A stretch of DNA of 11,255 bases, taken from positions 1 through 11,255 of IMG/VR virus record IMGVR_UViG_2541047875_000011; one strand, written 5' to 3'. The notes beneath the pieces are model-generated. The model ran no database searches and was not told where the DNA came from. It saw only the letters and a list, made by a program, of their open reading frames with translations. Made by a program: the position numbers and the translations under genes. Positions 1 through 11,255 of this stretch are shown piece after piece. Positions within the stretch are counted from its first letter, which is position 1; every line of letters begins with the position of its first letter. This stretch comes from a virus (taxonomy: Duplodnaviria; Heunggongvirae; Uroviricota; Caudoviricetes).

Positions 1-2208
1 CGTTACGGTCGTAACGTCACGAAGATGGATGCCTTTGGCTGTACCAGTCGGGGGCAGGCACACCGCGCCGGGCTGTGGCTGATTAAAACGGAGCTGCTGG
101 AAACGCAGACCGTGGACTTCAGCGTGGGTGCAGAAGGGCTTCGCCATGTACCGGGCGATGTCATTGAAATCTGCGATGATGACTATGCGGGGATCAGCAT
201 CGGCGGGCGCGTGCTGGCGGTGAACAGCCAGGCGCGGACACTGACGCTCGACCGTGAAATCACGCTGCCATCCTCCGGCACCACGCTGATAAGCCTGGTT
301 GACGGAAATGGCAATCCGGTCAGCGTGGAGGTCCAGTCCGTCACCGACGGCGTGAAGGTGAAAGTTAGCCGTGTTCCTGACGGCGTTGCCGGATACAGCG
401 TGTGGGGGCTGAAGCTGCCGACGCTGCGCCAGCGCCTGTTCCGCTGCGTGAGTATCCGTGAGAACGACGACGGCACGTATGCCATCACTGCCGTGCAGCA
501 TGTACCGGAAAAAGAAGCCATCGTGGATAACGGGGCGCACTTTGACGGCGACCAGAGCGGCACGGTGAATGGTGTCACGCCGCCAGCGGTGCAGCACCTG
601 ACCGCCGAAGTCACCGCAGACAGCGGGGAATATCAGGTGCTGGCGCGCTGGGACACGCCGAAGGTGGTGAAGGGCGTGAGCTTCCTGCTCCGTCTGACCG
701 TAACAGCGGATGACGGCAGTGAGCGGCTGGTCAGCACGGCCCGGACGACGGAAACCACATACCGATTCACGCAACTGGCGCTGGGGAACTACAGGCTGAC
801 AGTCCGGGCGGTAAATGCGTGGGGGCAGCAGGGCGATCCGGCGTCGGTATCGTTCCGGATTGCCGCACCGGCAGCACCGTCGAGGATTGAGCTGACGCCG
901 GGCTATTTTCAGATAACCGCCACGCCGCATCTTGCCGTTTATGACCCGACGGTACAGTTTGAGTTCTGGTTCTCGGAAAAGCGGATTACCGATATCAGGC
1001 AGGTTGAAACCACAGCCCGCTATCTTGGTACGGCGCTGTACTGGATAGCCGCCAGTATCAATATCAAACCGGGCCATGATTATTACTTTTATATCCGCAG
1101 TGTGAACACCGTTGGCAAATCGGCATTCGTGGAGGCTGTTGGTCAGCCGAGTGATGATCCATCCGGCTATCTGGATTTTTTCAAAGGAGAGATAGGGAAA
1201 ACCCATCTGGCTCAGGAGCTGTGGACGCAGATTGATAACAGTCAGCTTGCGCCTGACCTGGCTGAAATCAGGACGTCCATTACGGGTGTCAGCAATGAAA
1301 TCACGCAGACTGTCAATAAGACACTGGAAGACCAGAGTGCAGCGATCCAGCAGATACAGAAGGTTCAGGTTGATACCAGTAATGACCTGAACAGCATGTG
1401 GGCTGTGAAGCTGCAACAGATGAAGGACGGACGCCTTTATATCGCGGGTATTGGTGCCGGTATTGGGAACACCCCCGACGGCATGCAGAGTCAGGTGCTG
1501 CTGGCGGCAGACAGGATTGCGATGATTAATCCTGCAAATGGCAACACAAAGCCGATGTTTGTGGGGCAGGGCGATCAGATATTCATGAACGACGTGTTCC
1601 TGAAATATCTGACGGCTCCCACCATTACCAGTGGTGGTAATCCTCCGGCATTTTCCCTGACACCGGACGGGCGGCTGACGGCGAAAAATGCGGATATCAG
1701 CGGTAACGTGAACGCGAACTCCGGGACGCTCAACAATGTCACGATTAATCAGAACTGCCGGATTCTGGGAAAACTGTCAGCCAATCAGATTGAAGGCGAT
1801 CTCGTTAAAACAGTGGGCAAAGCTTTCCCGCGGGACTCCCGTGCACCGGAGCGGTGGCCATCAGGGACCATTACCGTCAGGATTTATGACGATCAGCCGT
1901 TTGACCGGCAGATTGTTATTCCGGCGGTGGCTTTCCGCGGTGCCAGACATGAGCGGGAGAATAGCGATACTTATTCGTCATGCCGTCTGATAGTGAAGAA
2001 AAACGGTGCTGAAATTTATAACCGAACGGCTCTGGATAATACGCTGATTTACACGGGTGTTATTGATATGCCTGCAGGCAGTGGCGTAATGACACTGGAG
2101 TTTTCTGTATCAGCATGGTGGGTAAATGGCTGGTATCCCACAGCGAGTATCAGCGATTTGCTGGTTGTTGTGATGAAGAAATCCACTGCAGGCATCACGA
2201 TTAGCTGA
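1..2208 (+). CDS. J: Tail tip / host specificity protein J, C-terminal ~735 codons; 5' end lies upstream of the window
   Basis: Frame 1 is open from base 1 (the track's Met at 25 is internal) to TGA at 2206-2208. Fibronectin-III-like segments (e.g. [22 protein letters not shown]) and a C-terminal region typical of lambda gpJ. Followed by a terminator, lom and stf in the lambda gene order. Confidence 0.88.
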
Positions 2209-2227
2209 ATTTTATAACCCAGATACG

Positions 2228-2251
2228 GGCGCCAGAAATGGCGCCTTTTTT
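2228..2251 (+). terminator. Rho-independent terminator downstream of J
   Basis: Perfect 6-bp stem GGCGCC (2228-2233) / GGCGCC (2240-2245), loop AGAAAT, followed by TTTTTT (2246-2251). Confidence 0.8.
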
Positions 2252-2275
2252 ATTACAGAAAAGCGAGAGGTAATT

Positions 2276-2875
2276 ATGCGTAAAGTTTGTGCCGCCATTT
2301 TGTCCGCTGCCATCTGTCTGGTCGTATCCGGTGCGCCTGCATGGGCGTCTGAGCAGCAGGCCACACTGAGTGCAGGGTATCTTCATGCCCGGACGAACGC
2401 TCCCGGCAGCGATAATCTGAACGGGATTAACGTGAAATACCGTTATGAGTTTACGGACACGCTGGGGCTGATTACGTCCTTCAGTTATGCCAGTGCCGAA
2501 GATGAGCGAAAAACGCACTACAGCGATACCCGCTGGCATGAAGATTCCGTGCGTAACCGCTGGTTCAGCGTGATGGCGGGGCCGTCTGTGCGCGTGAATG
2601 AATGGTTCAGCGCGTATGCGATGGCGGGTATGGCTTACAGCCGGGTGTCGACTTTTTCCGGGGATTATCTCCGCGTAGCTGACAACACGGGGAAAACGCA
2701 CGATGTGCTGACCGGAAGTGCTGACGGTCGCCACAGCAACACGTCTCTGGCGTGGGGCGCTGGCGTGCAGTTTAACCCGACCGAATCCGTGGCCATTGAT
2801 GTCGCTTATGAAGGTTCCGGCAGTGGCGACTGGCGTACTGACGGTTTCATCGTGGGTGTTGGTTATAAATTCTGA
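2276..2875 (+). CDS. lom: Lom outer-membrane protein (Ail/Lom family 8-strand beta-barrel); lysogen-expressed moron
   Basis: 199-aa ORF with signal peptide MRKVCAAILSAAICLVVSGAPAWA and C-terminal ...DGFIVGVGYKF. Near-identical along most of its length to lambda Lom as I recall it. SD GAGAGG lies 7 nt upstream of ATG 2276. Confidence 0.93.
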   Translation: MRKVCAAILSAAICLVVSGAPAWASEQQATLSAGYLHARTNAPGSDNLNGINVKYRYEFTDTLGLITSFSYASAEDERKTHYSDTRWHEDSVRNRWFSVMAGPSVRVNEWFSAYAMAGMAYSRVSTFSGDYLRVADNTGKTHDVLTGSADGRHSNTSLAWGAGVQFNPTESVAIDVAYEGSGSGDWRTDGFIVGVGYKF

Positions 2876-2896
2876 TTGTTAACACAGCTTTACGAC

Positions 2897-2924
2897 AGCC
2901 CGCCGGTTCAGGCGGGCTTTTTTG
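2897..2924 (+). terminator. Rho-independent terminator downstream of lom
   Basis: Stem AGCCCGCC (2897-2904) / GGCGGGCT (2911-2918), loop GGTTCA, followed by TTTTTT (2919-2924). Confidence 0.8.
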
Positions 2925-2934
2925 TGGGGTGAAT

Positions 2935-5289
2935 ATGGCAGTAAAGATTTCAGGTGTACTGAAAGATGGTGCAGGTAAGCCGGTACAAAACTGCACTATT
3001 CAACTGAAAGCCAGACGTAACAGCACCACGGTGGTGGTGAACACGGTGGCCTCAGAAAATCCGGATGAAGCAGGTCGTTACAGCATGGATGTTGAGTACG
3101 GTCAGTACAGCGTCAGTCTGTTGGTGGAGGGGTTCCCGCCGTCACATGCCGGGACCATCACCGTCTATGAAGATTCCCGACCCGGTACGCTGAATGATTT
3201 TCTCGGTGCCATGACGGAGGATGATGCCCGTCCGGAGGCACTGCGGCGTTTTGAACTGATGGTGGAAGAAGCGGCACGTAACGCTGAAGCCGCCTCTAAG
3301 AGCGCAGCGGCGGCAAAGAAATCCGAAACTGCAGCGGCATCATCGAAGAACGCGGCGAAAACCTCAGAAACGAATGCAGCTAATAGTGCACAGGCGGCAG
3401 CGACCTCACAGACTGCATCAGCAAACTCCGCGACAGCAGCCAAAAAATCAGAAACCAACGCGAAAAACAGCGAGACAGCCGCAAAGACGAGTGAAACTAA
3501 CGCAAAGTCCAGCCAGACGGCAGCGAAGACCAGCGAAACGAATGCCAAAGCCAGTGAAACTGCGGCGAAAAGCAGTCAGGATGCAGCAGCCGAAAGCGAG
3601 AGTGCTGCAGCCGGTTCTGCGACTTCAGCAGCTGGATCAGCAACTGCTGCGGCTAACAGCCAGAAAGCCGCGAAGACGAGCGAAACTAACGCAAAGTCCA
3701 GCCAGACGGCAGCGAAGACCAGCGAAACGAATGCCAAAGCCAGCGAAACTGCGGCGAAAAACAGTCAGGATGCAGCAGCCCAAAGCGAGAGTGCCGCAGC
3801 TGGTTCTGCAACAGCGGCAGCTAATAGCCAAAAAGCTGCAAAAACCAGTGAAACTAACGCAAAGACGAGTGAAACAAAAGCAGCAGCCAGCGAGACAGAA
3901 GCAACGTCAGCCGCAACAAGAGCAGAGAATGCAGCCCGGATTGCAGAAGATGCCGCTGATCCTGCTTCTGTCCCTCCGCTTCCTGATATCTGGCTACCCT
4001 TGAATGATTCTCTGGAAGCGATAACAGGGTATGCCCCGGGCTATAAAACAATAACCATCGGCAGTGATGAAATAACAATGCCTGTTAATGGCATATGCCA
4101 ATTTAGCCGGGCTTCATCTGCAACGTATATTGATAAGTCCGGGCATATTACCGTGGCAGGGAATAACGTTCCTCGTTTTGAAAAATATGGTTTGCTGATA
4201 GAGAATCAGCGAACAAACATGTTCGTAAATAGTTTTAATCCTGATGCCTGGAATAAAAGCGGTGGTATATCTGTAACATCATCAACAGATGAATTTGAGT
4301 TTAAATATGGACGTTTCACGGTAGGAAGCGATATAGCAGGAACGACAACAGGGCGAAATATATGCACAGTTGCTGGTAACAAAGGCATAGATGTGACTGG
4401 CGATGATCAGTACAGTAAAGGTCCGTATGTTACCGCGTCGTTCAGGGTAAGAAGTGATCTCAATGTTCGCGCACGTATCCGTTTTGAACGGTATAACTCG
4501 GAAGGATACACCTTCCTTTGCGACGCCTATTTGTCATTACAGACCCATGAACTACAAATTACTGGTGGCAATGCCCAGCTATTAACAGCAAACTTTGAAA
4601 TCGATCCAGGTAGTGGATGGATATATTTTCAGGCAACACTGAAATGTCTGCCAGAATGGGGAATGGTTGGTACGCAGCTGCAAATTGCAGCCGACAGAGC
4701 AGTGGGGGCTTTTGCAACAGGTGACTGGATAGAAGTAACCACCCCGCAATTCGAGTATGGTGCCTGTGCAACTTCCTTTATCATAACGACAACAGAGCCA
4801 GCGACTCGTGCATCAGATTTATGTAAATTTCCGCTGATGAAAAATATGTATACCATGCCTTTTACGTTCATGGTGGAAGTCCATAAAAACTGGTTTATTT
4901 CTCATAATGCTGCACCGCGTGTCATTGATTCAGAAAATCACCAGTCCGGAGGCCCATTTATTATGGGGTTTGGTTCTTCTGGAACTATCAGTCAGGATGG
5001 TTATTCGTATTGCGATATAGGCGGGGCTAACCGGCGTGTATATGAGTCATGCGGAGTAAGAGATCTCGTTATGGGATTCAGGGTTAAGGCTGACGGCATG
5101 ACATGCTCATTTGCAAATAAGAATATAAGCACTGAAACCAAAACAGTATGGAAATATATTCGTGAAGCAGCCGTGATTCGTATCGGGGGGCAAACGACGA
5201 CAGGATTACGACACCTTAATGGTCATATAAAAAACCTCCGTTTCTGGAACAGAGCATTGTCAGATACGCAGATTAAGGAATACGTATAA
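2935..5289 (+). CDS. stf: Side tail fibre protein, mosaic: lambda Stf-like N-terminal anchor, Ala/Ser/Thr/Lys repeat shaft, and a divergent low-GC C-terminal module ending in a LamG/ConA-like motif
   Basis: The track ORF starts at GTG 2929, but ATG 2935 gives MAVKISGVLKDGAGKPVQNCTIQLKA, matching the lambda/Rac Stf N-terminus, with SD GGGGTG upstream. The middle has KTSETNAKSSQTAAK-type repeats as in StfR. After ~3955 the sequence is unrelated and AT-richer, ending ...LNGHIKNLRFWNRALSDTQIKEYV, which resembles the last strand of LamG-type jelly-roll domains. Stop TAA at 5287-5289. Confidence 0.85.
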   Translation: MAVKISGVLKDGAGKPVQNCTIQLKARRNSTTVVVNTVASENPDEAGRYSMDVEYGQYSVSLLVEGFPPSHAGTITVYEDSRPGTLNDFLGAMTEDDARPEALRRFELMVEEAARNAEAASKSAAAAKKSETAAASSKNAAKTSETNAANSAQAAATSQTASANSATAAKKSETNAKNSETAAKTSETNAKSSQTAAKTSETNAKASETAAKSSQDAAAESESAAAGSATSAAGSATAAANSQKAAKTSETNAKSSQTAAKTSETNAKASETAAKNSQDAAAQSESAAAGSATAAANSQKAAKTSETNAKTSETKAAASETEATSAATRAENAARIAEDAADPASVPPLPDIWLPLNDSLEAITGYAPGYKTITIGSDEITMPVNGICQFSRASSATYIDKSGHITVAGNNVPRFEKYGLLIENQRTNMFVNSFNPDAWNKSGGISVTSSTDEFEFKYGRFTVGSDIAGTTTGRNICTVAGNKGIDVTGDDQYSKGPYVTASFRVRSDLNVRARIRFERYNSEGYTFLCDAYLSLQTHELQITGGNAQLLTANFEIDPGSGWIYFQATLKCLPEWGMVGTQLQIAADRAVGAFATGDWIEVTTPQFEYGACATSFIITTTEPATRASDLCKFPLMKNMYTMPFTFMVEVHKNWFISHNAAPRVIDSENHQSGGPFIMGFGSSGTISQDGYSYCDIGGANRRVYESCGVRDLVMGFRVKADGMTCSFANKNISTETKTVWKYIREAAVIRIGGQTTTGLRHLNGHIKNLRFWNRALSDTQIKEYV
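3478..3865 (+). repeat. Tandem direct repeat (~189 bp and ~168 bp units, about 2 copies plus degenerate shorter units) inside the stf shaft region
   Basis: The string GAAACTAACGCAAAGTCCAGCCAGACGGCAGCGAAGACCAGCGAAACGAATGCCAAAGCCAG occurs near 3493 and again near 3682 with few mismatches; copy 2 lacks a 21-nt segment. Degenerate 15-18-nt units (AAxACxAGxGAAAC) extend over about 3290-3900. Confidence 0.8.
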
Positions 5290-5558
5290 TGCGGGATATA
5301 ACATTACGATTCGATAACAGAGAACAGTTTAACGCAATTGTATATGACAGTGGCCTGTTCAGTCTTGAAGAAGAAAATGGGATTCTTGTTGATGTTATTG
5401 GCGGCATTATTGATTACGAGGAGCCAGAAAACGAAAGATGTACAGGCATTGATCGCGGTGGTTTTTTCGTAAACATGAGGATTGTTGATGGCAGTAAAAA
5501 CATATCTTCTTTAATGCCTTTCATTACGACAGATCAGCATGTAAGGACATGGGCTTAA
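5289..5558 (+). CDS. Small acidic hypothetical protein (89 aa), translationally coupled to stf; possible fibre-associated chaperone or accessory protein
   Basis: ATG 5289-5291 overlaps the stf stop as TAATG. SD-like AAGGAA at 5275-5280. Low-GC and acidic (many D/E). Function is inferred from position only. Confidence 0.5.
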   Translation: MRDITLRFDNREQFNAIVYDSGLFSLEEENGILVDVIGGIIDYEEPENERCTGIDRGGFFVNMRIVDGSKNISSLMPFITTDQHVRTWA

Positions 5559-5684
5559 TGGAGCTTGCTTGTTCAGGTAGCCAGAGAATCAGACGACAGA
5601 ATAACAGCACTGGAAGAAGAAAACGCAGAATTAAGACAAAGATTATCTGCAATTGAGGCGGCGCTTGCGTCTGAATAATATTAA

Positions 5685-5707
5685 GGGGCCGAGCGCCCCG
5701 TTTTATT
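5685..5707 (+). terminator. Candidate rho-independent terminator
   Basis: Stem GGGGC (5685-5689) / GCCCC (5695-5699), loop CGAGC, then GTTTTATT. Confidence 0.55.
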
Positions 5708-5720
5708 GGGTAGGATGAAA

Positions 5721-6014
5721 ATGGATATAACACCTTTCCTTCATGCACTTTGTGCTGTGGCTGCGCAGGTACTGATTGGCCTTTTTACCGGAAACTGGGT
5801 TTACGGTGCGATAGCTGGTTGTACGTTCTTCATTGCGCGGGAACACACCCAGGCAGAATATCGCTGGATTGAAATGTTCGGGCATGGCAAGCGAATGAAT
5901 ATGCCGTGGTGGGGCGGTTTTGATCCGCGTGCTTGGGATGTGGCAAGCCTGATGGATTTTGCTGTGCCGGTGGTGGCGTGTCTGCTGGTCTGGCTGTTGG
6001 TTAATCGTGGGTGA
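5721..6014 (+). CDS. Hypothetical small membrane protein (~97 aa, two predicted transmembrane helices); moron-like
   Basis: ATG 5721 with AGGA 5 nt upstream (the track extends it to TTG 5706). Two hydrophobic stretches, FLHALCAVAAQVLIGLFTGNWVYGAIAGCTFFIA and SLMDFAVPVVACLLVWLLV. Preceded by a terminator and a possible sigma70 promoter (TTGAGG 5653-5658, 17-bp spacer, TAATAT 5676-5681). Confidence 0.55.
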   Translation: MDITPFLHALCAVAAQVLIGLFTGNWVYGAIAGCTFFIAREHTQAEYRWIEMFGHGKRMNMPWWGGFDPRAWDVASLMDFAVPVVACLLVWLLVNRG

Positions 6015-6024
6015 AAAAAGGTGA

Positions 6025-6146
6025 GCTGTATATGCAACGGAGGAAGAAACCCCGTTGCTGGCGGCATGGAAGAAGTATCGGGTGCTGCTCAACCGAACTA
6101 TACATCAGTAGCTCCGGACATTGAGTGGCCTGTACAACCGGAATAA
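6025..6146 (+). pseudogene. tfa: Remnant of the 3' end of a tail fibre assembly gene (tfa), frameshifted; N-terminal ~150 codons absent
   Basis: Frame 1 (6025-6111) reads AVYATEEETPLLAAWKKYRVLLNRTIHQ*, matching the conserved lambda Tfa C-terminal motif ...EETSLLEAWKKYRVLLNRVD. Frame 3 (6093-6146) then reads PNYTSVAPDIEWPVQPE*, matching Tfa ...TSTAPDIEWPAVPVME*. A 1-nt frame change lies near 6096-6099. No upstream tfa reading frame exists. Confidence 0.65.
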
Positions 6147-6168
6147 ATATCAGGAGGAGTAATTAATC

Positions 6169-7304
6169 GTGTCGACTCTGATTTCCGGCGTATTAAAAGA
6201 TGGTGCAGGTATACCGCTGGCTGCCAGATTATCCTGAAATCCCGTGTAAACACCTCAGATGTGGTGATGTCTGTTGTTGCGCATATTGTAACCGGGCAAA
6301 ACGGGGAATATGCGTTTGAGGCCCGGACGGGGAAGTACAGCGTTTATCTGAAGACTGACTGGCGTAATGAGTTTCAGGTTGGTGTTATTTCTGTTTATGA
6401 GGACTCACAACCGGGCACACTGAACGACTTCCTGATAGCAGTGAGTGATGCTGATTTGAAGCCGGACGTTCTGCGGCGGTTCGATGAGCTGGCGAGGCGT
6501 GTCCATGAAGACGCGAACAGCGCAGAACAGTTTGCCGGAGATGCCCGTCGTGCTGTGGATGAACTGGGCGGTAAGGTTCAGGACGATATTCGTGACCGTA
6601 CACCGGACCGTCTGGCTCTGCCCGGTGCTTACGGCTTCGGCGGAATATTCAGCCGCTCGGAAGCTCTGTCGTTTCAGGGGGTATCTGATTTTGGTGCGTG
6701 GCTACAGAAAGCCACGCCGGGGCGTTATCCGGTCACTGTTGCGGATTCTTCTGCATTGCTGTTGGGCACCACGAAATTTAACGGCAACATTGATGTGCTG
6801 TGGTCACCCTTTGATAACGACGGGTCGGACACAGCGCACAAATTCAAAACGCTGTTGTGTTACAACGAGCCACGTGCCGGAGAGCACGGGCTACACCTGC
6901 TCCAGTACTGGTACGAGGGCGACAACCTGCGGGTTGCGGGCAGTATGATAGTCTGCGACGCTCCGTCGCTGGCGACACTGCTGTCAGCAACAGCGGGAGC
7001 GGACCCGTCAGGGTTCTACCGTTATCCGGCGGTGGGTTCCCTGTTGCTGGCAGCGTACCACGGGGCATCTGCCGGTGCTGGCGGGGTGAGTATTGCAACA
7101 GGCGACGTTGTTCCGGGCTCCTGTCTGGGGCCGGTGAGTATTCCGTGCGCGGTGAACGAAGGCGGCACAACTCCGTCGCCGCTGCGGGCGTTTGTTGGTG
7201 GTGCCGGACAGTACAATTTCCCCGGACGTTACCAGGCGTTATCCGGTGCAAATAATGTCCGTGGAAACAATGGGTTTATCTGTCTGTTTGTGCGCGTTGA
7301 GTAG
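6169..7304 (+). pseudogene. Second side tail fibre gene with a frameshift in the N-terminal anchor region; likely decayed, or expressed from an internal start
   Basis: SD AGGAGG (6152-6157). A GTG at 6169 opens frame 1, giving VSTLISGVLKDGAGIPLA and then a stop at 6235-6237; this parallels Stf MAVKISGVLKDGAGKPV. Frame 3 continues ...CQIILKSRVNTSDVV... (parallel to CTIQLKARRNSTTVV) through to TAG at 7302-7304. It also contains a shared VYEDSQPGTLNDFL motif. The frame change is near 6219-6225, with no homopolymer or slippery heptamer. Confidence 0.6.
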
Positions 7305-7311
7305 GTGAGAA

Positions 7312-7905
7312 ATGAACGCAGTAAAAGATATTCGCAATCCGGTGCATCTCGGAAACGGCGCGGTTGACTGTGAGGTGCTGTTTGAGGGGCGCAGCGAGTA
7401 CGTTGTTTATACGGCTGCGCCGGGCGACGCAGCCCCGACAGGTCAGCGTATCTGGCAGGAACTACAGAGCGGCAAATGGGGCGAAATTGCCCCGTTCACG
7501 GCCACGCCGGAACTGATAGCGGCGGCGAAGGATGCAAAACGTCAGGAAATTGAGGTGTGGCGTACCGAACAGGAAGCGCAGTCGTTCACGTTTGAGTGGA
7601 ACGGTCGAACCTGGAACGCGGGGCCGTCCTCACTGGCCCGGCTCACGCCTGCGATTACGGCGGCGGAATACGCCGGCGAGCAGGCTGTTACCTGGAGCGA
7701 TACAACCAACGAGCCGGTAAACCTGACAGTGCAGGAACTGAAATCGCTGGCCGTCGCACTGGCTCAGGCACTCTCTGAGCGGAACAACGCGATTTATCGT
7801 CGCCAGCGGGAGATGAAGGATACGTTAAACACCCTGGAGAATCTGGCAGAGGTGCAGGCGTTTAAGGTTGGAGAACAATCTATATTGGGGGTAAGCCGTA
7901 TTTAG
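7312..7905 (+). CDS. Hypothetical protein (197 aa) immediately downstream of the second fibre gene; possible fibre assembly or chaperone-like protein, family not confidently recognised
   Basis: ATG 7312 with SD GGTGAG 4-5 nt upstream. Its C-terminus lacks the Tfa LL.EAW..YRVLLNRVD motif, so it is not a classical Tfa. The assignment is positional. Confidence 0.45.
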
Positions 7906-8209
7906 CTCTTGCGCGGTTACACGCCTCATTGACGACGCCGTTCTCGCCAGACATGGCGAATTCTCTGCATGTGGATGATCGATTTTCATATATCGTGCAG
8001 CAGGCATTTTTGCCCGGAGTTCCAGCAAGGGCAACACATCTGGGGTTTTTCTGGTTTGTACCGATCATGCATCGGTGAAAAGGCGATACTTGTTCAGTAA
8101 GTCTGGCGGGAATGGTGCCGCCGGCATCGTCGGCTTCGGCCCAGTAAAAAGAGACGCGGAAAAATGCACAACAGGCGCCACACGTCATGCATGGATTCAG
8201 ATTGCTCAT
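7880..8209 (-). CDS. YkgJ-family Cys-cluster protein (CxxCxxCC putative zinc/iron-chelating domain), 109 aa
   Basis: N-terminus [21 protein letters not shown] contains C-x2-C-x2-CC, plus further C-terminal cysteines. Its 3' end overlaps the convergent ORF 7312-7905 by 26 bp. Confidence 0.65.
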
Positions 8210-8241
8210 AATTCACCAGTACAGCTATAAATCATAAAGAA

Positions 8242-8278
8242 AACAGCGGTACGTCGTATGAAAGAACTTACCGCTGTT
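8242..8278 (-). terminator. Candidate stem-loop / terminator downstream of the dinI-like gene on the minus strand
   Basis: 10-bp inverted repeat AACAGCGGTA (8242-8251) / TACCGCTGTT (8269-8278) with a 17-nt loop. On the minus strand it is followed by TTCTTTAT. An outer inverted repeat TTCACCAG (8212-8219) / CTGGTGAA (8281-8288) flanks it. Confidence 0.3.
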
Positions 8279-8345
8279 GGCTGGTGAACTTTTCGATAGT
8301 GCGAGTATTGAATGATTTCCAGCCGTTACCGATTTTACTCGTTAA

Positions 8346-8594
8346 TTAGCGAACAAACCACTCGTCAGCAGACTCCCAGGTATCTTTCAGCGTCTCCTGA
8401 ACAAAAGTTTTTGCAGAATCTTTATCGGCGGTGCGAGTAACTGAAAGGCCATCGTTGCTGGTGGCTTTTATGATCACTTCTACATCGTCATAACGCTTAC
8501 TGATGCGTCGGGTTAATTCTTCCTTTAACGCATCCACAGCACCGTTTGGCATTTTAGTCATTTTTTCTTTGGCTATGCAGATCTCAATACGCAT
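8346..8594 (-). CDS. DinI-like protein (DinI family, SOS-induced RecA modulator homologue), 82 aa
   Basis: [31 protein letters not shown]...[11 protein letters not shown] resembles E. coli DinI (MRIEVTIAK ... ETWESADDWF). SD GAGGGA upstream; tandem LexA boxes in the promoter region. Confidence 0.8.
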
Positions 8595-8607
8595 AAAAGT
8601 CCCTCTA

Positions 8608-8627
8608 TACTGTGTTTGTATACAGTA
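8608..8627. promoter_or_regulatory. LexA (SOS) box 1 upstream of the dinI-like gene
   Basis: TACTGTGTTTGTATACAGTA is a perfect match to the TACTGT-N8-ACAGTA consensus, 14 bp upstream of the dinI-like start codon. Confidence 0.8.
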
Positions 8628-8635
8628 TTATTTTT

Positions 8636-8655
8636 AACTGTATGGATAAACAGTG
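8636..8655. promoter_or_regulatory. LexA (SOS) box 2, abutting the integrase stop codon
   Basis: AACTGTATGGATAAACAGTG contains CTGT-N8-ACAG, 8 bp from box 1 and directly adjacent to the integrase stop at 8656-8658. Confidence 0.65.
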
Positions 8656-9753
8656 TCAAGAGGTCTTATTTCTGCTCCTTTGGAGCTCTTCAAAACGATT
8701 ATGTAAAGATTTCGGATACAGTTCAGTATATACCTGCCATAGCACGTTTAATGAACGATGCCCTGTGACCTGGGCGACTTCCTCAATACTAAAACCAGCC
8801 TCAAATAAGCGACTTGCCCCTTCTCTACGCAAATCATGGTATCGCAGATCCTTAATACCTAATTTGCTTCTTACCCTCTGAAATCCCGCAGTAACAGAAG
8901 TGCTGTTATATGGAAAAATGAATTCCGATTTTTTGGGCTGTCGTTGGACGATATCCCAGGCTTCCCCAAGCAAGGCTACTTTCATGTGGTTGCCTTCCTT
9001 TTTGCGTGGATCTTTCCTGTCTCTTACGAGTATAGATTTTTGTTCCTGGTCGAGATCTTCCCATCGTAACCGGCATACTTCTCCGATCCGCATACAGGAC
9101 CACACAGAAAATTTGAGGATATCAACGAACGGAATTTTTGAGCATTTATGAGTAGATCGTTGTTGAAGGCCTTCAATGAGCATGTCCAGTTCATCAGATG
9201 CTGGTCTACGATTACGACGGTTTGATTTACCAATCAAACCAAGTTTAAGTAGATATGGGCGAGCGCTTTTCGCCGGGTTTGATGTGTAATTAATTCCGTA
9301 TACAGGTTTGGCCGCATCCAGAACACTGCCAAGATAACTAACATCGTGGCTGACTGTTGCTGGACCTGCACCAGCGTTGTTTCTTAGCCTGCAATGTTCA
9401 ATTACGTCATTTTCTGTCAGTTCAGATAGTTTGATCGCGGAGATGTCACTATCCATAAGCAGTTCCAGCACATATCTTTTAGTACGGCCTGCTTTACCTC
9501 CGGCATTTGGGTCATTTAAATATTTGTGTAGTAAGTCACGGACTGTAAGTCCGTCAACTGCATTTGATGATGGAATGCCATATAGATCTAATTCCATCAC
9601 TTTCTGTGTTCCCCATGTTTTGGCATGAGCATGTTTAGGGAATGTTTTGCTTTCCCTGTAAGTGATAACACCTTTTTCTTTGATAATCACATTACAGCGA
9701 TAGCGTGGTGTGCCATCGGATTTTAGTCGTTTCTCTATGTTATAGTACGCCAT
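8656..9753 (-). CDS. int: Prophage tyrosine integrase (site-specific recombinase, dusA-targeting type by context)
   Basis: 365-aa ORF with a C-terminal catalytic region carrying H-x-x-R (YHDLRREGASRL) and the tyrosine nucleophile (LWQVYTELY). SD GAGG 7 nt upstream on the minus strand. Divergent from dusA and only 88 bp from it. Confidence 0.9.
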   Translation of the reverse strand: MAYYNIEKRLKSDGTPRYRCNVIIKEKGVITYRESKTFPKHAHAKTWGTQKVMELDLYGIPSSNAVDGLTVRDLLHKYLNDPNAGGKAGRTKRYVLELLMDSDISAIKLSELTENDVIEHCRLRNNAGAGPATVSHDVSYLGSVLDAAKPVYGINYTSNPAKSARPYLLKLGLIGKSNRRNRRPASDELDMLIEGLQQRSTHKCSKIPFVDILKFSVWSCMRIGEVCRLRWEDLDQEQKSILVRDRKDPRKKEGNHMKVALLGEAWDIVQRQPKKSEFIFPYNSTSVTAGFQRVRSKLGIKDLRYHDLRREGASRLFEAGFSIEEVAQVTGHRSLNVLWQVYTELYPKSLHNRFEELQRSRNKTS

Positions 9754-9772
9754 TACACGACCTCGTTATTTC

Positions 9773-9808
9773 GGGTTCCCATAAAACGTGGGAACCTGTG
9801 CGGGAACC
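9773..9808. promoter_or_regulatory. Repeat cluster in the int-dusA intergenic region: candidate integrase arm-type sites or operator
   Basis: Inverted repeat GGTTCCCA (9774-9781) / TGGGAACC (9789-9796) with a 7-nt loop, plus a further direct copy of GGGAACC at 9802-9808. Confidence 0.4.
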
Positions 9809-9841
9809 TAACGCGAGAAAAATAGCCTGAAATGTTCAAAA

Positions 9842-10879
9842 ATGCACGATAATCATGAAACACAAAAAATTAATCAAACCAGCGTGATGCCTGAAAAAAC
9901 TGGTGTTTACTGGAATTCTCGGTTTAGCATTGCTCCTATGCTTGACTGGACGGACAGACATTGCCGTTATTTCTTGCGTCTGCTTTCCCGCAATACGTTG
10001 TTGTATACCGAAATGGTGACCACAGGGGCGATTATTCACGGTAAAGGTGATTACCTGGCGTACAGTGAAGAAGAACATCCGGTAGCGTTGCAACTCGGGG
10101 GTAGCGATCCGGCGGCGCTGGCACAGTGTGCGAAGCTGGCAGAAGCGCGTGGATATGATGAGATCAACCTGAATGTCGGCTGCCCGTCTGACCGGGTGCA
10201 GAACGGCATGTTTGGTGCGTGTCTGATGGGTAATGCGCAGCTGGTTGCCGACTGCGTGAAAGCGATGCGCGATGTGGTGTCGATTCCGGTGACGGTGAAA
10301 ACGCGTATTGGCATCGATGATCAGGACAGCTATGAATTTCTCTGCGATTTCATCAACACCGTTTCCGGCAAAGGTGAGTGTGAGATGTTCATCATCCACG
10401 CACGTAAAGCCTGGCTTTCTGGGTTAAGTCCGAAAGAAAACCGTGAGATCCCGCCTCTCGATTATCCGCGTGTGTATCAACTGAAGCGTGACTTTCCGCA
10501 TCTGACGATGTCGATTAACGGTGGTATCAAGTCGCTGGAAGAAGCTAAAGCGCATTTGCAACATATGGATGGCGTGATGGTCGGGCGCGAGGCGTATCAG
10601 AATCCGGGTATTCTGGCGGCGGTAGACCGAGAGATTTTTGGTTCCTCGGATACCGATGCCGATCCGGTGGCGGTAGTGCGCGCCATGTATCCGTACATTG
10701 AGCGTGAACTCAGCCAGGGTACGTATCTCGGCCATATTACCCGGCATATGCTGGGCTTGTTCCAGGGTATTCCTGGCGCGCGGCAGTGGCGGCGTTATTT
10801 AAGTGAAAATGCCCATAAAGCGGGTGCAGACATTAATGTGCTGGAACACGCGCTCAAACTGGTGGCGGATAAGCGTTAA
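9842..10879 (+). CDS. dusA: tRNA-dihydrouridine(20/20a) synthase DusA
   Basis: 345-aa ORF with the Dus family TIM-barrel signature ([33 protein letters not shown], catalytic Cys region). It matches E. coli DusA essentially along its full length as I recall it. An alternative start at ATG 9887 (MPEKTG...) would give 330 aa. Confidence 0.93.
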
Positions 10880-10944
10880 CTTTTCACCAAAAAGTAGTCA
10901 AATTCACCACGCCCTGCGCACCGTCGCGGGGCGTTTTGCTGTTA

Positions 10945-10976
10945 AATCAATAGATTATTTTTGGCATGATTCTTGT
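10945..10976 (+). promoter_or_regulatory. sigma54 (RpoN) promoter of pspG with adjacent IHF site
   Basis: TGGCAT-N5-TTGTA (10962-10977) fits the -24 GG / -12 element spacing. AATCAATAGATTA (10945-10957) fits the IHF consensus WATCAANNNNTTR. A direct repeat TTCACCA at 10883-10889 and 10903-10909 is a possible PspF enhancer site. Confidence 0.6.
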
Positions 10977-11012
10977 AATGCCAGCAAGAGATTTCATATT
11001 TGGGAGAGCATC

Positions 11013-11255
11013 ATGCTGGAACTACTTTTTGTAATTGGCTTTTTTGTCATGCTGATGGTCACCGGTGTTTCGTTGCTGGGTATTATCGCCGCGCTGATTG
11101 TGGCGACGGCCTTTATGTTCCTCGGCGGTATGCTGGCATTGATGATTAAGTTGCTGCCGTGGCTGCTGTTGGCGGTTGCGGTGGTGTGGGTGATCAGGGC
11201 GATTAAAGCACCAAAAGTGCCGAAATATCAGCGTTATGACCGCTGGCGTTACTAA
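11013..11255 (+). CDS. pspG: Phage shock protein G
   Basis: 80-aa hydrophobic protein MLELLFVIGFFVMLMVTGVSLLGIIAALIV...KYQRYDRWRY from ATG 11013 to TAA 11253-11255, with SD GGGAGAG 7 nt upstream. The track ORF from 10803 is an upstream in-frame extension through the promoter. Confidence 0.9.
   Translation: MLELLFVIGFFVMLMVTGVSLLGIIAALIVATAFMFLGGMLALMIKLLPWLLLAVAVVWVIRAIKAPKVPKYQRYDRWRY

Follow-up and report, generated by a model that had tools for sequence, protein, structure and literature searches.

A lambda-type side tail fibre with a shuffled module of two ConA-like domains and a linked small gene

Which hosts a lambdoid phage can first make contact with depends on its side tail fibres, and the same is true of delivery particles derived from lambda. 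The stf gene analyzed here belongs to an E. coli prophage and lies in a stretch of phage DNA of 11,255 nucleotides (the window), and partway along this gene the protein and the base composition change abruptly. This raises the question of what the distal part of the fibre is and which gene serves it. The best explanation, to which we give a probability of about 0.68, is a chimeric Stf with a mobile receptor module of two ConA-like domains, likely a binder of surface polysaccharide, with the adjoining gene orf89 as the likely folding or assembly factor. The features of the locus are listed in Table 1.

Table 1. Features of stf and the genes that follow it (window coordinates)
Feature	Position	Strand	Basis
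stf N-terminal anchor domain, lambda/Rac Stf type	2935..3327	+	PF08400; nucleotide identity to lambda-like phages
Ala/Ser/Thr-rich repeat shaft	3328..3975	+	tandem repeats, translation; GC 0.547
Junction segment PLPDIWLPLNDSL..., conserved start of portable module	3976..4089	+	alignment
Module domain 1, predicted GTA-head-spike-fibre-like ConA-type beta-sandwich; hypervariable face at module residues 101-262	4090..4830	+	
Module domain 2, predicted LamG/pentraxin-like jelly roll, terminal motif ...GHIKNLRFWNRALSDTQIKEYV	4831..5286	+	
orf89, acidic 10-kDa module partner, 89 aa	5289..5558	+	ATG overlaps stf stop (TAATG)
Remnant (last 37 codons) of Peptidase_S74-type second short fibre	5565..5678	+	RefSeq; comparison with PhiR47_1
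Putative terminator-like GC hairpin and T run	5685..5709	+	consensus scan only
orf97, small hydrophobic protein, conserved at cassette end	5721..6014	+	IMG/VR homologues
Classical Tfa gene, frameshifted C-terminal remnant	6034..6146	+	RefSeq pseudogene; translation
Second stf, frameshifted near 6222-6226; ORF left from 6261/6267	6169..7304	+	translation, PF08400
Tfa-like assembly gene (DUF4376) of second stf	7312..7905	+	PF14301 E 1.5e-16; phrog_1141

The window has the lambdoid tail operon order, with J domains at 25-2208 and Ail/Lom at 2276-2875, followed by stf. Both the window and strain A24 have an intact stf ORF; in the window it ends at 5289 and gives a 784-codon gene from 2935 or a 786-codon ORF from 2929. 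As the initial annotation had proposed, the N-terminal part is of the lambda/Rac Stf type. PF08400 (phage_tail_N) matched residues 1-131 (E 3.7e-70, 234.6 bits), and 2929-3822 shares 89-93% nucleotide identity with many lambda-like phages. This likeness to ordinary lambda-like stf DNA ends at about 3822 of the window (query position 894), and tandem repeats with periods of 42, 189 and 21 nt cover 3451-3904. Two marks of a lambda-type Stf are present, the PF08400 anchor and the position 3' of J and lom; a gp37-like tip with an adjoining Tfa (Caudo_TAP/DUF4376) gene was not found for stf.

GC and GC3 were 0.546 and 0.485 in stf at 2935-3954 and 0.439 and 0.372 at 3955-5286, and the GC of J and orf89 was 0.560 and 0.393, respectively. 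A two-segment likelihood scan placed the break within stf at 4042, on a plateau of 3984-4045, with an LLR of 15.6; none of 500 block shuffles exceeded 8.1. Around 3985-4045, where GC drops to 0.44 from 0.55, the Ala/Ser/Thr shaft ends and the conserved PLPDIW junction starts, and in the alignment the conserved module begins at PLPDIW, nt 3976. The junction segment is the first conserved column block common to all anchors, has low column entropy and was modelled by AF2 with moderate confidence (pLDDT 61-78). The abrupt change that had been placed at about 3955-4000 is therefore real, but low GC persists beyond stf and across orf89 as far as about 5700, and the acquired block is thus larger than 3955-5289. 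Collinearity with a common Stf family that has no composition break had been named as evidence against a mosaic. The entire product aligns collinearly with phrog_1419, a PHROG that already exists, yet the break is present; the chimera is thus an established family and no one-off. This family is already annotated in databases and is uncharacterised.

The C-terminal 444 aa of stf matched phrog_1419/5939 and NF048003 only, and no match of stf to PF13884 (Peptidase_S74) was found in Pfam scans. A profile search of this half, as had been suggested, gave NF048003 (NCBIfam) above its cut-off, with 47.9 bits against 36 over residues 421-626 of the product. Domain 1 shares homology with Rcc01080 (6tb9_F3), the head-spike fibre of the Rhodobacter gene transfer agent (RcGTA), with an E of 0.0015 for the single sequence and 4.1e-39 for the family profile, and the family profile also matched the phage baseplate proteins E217 gp45 and Pa193 gp46 at E ~1e-17. 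For the C-terminal 49 residues, PF13385 (Laminin_G_3) gave a sub-threshold match of 23.1 bits (E 9.2e-5; GA 27.6) when the isolated C-terminal 179 aa were searched alone; LamG was missed when the complete stf protein was scanned against Pfam as a single sequence at E<=0.1. The same family was detected at E<=1e-3 in 40 of 65 module relatives (best E 4.9e-11). The C-terminal peptide quoted in the initial annotation is found in the stf translation, and its reading as a LamG/ConA-like terminus agrees with these matches. The distal module, however, is by its predicted structure two ConA-like domains in tandem, not one.

An AF2 run on a shallow alignment of 13 sequences gave a pLDDT of 52 and an uninterpretable C-terminal domain. 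Rebuilt with distant relatives, the monomer model of the module reached a pLDDT of 86.4 and a pTM of 0.84, and it has the two-sheet beta-jelly-roll fold that had been expected. Its closest structural neighbours are carbohydrate-binding domains, namely AbnA domain 4, CBM40 and sialidase lectin domains. As a template for domain 1, 6tb9 was rejected because only residues 2-10 of the RcGTA fibre are experimentally resolved, so a solved structure of the domain that it shares with stf is not available from Rcc01080. The framework segments of the module are conserved, with a median identity of 52-56%, whereas identity falls to 18-19% in the hypervariable segments 101-262 and 293-405, a pattern typical of a receptor binder. 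Within the stf module allele, dN/dS is 0.05-0.07 and the module is under purifying selection.

Sequences 28-53% identical to the 437-aa module follow N-terminal anchors of at least five unrelated kinds, including lambda Stf, P2-type (PF12571), T5 Ltf-type, Mu-like and others. The occurrence of one module on lambda Stf, P2-type, T5 Ltf-type and Mu-like anchors indicates a shuffled cassette. The proposal of a mosaic, horizontally acquired module was borne out, and the suggested check for the C-terminal half behind other anchors was positive. We regard stf as a well-supported, fairly ordinary case of the exchange of receptor-binding parts among phages. The allele itself is found in the phage genomes PhiR55_1, PhiR11_1 and PhiR47_1, for which E. 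coli C, K-12 or ECOR13 is the recorded host. At >=95% identity it is also present in 141 complete E. coli genomes. Searches of the literature on the module in lambdoid Stf, on LamG tail fibres and under the PHROG and NCBIfam names turned up nothing relevant.

The small gene directly after stf, orf89, encodes a protein with a pI of 4.4. The view that this fibre does without the classical Tfa fits the gene order, and tfa is absent from the inducible phages PhiR55_1 and PhiR47_1, which both carry this stf. orf89 belongs to phrog_1361 ('unknown function') and had no Pfam, NCBIfam or PDB match, either as a single sequence or as a 7-member alignment profile; no similarity to the chaperone families Tfa, Caudo_TAP or DUF4376 was detected. 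Its homologues lie directly 3' of the module gene in all 10 hand-sampled contexts and in 80/80 IMG/VR loci, counted starting from the module side, and the module stop and orf89 start overlap in 76 of those 80. The family has at least 382 members, every one annotated hypothetical. When the divergence of orf89 was compared with that of the module, rho was highest for the C-terminal motif (0.70), followed by the N segment (0.64) and the hypervariable middle (0.21). This was not taken as co-evolution because physical linkage and shared ancestry confound the values. Within the allele, orf89 has too few substitutions for a usable dN/dS.

Beyond orf89, RefSeq labels 5565..5678 as 'tail fiber domain-containing protein, missing N-terminus'. 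Relative to PhiR47_1 (L093 4127-5048), a clean deletion of about 0.92 kb removed most of this short fibre. The intact homologue in PhiR55_1 matches PF13884, and in related phages the S74 domain sits in a separate short fibre. Homologues of orf97 (MDI[ST]P...), for which no family match was found, come right after the short fibre or orf89 in IMG/VR loci. The downstream tfa had been considered a mere remnant. A remnant is indeed present, translating as ...PLLAAWKKYRVLLNR and ...APDIEWPVQPE (then stop) in two frames, but it is debris of another cassette, and the intact DUF4376 gene serves the second stf. The N-terminus of that second stf, VSTLISGVLKDGAGIPLA, resumes in another frame, and PF08400 positions 34-131 and a phrog_2636 tip are present. 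The orf89 partner, the deleted second short fibre and the second, frameshifted stf with its Tfa-like gene had not been part of the initial annotation.

According to the preferred explanation, the lambda-type anchor and repeat shaft would fix Stf to the tail tip, and the distal 437 residues would be a horizontally mobile receptor-recognition module. This module would most likely bind surface polysaccharide (O-antigen, capsule or LPS core) via its hypervariable sandwich faces, so that the phage could adsorb reversibly at first contact, ahead of the engagement of J with its receptor. It travels between phages with the translationally coupled acidic orf89, which most likely takes the place of Tfa as the folding or assembly factor dedicated to this module. 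Carbohydrate binding, suggested earlier from the terminus, is plausible, as domain 1 is homologous to the capsule-binding RcGTA head-spike fibre. We infer the oligomeric arrangement of the module on the trimeric shaft, the AF2 model being of a monomer. The RcGTA homologue of domain 1 is a single-copy capsid fibre, unlike a trimeric tail fibre.

Other explanations were weighed against this one. The receptor of the module may be a protein, for example a porin of the outer membrane (compare the OmpC of lambda Stf), rather than a carbohydrate. We consider this improbable, since the top structural neighbours are carbohydrate-binding and the sole characterised homologue binds capsular polysaccharide (PMC10218006). 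That the jelly roll is instead an enzyme, a glycan hydrolase or lyase degrading capsule or O-antigen, seems highly improbable to us. The debris nearby (the deleted short fibre, the tfa remnant and the frameshifted second stf) and the RefSeq splitting of stf into two pseudogene pieces in strain A24 would be consistent with a non-functional relic in a decaying prophage, with no present role. We consider this very unlikely given the intact 786-codon ORF in the window and in A24, the low dN/dS and the spread of the allele among three phages and 141 complete genomes. Lambda-like phages can plate without Stf, so the carriage of stf by viable phages is no proof of a functional fibre.

A second short fibre lies 3' of orf89 in most loci, so the module and/or orf89 could serve as a docking platform, either instead of or in addition to binding a receptor. 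They might mainly dock this second fibre on Stf, like LtfA/LtfB of DT57C, in which case the branch has been lost in the window, leaving a stump fibre with reduced or changed function. The gene after orf89 starts with M-x-T-x-T-[VI]-I-P in 61 of the 73 IMG/VR loci whose contig continues, and the examined lambda-like and T5-like members of that short fibre carry Peptidase_S74. Tails with this short fibre have only the module and orf89 in common, and its conserved N-terminus therefore needs a conserved docking partner there; an alignment of various second-fibre proteins showed little in common past the N-termini. A second N-terminal type (MAMRKDSITL) pairs with a 100-aa orf89 subtype, and branched fibres have precedent (PMC4728585; PMC10713586). 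However, the module and orf89 are kept without such a second fibre in 12 IMG/VR loci and in L005 (a prophage end), L009 (a Mu-like baseplate cluster) and L012 (a different fibre), and the hypervariable faces and the capsule-binding RcGTA homologue favour receptor recognition. Docking as the main role is thus rather unlikely in our view, and the branching and receptor roles are compatible. A broader proposal, tentative and on balance doubtful, is a portable 'fibre-on-fibre' cassette that combines the ConA-tandem module with the orf89 family, with orf89 as a new adaptor or assembly class that docks the M-x-T-x-T-V-I-P short fibre. If true, a single set of interchangeable parts would allow lambdoid, T5-like, P2-like and Mu-like phages to assemble branched fibres of dual specificity.

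The compact and apparently Tfa-independent tip with its lectin fold, its clear junction (PLPDIW/PLPDVW), the one partner gene and the natural grafts on at least five tail kinds make this module a practical template for retargeting lambda-derived delivery particles. The module also links E. coli prophage fibres with a gene transfer agent, whose head spike binds capsule, and orf89 points to an uncharacterised small-protein family, a candidate chaperone or adaptor.

Compared to lambda/Rac Stf and Tfa, the window stf has the same position after J and lom, and its anchor and shaft are alike in DNA up to 3822. The lambda Stf tip is gp37-like and Tfa-dependent, whereas the tip here is the predicted two-domain ConA-like module and the next gene is orf89, not tfa. 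With RcGTA Rcc01080 (GhsB; PDB 6tb9/6tba chain F3; NF048003) the likeness is in domain 1. The RcGTA head spike fibre binds capsular polysaccharide, as shown experimentally (PMC10218006; PMC7296036), and is a single-copy capsid decoration whose N-terminal (I/L)-G repeat peptide is held in a pentameric base (PMC7296036). This repeat peptide is absent from stf, where the N-terminus is a tail-fibre anchor, and stf domain 1 sits at the tail-fibre end, followed by the LamG-like domain. Unlike members of the Laminin_G_3/ConA-like superfamily (PF13385; pentraxins, LG/LNS, CBM40, BoNT Hc-N), stf has a sub-cut-off match, a tandem of two domains and a phage fibre as its setting. The Pseudomonas phage proteins E217 gp45 and Pa193 gp46 (PDB 8env, 9b45) differ in that they belong to the baseplate wedge/triplex in PB1-like myoviruses and are no fibre tips; they also lack a match to the LamG-like second domain.

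In the T5-like phages KS_S14 and L6jm, the gene after LtfC has the module joined to an N-terminus of T5 Ltf/LtfA type; orf89 comes next, and then a fibre of S74 type. In DT57C/DT571-2, the second fibre LtfB docks on LtfA (PMC4728585); unlike the present case, LtfA and LtfB of DT57C both end in S74 chaperone domains, and an orf89-like gene and a ConA-like tandem are not described there. The Alteromonas phages A5/V22 have no sequence relationship to this locus, and the chaperone role is experimental there and only proposed for orf89, but there, too, a receptor-binding fibre module is shared as a unit with a small cognate gene across morphologically unrelated phages (PMC10579305).

Three lines of evidence agree in predicting that the C-terminal portion of the side tail fibre protein (stf), the distal ~437-444 residues from PLPDIW and here called the module, consists of two ConA-like beta-sandwich domains in tandem. 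In domain 1, residues 421-626 pass the NCBIfam model NF048003, "phage head spike fiber domain", with 47.9 bits (cut-off 36). A single-sequence search of the PDB returned the RcGTA head spike fibre Rcc01080 (E 0.0015). A profile of 19 distant relatives matched the same protein at 4e-39, the baseplate proteins E217 gp45 and Pa193 gp46 at ~1e-17, and the tail fibre gp17 (9occ) at 2e-13. In domain 2, a match to Pfam Laminin_G_3 over the last 49 residues (E 9e-5) reaches 23.1 bits, which is under the gathering score of 27.6; 40 of 65 family members match this model at E<=1e-3. NCBI names many relatives "LamG-like jellyroll fold domain-containing protein", and the family profile weakly aligned pentraxins at positions 293-422.

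Structure prediction gave ConA-like beta-sandwiches as well. The AF2 model of the module, made from a 65-sequence alignment, has a pLDDT of 86.4 and a pTM of 0.84. Its structural neighbours (scores in brackets) are the arabinan-binding domain 4 of AbnA (20.0), Pa193 gp46 (18.1), the clostridial neurotoxin Hc lectin-like domains (15-18), CBM40 sialic-acid binders (14-15), pentraxins (13) and laminin LG/neurexin LNS domains (11-12). Foldseek aligned a laminin LG4-5 pair with the module over ~400 columns. Within BFVD, the module can be superposed over both domains on proteins of the phages "rolling", EdH4 and NBEco002 that are annotated as tail fibres (TMq 0.86-0.92), and uncultured phages supply many further matches labelled "Concanavalin A-like lectin/glucanases superfamily". 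Structural matches were allotted to domain 1 or 2 by inference from aligned lengths and HMM coordinates, with the model uncut. The LamG/ConA-like terminus proposed in the initial annotation is supported by the predicted fold and by the matching relatives, with the protein's own Laminin_G_3 match below the cut-off.

The window covers the right end of an E. coli lambdoid prophage that is inserted next to dusA, and over its full length it is 99.2-99.5% identical to eight complete genomes, such as that of strain A24. The gene order is given in the table. Within 8656-10879 a tyrosine integrase lies directly upstream of dusA in divergent orientation, consistent with a dusA-targeting prophage, and the same dinI-int arrangement closes phages PhiR55_1 and PhiR47_1.

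Features of the window in gene order, with base composition where calculated
Feature	Position	GC	GC3	Remark
J	25-2208	0.560	0.646	first in gene order
lom	2276-2875			between J and stf
stf	2935-5289			plus strand
stf, N part	2935-3954	0.546	0.485	
stf, repeat shaft	3451-3904			42/189-nt tandem repeats
stf, C part	3955-5286	0.439	0.372	
orf89	5289-5558	0.393	0.348	89-codon ORF after stf
Gene debris				between orf89 and second stf
Short-fibre remnant	5565-5678			last 37 codons; within 5559-5720
Terminator-like hairpin	5685-5699			after short-fibre remnant
97-aa hydrophobic ORF	5721-6014			MDITPFLHALCAVAAQ...; conserved
Tfa C-terminal remnant	6034-6146			frameshifted
Second stf	6169-7304			N-terminus from GTG 6169, VSTLISGVLKDGAGIPLA...; frameshift near 6222-6226
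DUF4376 Tfa-like gene	7312-7905			after second stf
ykgJ, dinI, integrase				minus strand
dusA, pspG				last in gene order

The stf ORF is intact, with 786 codons from GTG 2929 or 784 from ATG 2935. A likelihood scan within stf placed the GC change point at 4042, positions from 3984 onward scoring almost as well (LLR 15.6, compared with a maximum of 8.1 in 500 block shuffles). The low-GC tract takes in orf89 and extends to ~5700. On the protein side, PF08400 spans residues 1-131, the shaft repeats code for Ala/Ser/Thr-rich sequence, and the PLPDIW block from nt 3976 is kept among homologues whatever stands N-terminal to it. DNA identity with ordinary lambda-like stf genes stops at ~3822. Both the abrupt composition break and the accompanying protein change that had been read from the sequence therefore hold. 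GC also falls inside J, from ~0.64 to ~0.49 near 900-1000 (window ~900-1100), so J may itself be mosaic. In strain A24 the 786-codon ORF runs through without interruption, yet RefSeq splits stf there into a pair of pseudogene pieces (2935-3310 and 4207-5289); the repeat shaft or the chimeric architecture has probably misled the annotation. Truncated "partial" proteins that stop within the repeats are frequent among the database copies of stf.

At E<=1e-3 the module family comprises 1,991 cluster representatives. Besides the lambda Stf anchor (PF08400), modules follow P2-type collar-fibre N-termini (PF12571 and PF03406) in a P2-like prophage and a distinct N-terminus after J in other siphoprophages; phages KS_S14 and L6jm have the module on a T5 Ltf/LtfA N-terminus, in a gene that follows LtfC. 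These contexts support the mosaicism first suggested. The pair of module gene and orf89 was also seen inside baseplate clusters, and so is not restricted to classical fibre positions: one is Mu-like, between DNA-circulation and hub genes (L009, Atlantibacter, 4001-5838), and the other follows Baseplate_J and Wedge1 genes (L012, 1987-3785). Such a location agrees with domain 1 being homologous to the baseplate proteins E217 gp45 and Pa193 gp46. Conservation is uneven: median identity to the window is 52-56% in segments 8-100, 263-292 and 406-444, and 18-19% in the hypervariable segments 101-262 and 293-405. This is the pattern expected of a fixed scaffold with variable binding faces. At >=95% identity, the window allele with orf89 occurs in 141 of the 5,426 complete E. 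coli genomes, and the allele is carried by phages PhiR55_1, PhiR11_1 and PhiR47_1. In one Logan-assembly protein, most likely an assembly chimera, a module copy of 99% identity is fused to a lambda capsid E domain (PF03864).

The sole characterised homologue is the RcGTA head spike fibre, which is flexible, with one chain per spike (PMC7296036). It binds R. capsulatus capsular polysaccharide, and a fluorescently tagged form attaches to capsulated cells (PMC10218006). This capsule binding and the lectin and CBM domains among the structural neighbours make reversible surface-polysaccharide binding by each of the three fibre-tip chains the most likely role. The short fibres encoded beside many modules bring up another role, that of a hub on which a second fibre docks, which we consider unlikely. 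Binding of a protein receptor is improbable. An enzymatic jelly roll is hardly to be expected. The module of the window allele is under strong purifying selection (dN/dS 0.05-0.07 within the allele, against PhiR55_1 and PhiR47_1); that stf is a dead relic is very improbable.

Tail-fibre tip exchange between phages is textbook knowledge. The chimera is collinear with an existing family, phrog_1419 (793 positions), which makes it an established family rather than an isolated case. Database entries for identical or near-identical proteins already carry the names "side tail fiber protein", "phage head spike fiber domain-containing protein" and "LamG-like jellyroll fold domain-containing protein". 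The mosaic lectin-fold reading of stf is well supported, and only orf89 and a possible branching kit go beyond current annotation. Our literature search found no paper on the module in lambdoid Stf or on the orf89 family.

The start codon of orf89 shares the A of stf's stop codon (TAATG), and the orf89 product is acidic (pI 4.4; phrog_1361, "unknown function"). Homologues are 24-38% identical, with M1, D3, L6, D35, G38, G58, N62, R64, R86, W88 and A89 invariant; the family search gave 382 matches, all "hypothetical", and no relative was found in Pfam, NCBIfam or PDB. A homologue lies directly 3' of the module gene in every module-side context sampled but Chromobacterium, where tandem module genes (679 aa and 416 aa) precede one orf89 homologue (L008, 4001-7607). 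Among the 80 best module-encoding IMG/VR loci (53 different module sequences, which fall into 15 clusters at 80% identity), a small gene follows the module in all 80, its start overlapping the stop in 76. In the reverse direction, three of three orf89 homologues picked from the family search were preceded by a full-module protein. Such tight linkage and apparent translational coupling across unrelated tails argue that orf89 works together with the module. The simplest reading is that it would be a dedicated folding or assembly factor, by analogy with the fibre-plus-chaperone cassettes common to unrelated Alteromonas phages (PMC10579305).

The gene after orf89 starts M-x-T-x-T-[VI]-I-P in 61 of the 73 IMG/VR loci with sequence beyond orf89, and those that were examined encode short fibres carrying Peptidase_S74, an intramolecular chaperone domain. 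The loci concerned are L013-L092 from IMG/VR, and L002, L004, L010 and L052; a second N-terminal type, MAMRKDSITL..., accompanies a 100-aa orf89 subtype (L007, L011). In the window this gene is missing: relative to PhiR47_1, a clean deletion has removed ~0.92 kb (L093, 4127-5048) that codes for an S74-type short fibre of 294 aa (MVTKTVIPDDIKTLK...), leaving only its last 37 codons and the terminator-like hairpin. The 97-aa ORF, which has no family match, stands at the fibre-cassette end in many prophages, directly after the short fibre or after orf89. The second stf has a different tip (phrog_2636) and its own Tfa-like gene; its RefSeq CDS covers 6267-7304 only. The conserved N-termini after orf89 suggest the docking end of a branch fibre. 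Since the short-fibre N-terminus is common to lambda-like (PhiR55_1, PhiR47_1) and T5-like (KS_S14, L6jm) phages, the short fibre may dock on a shared element, the module or orf89; the fibres would then be branched, as has been inferred for DT57C (PMC4728585).

What the first reader, a model, noticed from the sequence alone, without database searches (positions are those of the whole stretch)
5289..5678. Acidic small ORF coupled to stf, continuing in frame across a TAA into a leucine-zipper-like segment
The 89-aa ORF starts at the TAATG overlap with stf. Its TAA at 5556-5558 is followed in the same frame by 40 sense codons encoding ...QVARESDDRITALEEENAELRQRLSAIEAALASE (heptad-like coiled-coil character), ending at TAA 5676-5678 just before a terminator hairpin. 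This is either a ~129-aa gene broken by one nonsense mutation, or two tiny genes (the second would need a TTG start at 5565), or a chaperone-like protein. Small helical proteins such as T4 gp57A assist fibre folding, but that is an analogy only, not a homology claim.
Basis: partly seen in the sequence, partly recalled or inferred. Interest (0 to 1): 0.55.

Follow-up and report, generated by a model that had tools for sequence, protein, structure and literature searches.

The report
Tail-fibre gene remnant after small ORF
The small acidic ORF is a complete, conserved phage gene that always follows this type of side tail fibre, and the "leucine-zipper" stretch after its stop codon is the last 37 codons of a second tail-fibre gene lost to a 933-bp deletion, so this is an ordinary prophage scar rather than a broken or read-through gene.

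Summary
An 89-aa acidic ORF (5289-5558) overlaps the stf stop in TAATG. Its TAA is followed in frame by 39 sense codons with a clean heptad pattern, a TAA (5676-5678) and a terminator hairpin.

All 62 viral-contig homologues of the small ORF end at the same ...R-x-W-x-stop position, and some have two stops in a row. The TAA is therefore ancestral, not a nonsense mutation.

In related phages (PhiR11_1, Tritos, PhiR46_1) a 346-aa distal fibre gene starts 12 nt downstream in the same frame. It belongs to phrog_4563 and carries a Peptidase_S74 intramolecular-chaperone domain. Its last 37 residues match the window's coiled-coil segment.

The window matches PhiR11_1 up to base 5563 and again from base 5563. 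The gap is a 933-bp (311-codon) deletion with 1 nt of microhomology. It removed the start codon and codons 1-308 and kept the orphan GGAG.

RefSeq already annotates 5565-5678 as a pseudogene missing its N-terminus. The deletion occurs in 8 of 5426 complete E. coli genomes; 195 carry the intact pair.

The 89-aa gene (phrog_1361, function unknown) co-varies with the lectin-like C-terminal domain of the fibre in lambdoid, T5-like, Seuratvirus and Warwickvirus phages. Interest is low.

The parts
2935..5289 (+). stf, the proximal side tail fibre (784 aa from ATG 2935; the ORF opens at GTG 2929). It has a lambda-Stf-type N-terminus, 7-aa repeats, a GTA-spike-fibre domain and a ConA/LamG-like C-terminal domain.
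   Evidence: PF08400 matches aa 1-131 at E 4e-70 and phrog_1419 matches full length. NF048003 matches aa 421-626. Laminin_G_3 matches the last 49 aa below threshold. Residues 130-784 are 45% identical to IrisVonRoten Gp22.
5287..5291 (+). TAATG stop/start overlap between stf and the small ORF (translational coupling).
   Evidence: Read directly in the sequence. The same 1- or 4-nt overlap is seen in 15 of the 24 homologous loci examined; 9 have a 9-10-nt gap instead.
5289..5558 (+). Complete 89-aa acidic gene of family phrog_1361 (function unknown), a partner of the fibre's C-terminal domain.
   Evidence: phrog_1361 matches positions 1-92 of 92 at E 1e-29. There is no Pfam, NCBIfam or PADLOC hit. 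The stop is conserved in 62 of 62 homologues. The gene always follows a fibre gene with a homologous C-terminal 160 aa.
5560..5563 (+). Orphan GGAG Shine-Dalgarno of the deleted distal fibre gene.
   Evidence: In PhiR11_1 the sequence reads TAATGGAGTAAGACAATG, placing GGAG 7 nt before the ATG of the 346-aa gene.
5563..5564 (.). Deletion junction. 933 bp (311 codons) are missing relative to PhiR11_1, with 1 nt (G) of microhomology.
   Evidence: Window 2918-5563 aligns to L004 1219-3864, and window 5563-5999 aligns to L004 4797-5233. The junction was read base by base.
5565..5678 (+). Pseudogene remnant: the last 37 codons plus stop of a 346-aa distal tail fibre gene, corresponding to the C-terminal coiled-coil helix of its Peptidase_S74 intramolecular chaperone domain.
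   Evidence: phrog_4563 positions 309-345 of 346, E 8e-16. The segment is near-identical to the C-termini of the PhiR11_1, Tritos and PhiR46_1 346-aa proteins. PGAP annotates it as a pseudogene 'tail fiber domain-containing protein, missing N-terminus'.
5558..5656 (+). 32-aa basic ORF (pI 11.9) created by the deletion, in the +2 frame and TAATG-coupled to the 89-aa ORF. It is probably meaningless.
   Evidence: In intact relatives this ATG opens only a 2-codon ORF (ATG GAG TAA).
5685..5707 (+). Intrinsic terminator-like hairpin with a T-run. It is the terminator of the former distal fibre gene.
   Evidence: It is conserved together with the 3' end of the 346-aa gene in Tritos, HannyBb and 2G7b.
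5721..6014 (+). 97-aa hydrophobic protein gene (phrog_1443), the conserved downstream boundary of the fibre cassette.
   Evidence: phrog_1443 at E 7e-59. It follows the distal fibre in Tritos and PhiR11_1. It follows the small ORF directly in Lambda_2E9 and L066.

Best explanation
The region holds one intact gene and one deletion scar.

The intact gene is the 89-aa ORF (5289-5558). It is a complete, conserved phage gene of family phrog_1361 and is translationally coupled to stf. It travels with the ConA/LamG-like (galectin-like) C-terminal domain of a proximal tail fibre. I infer that it is an accessory protein of that fibre end, either an assembly factor or a small structural subunit that binds the lectin-like domain. 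That step is inferred, not shown.

The scar is the in-frame 'leucine zipper' at 5559-5678. It is the 3' end of the next gene of the ancestral three-gene module: proximal fibre, small protein, distal fibre. That next gene encoded a 346-aa distal fibre whose C-terminus is a self-cleaving Peptidase_S74 intramolecular chaperone domain ending in a coiled-coil helix. One illegitimate deletion of 933 bp (1 nt of microhomology) removed its start codon and codons 1-308. The deletion left the GGAG ribosome-binding site, the last 37 codons, the stop and the terminator.

The apparent reading-frame continuity has a simple cause. In intact relatives the two genes lie in the same frame, 12 nt apart, and the deletion length is a multiple of three. 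The remnant is most likely not translated into anything functional.
For: Deletion. Window and PhiR11_1 are collinear up to window 5563 (L004 3864) and again from window 5563 (L004 4797), at 96-97% identity on both sides. The junction was read base by base. The 39-aa segment matches phrog_4563 positions 309-345 of 346 at E 8e-16. The intact 346-aa protein carries PF13884 Peptidase_S74 at aa 227-278, E 2.7e-13, and aligns weakly with the S16 gp37 chain in PDB 6f45, including the terminal helix. PGAP independently calls 5565-5678 a pseudogene missing its N-terminus in three genomes.

Rarity. 8 of 5426 complete E. coli genomes carry the deleted form; the three I inspected (A24, KC-Dl-1, GN05064) have it at the same dusA site. 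195 genomes carry the intact two-gene unit. Among IMG/VR loci of the 89-aa class, 27 of 28 have a fibre gene 12 nt downstream in frame 0.

The stop is ancestral. 62 of 62 homologues end at the same place, and two classes have double stops.

The small ORF is tied to the fibre's C-terminal domain. In 24 of 24 diverse loci the upstream gene's last ~160 aa are homologous (31-100% identity, with the end motif HLxGHxxNxRxW..L.D.Q), while the N-terminal parts differ. The small ORF persists where no distal fibre exists: Lambda_2E9, L066 and the 88-aa class, where a terminator follows it directly. The same three-gene order occurs in T5-like IrisVonRoten (gp22-23-24) and SP15, Seuratvirus VogelGryff and Warwickvirus tonn, with measurable homology for IrisVonRoten and VogelGryff. 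PMC11990801 models Gp24 as a distal fibre with an IMC attached to proximal fibre Gp22, which has a galectin-like C-terminal domain.
Against: The exact parental sequence is not in hand. The left flank is closest to PhiR11_1 (99.2%) and the right flank to Tritos/HannyBb (98.5%), so a recombination between two phages rather than an in-situ deletion cannot be strictly excluded. Both give the same product.

No expression data exist here, so I cannot prove the remnant is untranslated.
Confidence: 0.9

Rival explanations
1. A single ~129-aa gene inactivated by a nonsense mutation at 5556-5558, or expressed through programmed read-through of the TAA.
For: The two segments are in the same frame with only one stop between them. 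In intact relatives the small ORF and the next gene are also in one frame, 9-12 nt apart.
Against: All 62 homologues stop at the homologous codon (TAA or TGA). L067 and the 88-aa class have two consecutive stops. The downstream segment belongs to another gene family, phrog_4563 positions 309-345. The stop context is TAA-T, the most efficient termination context in E. coli (established knowledge). No Rfam element or recoding signal lies in 5000-6300 apart from a partial IS009 hit elsewhere in that stretch.
Confidence: 0.02
2. The remnant is a functional mini-gene. Either the 37-aa coiled-coil peptide from TTG 5565, or the new 32-aa basic ORF from ATG 5558, is translated by coupling to the 89-aa ORF and has acquired a role, for example interfering with trimerisation of incoming phages' S74 fibres.
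For: GGAG is retained at 5560-5563. The ATG at 5558 overlaps the TAA as TAATG. The remnant shows almost no decay: it is 98.5% identical to intact alleles. The arrangement is carried in strains from whale, armadillo and human hosts.
Against: The TTG lies 1 nt after GGAG, which is unsuitable spacing. The arrangement is found in only 8 of 5426 genomes and in one IMG/VR contig. The junction is identical in all eight genomes, and the three inspected carry the same dusA prophage, which points to a single recent event and so explains the lack of decay. No comparable free-standing gene appears in any other locus. There are no PADLOC hits.
Confidence: 0.04
3. The 89-aa protein is the connector onto which the distal fibre's conserved N-terminus (MVTKTVIP.DI..LK) docks, making it a branch or joint adaptor rather than a partner of the lectin-like domain as such.
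For: It sits between the proximal and distal fibre genes in lambdoid, T5-like, Seuratvirus and Warwickvirus phages. Distal fibres with unrelated receptor-binding parts share the N-terminal ~17 residues. GenBank labels IrisVonRoten gp23 'tail fiber protein'.
Against: The small ORF is retained in phages with no distal fibre at all: Lambda_2E9, L066, and the 88-aa class where a terminator follows directly. Its sequence co-varies with the upstream fibre's C-terminus, whereas one and the same small ORF (96-98% identical) is followed by different distal fibres of 346, 227 or 234 aa.
Confidence: 0.25

Closest known systems
stf / small ORF / 346-aa fibre / 97-aa gene module of lambdoid phages PhiR11_1 (PV340547), Tritos (OV696610) and PhiR46_1 (PV340565)
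   Same: Same gene order, the same TAATG coupling, and an 89-aa protein 98% identical (PhiR11_1). The last 37 aa of the 346-aa protein are identical to the window segment except for the first and last residues. The terminator and the 97-aa gene are also the same.
   Different: The window lacks 933 bp: the start codon and codons 1-308 of the 346-aa gene.
Lateral tail fibre locus gp22-gp23-gp24 of T5-like phage IrisVonRoten (Bas32), described in PMC11990801
   Same: A proximal fibre with a galectin-like C-terminal domain (45% identity to window Stf aa 130-784), a small protein (34% identity to the 89-aa ORF), and a distal fibre with the same N-terminal motif and a C-terminal intramolecular chaperone.
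   Different: A different virus family (Demerecviridae) and a different tail anchor. The distal fibre is a 574-aa T-shaped dual-RBD protein. The paper does not discuss the small protein. In the window the distal fibre is deleted.
C-terminal intramolecular chaperone domain (Peptidase_S74, PF13884) of endosialidases, T5 pb1 and S16 gp37
   Same: The intact 346-aa relative has the S74 core (E 2.7e-13) with an S-D-R-D-L-K-D-N-I motif, followed by a C-terminal amphipathic helix. The window's heptad segment is that helix.
   Different: The window keeps only the terminal helix. The catalytic core and the whole fibre are gone, so it cannot act as an S74 domain.
Branched lateral tail fibres LtfA/LtfB of T5-like phage DT57C (PMC4728585, PMC10713586)
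   Same: The concept of a second fibre protein that attaches to the virion through the first fibre rather than to the tail.
   Different: The papers list only LtfA, LtfB and LtfC as lateral-fibre components, with no small protein like this one. I did not test sequence homology.
T4 gp57A and lambda/Mu Tfa tail fibre assembly chaperones
   Same: Small genes next to fibre genes.
   Different: The 89-aa protein has no Pfam, NCBIfam or PHROG link to Tfa families. Its AF2 model is alpha/beta, not a helical coiled coil.

Membership tests
phrog_1361 (small protein downstream of LamG-tipped fibres; unknown function), for ORF 5289-5558 | Full-length match to the family profile | tested here: met
   E 1.2e-29, residues 1-89 against profile positions 1-92 of 92.
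phrog_1361 (small protein downstream of LamG-tipped fibres; unknown function), for ORF 5289-5558 | Position directly after a fibre gene with the homologous C-terminal domain, and termination at ...R-x-W-x-stop | tested here: met
   24 of 24 loci for the upstream domain. 62 of 62 loci for the stop.
phrog_4563 / Peptidase_S74 (PF13884) fibre with intramolecular chaperone, for segment 5565-5678 | S74 core with the serine-lysine autoproteolysis motif | tested here: not met
   It is present in the intact relative (aa 227-278, E 2.7e-13). It lies inside the 933 bp missing from the window.
phrog_4563 / Peptidase_S74 (PF13884) fibre with intramolecular chaperone, for segment 5565-5678 | C-terminal amphipathic (coiled-coil) helix of the chaperone domain | tested here: met
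   Matches profile positions 309-345 of 346, E 8e-16. The heptad register places 7 of 9 a/d positions on hydrophobic or Asn residues.
phrog_4563 / Peptidase_S74 (PF13884) fibre with intramolecular chaperone, for segment 5565-5678 | Intact gene with a start codon and an N-terminal docking motif (MVTKTVIP...) | tested here: not met
   The start and codons 1-308 are deleted. Only a TTG 1 nt after GGAG remains.
Gene interrupted by a nonsense mutation, or programmed stop-codon read-through | Relatives carry a sense codon at the position, or the downstream part is conserved as the C-terminus of the same protein | tested here: not met
   0 of 62 homologues read through; some have double stops.
Tail fibre assembly chaperones (lambda Tfa / Caudo_TAP, DUF4376, T4 gp57A) | Sequence-family match, or for gp57A a small all-helical coiled-coil protein | tested here: not met
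   No Pfam, NCBIfam or PHROG match to those families. The AF2 model is beta-alpha-beta4-alpha.
Anti-phage defence or superinfection-exclusion cargo | Match to a known defence protein family | tested here: not met
   PADLOC gave 0 families for the 89-aa, 97-aa and 32-aa products.

The most novel reading that the evidence does not exclude
The uncharacterised 88-93-aa family (phrog_1361) is an obligatory partner of galectin/LamG-tipped proximal tail fibres. It is found in at least 163 phage records, including lambdoid, T5-like, Seuratvirus and Warwickvirus phages. It would be a previously unrecognised small fibre subunit: either a chaperone of a new kind, or the joint that lets interchangeable distal fibres, which share an MVTKTVIP.DI..LK N-terminus, plug onto the same proximal fibre. 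The window would then be a natural 'distal-fibre-less' variant of that system.
Probability: 0.3. Interest if true: 0.45.

Novelty: already known. Interest (0 to 1): 0.15.

Why it matters
The case shows how in-frame continuity across a stop codon can arise trivially in mosaic phage tail-fibre regions. Two adjacent genes happened to share a frame, and a deletion of a multiple of three bases joined them. The practical value is correct annotation: an intact gene, then a pseudogene remnant.

The by-product is of more interest. The small ORF belongs to a widespread but unstudied family that is strictly linked to lectin-tipped proximal fibres, in a three-gene module with an exchangeable distal fibre. 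That is relevant to engineering the host range of lambda-derived and T5-like vectors.

Tried and rejected
- The search for homologous proteins with the 89-aa protein returned only 4 truncated or frameshifted fragments.
- The exhaustive HMMER search gave 8 hits. Only P0007 (88 aa, 39% identity) and the truncated fragments P0001 and P0003 are genuine relatives. P0005 is a frameshifted translation. The hits to giant repetitive HYR, cadherin and Big_13 proteins look like summed weak matches to repeats, and I did not use them.
- The search for related loci in genome contigs found nothing. Viral contigs gave 62 loci.
- Single-sequence AF2 of the Stf C-terminal 220 aa failed (pLDDT 33). The lectin-like assignment therefore rests on a sub-threshold Laminin_G_3 hit, homology to IrisVonRoten Gp22 and that paper's description.
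- Literature searches found no paper that discusses the small protein.
- Read-through or recoding was rejected on the comparative evidence.
- A defence role was rejected after the PADLOC search.
Full report
**Observation.** The stf ORF ends at TAA 5287-5289. This stop overlaps the ATG at 5289-5291 (TAATG) of an 89-aa ORF that ends at TAA 5556-5558. The product is acidic: pI 4.4, with 16 D+E against 8 K+R. After the TAA the same frame stays open for 39 codons, WSLLVQVARESDDRITALEEENAELRQRLSAIEAALASE, up to TAA 5676-5678. A terminator-like hairpin follows at 5685-5699, then a T-run. The heptad character is real: in one register 7 of 9 a/d positions are L/I/V/M/N, and the other registers score 0 to 4. 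A stop-free run of that length has a chance probability of about 0.08 at this composition.

**Where the window comes from.** It is the right end of a lambdoid prophage of E. coli integrated next to dusA. The gene order is J, lom, stf, the small ORF, several fibre-gene fragments, a second short fibre cassette, int, then dusA and pspG. Over the rest of the window it is almost identical to strains A24, KC-Dl-1 and GN05064. The differences cluster in gpJ.

**What the downstream segment is.** A 561-nt query across the finding splits exactly at window base 5563.
- The left part (stf 3' end plus the small ORF) matches PhiR11_1 at 99.2%.
- The right part (the coiled-coil segment, the terminator and the start of the next gene) matches Tritos, HannyBb and 2G7b at 97.5-98.5%. 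There it is the 3' end of an annotated tail fibre gene.

In PhiR11_1, Tritos and PhiR46_1 the order is stf, small ORF (89 or 93 aa), a 346-aa fibre gene, then a 95-97-aa gene. Pairwise comparison gives window 2918-5563 = L004 1219-3864 and window 5563-5999 = L004 4797-5233. So 933 bp (311 codons) present in PhiR11_1 are absent from the window. The two breakpoints share a single G.

The missing piece begins just after the GGAG that serves as the ribosome-binding site of the 346-aa gene (TAATGGAG|TAAGACAATG...). It ends inside codon 309. What remains is the last 37 codons, the stop and the terminator. The 346-aa protein ends ...YYTVDYSGVTGLLVQVARESDDRITALEEENAELRQRLSAIEAALASK. The window segment matches positions 309-345 of the 346-position profile phrog_4563 ('tail fiber protein') at E 8e-16.

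The intact protein has a Peptidase_S74 domain ('chaperone of endosialidase', PF13884) at aa 227-278, E 2.7e-13, preceded by the motif TSDRDLKDNI. It aligns weakly (E 0.013) with the S16 gp37 chain in PDB 6f45, through to the terminal helix. From established knowledge of this family, the domain is a self-cleaving intramolecular chaperone. The window's 'leucine zipper' is therefore the terminal helix of that domain. NCBI's pipeline reached the same conclusion: in A24, KC-Dl-1 and GN05064 the interval corresponding to 5565-5678 is a pseudogene, 'tail fiber domain-containing protein, incomplete, missing N-terminus'.

**Why it is in frame.** In all 27 intact IMG/VR loci of the 89-aa class the fibre gene starts 12 nt after the small ORF's stop, in the same frame. 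The deletion length is a multiple of three. Frame continuity is thus an accident of geometry, not a sign of a single gene.

**Is the TAA a mutation?** No. I collected 62 viral-contig loci encoding relatives of the small ORF, at 31-100% identity. Every one ends at the homologous ...R-x-W-A/M/S codon followed by TAA or TGA. L067 and the 88-aa class have two consecutive in-frame stops.

**How common is the deletion?** 8 of 5426 complete E. coli genomes carry the deleted arrangement, with an identical junction; the three I inspected have it at the same dusA site. 195 genomes carry the intact unit of small ORF plus 346-aa gene at 80% coverage or more. One of the 28 IMG/VR loci of the 89-aa class (L006, 99.4% identical to the window) has the deletion. 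This looks like a single recent event, which fits the almost undecayed remnant.

**Can the remnant be expressed?** The only in-frame start is TTG 5565, 1 nt after GGAG, which is an unsuitable spacing. The deletion also joined the ATG at 5558 to the +2 frame of the remnant. In intact phages that ATG opens a 2-codon ORF (ATG GAG TAA). In the window it gives a 32-aa, very basic ORF (pI 11.9) that overlaps the small ORF's stop in TAATG. Neither product has any comparative support and neither hits a defence family. I rate a function for either at a few per cent.

**The 89-aa gene.**
- It is a full-length member of phrog_1361, function unknown, with no Pfam, NCBIfam or PADLOC match.
- Comparative anatomy is more informative. 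In 24 of 24 diverse loci the gene directly upstream is a fibre gene whose last ~160 residues are homologous to the Stf C-terminus. Identity falls to 31-57% in distant members, and the end motif is HLxGHxxNxRxW..L.D.Q. The N-terminal parts and lengths (about 550 to 1331 aa) differ.
- That C-terminus gives a sub-threshold Laminin_G_3 (ConA-like lectin) match.
- tblastn finds the small gene in 163 phage records: lambdoid phages, T5-like phages (IrisVonRoten, SP15), Seuratvirus (VogelGryff), Warwickvirus (tonn) and others.
- Window Stf aa 130-784 is 45% identical to IrisVonRoten Gp22. The 89-aa protein is 34% identical to Gp23. The N-terminal 17 residues of the 346-aa fibre are 70% identical to those of Gp24.
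- PMC11990801 models Gp24 as a distal fibre with an intramolecular chaperone, attached to the proximal fibre Gp22, whose C-terminus carries a galectin-like domain. It does not discuss Gp23.

The distal fibre is an exchangeable and dispensable cassette. The same small ORF (96-98% identical) is followed by fibres of 346, 227, 234 or 363 aa that share only the N-terminus MVTKTVIP.DI..LK. The lambdoid phage record Lambda_2E9 and locus L066 go straight from the small ORF to the 97-aa gene. In the 88-aa class a terminator follows the small ORF.

The small gene therefore tracks the lectin-like end of the proximal fibre, not the distal fibre. I infer that it is an accessory protein (assembly factor or small subunit) of that fibre end. 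The adaptor-for-distal-fibre reading remains a live rival at about 0.25.

**Verdict.** The finding is a correct observation with an ordinary explanation: an intact conserved small phage gene followed by the 3' scar of a deleted tail-fibre gene, already annotated as such in RefSeq. The only open point is the function of the phrog_1361 family, which the tools here could not resolve.

Noticed in passing
window 3410-3917: stf contains about 12 overlapping copies of a 21-nt (7-aa) repeat and a 189-nt tandem duplication (3410-3598 and 3599-3787, 84% identical). This is the repetitive shaft of the fibre.
   Followed up: partly
window 2935-5289 (L001 3736-6090): The stf ORF is uninterrupted (784/786 aa) in the window and in strain A24. 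RefSeq/PGAP nevertheless splits it into two partial features: 'missing C-terminus' and 'missing N-terminus' in A24, and a partial plus a 403-aa CDS in KC-Dl-1 and GN05064. This is probably an annotation artefact.
   Followed up: partly
window 6012-6109 (+): Partial Rfam match to IS009 (RF02111): 49 bits against a gathering score of 117, E 5.5e-10. It lies just after the 97-aa gene and overlaps a tail-fibre-assembly pseudogene fragment (6034-6146 in PGAP coordinates).
   Followed up: no
window 6261-7905: A second, short fibre cassette: a 347-aa 'prophage tail fiber N-terminal domain' protein plus a 197-aa DUF4376 (Tfa-like) protein, between the fibre debris and int. Together with the tfa fragment, this makes the 3' end of the tail region a stack of recombination leftovers.
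   Followed up: no
window 5558-5656 (+): The deletion created a new 32-aa, highly basic ORF (MELACSGSQRIRRQNNSTGRRKRRIKTKIICN, pI 11.9) whose ATG overlaps the 89-aa ORF's stop (TAATG). In intact phages the same ATG opens only ATG-GAG-TAA.
   Followed up: partly
L004 3872-3940; L002 4372-4440; L068 5289-5340; L053-L065: Distal fibres with unrelated receptor-binding parts (346, 227, 234, 330-340 and 574 aa) in lambdoid and T5-like phages share an N-terminal motif M-[VA]-T-x-T-[VT]-I-P-x-D-I-x-x-L-K. It is probably the docking element onto the proximal fibre.
   Followed up: partly
window 5721-6014; L072 3792-4085; L066: A 97-aa hydrophobic protein (phrog_1443, no Pfam, NCBIfam or PADLOC hit) is the constant downstream neighbour of the fibre cassette, whether or not a distal fibre is present. 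Its function is unknown.
   Followed up: no
window 48-1050 (gpJ): Nearly all differences between the window and the otherwise identical prophages of A24, KC-Dl-1 and GN05064 cluster in the first kilobase (inside gpJ). This suggests a recombination patch there.
   Followed up: no
L007 (IMGVR_UViG_2585427745_000003), downstream fibre gene: One relative has a 363-aa version of the distal fibre whose C-terminus diverges after ...QRLSAIE (ending ...GKRKLTAVCSHQTRIGNLDAHLI). This is another rearrangement inside the same terminal helix, and the window matches it only up to base 5658.
   Followed up: no

What the first reader, a model, noticed from the sequence alone, without database searches (positions are those of the whole stretch)
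5640..6014. Membrane-protein moron inserted where the tfa N-terminal half should be
A 97-aa protein with two predicted transmembrane helices sits between the fibre module and the tfa 3' remnant. It has its own SD and is preceded by a hairpin and a possible sigma70 promoter, which suggests it may be expressed independently of late tail transcription, potentially in the lysogen. Small membrane proteins encoded next to receptor-binding genes are classically superinfection-exclusion or receptor-masking factors (for example Cor of phi80/N15 and Llp of T5). This is inference from context, not homology.
Basis: inference. Interest (0 to 1): 0.6.

Follow-up and report, generated by a model that had tools for sequence, protein, structure and literature searches.

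The report
Conserved membrane protein behind tail fibres

Summary
The ORF is real: 5721-6014, 97 aa, PHROG family phrog_1443, with no Pfam, NCBIfam, PADLOC or PDB match. It is under purifying selection (dN/dS about 0.11; 85 of 86 Escherichia copies keep an uninterrupted reading frame). The 761-bp stretch 5500-6260 around it matches 1910 of 5426 complete E. coli genomes.

AlphaFold gives three helices, not two. The hairpin at 5685-5699 is an intrinsic terminator. No sigma-70 site passes the scan.

The window is the right end of a lambdoid prophage at dusA. The order is stf, an 89-aa protein, a deletion scar of an S74 tail-fibre gene, the terminator, ORF97, and a tfa remnant. The ORF97/tfa-remnant junction is old and shared, including with a plaque-forming phage.

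Published RNA-seq of E. coli LF82 decides the expression question. The Tritos prophage has the same upstream 120 bp except for one base. Its copy stays at background in all five conditions, while the fibre gene just upstream is induced. The P22-like Gally copy has its own spacer and is induced in macrophages.

Relatives sit just after receptor-binding genes in at least eight phage lineages, but also in non-phage chromosomal sites. Function is unknown; envelope-level exclusion is my best guess, at about 0.3.

The parts
2929..5289 (+). Side tail fibre gene stf1 (786 aa): phage_tail_N domain, Ala/Ser/Thr-rich repeats, and a 'head spike fibre' C-terminal part (phrog_1419)
   Evidence: orthologous order stf-p93-(S74 fibre)-ORF97
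5289..5558 (+). 89-aa protein of unknown function (phrog_1361, 'p93'). It is the constant neighbour between stf and ORF97 in Escherichia prophages.
   Evidence: macrophage-induced orthologues TRITO_20 and PERCE_23
5558..5678 (+). Deletion scar of a 346-aa Peptidase_S74 (intramolecular chaperone) tail-fibre gene. The start ATG is fused out of frame to the last 38 codons (5565-5678, ...LEEENAELRQRLSAIEAALASE*).
5685..5709 (+). Intrinsic terminator: stem GGGGC/GCCCC, 5-nt loop, then GTTTTATTGG
   Evidence: about 20-fold drop in RNA-seq signal across the identical element in LF82 Tritos
5711..5715 (+). Shine-Dalgarno-like TAGGA, 5 nt before the ATG at 5721
   Evidence: Gally has AAGGAG at the same place
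5721..6014 (+). ORF97: a conserved three-helix inner-membrane protein, family phrog_1443 (RefSeq WP_016245272.1, 'hypothetical protein'; some UniProt entries use 'Ybl63')
6034..6146 (+). Frameshifted 3' remnant (about 37 codons) of a tail fibre assembly gene, with no start codon. It is a recombination scar shared with LF82 Tritos and phage HannyBb.
6169..7304 (+). Second side tail fibre gene, with a frameshift in its first ~33 codons. It is context only and not part of the ORF97 unit.

Best explanation
ORF97 is a real accessory gene of the uncharacterised family phrog_1443. It encodes a small polytopic inner-membrane protein with three helices. A conserved polar cluster (H8, R40-E41-H42, E46, D79) and a Trp-rich loop (MPWWGGF) are predicted to lie at the cytoplasmic face.

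The gene travels as cargo at the distal end of receptor-binding modules and was brought here by tail-fibre module exchange. The tfa remnant is the scar of that exchange.

In this window's arrangement it is not an autonomous lysogenic moron. An intrinsic terminator immediately upstream insulates it from transcription entering from the fibre genes, and no active promoter lies in between.

By inference it is made mainly when Q-antiterminated late transcription reads through that terminator, together with the tail-fibre genes.

Most likely role (inference, about 0.3): it acts on the envelope of the infected or lysogenic cell in a way that does not depend on the particular receptor. Examples would be blocking genome entry at the inner membrane or altering a shared step of surface-glycan assembly. 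Either would protect the cell and the phage's progeny from further phage attack.
For: Shown:
- The gene is real and under selection.
- The three-helix model is confident, and K+R counts put the 35-residue loop on the cytoplasmic side: 5.5 K+R there against about 0-0.6 elsewhere.
- Polar residues are invariant across 45%-identical homologues.
- A terminator-like hairpin is present and no promoter hit was found.
- The regulatory region is identical to LF82 Tritos apart from one base.
- In LF82 RNA-seq, TRITO_22 stays at 2.8-3.8 log2(fpkm+5) in all ten samples, while TRITO_21 and TRITO_20 just upstream reach 7.0-8.3 in macrophages (PMC9928086, S1 Table).
- None of the three LF82 copies met the authors' moron criterion in LB.
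- The family sits immediately after receptor-binding genes in many settings:
  - lambda-like phages;
  - P22-like phages;
  - SSU5-like phage-plasmids;
  - an Ackermannviridae-like contig, between two tailspikes;
  - a Citrobacter lambdoid prophage;
  - Comamonas, Pantoea and Acidovorax siphophages;
  - the Halomonas myophage phiHAP-1, after tfa;
  - DGR prophages, between the variable target gene and avd.
- In several of these the start overlaps the upstream tail gene's stop, which implies late co-expression.

Inferred from established lambda biology: Q-modified RNA polymerase reads through intrinsic terminators.
Against: - No functional data exist for any family member.
- The RNA-seq comes from another strain and covers five conditions. 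The one differing base (5673) lies beside the only -10-like element. Unique-mapping filters under-count the 96%-identical Tritos and Perceval copies.
- Read-through during lytic growth has not been measured.
- Homologues in Aeromonas lie in a conserved non-phage site: pirin, ORF, a RIO1-like kinase, then two lipid A acyltransferases. Most alphaproteobacterial homologues lie next to housekeeping genes. This fits a general membrane function at least as well as phage exclusion.
- Four virulent phages carry only a decayed copy behind an S74 tailspike.
- The distal end of tail-fibre clusters is a general landing site for cargo, so adjacency alone does not show a receptor-related role.
Confidence: 0.45

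Rival explanations
1. Host-fitness cargo unrelated to phage exclusion. On this view it is a small membrane protein with a general physiological activity, such as stress tolerance in nutrient-poor or intracellular conditions. Phages would have picked it up from bacterial chromosomes and kept it because it helps lysogens.
For: - The family has non-phage chromosomal members, syntenic across four Aeromonas species and scattered among housekeeping genes in sphingomonads.
- Gally's copy rises from background in LB to about 330-420 fpkm in macrophages, above the tailspike gene and with late genes silent. Perceval's copy is significantly up in macrophages (log2FC 3.0, q = 1.9e-5). This parallels known fitness morons such as bor.
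Against: - In the window-type arrangement the gene is silent in the same conditions.
- E. coli genomes that match have a median of two places and up to eight, and nearly all copies read are intact. This is easier to explain by selection on each phage than on the host.
- The repeated placement right after receptor-binding genes, often translationally coupled, is not needed for a host-fitness gene.
Confidence: 0.25
2. A helper for the phage's own lytic cycle: a holin-like or antiholin-like membrane protein, or a factor needed for fibre function or release, made late with the tail genes.
For: - It is about 100 aa with three helices, like class I holins.
- In beta-proteobacterial siphophages it lies at the junction between tail-fibre genes and a lysis cassette (an endolysin 116 bp downstream in Acidovorax; a Peptidase_M15_4 endolysin two genes downstream).
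- Late co-expression is implied by overlapping stop and start codons.
Against: - The E. coli prophages that carry it have complete S/R/Rz-type lysis cassettes elsewhere.
- It lacks the charged C-terminal tail of holins and has a long, invariant loop.
- It is expressed in Gally lysogens without lysis.
- It has chromosomal homologues far from phage genes.
- It has decayed in virulent phages that keep the adjacent S74 tailspike.
- Only 1 of 65 members gave a weak holin-profile hit, E = 0.0036.
Confidence: 0.12
3. Receptor-specific masking or modification. On this view the protein blocks or alters the very receptor recognised by the adjacent fibre, as Cor and Llp do for FhuA, or as small serotype-conversion proteins do next to tailspike genes.
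For: - It is adjacent to receptor-binding genes. Many of these are glycan-directed: Peptidase_S74 fibres, pectate-lyase tailspikes and a P22-type tailspike.
- In Gally it occupies the slot between the tailspike gene and int. From general knowledge, P22-like phages carry O-antigen conversion genes in that slot.
Against: - The protein is 60-98% conserved while the linked receptor-binding proteins are unrelated to each other. A receptor-specific factor should co-vary with them.
- It is an inner-membrane protein without a signal peptide or lipobox, so it cannot bind an outer-membrane receptor directly.
- Here the linked S74 fibre gene has been deleted, yet ORF97 is intact.
- It is silent in lysogens of this arrangement.
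Confidence: 0.1

Closest known systems
Cor (phi80/N15/T1) and Llp (T5) receptor-blocking lipoproteins
   Same: They are small envelope proteins encoded next to receptor-binding genes. They protect the cell or the progeny from phages that use the same receptor.
   Different: They are outer-membrane lipoproteins with a signal peptide and a lipobox cysteine. ORF97 has neither (HALC is not a lipobox, and C11 is only 45% conserved). It is predicted to be a three-helix inner-membrane protein, and no profile similarity was found.
Inner-membrane superinfection-exclusion proteins (T4 Imm, P22 SieA, HK97 gp15)
   Same: They are small membrane proteins of the cytoplasmic membrane that act independently of outer-membrane receptor identity by blocking genome entry. 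This is the mechanism I consider most compatible with a conserved protein linked to diverse fibres.
   Different: There is no sequence or profile similarity. Those genes are expressed in lysogens or early in infection and do not lie behind fibre genes. ORF97 of this arrangement is silent in lysogens. No exclusion phenotype has been tested.
Moron / lysogenic-conversion slots at the end of tail gene clusters (lambda lom, P2 Z/fun between G and FI, P22 gtrABC between the tailspike gene and int)
   Same: The genomic positions match: after stf in lambdoids, between tfa and the sheath gene in phiHAP-1, and between the tailspike gene and int in Gally. Gally's copy has the terminator-then-spacer layout and prophage expression.
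   Different: In the window there is no promoter between terminator and ORF, no terminator after the ORF, and no lysogenic expression of the near-identical Tritos copy. There is no homology to Lom, GtrA or Z/Fun.
Class I holins (lambda S105)
   Same: They are about 100 residues with three transmembrane helices, and are late-expressed. ORF97 relatives lie next to lysis cassettes in some beta-proteobacterial phages.
   Different: ORF97 has no charged C-terminal tail and has a long, invariant cytoplasmic loop. It is expressed without lysis, and it has chromosomal homologues. Its carriers have their own holins.

Membership tests
Cor/Llp-type receptor-blocking lipoproteins | N-terminal signal peptide ending in a lipobox [LVI][ASTVI][GAS]C | tested here: not met
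   The N-terminus MDITPFLHALCAV has no positive n-region. HALC does not fit the lipobox, and C11 is conserved in only 45% of homologues.
Cor/Llp-type receptor-blocking lipoproteins | Sequence or profile similarity to the family | tested here: not met
   PHROGs returns only the unknown-function families phrog_1443 and phrog_34165. Pfam, NCBIfam and PADLOC return nothing.
Moron (autonomous prophage-expressed unit) | Own promoter upstream and own terminator downstream of the gene | tested here: not met
   There is no sigma-70-like site on the + strand between 5200 and 5721. The only terminator lies upstream of the ORF, and none follows it before 6400. In Gally the layout is met: terminator at 3789-3809, a 190-bp spacer and a candidate promoter at 3826-3855.
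Moron (autonomous prophage-expressed unit) | Transcription in the lysogen independent of late genes | tested here: not met
   Published RNA-seq was used. TRITO_22, whose upstream region matches the window apart from one base, stays at background in all five conditions. No LF82 copy reaches 5x background in LB. The P22-like copy GALLYPH_17 does meet this in macrophages.
Superinfection-exclusion proteins of the inner membrane (Imm, SieA, gp15) | Location in the cytoplasmic membrane | tested here: inconclusive
   This is predicted only, from three hydrophobic helices and the K+R distribution. There is no experimental localisation.
Superinfection-exclusion proteins of the inner membrane (Imm, SieA, gp15) | Reduces infection by other phages when expressed | not testable with these tools
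   This needs plating, adsorption and DNA-entry assays. No published data were found.
Class I holins | Three TM helices plus a short, highly charged cytoplasmic C-terminal tail; lethal hole formation when expressed | tested here: not met
   The C-terminal tail is 3-6 residues with about 0.5 K+R. Gally's copy is expressed at about 330-420 fpkm in surviving lysogens.
phrog_1443 (unknown function) | Full-length profile match | tested here: met
   E = 6.7e-59, residues 1-96 against profile positions 1-96 of 97.
GtrA-like or other O-antigen conversion membrane proteins | Profile similarity to GtrA (Pfam) or to acyltransferase families | tested here: not met
   There is no Pfam hit for the query or for 65 distant members.

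The most novel reading that the evidence does not exclude
phrog_1443 may be a new, widespread family of phage-borne inner-membrane proteins that travel with receptor-binding modules across sipho-, podo- and myoviruses and phage-plasmids. It would act through a conserved polar site at the cytoplasmic membrane face, either blocking genome entry or altering a shared step of envelope-glycan assembly. That would make it a previously unrecognised superinfection-exclusion or envelope-conversion system, in a DNA segment matched by about a third of complete E. coli genomes.
Probability: 0.25. Interest if true: 0.7.

Novelty: new variant of a known kind. Interest (0 to 1): 0.42.

Why it matters
The 761-bp stretch that holds the gene matches 1910 of 5426 complete E. 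coli genomes, often in several places per genome. The gene is strongly conserved and has no name, no domain and no literature.

It repeatedly follows receptor-binding genes in phages as different as lambda-like, P22-like, SSU5-like, Ackermannviridae-like, P2-like and DGR phages. This makes it a well-defined candidate for a general phage-encoded envelope function.

If it excludes other phages, it would affect predictions of host range and the choice of therapeutic phages against E. coli.

The comparison of three copies in one strain shows that the same cargo gene can be insulated, co-transcribed or autonomously expressed, depending only on the few hundred bases in front of it. That is a caution against calling morons from layout alone.

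Tried and rejected
Searches that found nothing useful:
- Pfam, NCBIfam and PADLOC on the protein, and Pfam on 65 distant members: no family.
- PDB profile search: no hit.
- Rfam on the whole window: nothing.
- Literature searches for FIG00639861, Ybl63, phrog_1443 and the RefSeq accessions: no paper.
- The LF82 CRISPRi gut screen does not mention the gene.

Readings rejected:
- Holin, for the reasons given under rivals.
- Lipoprotein: no lipobox.
- A chance or antisense ORF: the 129-aa ORF on the minus strand (5703-6092) is the shadow of ORF97.
- A unique insertion into tfa in this strain: the junction is shared by LF82 Tritos, phage HannyBb and many IMG/VR prophages.

Other dead ends:
- Looking for conserved chromosomal neighbours as a functional clue. 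Only Aeromonas shows synteny, and there the genes are convergent. Alphaproteobacterial neighbours are unrelated to each other.
- The hairpin's folding energy alone is not distinguishable from shuffles (z = -0.95). The terminator call rests on its shape and on the RNA-seq drop.

Full report
**Setting**

The window is the right end of a lambdoid prophage integrated at dusA in E. coli. It is 100% identical over 5500-6260 to strain A24 and two others, and only 8 genomes share this exact arrangement.

The gene order is:
- J (25-2208)
- lom (2276-2875)
- side tail fibre stf1 (2929-5289)
- an 89-aa protein (5289-5558, phrog_1361)
- a 114-bp remnant of a tail-fibre gene (5565-5678)
- the ORF in question (5721-6014)
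- a frameshifted tfa 3' remnant (6034-6146)
- a second, N-terminally frameshifted stf (6169-7304)
- a DUF4376 fibre-assembly gene (7312-7905)
- on the minus strand, a YkgJ-like gene, a DinI-like gene and the integrase
- dusA and pspG

Yes, with corrections.
- The ORF is intact. It has an SD-like TAGGA 5 nt before the ATG at 5721.
- It belongs to PHROG family phrog_1443 (E = 7e-59, function unknown).
- It has 575 relatives at the 90% cluster level, all 'hypothetical' and none with a Pfam domain.
- A profile search of 1.8 billion representatives finds 452 clusters. All of the 150 listed are stand-alone proteins of about 63-146 residues, most near 100.
- Among 86 Escherichia copies, 85 keep an uninterrupted reading frame; six of those differ only at the stop codon or the extreme C-terminus. 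The median pairwise dN/dS of 43 alleles is 0.11.
- H8, R40, E41, Q44-A45-E46, W72 and P83 are invariant or nearly so, even in homologues 30-55% identical. The motif MPWWGGF is invariant among closer ones.

The AlphaFold model is confident (pLDDT 92.9) and has three helices at 4-23, 26-53 and 74-96. Hydropathy gives two strong peaks and one moderate peak. The 35-residue loop carries about 5.5 K+R against 0-0.6 elsewhere. I therefore read it as an inner-membrane protein with the loop and the polar cluster at the cytoplasmic face. This is a prediction, not a demonstration.

**The upstream elements**

The hairpin at 5685-5699 followed by GTTTTATT matches the terminator pattern. No sigma-70-like site is found on the + strand. 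Only 36 bp separate the upstream stop codon from the first ATG, and the hairpin fills them.

The sequence just upstream is the tail end of a Peptidase_S74 (intramolecular chaperone) fibre gene. In relatives this gene is 346 aa long. In the window an internal deletion joins its start codon, out of frame, to its last 38 codons.

**The 'insertion into tfa'**

The junction between ORF97 and the tfa remnant is base-for-base the same in LF82 prophage Tritos and in the isolated phage HannyBb. It is present in most of the 86 Escherichia loci I classified.

Those loci fall into two main layouts:
- stf, p93, ORF97, with no hairpin (about 47 loci).
- stf, p93, S74 fibre, hairpin, ORF97 (about 24 loci).

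The window is a rare deletion derivative of the second layout (3 loci). The tfa fragment is therefore an old scar of fibre-module exchange, not a local event.

**Expression**

Misson et al. 2023 (PMC9928086) published RNA-seq of E. coli LF82. By sequence, LF82 carries three copies of the family. Values below are log2(fpkm+5), where 2.32 means zero reads.

| Copy | Layout | LB | Macrophages | Neighbouring genes |
|---|---|---|---|---|
| TRITO_22 (Tritos) | window-type; differs from the window by one base in the 120 bp before the ORF | 2.8-3.8 | 3.2-3.8 | p93 and S74 fibre genes upstream climb to 7.0-8.3 |
| PERCE_24 (Perceval) | stf-p93-ORF, no terminator | 3.2-3.8 | 5.6-6.4 (log2FC 3.0, q = 1.9e-5) | rises together with stf and p93; J stays silent |
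| GALLYPH_17 (Gally, P22-like) | behind a 9-bp-stem terminator and a 190-bp AT-rich spacer holding a candidate promoter | 3.75-4.5 | 7.9-8.7 | above the tailspike gene in four of five conditions; terminase and portal at background |

- For Tritos, TRITO_22 also stays at 2.8-3.8 in the two other bacteria-only conditions. The drop across the hairpin is about 20-fold.
- The Perceval data come, the Gally data.
- The authors listed none of the three copies as a moron in LB.

The same cargo gene is thus insulated, co-transcribed or autonomous depending on what lies in front of it. The window has the insulated form.

By inference from lambda biology, Q-antiterminated late transcription should read through the hairpin, so the protein would be made with the fibres during lytic growth. 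That step has not been measured.

Three caveats apply. The data come from another strain. The one differing base lies next to the only -10-like element. Unique-mapping filters under-count the 96%-identical Tritos and Perceval copies.

**Where else the family occurs**

In phages it lies immediately after receptor-binding genes again and again:
- lambda-like phages
- P22-like phages, between the tailspike gene and int
- an SSU5-like phage-plasmid
- a 160-kb Ackermannviridae-like contig, between two pectate-lyase tailspikes
- a Citrobacter lambdoid prophage, after a pectate-lyase spike
- Comamonas, Pantoea and Acidovorax siphophages, after J, a fibre and a DUF4376 assembly protein
- Halomonas myophage phiHAP-1, after tfa and before the sheath gene, which is the P2 Z/fun slot
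- DGR prophages, between the variable target gene and avd and the reverse transcriptase

Several of these starts overlap the preceding stop codon.

The association is not universal:
- A copy in a 92-kb plasmid lies among early 'ea' genes.
- Aeromonas jumbo phages carry one next to a helicase/terminase gene.
- Four virulent phages keep only a decayed fragment behind an S74 tailspike.
- In Aeromonas the gene sits in a conserved non-phage site: pirin, ORF, a RIO1-like kinase and two lipid A acyltransferases.
- In sphingomonads and other alphaproteobacteria the neighbours are housekeeping genes with no common theme.

**What it does**

This is unknown. Nothing in Pfam, NCBIfam, PADLOC, the PDB or fold libraries resembles it, and I found no paper on it.

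The protein is conserved while the linked receptor-binding proteins are unrelated to one another. It is predicted to lie in the inner membrane without a lipobox. Here it has outlived the deletion of its fibre partner. Together these points argue against masking of a specific receptor in the manner of Cor or Llp.

My ranking of the possible roles is:
1. A receptor-independent envelope role, such as blocking genome entry or touching a shared step of glycan assembly. I prefer this weakly, at about 0.3.
2. A general fitness function for lysogens, at about 0.25.
3. A lytic-cycle helper, at about 0.12.

**Verdict**

The 'independently expressed lysogenic moron' reading is not supported for this arrangement. 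The exclusion idea remains an untested possibility.

The family itself is a reasonable target for experiments. It is common, conserved, unnamed and consistently tied to host-recognition modules.

Noticed in passing
window 5558-5678: Deletion scar of a 346-aa Peptidase_S74 tail-fibre gene. Its ATG is fused out of frame to the last 38 codons, leaving a 32-codon junk ORF (MELACSGSQ...). Only 8 of 5426 complete E. coli genomes cover at least 80% of the 5500-6260 query in one place, so this arrangement is rare.
   Followed up: yes
window 5289-5558; LF82 TRITO_20 and PERCE_23: The 89-93-aa protein (phrog_1361, no Pfam) always lies between stf and ORF97. Its LF82 orthologues are the most macrophage-induced genes of the fibre region (up to 8.3 log2 fpkm) while J upstream is silent. 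This suggests an internal promoter near the 3' end of stf and a role beyond virion assembly.
   Followed up: partly
window 6169-7304: A second side tail fibre gene has a frameshift within its first ~33 codons (RefSeq starts it at 6267). It is followed by an intact DUF4376 assembly gene. The prophage thus carries two fibre sets, at least one of them damaged.
   Followed up: partly
window 2929-5289 (repeats about 3300-3900): stf1 is an intact 786-aa ORF here, but RefSeq splits the identical gene of strain A24 into two 'incomplete' pseudo-CDS. The cause is probably the Ala/Ser/Thr-rich tandem repeats (AAKTSETNAKSSQT...).
   Followed up: no
L161 3465-3620 (Escherichia phage HC6; also ST1UNAM, PBM-2, PBM-3): Virulent phages carry a frameshifted fragment of the family (…IPWWGGFDWRAWDLPSLLD*) right after a Tail_spike_N + Peptidase_S74 tailspike. 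It looks as if an S74 receptor-binding gene and ORF97 were acquired as one block and the ORF then decayed.
   Followed up: partly
L115 and L116 (Comamonas nitrativorans, Pigmentiphaga humi), 7947-8300: A family member sits between the 383-aa putative variable target protein (phrog_2889) and the Avd and reverse-transcriptase genes of a diversity-generating retroelement.
   Followed up: partly
L157 (Aeromonas rivipollensis) 6001-6309: This is a chromosomal, non-phage copy, conserved in position across four Aeromonas species. It lies between a pirin gene and, convergently, a RIO1-like kinase and two lipid A acyltransferase genes. It may hint at an envelope-lipid link, but the genes are not in one operon.
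   Followed up: partly
window 7880-8594, minus strand: YkgJ-family Cys-cluster and DinI-like genes lie between the fibre-assembly gene and the integrase. These are further accessory cargo at the prophage end next to dusA.
   Followed up: no
LF82 Cartapus CARTA_20 and CARTA_21 (PMC9928086, S1 Table): Fibre-assembly genes next to the DNA invertase of the P2-like prophage are also induced in macrophages while baseplate genes stay silent. Transcription of the distal fibre segments in lysogens may therefore be a general phenomenon.
   Followed up: no

Follow-up and report, generated by a model that had tools for sequence, protein, structure and literature searches.

An accessory side-tail-fibre cassette with a frameshifted, probably inactive fibre gene in a lambda-like prophage of Escherichia coli

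Why does a lambda-like prophage carry two tail-fibre modules in tandem, the second of which has its N-terminal anchor domain split between two reading frames? This arrangement occurs in a stretch of viral DNA of 11,255 nucleotides (the window; IMG/VR record IMGVR_UViG_2541047875_000011). An earlier note, made from the sequence alone, proposed two explanations for the second fibre gene (here stf2): a decaying relic, or a gene expressed from an internal ATG and lacking the segment that attaches the fibre to the tail. Our analysis identifies the relic as the better of these two options. The region 6147-7905 is most probably an accessory side-tail-fibre cassette in which, within this lineage of prophages, the fibre gene has become a pseudogene and the chaperone has been orphaned. 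The cassette represents an ordinary passenger undergoing decay within a mosaic lambda-like prophage of E. coli, not a new system. The features of the locus are listed in Table 1.

Table 1. Features of the two fibre modules and of their surroundings (positions in the window)
Feature	Position	Strand	Remarks
stf1, primary side tail fibre	2929-5289	+	uninterrupted 786-codon ORF; PF08400, E 3.7e-70
89-aa ORF, first module	5289-5558	+	
114-bp 3' remnant of a 346-aa 'tail fiber domain' gene	~5565-5678	+	result of a 933-bp deletion
Terminator-like hairpin	5685-5699		upstream of the 97/98-aa ORF
97/98-aa ORF	5721-6014	+	
tfa (Caudo_TAP) 3' remnant, last ~37 codons	6034-6146	+	incomplete Tfa ORF
Overlap of two homology blocks	6126-6147		left block ends at 6147, right block begins at 6126
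stf2 Shine-Dalgarno sequence, AGGAGG	6152-6157	+	11 nt 5' of GTG 6169; the same in the intact homologue
stf2 5' fragment	6169-6237	+	GTG start, 22 codons (MSTLISGVLKDGAGIPLAARLS), stop TGA 6235-6237
Site of 4-bp deletion (GGCG or equivalent)	6218/6219	+	relative to the intact allele; flanked by short GGC repeats
Rest of stf2	6222-7304	+	shifted frame; stop TAG 7302-7304
stf2 collar, residues 20-94	6222-6446	+	shifted frame
stf2 short helical linker	~6447-6578	+	
stf2 C-terminal receptor-binding domain	~6579-7301	+	~240 residues
DUF4376 gene	7312-7905	+	197 aa, intact; SD-like AGGTGAG upstream; 7 nt after the stf2 stop
YkgJ-family Cys-cluster ORF	7880-8209	-	overlaps the DUF4376 3' end by 26 nt
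dinI-like	8346-8594	-	
Integrase gene	8656-9753		3' end is where the shared block stops (8662)
dusA	9842-10879		adjoins the integrase gene

Composition of the two fibre modules

The two stacked fibre modules described in the earlier note were also recognized here, as the stf1 module followed by stf2 and a DUF4376 gene. The stf1 gene matches phrog_1419 over its full length, and its product shares 766 of 785 residues with the intact protein WP_001516233.1 of strain 582. It combines a lambda-type PF08400 collar, 92% identical to lambda StfN, with a shaft of Ala/Ser/Thr-rich repeats (21-nt and 189-nt repeats in the DNA). The parts lying between 5289 and 6014 were defined from the annotation of A24, 582 and FDAARGOS_497, from phrog_1361 and phrog_1443, and from the deletion junction. 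In a promoter and terminator scan of positions 5200-8700 the hairpin preceding the 97/98-aa ORF was the sole standout, and nothing above the shuffled expectation was found between tfa and stf2. Comparison of the tfa remnant with a related one revealed a 1-nt deletion near 6094-6100, which parts ...EEETPLLAAWKKYRVLLNR from the terminal sequence ...TSVAPDIEWPVQPE and its stop.

Directly 3' of this remnant lie the strong Shine-Dalgarno sequence (6152-6157) and the second fibre gene (GTG 6169), as had been reported. The N-terminus of the latter had been likened to the Stf anchor, and matches in Pfam and PDB bear this out: the joined halves match PF08400 ('Prophage tail fibre N-terminal') over positions 1-131 of 134 (E 4.9e-52) as well as the N-domain of lambda Stf (PDB 9e7m, E 3.5e-20), and the repaired domain is 48% identical to lambda StfN. 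In stf2 this complete PF08400 domain exists at the DNA level only, when the two frames are joined. For the intact homologue, AF2 predicted a six-stranded antiparallel beta-sheet (residues 2-8, 21-29, 33-42, 48-54, 56-63 and 70-77) and a helix (86-89), as in Ur-lambda gpStfN, with pLDDT values of 62-90 per 10-residue block; the model was matched by Foldseek to 9e7m_Ta with a TM of 0.84 (E 7e-7). In Ur-lambda, StfN forms a 12-copy collar ring around the gpV/gpM junction (PMC12617516); docking of this kind is known from lambda only.

Between the collar and the tip, stf2 encodes approximately 45 residues, with two helices predicted by AF2 at a pLDDT below 50, and the PF03406 repeat shaft of the 654-aa relatives is missing. 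The C-terminal domain matches tail fibres of phrog_2636 (positions 328-568, E 2.9e-101) and is shared with hundreds of annotated prophage fibres. The AF2 confidence for this receptor-binding domain was only low to moderate (pLDDT 50-77), and a PDB fold search with the fibre model gave no match beyond the N-domain.

The tightly spaced 197-aa ORF noticed previously behind the fibre gene lies at the expected position (Table 1). Its product matches PF14301 at residues 71-176 (61.2 bits, cut-off 25) and phrog_1141 (E 5e-78), and its structural matches in BFVD are all DUF4376 proteins. Searches of PDB yielded no match with the sequence and nothing significant with the modelled fold. The model weakly resembled the beta subunit of prefoldin (E 0.06-0.3; TM 0.5-0.57 for the target), a similarity that is not relied on here. 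Proteins of the DUF4376 family were shown experimentally to be tail-fibre chaperones, and in Alteromonas phages such a protein is required if the receptor-binding protein is to mature (PMC7289586, PMC10579305). A role in fibre folding or trimerisation, with absence of the chaperone from the finished complex, was demonstrated for the Alteromonas phages only. On the basis of family membership and gene order, the 197-aa protein is presumed to be an intermolecular chaperone of the stf2 receptor-binding domain. Moreover, N-termini of the Stf, J and P2 types are all found followed by this domain in company with the DUF4376 gene.

In the second module a collar domain is joined by a very short shaft to a receptor-binding domain of a distinct kind, and DUF4376 takes the place of Tfa as the chaperone. 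The module is a different cassette and not a copy of the first. A 37-nt direct repeat of 84% identity occurs at the 5' ends of both fibre genes (2946-2982 and 6180-6216).

The presence of two side-by-side modules with different receptor-binding ends is reminiscent of alternative host-range cassettes that are used via DNA inversion (the Mu G segment, the P1 C segment and e14). The resemblance to Mu G, P1 C and e14 Pin extends to the side-by-side position of alternative receptor-binding modules that each possess an assembly gene. However, the modules of this prophage are co-directional, and the sole recombinase encoded in the window is the tyrosine integrase adjoining dusA. An invertase gene was found neither in the window nor among the annotated genes of the 46-kb prophage of strain A24. 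There are also no sizeable flanking inverted repeats; the longest (35 nt at 71%) is placed inside the stf1 repeats. The invertible cassette was rejected on these grounds, and we assign it next to no probability.

The stf2 lesion and its age

Alignment with intact homologues, which had been proposed as a check, placed the split between frames at a 4-bp deletion. An intact homologue (P0001; 379 aa, 96% amino acid identity) is in frame, as is a second intact relative of the same length (P0124, 379 aa). The intact allele at the deletion site is CTGGCGGGCTG, and in the alignment the intact CCGCTGGCGGGCTGCCAG is replaced in stf2 by CCGCT----GGCTGCCAG. The deletion shifts the gene to the -1 frame (frame 3 of the earlier note), and the reading frame leading from the start codon through the collar to the receptor-binding domain is interrupted by the stop at 6235-6237. 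The 5' fragment corresponds to collar strand beta1 and is out of frame beyond it.

Apart from this single deletion, stf2 bears no signs of further decay. The downstream frame is open from 6171, reads ...GCQIILKSRVNTSDVVMSVV... and contains 347 codons from GTG 6261 or 345 codons from ATG 6267. The remainder of the gene is intact and GC-rich, as claimed before, with 55-65% GC over positions 6350-7850 versus 40-47% over 4000-5750. The dN/dS ratio of stf2 versus the intact homologue is 0.14-0.24, a low value because the history of selection predates the lesion. For the diverged 5' 250 nt of the gene, no closer source was found among 5,426 complete E. coli genomes, where the next best match reached 73.7%.

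The earlier note had kept open the possibility that the frameshift is an error of sequencing or assembly and that stf2 is truly intact. Nothing beyond this general possibility speaks for such an error. Eight complete E. coli genomes, obtained from different hosts by different laboratories, have the lesion without a single base difference, and so do 10 further assemblies. The eight genomes share one sequence over the 5' end of stf2 (6147-6430). The 10 assemblies, which differ elsewhere by up to 2.3%, all have the same 75 nt running from GTG 6169 across the deletion. Furthermore, sequencing platforms do not typically err by dropping 4 bp outside a homopolymer. The truncated protein appears in the index of 251 collection blocks and on 141-168 contigs. 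Since independent assemblies agree base for base, sequencing error was rejected, its probability being negligible, and the caveat can be dropped. Both frame lesions, in stf2 and in tfa, are real, which favours the decay argued for earlier, and are fixed across the eight complete genomes and the 10 assemblies.

The relative age of the lesions is indicated by a sister prophage (L021). Upstream it has a lambda-like Stf of another kind, accompanied by a Tfa of full length, yet the same two lesions are present; the same tfa sequence forms the end of its 180-aa Tfa, already with the deletion (...LLNRTIHQ and stop). Because L021 shares both lesions in combination with a different first module, they are older than the first module now present.

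It might also be supposed that the two frames of stf2 are joined by programmed ribosomal frameshifting or switched by slipped-strand mispairing, i.e. phase variation. The deletion does sit in a short GGC(G)GGC repeat, and a 373-aa protein (P0133; MSTL-KRWCRYTAG-CQIILKS...) looks like the result of a second, 14-nt deletion restoring the frame. The latter protein, however, is known from one 1,961-bp contig, all assemblies of the lineage are in the same OFF state, and the loss of 4 bp between repeats of 3 bp is not easily undone. As regards recoding, the earlier observation that no slippery sequence accompanies the split holds: the overlap has neither an X XXY YYZ heptamer nor a long homopolymer, the upstream ORF lacks such a heptamer and its sole homopolymer run is AAAA at 6195, and the intact P0001 and P0124 are simply in frame. 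With no slippery heptamer and with homologues in frame, the programmed frameshift was rejected; for recoding and phase variation taken together we see only a very slight chance. Fixed decay is the reading retained below.

Origin and distribution of the cassette

The block extending from the tfa 3' end through stf2, the DUF4376 gene and the ykgJ-like gene to dinI (6126-8662) matches the right end of a contractile-tail prophage (L004) at 96.8% identity. That prophage has a Mu-type baseplate, and there too the stf2 and DUF4376 pair is located behind a fibre gene and Tfa. The left block, which matches two other prophages (L002 and L003) up to 6147, is common to lambdoids at the DLP12 site. As the left and right homology blocks overlap at 6126-6147, the conserved tfa 3' end is likely to be the recombination joint. 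For the direction in which the block moved, from myovirus to lambdoid or the other way round, and for the exact position of the crossover, the block boundaries are our only guide.

The order fibre, Tfa, PF08400 fibre and DUF4376 was also found in phiP27, E. coli W, SC418, C311 and Rac-SA53. In addition, a P2-like prophage has the fibre/DUF4376 pair after gpD, and GB089 encodes a fusion of the receptor-binding domain with J. The usual place of the cassette, as judged from these contexts, is behind a fibre gene and Tfa at the end of contractile-tail prophages. Phage GenBank records gave only distant matches (70-73%; phiP27, Rac-SA53, SerU-LTIIb).

In a census of viral contigs, 25 of the 27 copies situated after Tfa in contractile-tail contexts were intact. 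All three DUF4376-type second fibres in lambdoid contigs were frameshifted, at different codons, these counts being small and the samples non-independent. Frameshifted fibres of the stf2 kind made up 11/47 in the census of prophage contigs. One lambdoid (L098) has two intact PF08400 fibres.

These data may point to a more general role, which we consider possible though rather doubtful. The locus would be one example of a promiscuous terminal accessory-fibre cassette, with or without dinI, that moves among Mu-type, P2-type and lambda-type prophages via the tfa 3' end. Its collar would act as a general ring-binding adaptor (at the neck in some myoviruses, as in XM1 gp40, and at gpV/gpM in lambda), and the cassette would be redundant or mismatched, and hence decaying, in lambdoids that have their own Stf.

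Consequences of the lesion and comparison with known systems

The most probable history of the cassette as a decaying passenger can be outlined as follows. In its intact form it would encode a 379-aa fibre (a collar, a helical linker of about 45 residues and a receptor-binding domain of about 240 residues) together with the DUF4376 chaperone, which would fold or trimerise the receptor-binding domain. The block from the tfa 3' end to dinI is probably a portable unit, normally located at the extreme end of prophages behind the primary fibre and Tfa, and is likely to have joined a dusA-integrated lambdoid by homologous recombination within the tfa 3' end. The 4-bp deletion between GGC repeats at codon 18/19, itself directly observed, arose in the common ancestor of the lineage. 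Translation initiated at GTG 6169 now ends after 22 codons, and the full-length fibre would not be made. As the downstream ORF has no Shine-Dalgarno sequence, there would be at most weak re-initiation at GTG 6261 or ATG 6267. A product initiated at ATG 6267 would lack beta1-beta2 of the six-stranded collar and should be unable to join the collar. The intact chaperone gene would be left without a client, and the phage would rely on J and possibly on stf1, like laboratory lambda without its frameshifted stf.

Alternatively, the truncated fibre of 345-347 aa (from ATG 6267 or GTG 6261) might be made and used as a free trimeric receptor-binding protein off the virion; folded with the DUF4376 chaperone, it might, for instance, block a receptor of the lysogen or leave the cell when this lyses. 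All 345 codons, as well as all 197 chaperone codons, are open in every assembly seen, PGAP calls ATG 6267-7304 as a normal gene (345 aa, WP_021549950.1), and the candidate starts lie 24-30 nt beyond the end of the 22-codon ORF, so that re-initiation, which is possible in bacteria, is conceivable. Against this, neither 6261 nor 6267 is preceded by a Shine-Dalgarno sequence, and a free-fibre function is not known for the family of stf2. The low dN/dS is explained by the history before the lesion, and polymorphism within the lineage is almost nil, which is too low to reveal selection after the lesion. The proportion of frameshifted genes in the prophage-contig census is the pattern expected of decay. 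We therefore regard a functional truncated fibre as improbable, and the pseudogene as the preferred interpretation.

The locus matters mostly for annotation. In RefSeq, WP_021549950.1 is entered as intact under the name 'prophage tail fiber N-terminal domain-containing protein'; it is the product of the 3' part of a frameshifted 379-codon gene. It should be treated as a pseudogene in host-range prediction and in the engineering of fibres derived from prophages. The receptor-binding domain of stf2 and its DUF4376 chaperone are still an undamaged, portable pair. The locus also provides a clear worked example of fibre-cassette exchange between siphovirus-type and myovirus-type prophages through the tfa 3' end, and illustrates the dispensability of side fibres in lambda-like phages. 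Neither modular exchange nor this dispensability is new in principle.

Among known systems, the ends of phiP27 (L54-L57), E. coli W and Rac-SA53 (tail1-tail4) have the same order of fibre, Tfa, PF08400 fibre and DUF4376 at the extreme end of the prophage, and their receptor-binding domain and DUF4376 gene are homologous to those described here (67-73% nucleotide identity). These prophages have tails of the baseplate J/gp47 type and carry second fibres that are intact and, at 490-1061 aa, longer, whereas in the present case the host is a lambda-like siphovirus and the fibre gene is frameshifted. A DUF4376 protein is likewise encoded directly 3' of the fibre gene in the Alteromonas phages V22 (gp26/gp27) and A5 (gp8/gp9); this is a distant relationship, confined to the Pfam domain, in which hosts and fibre folds differ. 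In contrast to Mu G, P1 C and e14 Pin, the modules of this locus have the same direction and are accompanied by neither an invertase nor inverted repeats.

The collar of stf2 also resembles the N-terminal Ig-like domain (~100 residues) of gp40 of the Vibrio myophage XM1 (24% identity; phmmer E 0.013; Foldseek E 9e-6, TM 0.61). The XM1 domain anchors trimers to a ring-shaped site of the virion (PMC10457771). This site, however, is at the neck (gp4/gp5) and not at the tail tip.

The lambda Stf/Tfa system offers a collar of the same type (PF08400, with the six-strand-plus-helix fold), and stf2 is likewise situated behind J and lom in a lambda-like tail cluster. The Stf protein of lambda has 774 aa. 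Compared with it, and with most relatives (654 aa), the shaft of the 379-aa fibre is nearly absent. The gp37-like tip of lambda Stf is unrelated to the stf2 receptor-binding domain, the partner of stf2 is a DUF4376 protein instead of a Caudo_TAP Tfa, and within its prophage stf2 is the second fibre with a PF08400 domain. The fate of the two fibres is nevertheless similar: in lambda PaPa a frameshift abolishes the side fibre and J is kept (PMC12617516), and the stf2 fibre would also be abolished by a frameshift.

A second fibre gene inactivated by a 4-bp deletion

The window corresponds to the right end of an Escherichia coli lambda-like prophage integrated beside dusA. Over its full length of 11,255 bases it is 100% identical to contig KE701378.1 (assembly GCA_000459835.1), and it is 99.5% identical to strain A24, whose prophage is a lambdoid element of about 46 kb placed between zur and dusA. 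The tyrosine integrase directly abuts the 5' end of dusA, with the tail-fibre genes on its opposite side (window 8656-10879; also the A24 prophage, L008). The latter prophage also carries iss and at least two more frameshifted genes (an adenine methyltransferase gene and a hypothetical gene).

Features of the prophage right end
Feature	Coordinates	Strand	Remarks
J (3' part)	25-2208
lom	2276-2875
stf1	2929-5289		first side tail fibre gene; uninterrupted 786-codon ORF
89-aa ORF	5289-5558
fibre gene remnant	~5565-5678		114 bp
97/98-aa ORF	5721-6014		phrog_1443, function unknown
tfa 3' remnant	6034-6146
stf2	6169-7304		second fibre gene
DUF4376 gene	7312-7905		197-aa ORF
ykgJ-like ORF	7880-8209	(-)	YkgJ-family Cys-cluster PF03692, 109 aa
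dinI-like	8346-8594	(-)
integrase	8656-9753	(-)	tyrosine integrase
dusA	9842-10879

The earlier note had described, behind a strong AGGAGG, a second fibre gene split between two frames with no slippery sequence, in a high-GC module ending in a tightly spaced 197-aa ORF; our analysis confirmed each of these points. The AGGAGG (6152-6157) precedes a GTG start at 6169, the upstream frame reads MSTLISGVLKDGAGIPLAARLS up to TGA 6235-6237, and the -1 frame goes on as GCQIILKSRVNTSDVV... to TAG 7302-7304. The upstream ORF contains no slippery heptamer, AAAA at 6195 being its only homopolymer run. GC content across the second module is 55-65%, and the 197-aa ORF begins 7 nt past stf2. A database search identified P0001, an intact 379-aa homologue (96% identity), and DNA alignment with its locus revealed that 4 bp are missing from the window at 6218/6219 (intact allele CCGCTGGCGGGCTGCCAG, window CCGCTGGCTGCCAG). 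This deletion, which sits between short GGC repeats, is the sole indel of the 1,140-bp gene.

Sequencing error, the caveat attached to the frame lesions in the earlier note, is ruled out, since the same deletion recurs in independent assemblies. In eight complete genomes (human, armadillo and beluga isolates), a 284-nt stretch surrounding the deletion is 100% identical, and all 10 further assemblies retrieved through exact protein identity carry the identical deleted sequence. In other regions the divergence of these 10 from the window reaches 2.3%, and they represent at least three chromosomal contexts beyond qorA. Within the collection, 251 blocks index the truncated protein, which occurs on 141-168 contigs (depending on the start call), versus three for intact 379-aa forms. 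The lesion is thus real and fixed within the lineage. Further stops or indels are absent from stf2 on comparison with L004, a contractile-tail prophage, and diversity within the lineage is very low.

The N-terminus parallels the Stf anchor, as had been proposed. Once joined, the halves span the entire PF08400 profile of Pfam (E 4.9e-52), and the solved N-domain of lambda Stf (PDB 9e7m) aligns with the repaired N-terminus over its residues 1-93 (E 3.5e-20). Residues 1-90 of the intact homologue were modelled with AlphaFold2 as six beta-strands and a helix (pLDDT 62-90 per 10-residue block); in a Foldseek search this collar domain matched the Ur-lambda Stf collar 9e7m_Ta (TM 0.84, E 7e-7) and, in second place, the XM1 collar spike N-domain 7kjk_A3 (TM 0.61, E 9e-6). 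The 4-bp deletion lies in this domain and inactivates stf2. Expression from an internal ATG at 6267 had been considered; this codon is residue 35 of the repaired protein, within strand beta3, so that the model predicts a product devoid of beta1 and beta2, and no Shine-Dalgarno sequence lies ahead of it. We infer that a truncated product would be unable to dock and that stf2 is probably unexpressed.

The 5' ends of stf1 (2946-2982) and stf2 (6180-6216) form a 37-nt direct repeat (84% identity, 3,234 nt apart), whose right copy stops 2 nt ahead of the deletion; recombination between them could lead to loss of the first module or to chimeric fibres. In addition, P0133, a 373-aa variant that clusters with the stf2 product and lies on a 1,961-bp Logan contig (possibly an assembly artefact), starts with MSTL-KRWCRYTAG-CQIILKS..., as expected from a second, 14-nt deletion (window 6181-6194). 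Such a deletion would restore the frame at the cost of nine scrambled and six missing residues in strand beta1.

Mosaic origin and age of the lesions

Judged from its homology blocks, the window is a mosaic. The left block (to 6147) matches the DLP12-site lambdoid prophages L002 and L003 at 93-95%, and the right block (6126-8662) matches the right end of L004 at 96.8%, the two overlapping by 22 bp at the end of tfa. L004, which carries sheath, tube, Mu gp45/46 and baseplate J genes, contains a fibre gene, a Tfa gene, an intact stf2 and DUF4376 pair, and then dinI. Its YkgJ-like protein is identical to that of the window, and the gene therefore moves with the cassette; in the window this ORF is convergent with the DUF4376 gene and covers its final 26 nt.

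The first module was damaged too, since a 933-bp deletion in the window lineage (5552-5680 versus L002 6364-7297) removed from the incoming module a gene for a 346-aa “tail fiber domain-containing protein”, of which about 38 last codons are left. Related prophages, namely those of strains 582 and FDAARGOS_497 and IMG/VR locus L098, have this gene between the 89-aa and 98-aa ORFs. A terminator-like GC-rich hairpin with a T-run (5685-5699) lies upstream of the 97/98-aa ORF, whose hydrophobic stretches would fit a small membrane protein; the ORF is possibly a moron that entered between the fibre genes. The stf1 protein is identical to an intact RefSeq protein at 766 of 785 residues. In strain A24, PGAP annotates stf1 as two partial pseudogenes despite the open 786-codon ORF, probably owing to its Ala/Ser/Thr-rich region (repeats 3290-3920; 21-nt units, a 189-nt tandem duplication and AT skew of up to 0.68).

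Two independent frame lesions had been taken as a sign of real decay, and both are also present in L021, a sister prophage at dusA. From 6033 onward it is 99.2% identical to the window, with the same 4-bp deletion; upstream it encodes a lambda-like Stf of 1,008 aa (PF08400, Gp34_trimer, Collar) together with a Tfa that is full-length at 180 aa (9303-9845). This Tfa already has the 1-nt deletion of the tfa remnant (window 6034-6146), which swaps its last ~16 residues for TIHQ (...LLNRTIHQ*). As L021 combines both lesions with a different first module, they predate the replacement of that module in the window, and the 1-nt lesion, found in an otherwise full-length Tfa, is older than the tfa truncation.

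Divergence from L004 shows past purifying selection: dS and dN/dS are 0.48 and 0.14 for stf2 codons 1-85, 0.045 and 0.24 for codons 86-379, and 0.029 and 0.16 for DUF4376. The tenfold higher dS marks the collar-domain segment as a separately exchanged allele.

A portable fibre cassette and its relatives

The interpretation of two stacked fibre modules was upheld, the second being a portable accessory-fibre cassette with a putative DUF4376 chaperone, and not a duplicate of the first. Most relatives have about 654 aa, with PF03406 shaft repeats; the linker of stf2 and P0001 comprises only ~45 residues, hence a stubby fibre. Residues ~140-379, the receptor-binding domain (AlphaFold2 model only moderately good), match phrog_2636 tail fibres over the C-terminal third of the latter (E 2.9e-101). 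The 197-aa protein clearly belongs to DUF4376 (61.2 bits, cut-off 25) and also matched phrog_1141. Its model (pLDDT 83.5) resembled only other viral DUF4376 proteins, and PDB searches with sequence and model gave no significant match. Family membership and gene order point to a chaperone of the stf2 fibre; in Alteromonas phages V22 and A5, the fibre chaperones are DUF4376 proteins encoded right behind the fibre gene (PMC7289586, PMC10579305).

A census of 77 IMG/VR loci yielded 47 PF08400 fibres with DUF4376 downstream. Intact and disrupted copies numbered 30 and 2 in baseplate-J and P2-like contigs (25 of the 30 immediately downstream of Tfa), 3 and 5 in J/Lom (siphovirus) contigs, and 3 and 4 where the tail type was not recognised (the 9 copies listed for this context all sit right behind a Tfa). 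Disruption is therefore far commoner in J/Lom (5/8) than in contractile-tail contigs (2/32; Fisher p 0.0015, the loci not being independent). The three lambdoid DUF4376-type second fibres (window lineage, L052, L061) are each frameshifted at a different codon. A tandem of Stf genes is not unstable in itself, as the lambdoid L098 has two intact PF08400 fibres. Frameshifted fibres of this type are frequent (11/47 loci; L052, L053, L055, also L061, L073, L083, L100, L029 and L056), and in three loci the frame of a 422-aa type of fibre is broken at the same point, codon 303/304.

The order fibre, Tfa, PF08400 fibre, DUF4376, prophage end recurs in phiP27 (L54-L57), E. coli W, SC418, C311 and Rac-SA53, and the fibre/DUF4376 pair also lies downstream of gpD in one P2-like prophage. 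In strain GB089, an stf2-type receptor-binding domain is fused to the J protein, with DUF4376 and dinI downstream; the domain and its presumed chaperone are therefore also used on a central tail fibre. The 1,375-aa fusion (L012 2593-7307) joins the J N-terminal domains FNIII-A_GpJ, Phage-tail_3 and Ig_J to a PF03406 repeat and the domain homologous to that of stf2. These comparisons bear out the mosaic boundaries, domain identities and recurrent gene order, and suggest that the cassette was joined via the tfa 3' end.

All families at this locus are already known, and the locus is annotated in RefSeq, where the stf2 pseudogene appears as an intact protein of 345 aa. In Ur-lambda, twelve Stf collar domains ring the gpV/gpM junction and bear four trimeric fibres, and laboratory lambda is devoid of side fibres as a result of a frameshift in stf (PMC12617516).

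Follow-up and report, generated by a model that had tools for sequence, protein, structure and literature searches.

A predicted LexA-controlled dinI-like gene and a ykgJ copy in an accessory cassette ending an Escherichia coli lambda-like prophage

In the stretch of viral DNA analyzed here (the window, 11,255 bases), the block between the tail module and the integrase gene is an ordinary accessory cassette that ends an Escherichia coli lambda-like prophage. In our reading, to which we assign a probability of roughly 0.7, this is a mobile cassette of lambdoid coliphages with a LexA-repressed paralogue of DinI that would act at RecA, and with a ykgJ copy that would be a dispensable passenger behind a terminator-like hairpin, not a partner of dinI. 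The cassette is already known, and a homologous copy is annotated with an SOS box in the public VT1-Sakai record (AP000400).

According to the ORF map, int, a 61-bp spacer (8595-8655, between the stop codon of int and the ATG of dinI), a DinI-family gene and a PF03692 CxxCxxCC gene follow each other in this order on the minus strand (Table 1), in agreement with the gene coordinates and the common strand given in an earlier note on this sequence. The 26-bp overlap of the CxxCxxCC gene with the convergent tail ORF (7880-7905), also described in that note, was found as well; the tail ORF, which encodes DUF4376, ends with codons read antisense to the 3' part of ykgJ, and this marks a mosaic junction. 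The placement of the block had been called notable. It does lie beside int and the attachment-site end, but this is the usual slot for lambdoid accessory genes at the tail-fibre end.

Table 1. Positions in the window of the cassette elements and their neighbours.
Feature	Position	Strand	Basis or remark
Last tail-module ORF, DUF4376	7312-7905	+	ORF, Pfam; convergent with the ykgJ copy
ykgJ copy, CxxCxxCC Cys-cluster protein, 109 aa	7880-8209	-	PF03692, E=5.3e-11
Hairpin, arms 8242-8254 and 8266-8278	8232-8278	-	13 nt, 92% complementary, then UUUUCUUUAU
DinI-like gene, 82 aa	8346-8594	-	PF06183, E=1.5e-19
Shine-Dalgarno GAGGG	8601-8605	-	6 nt 5' of the dinI-like ATG; read from sequence
Proximal predicted LexA box CTGTATACAAACACAG	8610-8625		just 3' of the -10 region, over the expected transcription start
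-10 region TAAAAAT	8630-8636	-	TAAAAA with a 17-nt or AAAAAT with an 18-nt spacer
Distal predicted LexA box CTGTTTATCCATACAG	8638-8653		occupies the spacer between -35 and -10
-35 hexamer TTGACA, dinI-like promoter	8654-8659	-	promoter scan; upstream boundary of the mobile cassette
int stop codon TGA	8656-8658	-	shares bases with the dinI -35 element
int, tyrosine integrase, dusA-associated type, 365 aa	8656-9753	-	ORF; Phage_integrase PF00589, E=1.1e-20
attR core ATTGCTCCTATGCTTGA	9929-9945		inside the dusA 5' end

The PHROG matches of int were integrase families, and the prophage has the features of the dusA-associated integrase family described in PMC4482086: int stands beside the dusA 5' end in divergent orientation, the att repeats are imperfect, and a replacement dusA 5' end (9842-9928) is supplied by the prophage. 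In strain A24, which matches the window at 99.47% identity along the full 11,255 bases, the left end of the prophage has an imperfect repeat of the attR core beside the displaced 5' end of the native dusA, a pattern described for these integrases (PMC4482086). The repressor of this near-identical A24 prophage has HTH_3 and Peptidase_S24 domains and is of the autocleavable type, and the nin region of the same prophage encodes a 108-aa protein with a LexA DNA-binding domain and without a cleavage domain.

In order to evaluate the LexA boxes, we searched the window for the sequence CTGT-N8-ACAG and found it at exactly two sites, both inside the 61-bp spacer, where the earlier note had placed two LexA boxes; the chance expectation is 0.13 sites per window, and two sites were reached in one of 200 shuffles. 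Both boxes lie within a σ70-like promoter (TTGACA-17/18-TAAAAAT) detected by the promoter scan. They were then scored against the 20-mer consensus TACTGT(AT)4ACAGTA. The 20-mer of the proximal box, TACTGTATACAAACACAGTA (8608-8627), matches the consensus at 17 of 20 positions with both 6-nt arms perfect, and that of the distal box, CACTGTTTATCCATACAGTT (8636-8655), at 15 of 20, so the description of one box as a perfect consensus applies to the arms of the proximal box but not to its whole 20-mer. When one of the two is read on the opposite strand, the proximal box agrees at 18 of 20 positions with the box of Gifsy-2 dinI, which has a heterology index of 3.92 and is damage-induced. One-mismatch LexA-like sites were also in excess (12 in the window versus 3.7 expected). 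Ten of these lie outside the dinI spacer and have no perfect arms; those that were placed on the ORF map fall in coding sequence, several of them in tail-fibre genes, and none within the int-dusA or dinI-ykgJ spacers. Judged by its sequence, the spacer is a compact predicted SOS promoter, whose -35 element overlaps the int stop codon and whose boxes cover the -35/-10 spacer and the start. As in the LexA regulon, the operator, here two sites, overlaps the promoter and is kept in the homologous promoters.

Homologous cassettes in four upstream contexts that are unrelated to each other keep this promoter and box layout, and their homology starts exactly at the -35 hexamer. The CTGT/ACAG arms of the proximal box are intact in all 79 complete copies on viral contigs, with changes confined to the N8 spacer; the contigs were found by a promoter-pattern scan whose search pattern did not include the proximal box. 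These observations make it very improbable that the boxes are fortuitous and the cassette a decaying relic. The ykgJ part clearly decays and dinI is disrupted in 5 of 80 viral-contig copies, but dinI is intact in 74 of the 80, the box positions and arms are conserved across contexts, and the two perfect-arm boxes stand against the small number expected by chance.

Homologous cassettes were compared in several phage records. That of VT1-Sakai (H0001, dinI; H0002, ykgJ-like) encodes a DinI protein 96% identical to the one studied here and has the same promoter, box positions, hairpin spacer and site after the tail fibres by the att end; its record carries the annotations "putative SOS box" and "putative promoter of H0001 and H0002". 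In VT1-Sakai, however, the cassette lies directly against attR in yehV, int is at the opposite prophage end, the ykgJ copy is truncated, with about 34 residues homologous, and the first arm of the distal box in copies of this type is CTGG. The dinI gene, the promoter and the overlap of the int stop codon with the -35 element are shared with mEp460 (gp21, DinI; gp22, integrase) and phage cdtI (gp30), with 94.5% nucleotide identity and the same dusA-type integrase, whereas a ykgJ copy is absent there and a tail fibre gene directly follows dinI. The mEp460 record annotates the same promoter, as does that of VT1-Sakai, and the int-dinI junction is as in mEp460 in 63 of 80 IMG/VR contigs. The cassette was found in 1805 of 5426 complete E. 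coli genomes, with up to seven copies per genome, and in 136 phage records; a contig scan with the single DinI-like sequence returned four near-identical loci only.

The 82-aa protein had been assigned to the DinI family, and the profile searches bear this out. It matches PF06183 with 70.5 bits (cutoff 24.2) over profile positions 1-63 of 63, and PHROG 189, "RecA filament binding protein DinI", with E=6e-31, covering only positions 71-149 of the 151 in that profile. The NCBIfam equivalog NF007893 gave 71 bits, under the cutoff of 111 for a DinI orthologue. The protein aligns over its full length to PDB 1GHH and 7YWA (E=1e-12) and is identical to K-12 DinI at 36 of 81 residues. Chromosomal E. 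coli DinI (1GHH; RecA complex, 7YWA) is likewise about 80 aa long, shares the RecA contacts and has an upstream LexA box, but it has one operator of 15/20 (a single site within the 110 nt that precede K-12 dinI), compared with two of 15-17/20 at the phage copy. The RecA contacts of E. coli DinI comprise a hydrophobic pocket (L13, L21, W71, W77, F78) and an acidic patch (E24, E69, D76), to which M15, L23, W73, W79 and F80, and E26, D71 and E78, correspond here. All eight are thus kept, five identical and three as conservative replacements. We regard the protein as a paralogue of chromosomal DinI and predict that it binds in the RecA filament groove; given the score of 71 versus 111 bits and the identity of 36/81, its activity could differ from that of DinI. 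Among LexA-controlled phage genes, tum of phage 186 and its split counterpart in PSP3 and Fels-2 have a DinI-like part, but Tum has an N-terminal antirepressor half, whereas the protein here consists of the DinI part only. No PADLOC defence-system model was matched by the DinI-like or the ykgJ-copy protein.

From the box positions, and by analogy with the Gifsy promoters, LexA dimers would sit on the two operators in an undamaged lysogen, at the -35/-10 spacer and the start site, and the promoter would be shut because both are occupied. After DNA damage, RecA would become active, LexA would cleave itself, the promoter would open and the 82-aa protein would be made. Residue conservation suggests that it may dock in the groove of RecA-ssDNA through its hydrophobic pocket and acidic patch, and this groove is the one used by LexA, UmuD and lambda-CI-type repressors. 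Considering the shared groove and the autocleavable S24 repressor, an extra phage DinI would be expected to stabilise RecA filaments and to compete with slowly cleaved substrates, namely the CI-type repressor and UmuD. Induction and SOS mutagenesis would thereby change in their threshold or timing. Since the RecA contacts are conserved and the prophage's own repressor is of the S24 type, it is plausible that the DinI-like protein tunes the RecA coprotease and hence prophage induction, and for Stx phages this idea has been published before. Both stabilisation of RecA filaments and, when the protein is in excess, inhibition of RecA are reported for E. coli DinI, so that the sign of any effect on induction is unpredictable.

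An experimental parallel to the predicted control is the dinI-antirepressor-irsA operon of the Salmonella prophages Gifsy-1, -2 and -3, where a LexA-box promoter also lies directly 5' of a prophage dinI homologue. The Gifsy dinI homologues were induced 4.6- to 23-fold by nalidixic acid, and replacing the box region abolished control by mitomycin C. The Gifsy operon has one box, not two, and is located in the nin region, not at the att end; its dinI is followed by an antirepressor gene (gfoA/gftA) and irsA, both absent here, and the Gifsy repressors are not cleaved, in contrast to the S24 repressor of the present prophage. A module of that type, in which an antirepressor expressed under LexA control would disable a phage repressor that is not cleavable, was considered, as the Gifsy-2 dinI homologue is identical to the DinI-like protein at 35 residues. 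It is effectively refuted by the Peptidase_S24 domain of the repressor and by the 136-bp dinI-ykgJ spacer (8210-8345), in which there is no minus-strand ORF of at least 20 aa; moreover, the 73-aa and 200-aa genes of the Gifsy module have no counterpart here. An identification of irsA as a YkgJ-type gene was also rejected, because the Gifsy-2 gene at that position encodes 200 aa and a tblastn search with the 109-aa protein returned no Salmonella or Gifsy phage record among the matches listed.

A possible alternative, which we hold to be clearly less likely than our main reading but compatible with it, is that dinI is kept mainly for the benefit of the host, where the paralogue would damp UmuD cleavage and SOS mutagenesis or aid survival when DNA is damaged or within host cells, with no real role in induction. 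The slot after the tail fibres holds effector genes in EHEC prophages, and several cassette copies can coexist in one genome, as noted above. MsgA of Salmonella is a DinI-family protein linked to macrophage survival. Its gene stands beside the prophage dinI homologues in a table of LexA-box, damage-induced genes. In the one experimental test made on homologues, induction of Gifsy-1 and Gifsy-3 did not change significantly when dinI was removed by non-polar deletion. The mechanism that we propose is not fairly tested by these deletions, because the Gifsy prophages are induced via antirepressors and not by repressor cleavage. On the other hand, the cassette is retained in records of isolated phages, e.g., mEp460, which implies that it passes through lytic cycles as part of the phage itself.

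The 109-aa protein is of the YkgJ type, as had been suggested, since it matches PF03692 with 43.5 bits (cutoff 23). The N-terminal CxxCxxCC motif is present (C7-x2-C10-x2-C13-C14), and C7, C10, C13, C14, C71 and C81 are invariant among 39 homologues. A PDB sequence search with this protein found no solved relative, and the AlphaFold2 model built on the 39 homologues had a mean pLDDT of 41.7, too low for use. The protein is identical to K-12 YkgJ at 104 of 109 residues, and its gene has about 92% nucleotide identity to chromosomal ykgJ. The homology with the K-12 ykgJ locus (between yagU and ecpE) extends over 7896-8403, through the hairpin spacer into the 3' part of dinI, but in K-12 dinI is a decayed upstream remnant and the LexA promoter is gone. 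The same hairpin is kept 5' of K-12 ykgJ. With its U-tract, it is likely to be an intrinsic terminator after dinI, as read from the sequence; it was missed by the terminator scan, and its loop, of about 9-11 nt, is above the 3-8 nt limit of that scan.

These data bear on the pairing of dinI with the YkgJ-type gene, which the earlier note had considered notable and which the present analysis does not uphold. A two-gene SOS operon would have both genes co-transcribed and acting together, for instance with the Cys-cluster protein linking SOS to cell division. It would agree with the single promoter that the VT1-Sakai annotators gave to both genes, with a promoter scan that detected no σ70-like promoter between dinI and ykgJ, with the 24 synonymous versus 6 non-synonymous codon differences between the ykgJ copy and K-12 ykgJ, and with the filaments formed in biofilms by a K-12 ykgJ deletion. 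We nevertheless judge it unlikely. The hairpin and U-tract separate the two genes, and related prophages as a rule have an intact dinI but a ykgJ that is shortened, frameshifted or missing: this is the case in mEp460, VT1-Sakai and Stx phages, and an intact ykgJ was found in 0 of 80 related viral contigs. K-12, conversely, retains ykgJ and has lost dinI and its LexA promoter. Furthermore, YkgJ also has a long form, of about 134 aa compared with the 109 aa of the short form. The examined orthologues of the long form in Salmonella and Raoultella are situated between ompW and yciC, and their 4-kb flanks contain no DinI-family gene. A near-duplicate of a chromosomal gene, the ykgJ copy is in our main reading a passenger.

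A more elaborate scheme, rather doubtful as a whole, proposes an SOS interface of three parts in mEp460-type phages: the S24 repressor, which would be cleaved on RecA filaments, the DinI paralogue, which would be repressed by LexA at two boxes and occupy the same RecA groove, and the 108-aa LexA-like protein. The 108-aa protein, an uncleavable LexA look-alike, could re-close LexA-box promoters, those of phage dinI and of host SOS genes, after the lytic start; with these promoters re-closed, expression of the DinI-like protein would be confined to a brief burst, by which induction in all co-resident prophages would be timed or gated. As a separate element of this scheme, the "core" ykgJ of E. 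coli would be a domesticated relic of the phage cassette.

If it is true that phage DinI alters the rate at which CI-type repressors are cleaved on RecA filaments, many lambdoid prophages, Shiga-toxin phages among them, would be influenced in their induction under antibiotic or DNA-damage stress. The cassette is present, often in several copies, in about one third of the complete E. coli genomes that were screened. As the idea is published and the cassette annotated, the present instance contributes no more than a clean example, one in which the ykgJ copy is intact, as it rarely is. The evolutionary tie to chromosomal ykgJ is a modest curiosity.

Three further candidates were rejected. A match to Rfam CssrB (8111-8275, plus strand) scored 36.6 bits against a gathering score of 76 and is taken as noise; at E<=0.001 no match to this family was reported for the homologous loci of K-12, VT1-Sakai and Shigella. 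A plus-strand 42-aa ORF (8312-8440), antisense to the dinI 3' end, was considered as ykgS, but its K-12 counterpart is cut to 14 codons, and the paper on ykgS contains nothing that places this gene at the K-12 ykgJ/dinI-remnant locus. Finally, the ykgJ stub by ompW was considered as attB of "PPompW" phages; the ompW-yciC spacer is covered to at least 80% in 5422 of 5426 genomes, and it is intact in the O157:H7 strains listed.

In the 61 bp between the integrase stop codon and the ATG of the dinI-like gene, two LexA boxes of the form CTGT-N8-ACAG were found, as the earlier note had stated; its coordinates and sizes, including a 26-bp overlap of the 109-aa ORF with the tail ORF, are all correct. 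The motif occurs only at these two sites in the whole window, against 0.13 expected. The description of one box as a perfect consensus holds for the two arms of the proximal box, whereas its whole 20-mer (TACTGTATACAAACACAGTA) matches the LexA consensus at only 17 of 20 positions; the distal 20-mer matches at 15 of 20, the same score as that of the K-12 dinI operator. On the minus strand, the spacer reads TTGACA-[CTGTTTATCCATACAG]-TTAAAAAT-AATA-[CTGTATACAAACACAG]-TATAGAGGGACTTTT-ATG. The int stop codon and the -35 hexamer of the dinI promoter overlap. The distal box occupies the 17-nt spacer between the -35 and -10 elements, the proximal box begins a few bases 3' of the -10 region, and a ribosome-binding site, GAGGG, is located 6 nt 5' of the dinI ATG. 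This layout of boxes and promoter is typical of an SOS promoter, and LexA bound to either predicted box would keep RNA polymerase off the dinI promoter. The earlier observation as a whole is confirmed; its interpretation is supported in part, the protein identities and the SOS wiring being right and an effect on induction being plausible.

Features of the window and of the attachment site
Feature	Position	Strand
J	25-2208	+
lom and tail-fibre genes	between J and the DUF4376 ORF	+
DUF4376 ORF	7312-7905	+
109-aa ORF (ykgJ copy)	7880-8209	-
82-aa ORF (dinI-like)	8346-8594	-
Proximal LexA box	8610-8625	
Distal LexA box	8638-8653	
Integrase	8656-9753	-
dusA (host), then pspG	9842-10879	
att core, imperfect repeat ATTGC(C/T)CC(G/T)ATGCTTGA	9929-9945; second copy beside the displaced native dusA 5' end, left prophage end (L005, strain A24 prophage locus)	

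The window corresponds to the right end of a lambdoid prophage that is integrated in dusA of E. coli. Its alignment with strain A24 has no gaps over all 11,255 bases (99.47% identity), and its 1-kb segment 7800-8800 is present at 100% identity in eight complete E. coli genomes. In A24 the prophage is approximately 46 kb long and lies between zur and dusA. The prophage supplies a new dusA 5' end (window 9842-9928, followed by the att core up to 9945), and the native 5' end, ATGCCAGCAGAATCACAC...GATGCTTGA, is displaced to the left end (L005, about 7425-7485), an arrangement of att repeat and dusA known for dusA-associated integrases (PMC4482086). A gene for a Panacea-domain (SocA-like antitoxin) protein adjoins attL at the left end (L005 7740-8312), and after it come two small genes that lack annotation, then an excisionase-like gene of the PrtN family. 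Within the 786-aa tail-fibre ORF of the window (2929-5289), a 168-bp Ala/Ser/Thr/Lys-rich sequence is duplicated in tandem (3466-3633 and 3655-3822, 92% identical), and several one-mismatch LexA-like sites can also be observed; PGAP calls the collinear, gap-free A24 region as two pseudogene fragments.

Four unrelated sequences were found upstream of the promoter and dinI: in dusA-type phages the int stop, in VT1-Sakai-type phages the att end at yehV, in a third context a prophage end adjacent to prfC, and in the fourth another sequence. The homology starts exactly at the -35 hexamer in all four contexts, and this hexamer therefore marks where the mobile cassette begins on its upstream side. 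A scan of IMG/VR with a promoter pattern from which the proximal box had been left out found 85 stretches, and 80 listed loci were analyzed. In all 79 complete copies the proximal box retains both its arms, CTGT and ACAG, and only the N8 spacer varies. Full-length dinI is present in 74 of the 80 viral contigs, and a dusA-type integrase lies directly upstream of dinI in 63; in five copies (L030, L045, L061, L066 and L101) dinI is disrupted by frameshift, truncation or replacement behind an intact LexA-box promoter. Of the 5426 complete E. coli genomes, 1805 also carry the dinI and promoter stretch, with a maximum of seven copies in one genome, and the 1-kb query 7800-8800 across the block matched 136 phage records.

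The cassette was already annotated, and its relatives have been characterized experimentally. The record of the Stx1 phage VT1-Sakai (AP000400) contains homologous genes, H0001 (DinI) and H0002 (similar to YkgJ), with a "putative SOS box" and a "putative promoter of H0001 and H0002 genes"; in mEp460, a promoter and a "RecA filament binding protein DinI" are annotated beside the same integrase as in the window. In the Gifsy prophages of Salmonella, LexA control of the dinI-homologue promoter has been demonstrated genetically, and the homologues, each with a single box (heterology index 3.9-5.3), increase 4.6- to 23-fold with nalidixic acid. By sequence comparison, the Gifsy-2 box is identical to the proximal box, on the other strand, at 18 of 20 positions. 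The Gifsy module sits in the nin region with two further genes, both missing from the window cassette. A Gifsy-like antirepressor operon was rejected, given the cleavable S24 repressor and a dinI-ykgJ spacer in which a scan for minus-strand ORFs of at least 20 aa found none.

The 82-aa protein belongs to the DinI family, as previously proposed (Pfam DinI, E=1.5e-19), and aligns over its full length with E. coli DinI (PDB 1GHH and 7YWA, E=1e-12). On the basis of 36 identical residues out of 81, and of an NCBIfam DinI equivalog score of 71 bits against a cutoff of 111, it is a paralogue of E. coli DinI. In the RecA-DinI cryo-EM structure, a DinI pocket (L13, L21, W71, W77 and F78) takes RecA F203, and an acidic patch (E24, E69 and D76) lies opposite RecA K232, R243 and K245; the counterparts in the phage protein are M15, L23, W73, W79 and F80, and E26, D71 and E78, respectively. 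Prophages of this type have a repressor with HTH_3 and Peptidase_S24 domains, so they should be induced via RecA-stimulated self-cleavage. The best-supported mechanism, in which we infer operator occupancy, induction, RecA binding and the effect on prophage induction, is that a DinI paralogue released from LexA control alters RecA-dependent cleavage. LexA cleavage would open the dinI promoter; the paralogue would then bind the groove of the RecA filament and stabilize it, and by competing with slowly cleaved substrates it may change when, or at what threshold, the repressor and UmuD are cleaved. That phage DinI limits Stx-phage induction has already been suggested in print. Deletion of the dinI homologue of Gifsy-1 or Gifsy-3 did not significantly change induction; these phages rely on antirepressors and not on repressor cleavage, and the result may not carry over to S24-repressor phages.

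A second SOS-related gene of this prophage type lies in its nin region, beyond the window (A24, L005 19236-19562). The 108-aa protein that it encodes has the whole DNA-binding domain of LexA (PF01726, 69 bits) but lacks an S24 domain; its identity to LexA residues 1-86 is 43%, and 14 of 19 residues counted on the alignment around the recognition helix (LexA residues 38-56) are identical. Fifty phage records contain it with at least 94% identity. Those of mEp460, cdtI, SfII, SfIV, SfV and Stx2c phages are among them, and so are, among the matches listed, nine of nine phage records with int-adjacent dinI. This protein could serve as an uncleavable LexA mimic at LexA boxes, among them those of the phage's own dinI promoter. 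Full-text searches found no study of it.

The 109-aa protein matches PF03692 (CxxCxxCC, E=5.3e-11) in the profile search, but its pairing with dinI, considered notable in the earlier note, is not meaningful: the ykgJ copy is a passenger and not a partner of dinI. A hairpin with 13-nt arms (8242-8278) followed by UUUUCUUUAU parts the two genes, and ykgJ is lost or broken in relatives, being absent from mEp460, reduced to approximately 34 codons in VT1-Sakai and Stx phages, and frameshifted or replaced by effector genes in other related prophages. All 80 viral contigs lack an intact ykgJ, and seven of them have remnants. A weak Rfam CssrB match on the plus strand (8111-8275; 36.6 bits against a gathering score of 76), driven by the hairpin, is probably noise; at E<=0.001 the homologous loci of K-12, VT1-Sakai and Shigella gave no reported CssrB match. 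Six Cys residues are invariant among 39 YkgJ homologues, and the AlphaFold2 model of the 109-aa protein was unusable. The sole phenotype found in the literature is that a K-12 ykgJ deletion mutant filaments in biofilms.

The window copy shares 104 of 109 amino acids and about 92% of nucleotides with chromosomal K-12 ykgJ (24 synonymous and 6 non-synonymous codon differences). The homology runs from 7896 to 8403, crossing the hairpin spacer and reaching the 3' part of dinI. Accordingly, K-12 has in its ykgJ-ecpE spacer (4315-4600 of L009, the yagU-ykgJ-ecpE locus; homologous to window 8210-8403), besides the hairpin spacer, a decayed remnant of the 3' two-thirds of dinI, which has a deletion and neither a start codon nor a LexA promoter. 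Similarity of prophages to this spacer was noticed by Nakamura et al. (2021), who took part of it to be an attachment site for phages integrating into prophages; dinI is never named in their main text. In the yagU-ykgJ interval of K-12, immediately downstream of ykgJ, Rfam gives a strong match to IS009 (202 bits, L009 3743-3942), for which the window has no equivalent.

A ykgJ orthologue of 134-137 aa lies between ompW and yciC in those loci of Salmonella and Raoultella that were examined. The K-12 ompW-yciC spacer (L108 3265-3354) holds a stub of this long form (codons 106-134, 93% identical to E. albertii), which is the remnant of the ancestral gene; of 5426 E. coli genomes, 5422 have the stub-bearing spacer. 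Between the 109-aa YkgJ and the E. albertii long form, identity is only 73%. Taken together, these comparisons suggest that a phage delivered the "core" ykgJ of E. coli, a relic of the cassette that may have replaced the ancestral gene, the presumed transfer being from phage to chromosome. The 109-aa form ends at the LPPL motif where the K-12 stub begins, and the two break points coincide there.

Follow-up and report, generated by a model that had tools for sequence, protein, structure and literature searches.

Mobile elements that enter the 5' end of dusA by way of a dusA-associated integrase (DAI) are the closest described relatives of the locus analyzed here. Farrugia et al. (2015; PMC4482086) list phage mEp460 among the phages with such an integrase, note an over-representation of Escherichia, find a prtN-type gene in 60 of 94 dusA islands, and describe DAIs as lacking the C-terminal extension of Rci. 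Phage 1720a-02 integrates 100 bp into dusA and carries a PhidusA' ORF whose reading frame matches that of the host gene, its attL, attR, and attB share a 7-base core, and attP is regenerated on induction (Balasubramanian et al., 2019; PMC6328086). For the Vibrio island IMEVchUSA3, RdfN, a protein with a PrtN domain, was identified as the directionality factor, and the island provides a new promoter together with an N-terminus that is "of identical length" to that of K-12 DusA (Durand et al., 2021; PMC8409611).

The window, by which we mean the whole stretch of 11,255 nucleotides that was analyzed, is 100% identical between positions 9400 and 10300 to E. coli A24 (NZ_CP028751.1), in whose annotation a complete lambdoid prophage lies between zur and dusA. 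Core to core, this prophage is 46,653 bp (46.65 kb). The part of the window that precedes int contains tail genes of the lambda type, whose products are tip protein J, Lom, two side tail-fibre N-terminal-domain proteins, a DUF4376 protein resembling tail-fibre assembly proteins, a YkgJ-type protein, and a DinI-like protein. The A24 annotation places pspG downstream of dusA, and neither the window nor the annotation of the A24 prophage includes stx. A PrtN-domain gene (PF11112, E = 3e-23) is located near the left end of the prophage, outside the window (L001 2989-3270). Since int sits at the tail-fibre end of the A24 prophage, unlike in lambda, attP must be upstream of int; the prophage orientation of 1720a-02 has also been termed noncanonical (PMC6328086). 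The interval around the divergent int and dusA genes is almost certainly the right-hand junction (attR) of a lambdoid prophage, 46.65 kb long and of the mEp460/1720a-02 type, that entered the 5' end of dusA through a DAI. The dusA junction itself is already known, and a near-identical module has been characterized experimentally. The junction comprises the following features:

8656-9753, minus strand: integrase of 365 aa, a dusA-associated (DAI) tyrosine recombinase by sequence (PF00589, E = 1e-20).
9754-9937, unstranded: P arm of attP inside the right prophage junction (attR), all of it phage DNA, collinear with the attP of mEp460 and Lys8385Vzw.
9842-10879, plus strand: dusA ORF of 345 aa (PF01207, E = 8e-105).
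9842-9937, plus strand: phage-borne replacement 5' end of dusA, codons 1-32, beginning with ATGCAC 96 nt before the core and in frame.
9938-9945, unstranded: common core ATGCTTGA, encoding the Met-Leu-Asp part of APMLD, identical in attL, attR, and the Nissle attB.
9946-10879, plus strand: host-derived rest of dusA (B' side), 99.47% identical to Nissle 1917 when counted from the core (PF01207).

The int-attP module is all but identical to that of 1720a-02, a Stx2 phage of Citrobacter rodentium / E. coli (KF030445), with 99.7% identity over 9650-9945, an int gene by the junction, and a phage dusA' ORF; the two elements differ in cargo and in the host allele, and PMC6328086 contains no description of arm-type repeats. 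Phage mEp460 (JQ182728) has the same attP layout, flanked by int, DinI, and tail-fibre genes at one end and by a gene of the PrtN family at the opposite end. The traits of mEp460 and the DAI family are all present here: the element sits in dusA's 5' end and replaces it, the attL/attR repeats are imperfect, and there is a homologue of prtN. Phage mEp460 differs from the window at 8 of the 192 positions of 9754-9945 and diverges from the A24 prophage right after the second P' repeat described below.

Three comparisons, with the attP of free phages, with an empty chromosomal site, and by mismatch mapping, place strand exchange within 9938-9945. In the free phages mEp460 and Lys8385Vzw, attP runs from int through an 88-bp gap and a dusA-like ORF to the core variant ATGCTCGA and on into TAGGATGTACCG..., which is equivalent to the P arm of the window joined to the P' arm of the A24 left junction. 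The latter reads ...ATGCCAGCAGAATCACACACTGTTTATCCCGCTTACCGTTTCTCGATTGCCCCGATGCTTGA followed directly by TAGGATGTACCGTTTTTG..., that is, a remnant of the native dusA 5' end that terminates in ATGCTTGA (L001 1478-1485) and then the phage P' arm, so the second junction and its direct repeat, sought by the first-pass annotation at the far prophage end, are present in A24. The empty site of E. coli Nissle 1917, where zur directly adjoins dusA, reads ...CCCGATGCTTGACTGGACGG... and is equivalent to the B arm of the A24 attL joined to the B' arm of the window. From 9938 to the stop codon, the window is 99.47% identical (937/942) to this prophage-free strain, and upstream of 9938 the two gave no meaningful alignment, which locates at the core the drop in identity against prophage-free E. 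coli that the same annotation had proposed looking for. The match to mEp460 is wholly lost from 9946, and the mismatch maps put the switch from phage to host between 9945 and 9946.

The core ATGCTTGA is the only stretch that is identical among attL, attR, and the Nissle attB. With the variant ATGCTCGA, which is carried by mEp460, Lys8385Vzw, and K-12, the consensus is ATGCTYGA, 8 bp in length. Around this exact core, attL (ATTGCCCCGATGCTTGATAGGATG) and attR (ATTGCTCCTATGCTTGACTGGACG) share 19 of 24 positions over the APMLDW codons, giving an imperfect junction repeat of ~24 bp, ATTGCyCCkATGCTTGAynGGAyG, that fits the "semiconserved 21 bp" attL/attR repeats described in PMC4482086. Because the crossover falls inside ATGCTTGA, dusA codons 1-32 are phage DNA. 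The proposal that the element inserted itself into dusA's 5' end and supplied a new one is thereby borne out by the free-phage attP, the A24 stump, and the Nissle empty site, and the estimate of some 30-50 phage-derived codons resolves to 32 codons plus the shared core. The originally flagged interval, 9754-9990, is phage-derived as far as 9945, but its remainder, 9946-9990, is host dusA.

It could be argued that the dusA 5' end is an allelic host variant and that the integrase merely lies beside dusA, the element having inserted upstream of the gene and not inside it, since the alignment of the window with prophage-free strains of the K-12 type starts at 9839 and shows ~82% identity with no clean break. 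This is contradicted by the occurrence of the same dusA 5' end in free phage genomes, where it is joined to the P' arm, by the native 5' stump ending in the core that lies 46.65 kb away in the same genome, and by the strain-matched empty site of Nissle 1917, which breaks exactly at the core. The free-phage attP, the Nissle empty site, and the mismatch maps refute an allelic origin, to which we assign next to no probability. At the level of sequence, these comparisons establish the two junctions, the core, the phage origin of 9754-9945, and the assignment of the integrase to the DAI family.

The integrase is 100% identical to the Int of phage Lys8385Vzw and 98.6% identical to that of mEp460, which is a listed DAI. 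Among homologues at 64-70% identity, all 6 that were sampled (from Salmonella, Klebsiella, Dickeya, Photorhabdus, Aeromonas, and Gilliamella) adjoin a Dus gene divergently at a distance of 89-148 bp, so the family comparison that had been suggested for this protein identifies it, as judged from its homologues, as a member of the DAI family. A DusA-based scan of 80 species-level Enterobacteriaceae loci found an Int homologue upstream of dusA in 5, each of them with an element-type dusA 5' end, and int is joined to dusA in 740 of 5426 complete E. coli genomes (~14%). R222, H306, R309, H332, and Y342, the RHRH tetrad and the nucleophilic tyrosine, are invariant or nearly so across 37 homologues. 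In the predicted layout, residues 2-58 form an N-terminal domain, residues 71-171 a helical core-binding domain that is preceded by a linker, and residues 186-364 a catalytic domain, and an AF2 model based on the 37-sequence alignment has three domains with a mean pLDDT of 85.8. The N-domain is predicted to fold as strand-strand-strand-helix, with a pLDDT of 91.7 when modelled alone.

Foldseek aligns the integrase model with full-length lambda Int chains (e.g., 1z1g_A) over 359-372 columns at 15-18% identity. Searches with the Int N-terminus returned no arm-binding domain in Pfam, just a weak core-binding Int_N match (E = 0.034), nothing in NCBIfam beyond sub-threshold Xer and integron matches, and XerA only in a PDB sequence search. 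The mEp460 record annotates its Int as INT_Rci (cd00796). The Rci shufflon recombinases are relatives in sequence only, characterized by inversion between inverted sfx repeats and an extended C-terminus; DAIs lack this extension according to PMC4482086, and the reaction here is instead an attP x attB integration that leaves direct repeats 46.65 kb apart.

In the replacement 5' end of dusA, ATGCAC and the core are separated by exactly 96 nt, with the frame kept and open between them, in 10 of 10 enterobacterial and Aeromonas lineages, and the sequence between ATGCAC and the core is 39-84% identical between different lineages. The phage-borne segment ends in RFSIAP. Met16 (9887) had to be considered as an alternative start, as suggested by the equivalent native ATG, but it is absent from most element lineages. 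Given that ATGCAC at -96 is universal and in frame and that Met16 is not conserved, 9842 is the functional start of the chimeric gene. The distance from ATG to core is 54 nt in native dusA, and element-type DusA is ~14 residues longer; the rigid 96-nt spacing may also reflect the geometry of attP.

With regard to transcription, a scan of 9600-10050 on both strands for sigma-70 promoters and terminators found none, and manual inspection of the same interval found weak promoter hexamers only, so no promoter is claimed. Rfam returned a single chance miRNA match, below threshold, on 9500-10200. Since the upstream host DNA is 46.65 kb off and the upstream genes are on the other strand, dusA must be transcribed from phage DNA, and the phage would accordingly supply the dusA promoter.

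The gap that separates the divergent int and dusA genes (9754-9841) is 88 bp, as the first-pass annotation stated, and the 8-bp inverted repeat and three GGGAACC copies that it described there can be confirmed, with one of the copies inverted. The repeats and the conserved block beside them are:

9774-9780, minus strand: repeat 1, inverted copy of GGGAACC, candidate arm-type Int site, conserved in position and co-varying with repeats 2 and 3.
9790-9796, plus strand: repeat 2, GGGAACC, candidate arm-type site, conserved in position and co-varying.
9802-9808, plus strand: repeat 3, GGGAACC, candidate arm-type site, 12 bp start-to-start from repeat 2.
9813-9824, unstranded: A-rich block GCGAGAAAAATA (GAYAAAGMAAAAATA in relatives), conserved and fixed in position across every lineage aligned.

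Repeats 1 and 2 make up the inverted repeat (GGTTCCCA at 9774-9781 and TGGGAACC at 9789-9796), and GGGAACCT recurs as a direct repeat at 9790-9797 and 9802-9809. Across the window GGGAACC is observed 5 times against 1.1 expected, a count that 0 of 200 shuffles reach; over the 49.9-kb source stretch it is not enriched (8 observed against 5.7 expected, with 18 of 100 shuffles reaching 8), and 4 of these 8 copies fall within the reconstructed attP. The P' arm has a GGGAGCC and a GGGAACC, spaced by 11 bp and situated 44-61 bp past the core; mEp460 and the A24 prophage cease to be homologous immediately after the second of these copies. The functional attP would thus span ~230 bp and hold five repeats, three of them in the P arm and the other two in the P' arm.

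An alignment of this gap in 11 integrase lineages reveals three clear copies in 10 of them, the motif being unclear in Intestinirhabdus. The common layout is an inverted copy ending in CAT, ~6 nt, a direct copy, 4-5 nt, and a second direct copy, after which come the conserved block GAYAAAGMAAAAATA and, ~20 nt further on, the start AAAATGCAC. The A-rich block (9813-9824) could be a site for a bending protein or part of a promoter. In these 10 lineages the three copies keep their position and change their sequence in concert, and the class of motif tracks Int N-domain residues 7, 30-32, and 35, a covariation that is not independent per lineage because the ~10 lineages are phylogenetically related. 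The motif classes and the N-terminal sequences that pair with them are:

GGGAACC: E. coli, Kosakonia, Phytobacter.
GGGAKCC: Gilliamella.
GGTGTAC: Salmonella, Photorhabdus, Pluralibacter.
GGTGTCC: Aeromonas.
GGGGTGC: Klebsiella, Dickeya.
N-terminal ...IEKR..GTPRYRC...KEK.xI(T/I)(Y/F)RESKTF: pairs with GGGANCC.
N-terminal ...IVKRP.ADGT.RYRC..G.K.GGKH.HRET.TF: pairs with GGTGTAC.
N-terminal ...GKYIYREN.TF: pairs with GGGGTGC.

A similar two-arm layout recurs in more distant phages, with five copies of TTGCTAC/GTAGCAA in Pseudomonas phage F1Pa and with TGGTACAT/ATGTACCA in Burkholderia phage CSP3; in both, the repeats adjoin the phage's own dusA mimic, which ends in APMMD, and the integrases are 34-35% identical to that of the window. 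In Klebsiella phage Kp4886-1, whose Int shows 52% identity, two GGGGTGCTG repeats are spaced by 12 bp and the first 166 bp contain no dusA mimic; this phage was excluded as evidence because it probably uses another target site.

The first-pass annotation had left the choice between arm-type and operator sites for these repeats, a proposal to which the comparison across lineages lends support, and of the two roles we consider arm-type sites for Int quite likely. If the repeats were instead operators, bound by a phage repressor or a dedicated regulator of the int and dusA' promoters and standing outside the recombination machinery, then the palindrome formed by repeats 1 and 2, which is typical of dimeric operators, and the location of the repeats in the int leader and promoter region would both be accounted for. 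Vibrio elements, moreover, carry a LexA-box-like palindrome in this gap, so some relatives do hold regulatory sites there. A purely regulatory role nevertheless seems unlikely to us, since the same motif also occurs across the core in attP, 44-61 bp away and immediately before the end of inter-phage homology, since the motif follows the Int N-domain class over 10 lineages with otherwise unrelated cargo, and since the five-copy, two-arm layout is found again in phages whose Int is only 34-35% identical. The two roles are not exclusive, because the P-arm sites are within the int leader. PMC4482086 makes no mention of arm sites for dusA-associated integrases, and no description of them was found in the literature searched.

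The same format of dusA 5' end is found in most E. coli in the absence of any integrase. Prophage-free genomes divide into two classes: of 5426 complete E. coli genomes, 4300 (~79%) have an upstream region and a dusA 5' end of the K-12 type and lack the integrase, and 1134 (~21%; Nissle / ST131 type) have the Nissle-type 5' end. The K-12 type (MHGNSEMQKINQTSAMPEKTDVHWSGRFSVAPMLD) has the format of the elements, ATGCAC + 96 nt; between -3 of the ATG and the core, its identity to segments borne by elements is 81-87%, and a comparison with the native 5' end gave no match. The short native form of the Nissle type occurs in ~73 of 80 species-level Enterobacteriaceae loci, including those of E. albertii and of the genome that represents E. 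coli. In species other than E. coli, the long format is always accompanied by an adjacent integrase, except in two int-less Kosakonia species, one of which has already lost the start codon. Some lysogens carry a K-12-type stump cut at the core. Most E. coli, K-12 included, thus probably carry the fossil attR of a lost dusA-targeting element. A 14-nt match, GTTATGGTATAGTA, that might have indicated retention of the native promoter in K-12 is not significant, as 18 of 500 shuffles reach its score.

The K-12 N-terminus has been treated as native in work on IMEVchUSA3, which integrates at a K-12-type site (PMC8409611), and the K-12-type 5' end could indeed be the original chromosomal sequence, with the phages having captured their mimic from it. 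Relationships among the segments are as expected of an ancestor, in that the K-12 segment is 81-82% identical to the E. coli-phage type and 83-84% identical to the Kosakonia/Phytobacter type, whereas those two are 72-75% identical to each other. Nor does the region upstream in K-12 contain an int fragment or a repeat-bearing gap that we could find, and yjbL/yjbM, considered as a possible phage remnant, matched none of 50,697 phage records and showed no link to element loci by tblastx. However, an original K-12 type is difficult to reconcile with the prevalence of the short native type in Enterobacteriaceae (the ~73 of 80 loci, with E. albertii among them) and its presence in Nissle 1917, or with the two Kosakonia species that show the same int-less form. 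The ATGCAC + 96-nt format, furthermore, accompanies an integrase in 10 lineages, out to Aeromonas, and its presence in lineages with an Int only 64-70% identical implies that the format predates E. coli. On balance, we judge capture of the mimic from K-12-type chromosomes improbable and favor a relic of a lost element, a reading that we did not find stated in the literature searched.

Taken jointly, it seems reasonably likely that the start of K-12 dusA (the first 32 codons) is a fossil attR, with the native 5' end left in ~21% of E. coli and in other genera, and that DAIs are heterobivalent, with five arm sites and an N-domain that co-evolve in discrete classes and a fixed 96-nt spacing.

In the mechanism that we propose, the dusA-associated tyrosine integrase inserted the prophage into dusA's 5' end by recombining attP with the chromosomal site inside the 8-bp core ATGCTYGA (Met-Leu-Asp of APMLD). 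The int-proximal phage arm carries a mimic of the dusA start, such that after integration the host gene is read from the phage ATG at 9842 through the core and into host codons; dusA thereby stays intact, with an N-terminus ~14 residues longer, and a stump of the native 5' end remains at the far junction. The three gap copies and the two P' copies would most likely be read by the small Int N-domain in a lambda-like heterobivalent intasome. The candidate arm sites lie between int and any prophage promoter driving int and could, for this reason, let Int limit its own synthesis. By analogy with IMEVchUSA3, excision would depend on the protein of the PrtN/RdfN family whose gene lies close to the left prophage end. 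For the same or related modules, experiments by others have demonstrated that elements integrate and excise at this site, that RdfN acts as directionality factor, and that a promoter is supplied.

The Vibrio dusA-specific islands share this integration logic and a PrtN-domain factor, but they are mobilizable, AcaCD-controlled elements and not phages, their Int is more distant, and the supply of a promoter was measured there. The likeness to lambda lies in the predicted three-domain layout of Int, with its small N-domain modelled as strand-strand-strand-helix, and in the five short non-core repeats, candidate arm-type sites, distributed over both arms of a ~230-bp attP. The differences are that Int is only 15-18% identical to that of lambda, that attP is upstream of int, and that the target is a protein-coding gene that the phage repairs.

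As a junction, the locus re-identifies a published integration system and offers no new biology. Its value for annotation is that the first 32 dusA codons, and by inference the promoter, are phage DNA in ~14% of E. coli genomes, and that the prophage boundary lies inside dusA. The concerted repeats, the 96-nt spacing, and the K-12 relic appear to be undescribed in the literature searched and to be modest additions. If the repeats are arm-type sites, then the widespread DAI family would gain a defined attP architecture with swappable specificity classes, which could be of use in calling prophage boundaries and in building integration vectors. If the K-12 relic is real, then experiments on "native" K-12 DusA, including the comparison in PMC8409611, would have used an N-terminus derived from a mobile element, and dusA would clearly exemplify a core gene that a phage has permanently rewritten across most of a species.

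The 5′ end of dusA in E. coli K-12 has the element format, its ATGCAC start lying exactly 96 nt ahead of the core, as does that of 4300 of the 5426 complete E. coli genomes; the short native form is kept in 1134 E. coli genomes and in other genera. The K-12-type end shares 81-87% identity with element-borne segments and stands without an adjoining integrase, and it is probably a fossil attR. A representative copy is located as follows.

L005 4508-4620, K-12-type dusA 5′ end in strain gw25 (E. coli, K-12 type), corresponding to window 9839-9951

Two further element-type dusA 5′ ends that lack int were observed in Kosakonia, where the upstream genes are non-phage (TraF_2-like and isochorismatase); in L080 the start codon region is mutated from ATGCAC to AAGCAC.

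L048 2456-2560, int-less element-type dusA 5′ end in Kosakonia pseudosacchari
L080 2474-2560, int-less element-type dusA 5′ end in Kosakonia oryziphila

In the record of phage Lys8385Vzw (MT225100; L004, about 2790-2815), the attP core is present as a tandem double copy, ATGCTCGAATGCTCGA, which mEp460 lacks. The doubling appears to be artefactual, a prophage sequence having been circularised with both att copies retained, and it incidentally delimits the 8-bp core.

Within the int-dusA gap, an A-rich block, GAYAAAGMAAAAATA, lies between the third repeat and the element-borne dusA start (window 9813-9824). It recurs at equivalent positions in L052, L083, L084 and L091-L096 and is conserved among integrase lineages with differing repeats; a site for a bending protein and part of a promoter are both possible roles. 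Perfect LexA-box-like palindromes adjoin attP in two distant dusA-targeting elements, CTGTATGTATATACAG in the gap of Vibrio PE001 (L008, about 88-103) and CTGTATATTCATACAG on the P′ side of Pseudomonas F1Pa (L009, about 826-841), which suggests SOS control of neighbouring genes there; the E. coli gap contains no such palindrome.

Elsewhere in the window, ORF calling gives a single unbroken 786-aa tail-fibre ORF at 2929-5289 (L001 41122-43482 in E. coli A24), whereas in A24, where the sequence is identical, RefSeq annotates it as two “incomplete” pseudogene fragments. Another tail-fibre ORF follows it.

Window 6261-7304, second ORF with a tail-fibre N-terminal domain

In a Photorhabdus luminescens element beside dusA, two cargo genes directly adjoin the dusA-associated integrase (L094 2794-4095). 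One encodes an anti-CRISPR domain, an ADP-ribosyltransferase of AcrIF11 type, and the other a Cas_Csy1 domain, an unusual pairing. In the A24 prophage, a gene with a Panacea domain (SocA-like antitoxin; L001 1740-2312) directly follows the P′ arm as the first gene within the left end. Since mEp460 carries other genes in this position, the site adjoining attP is a variable cargo slot.
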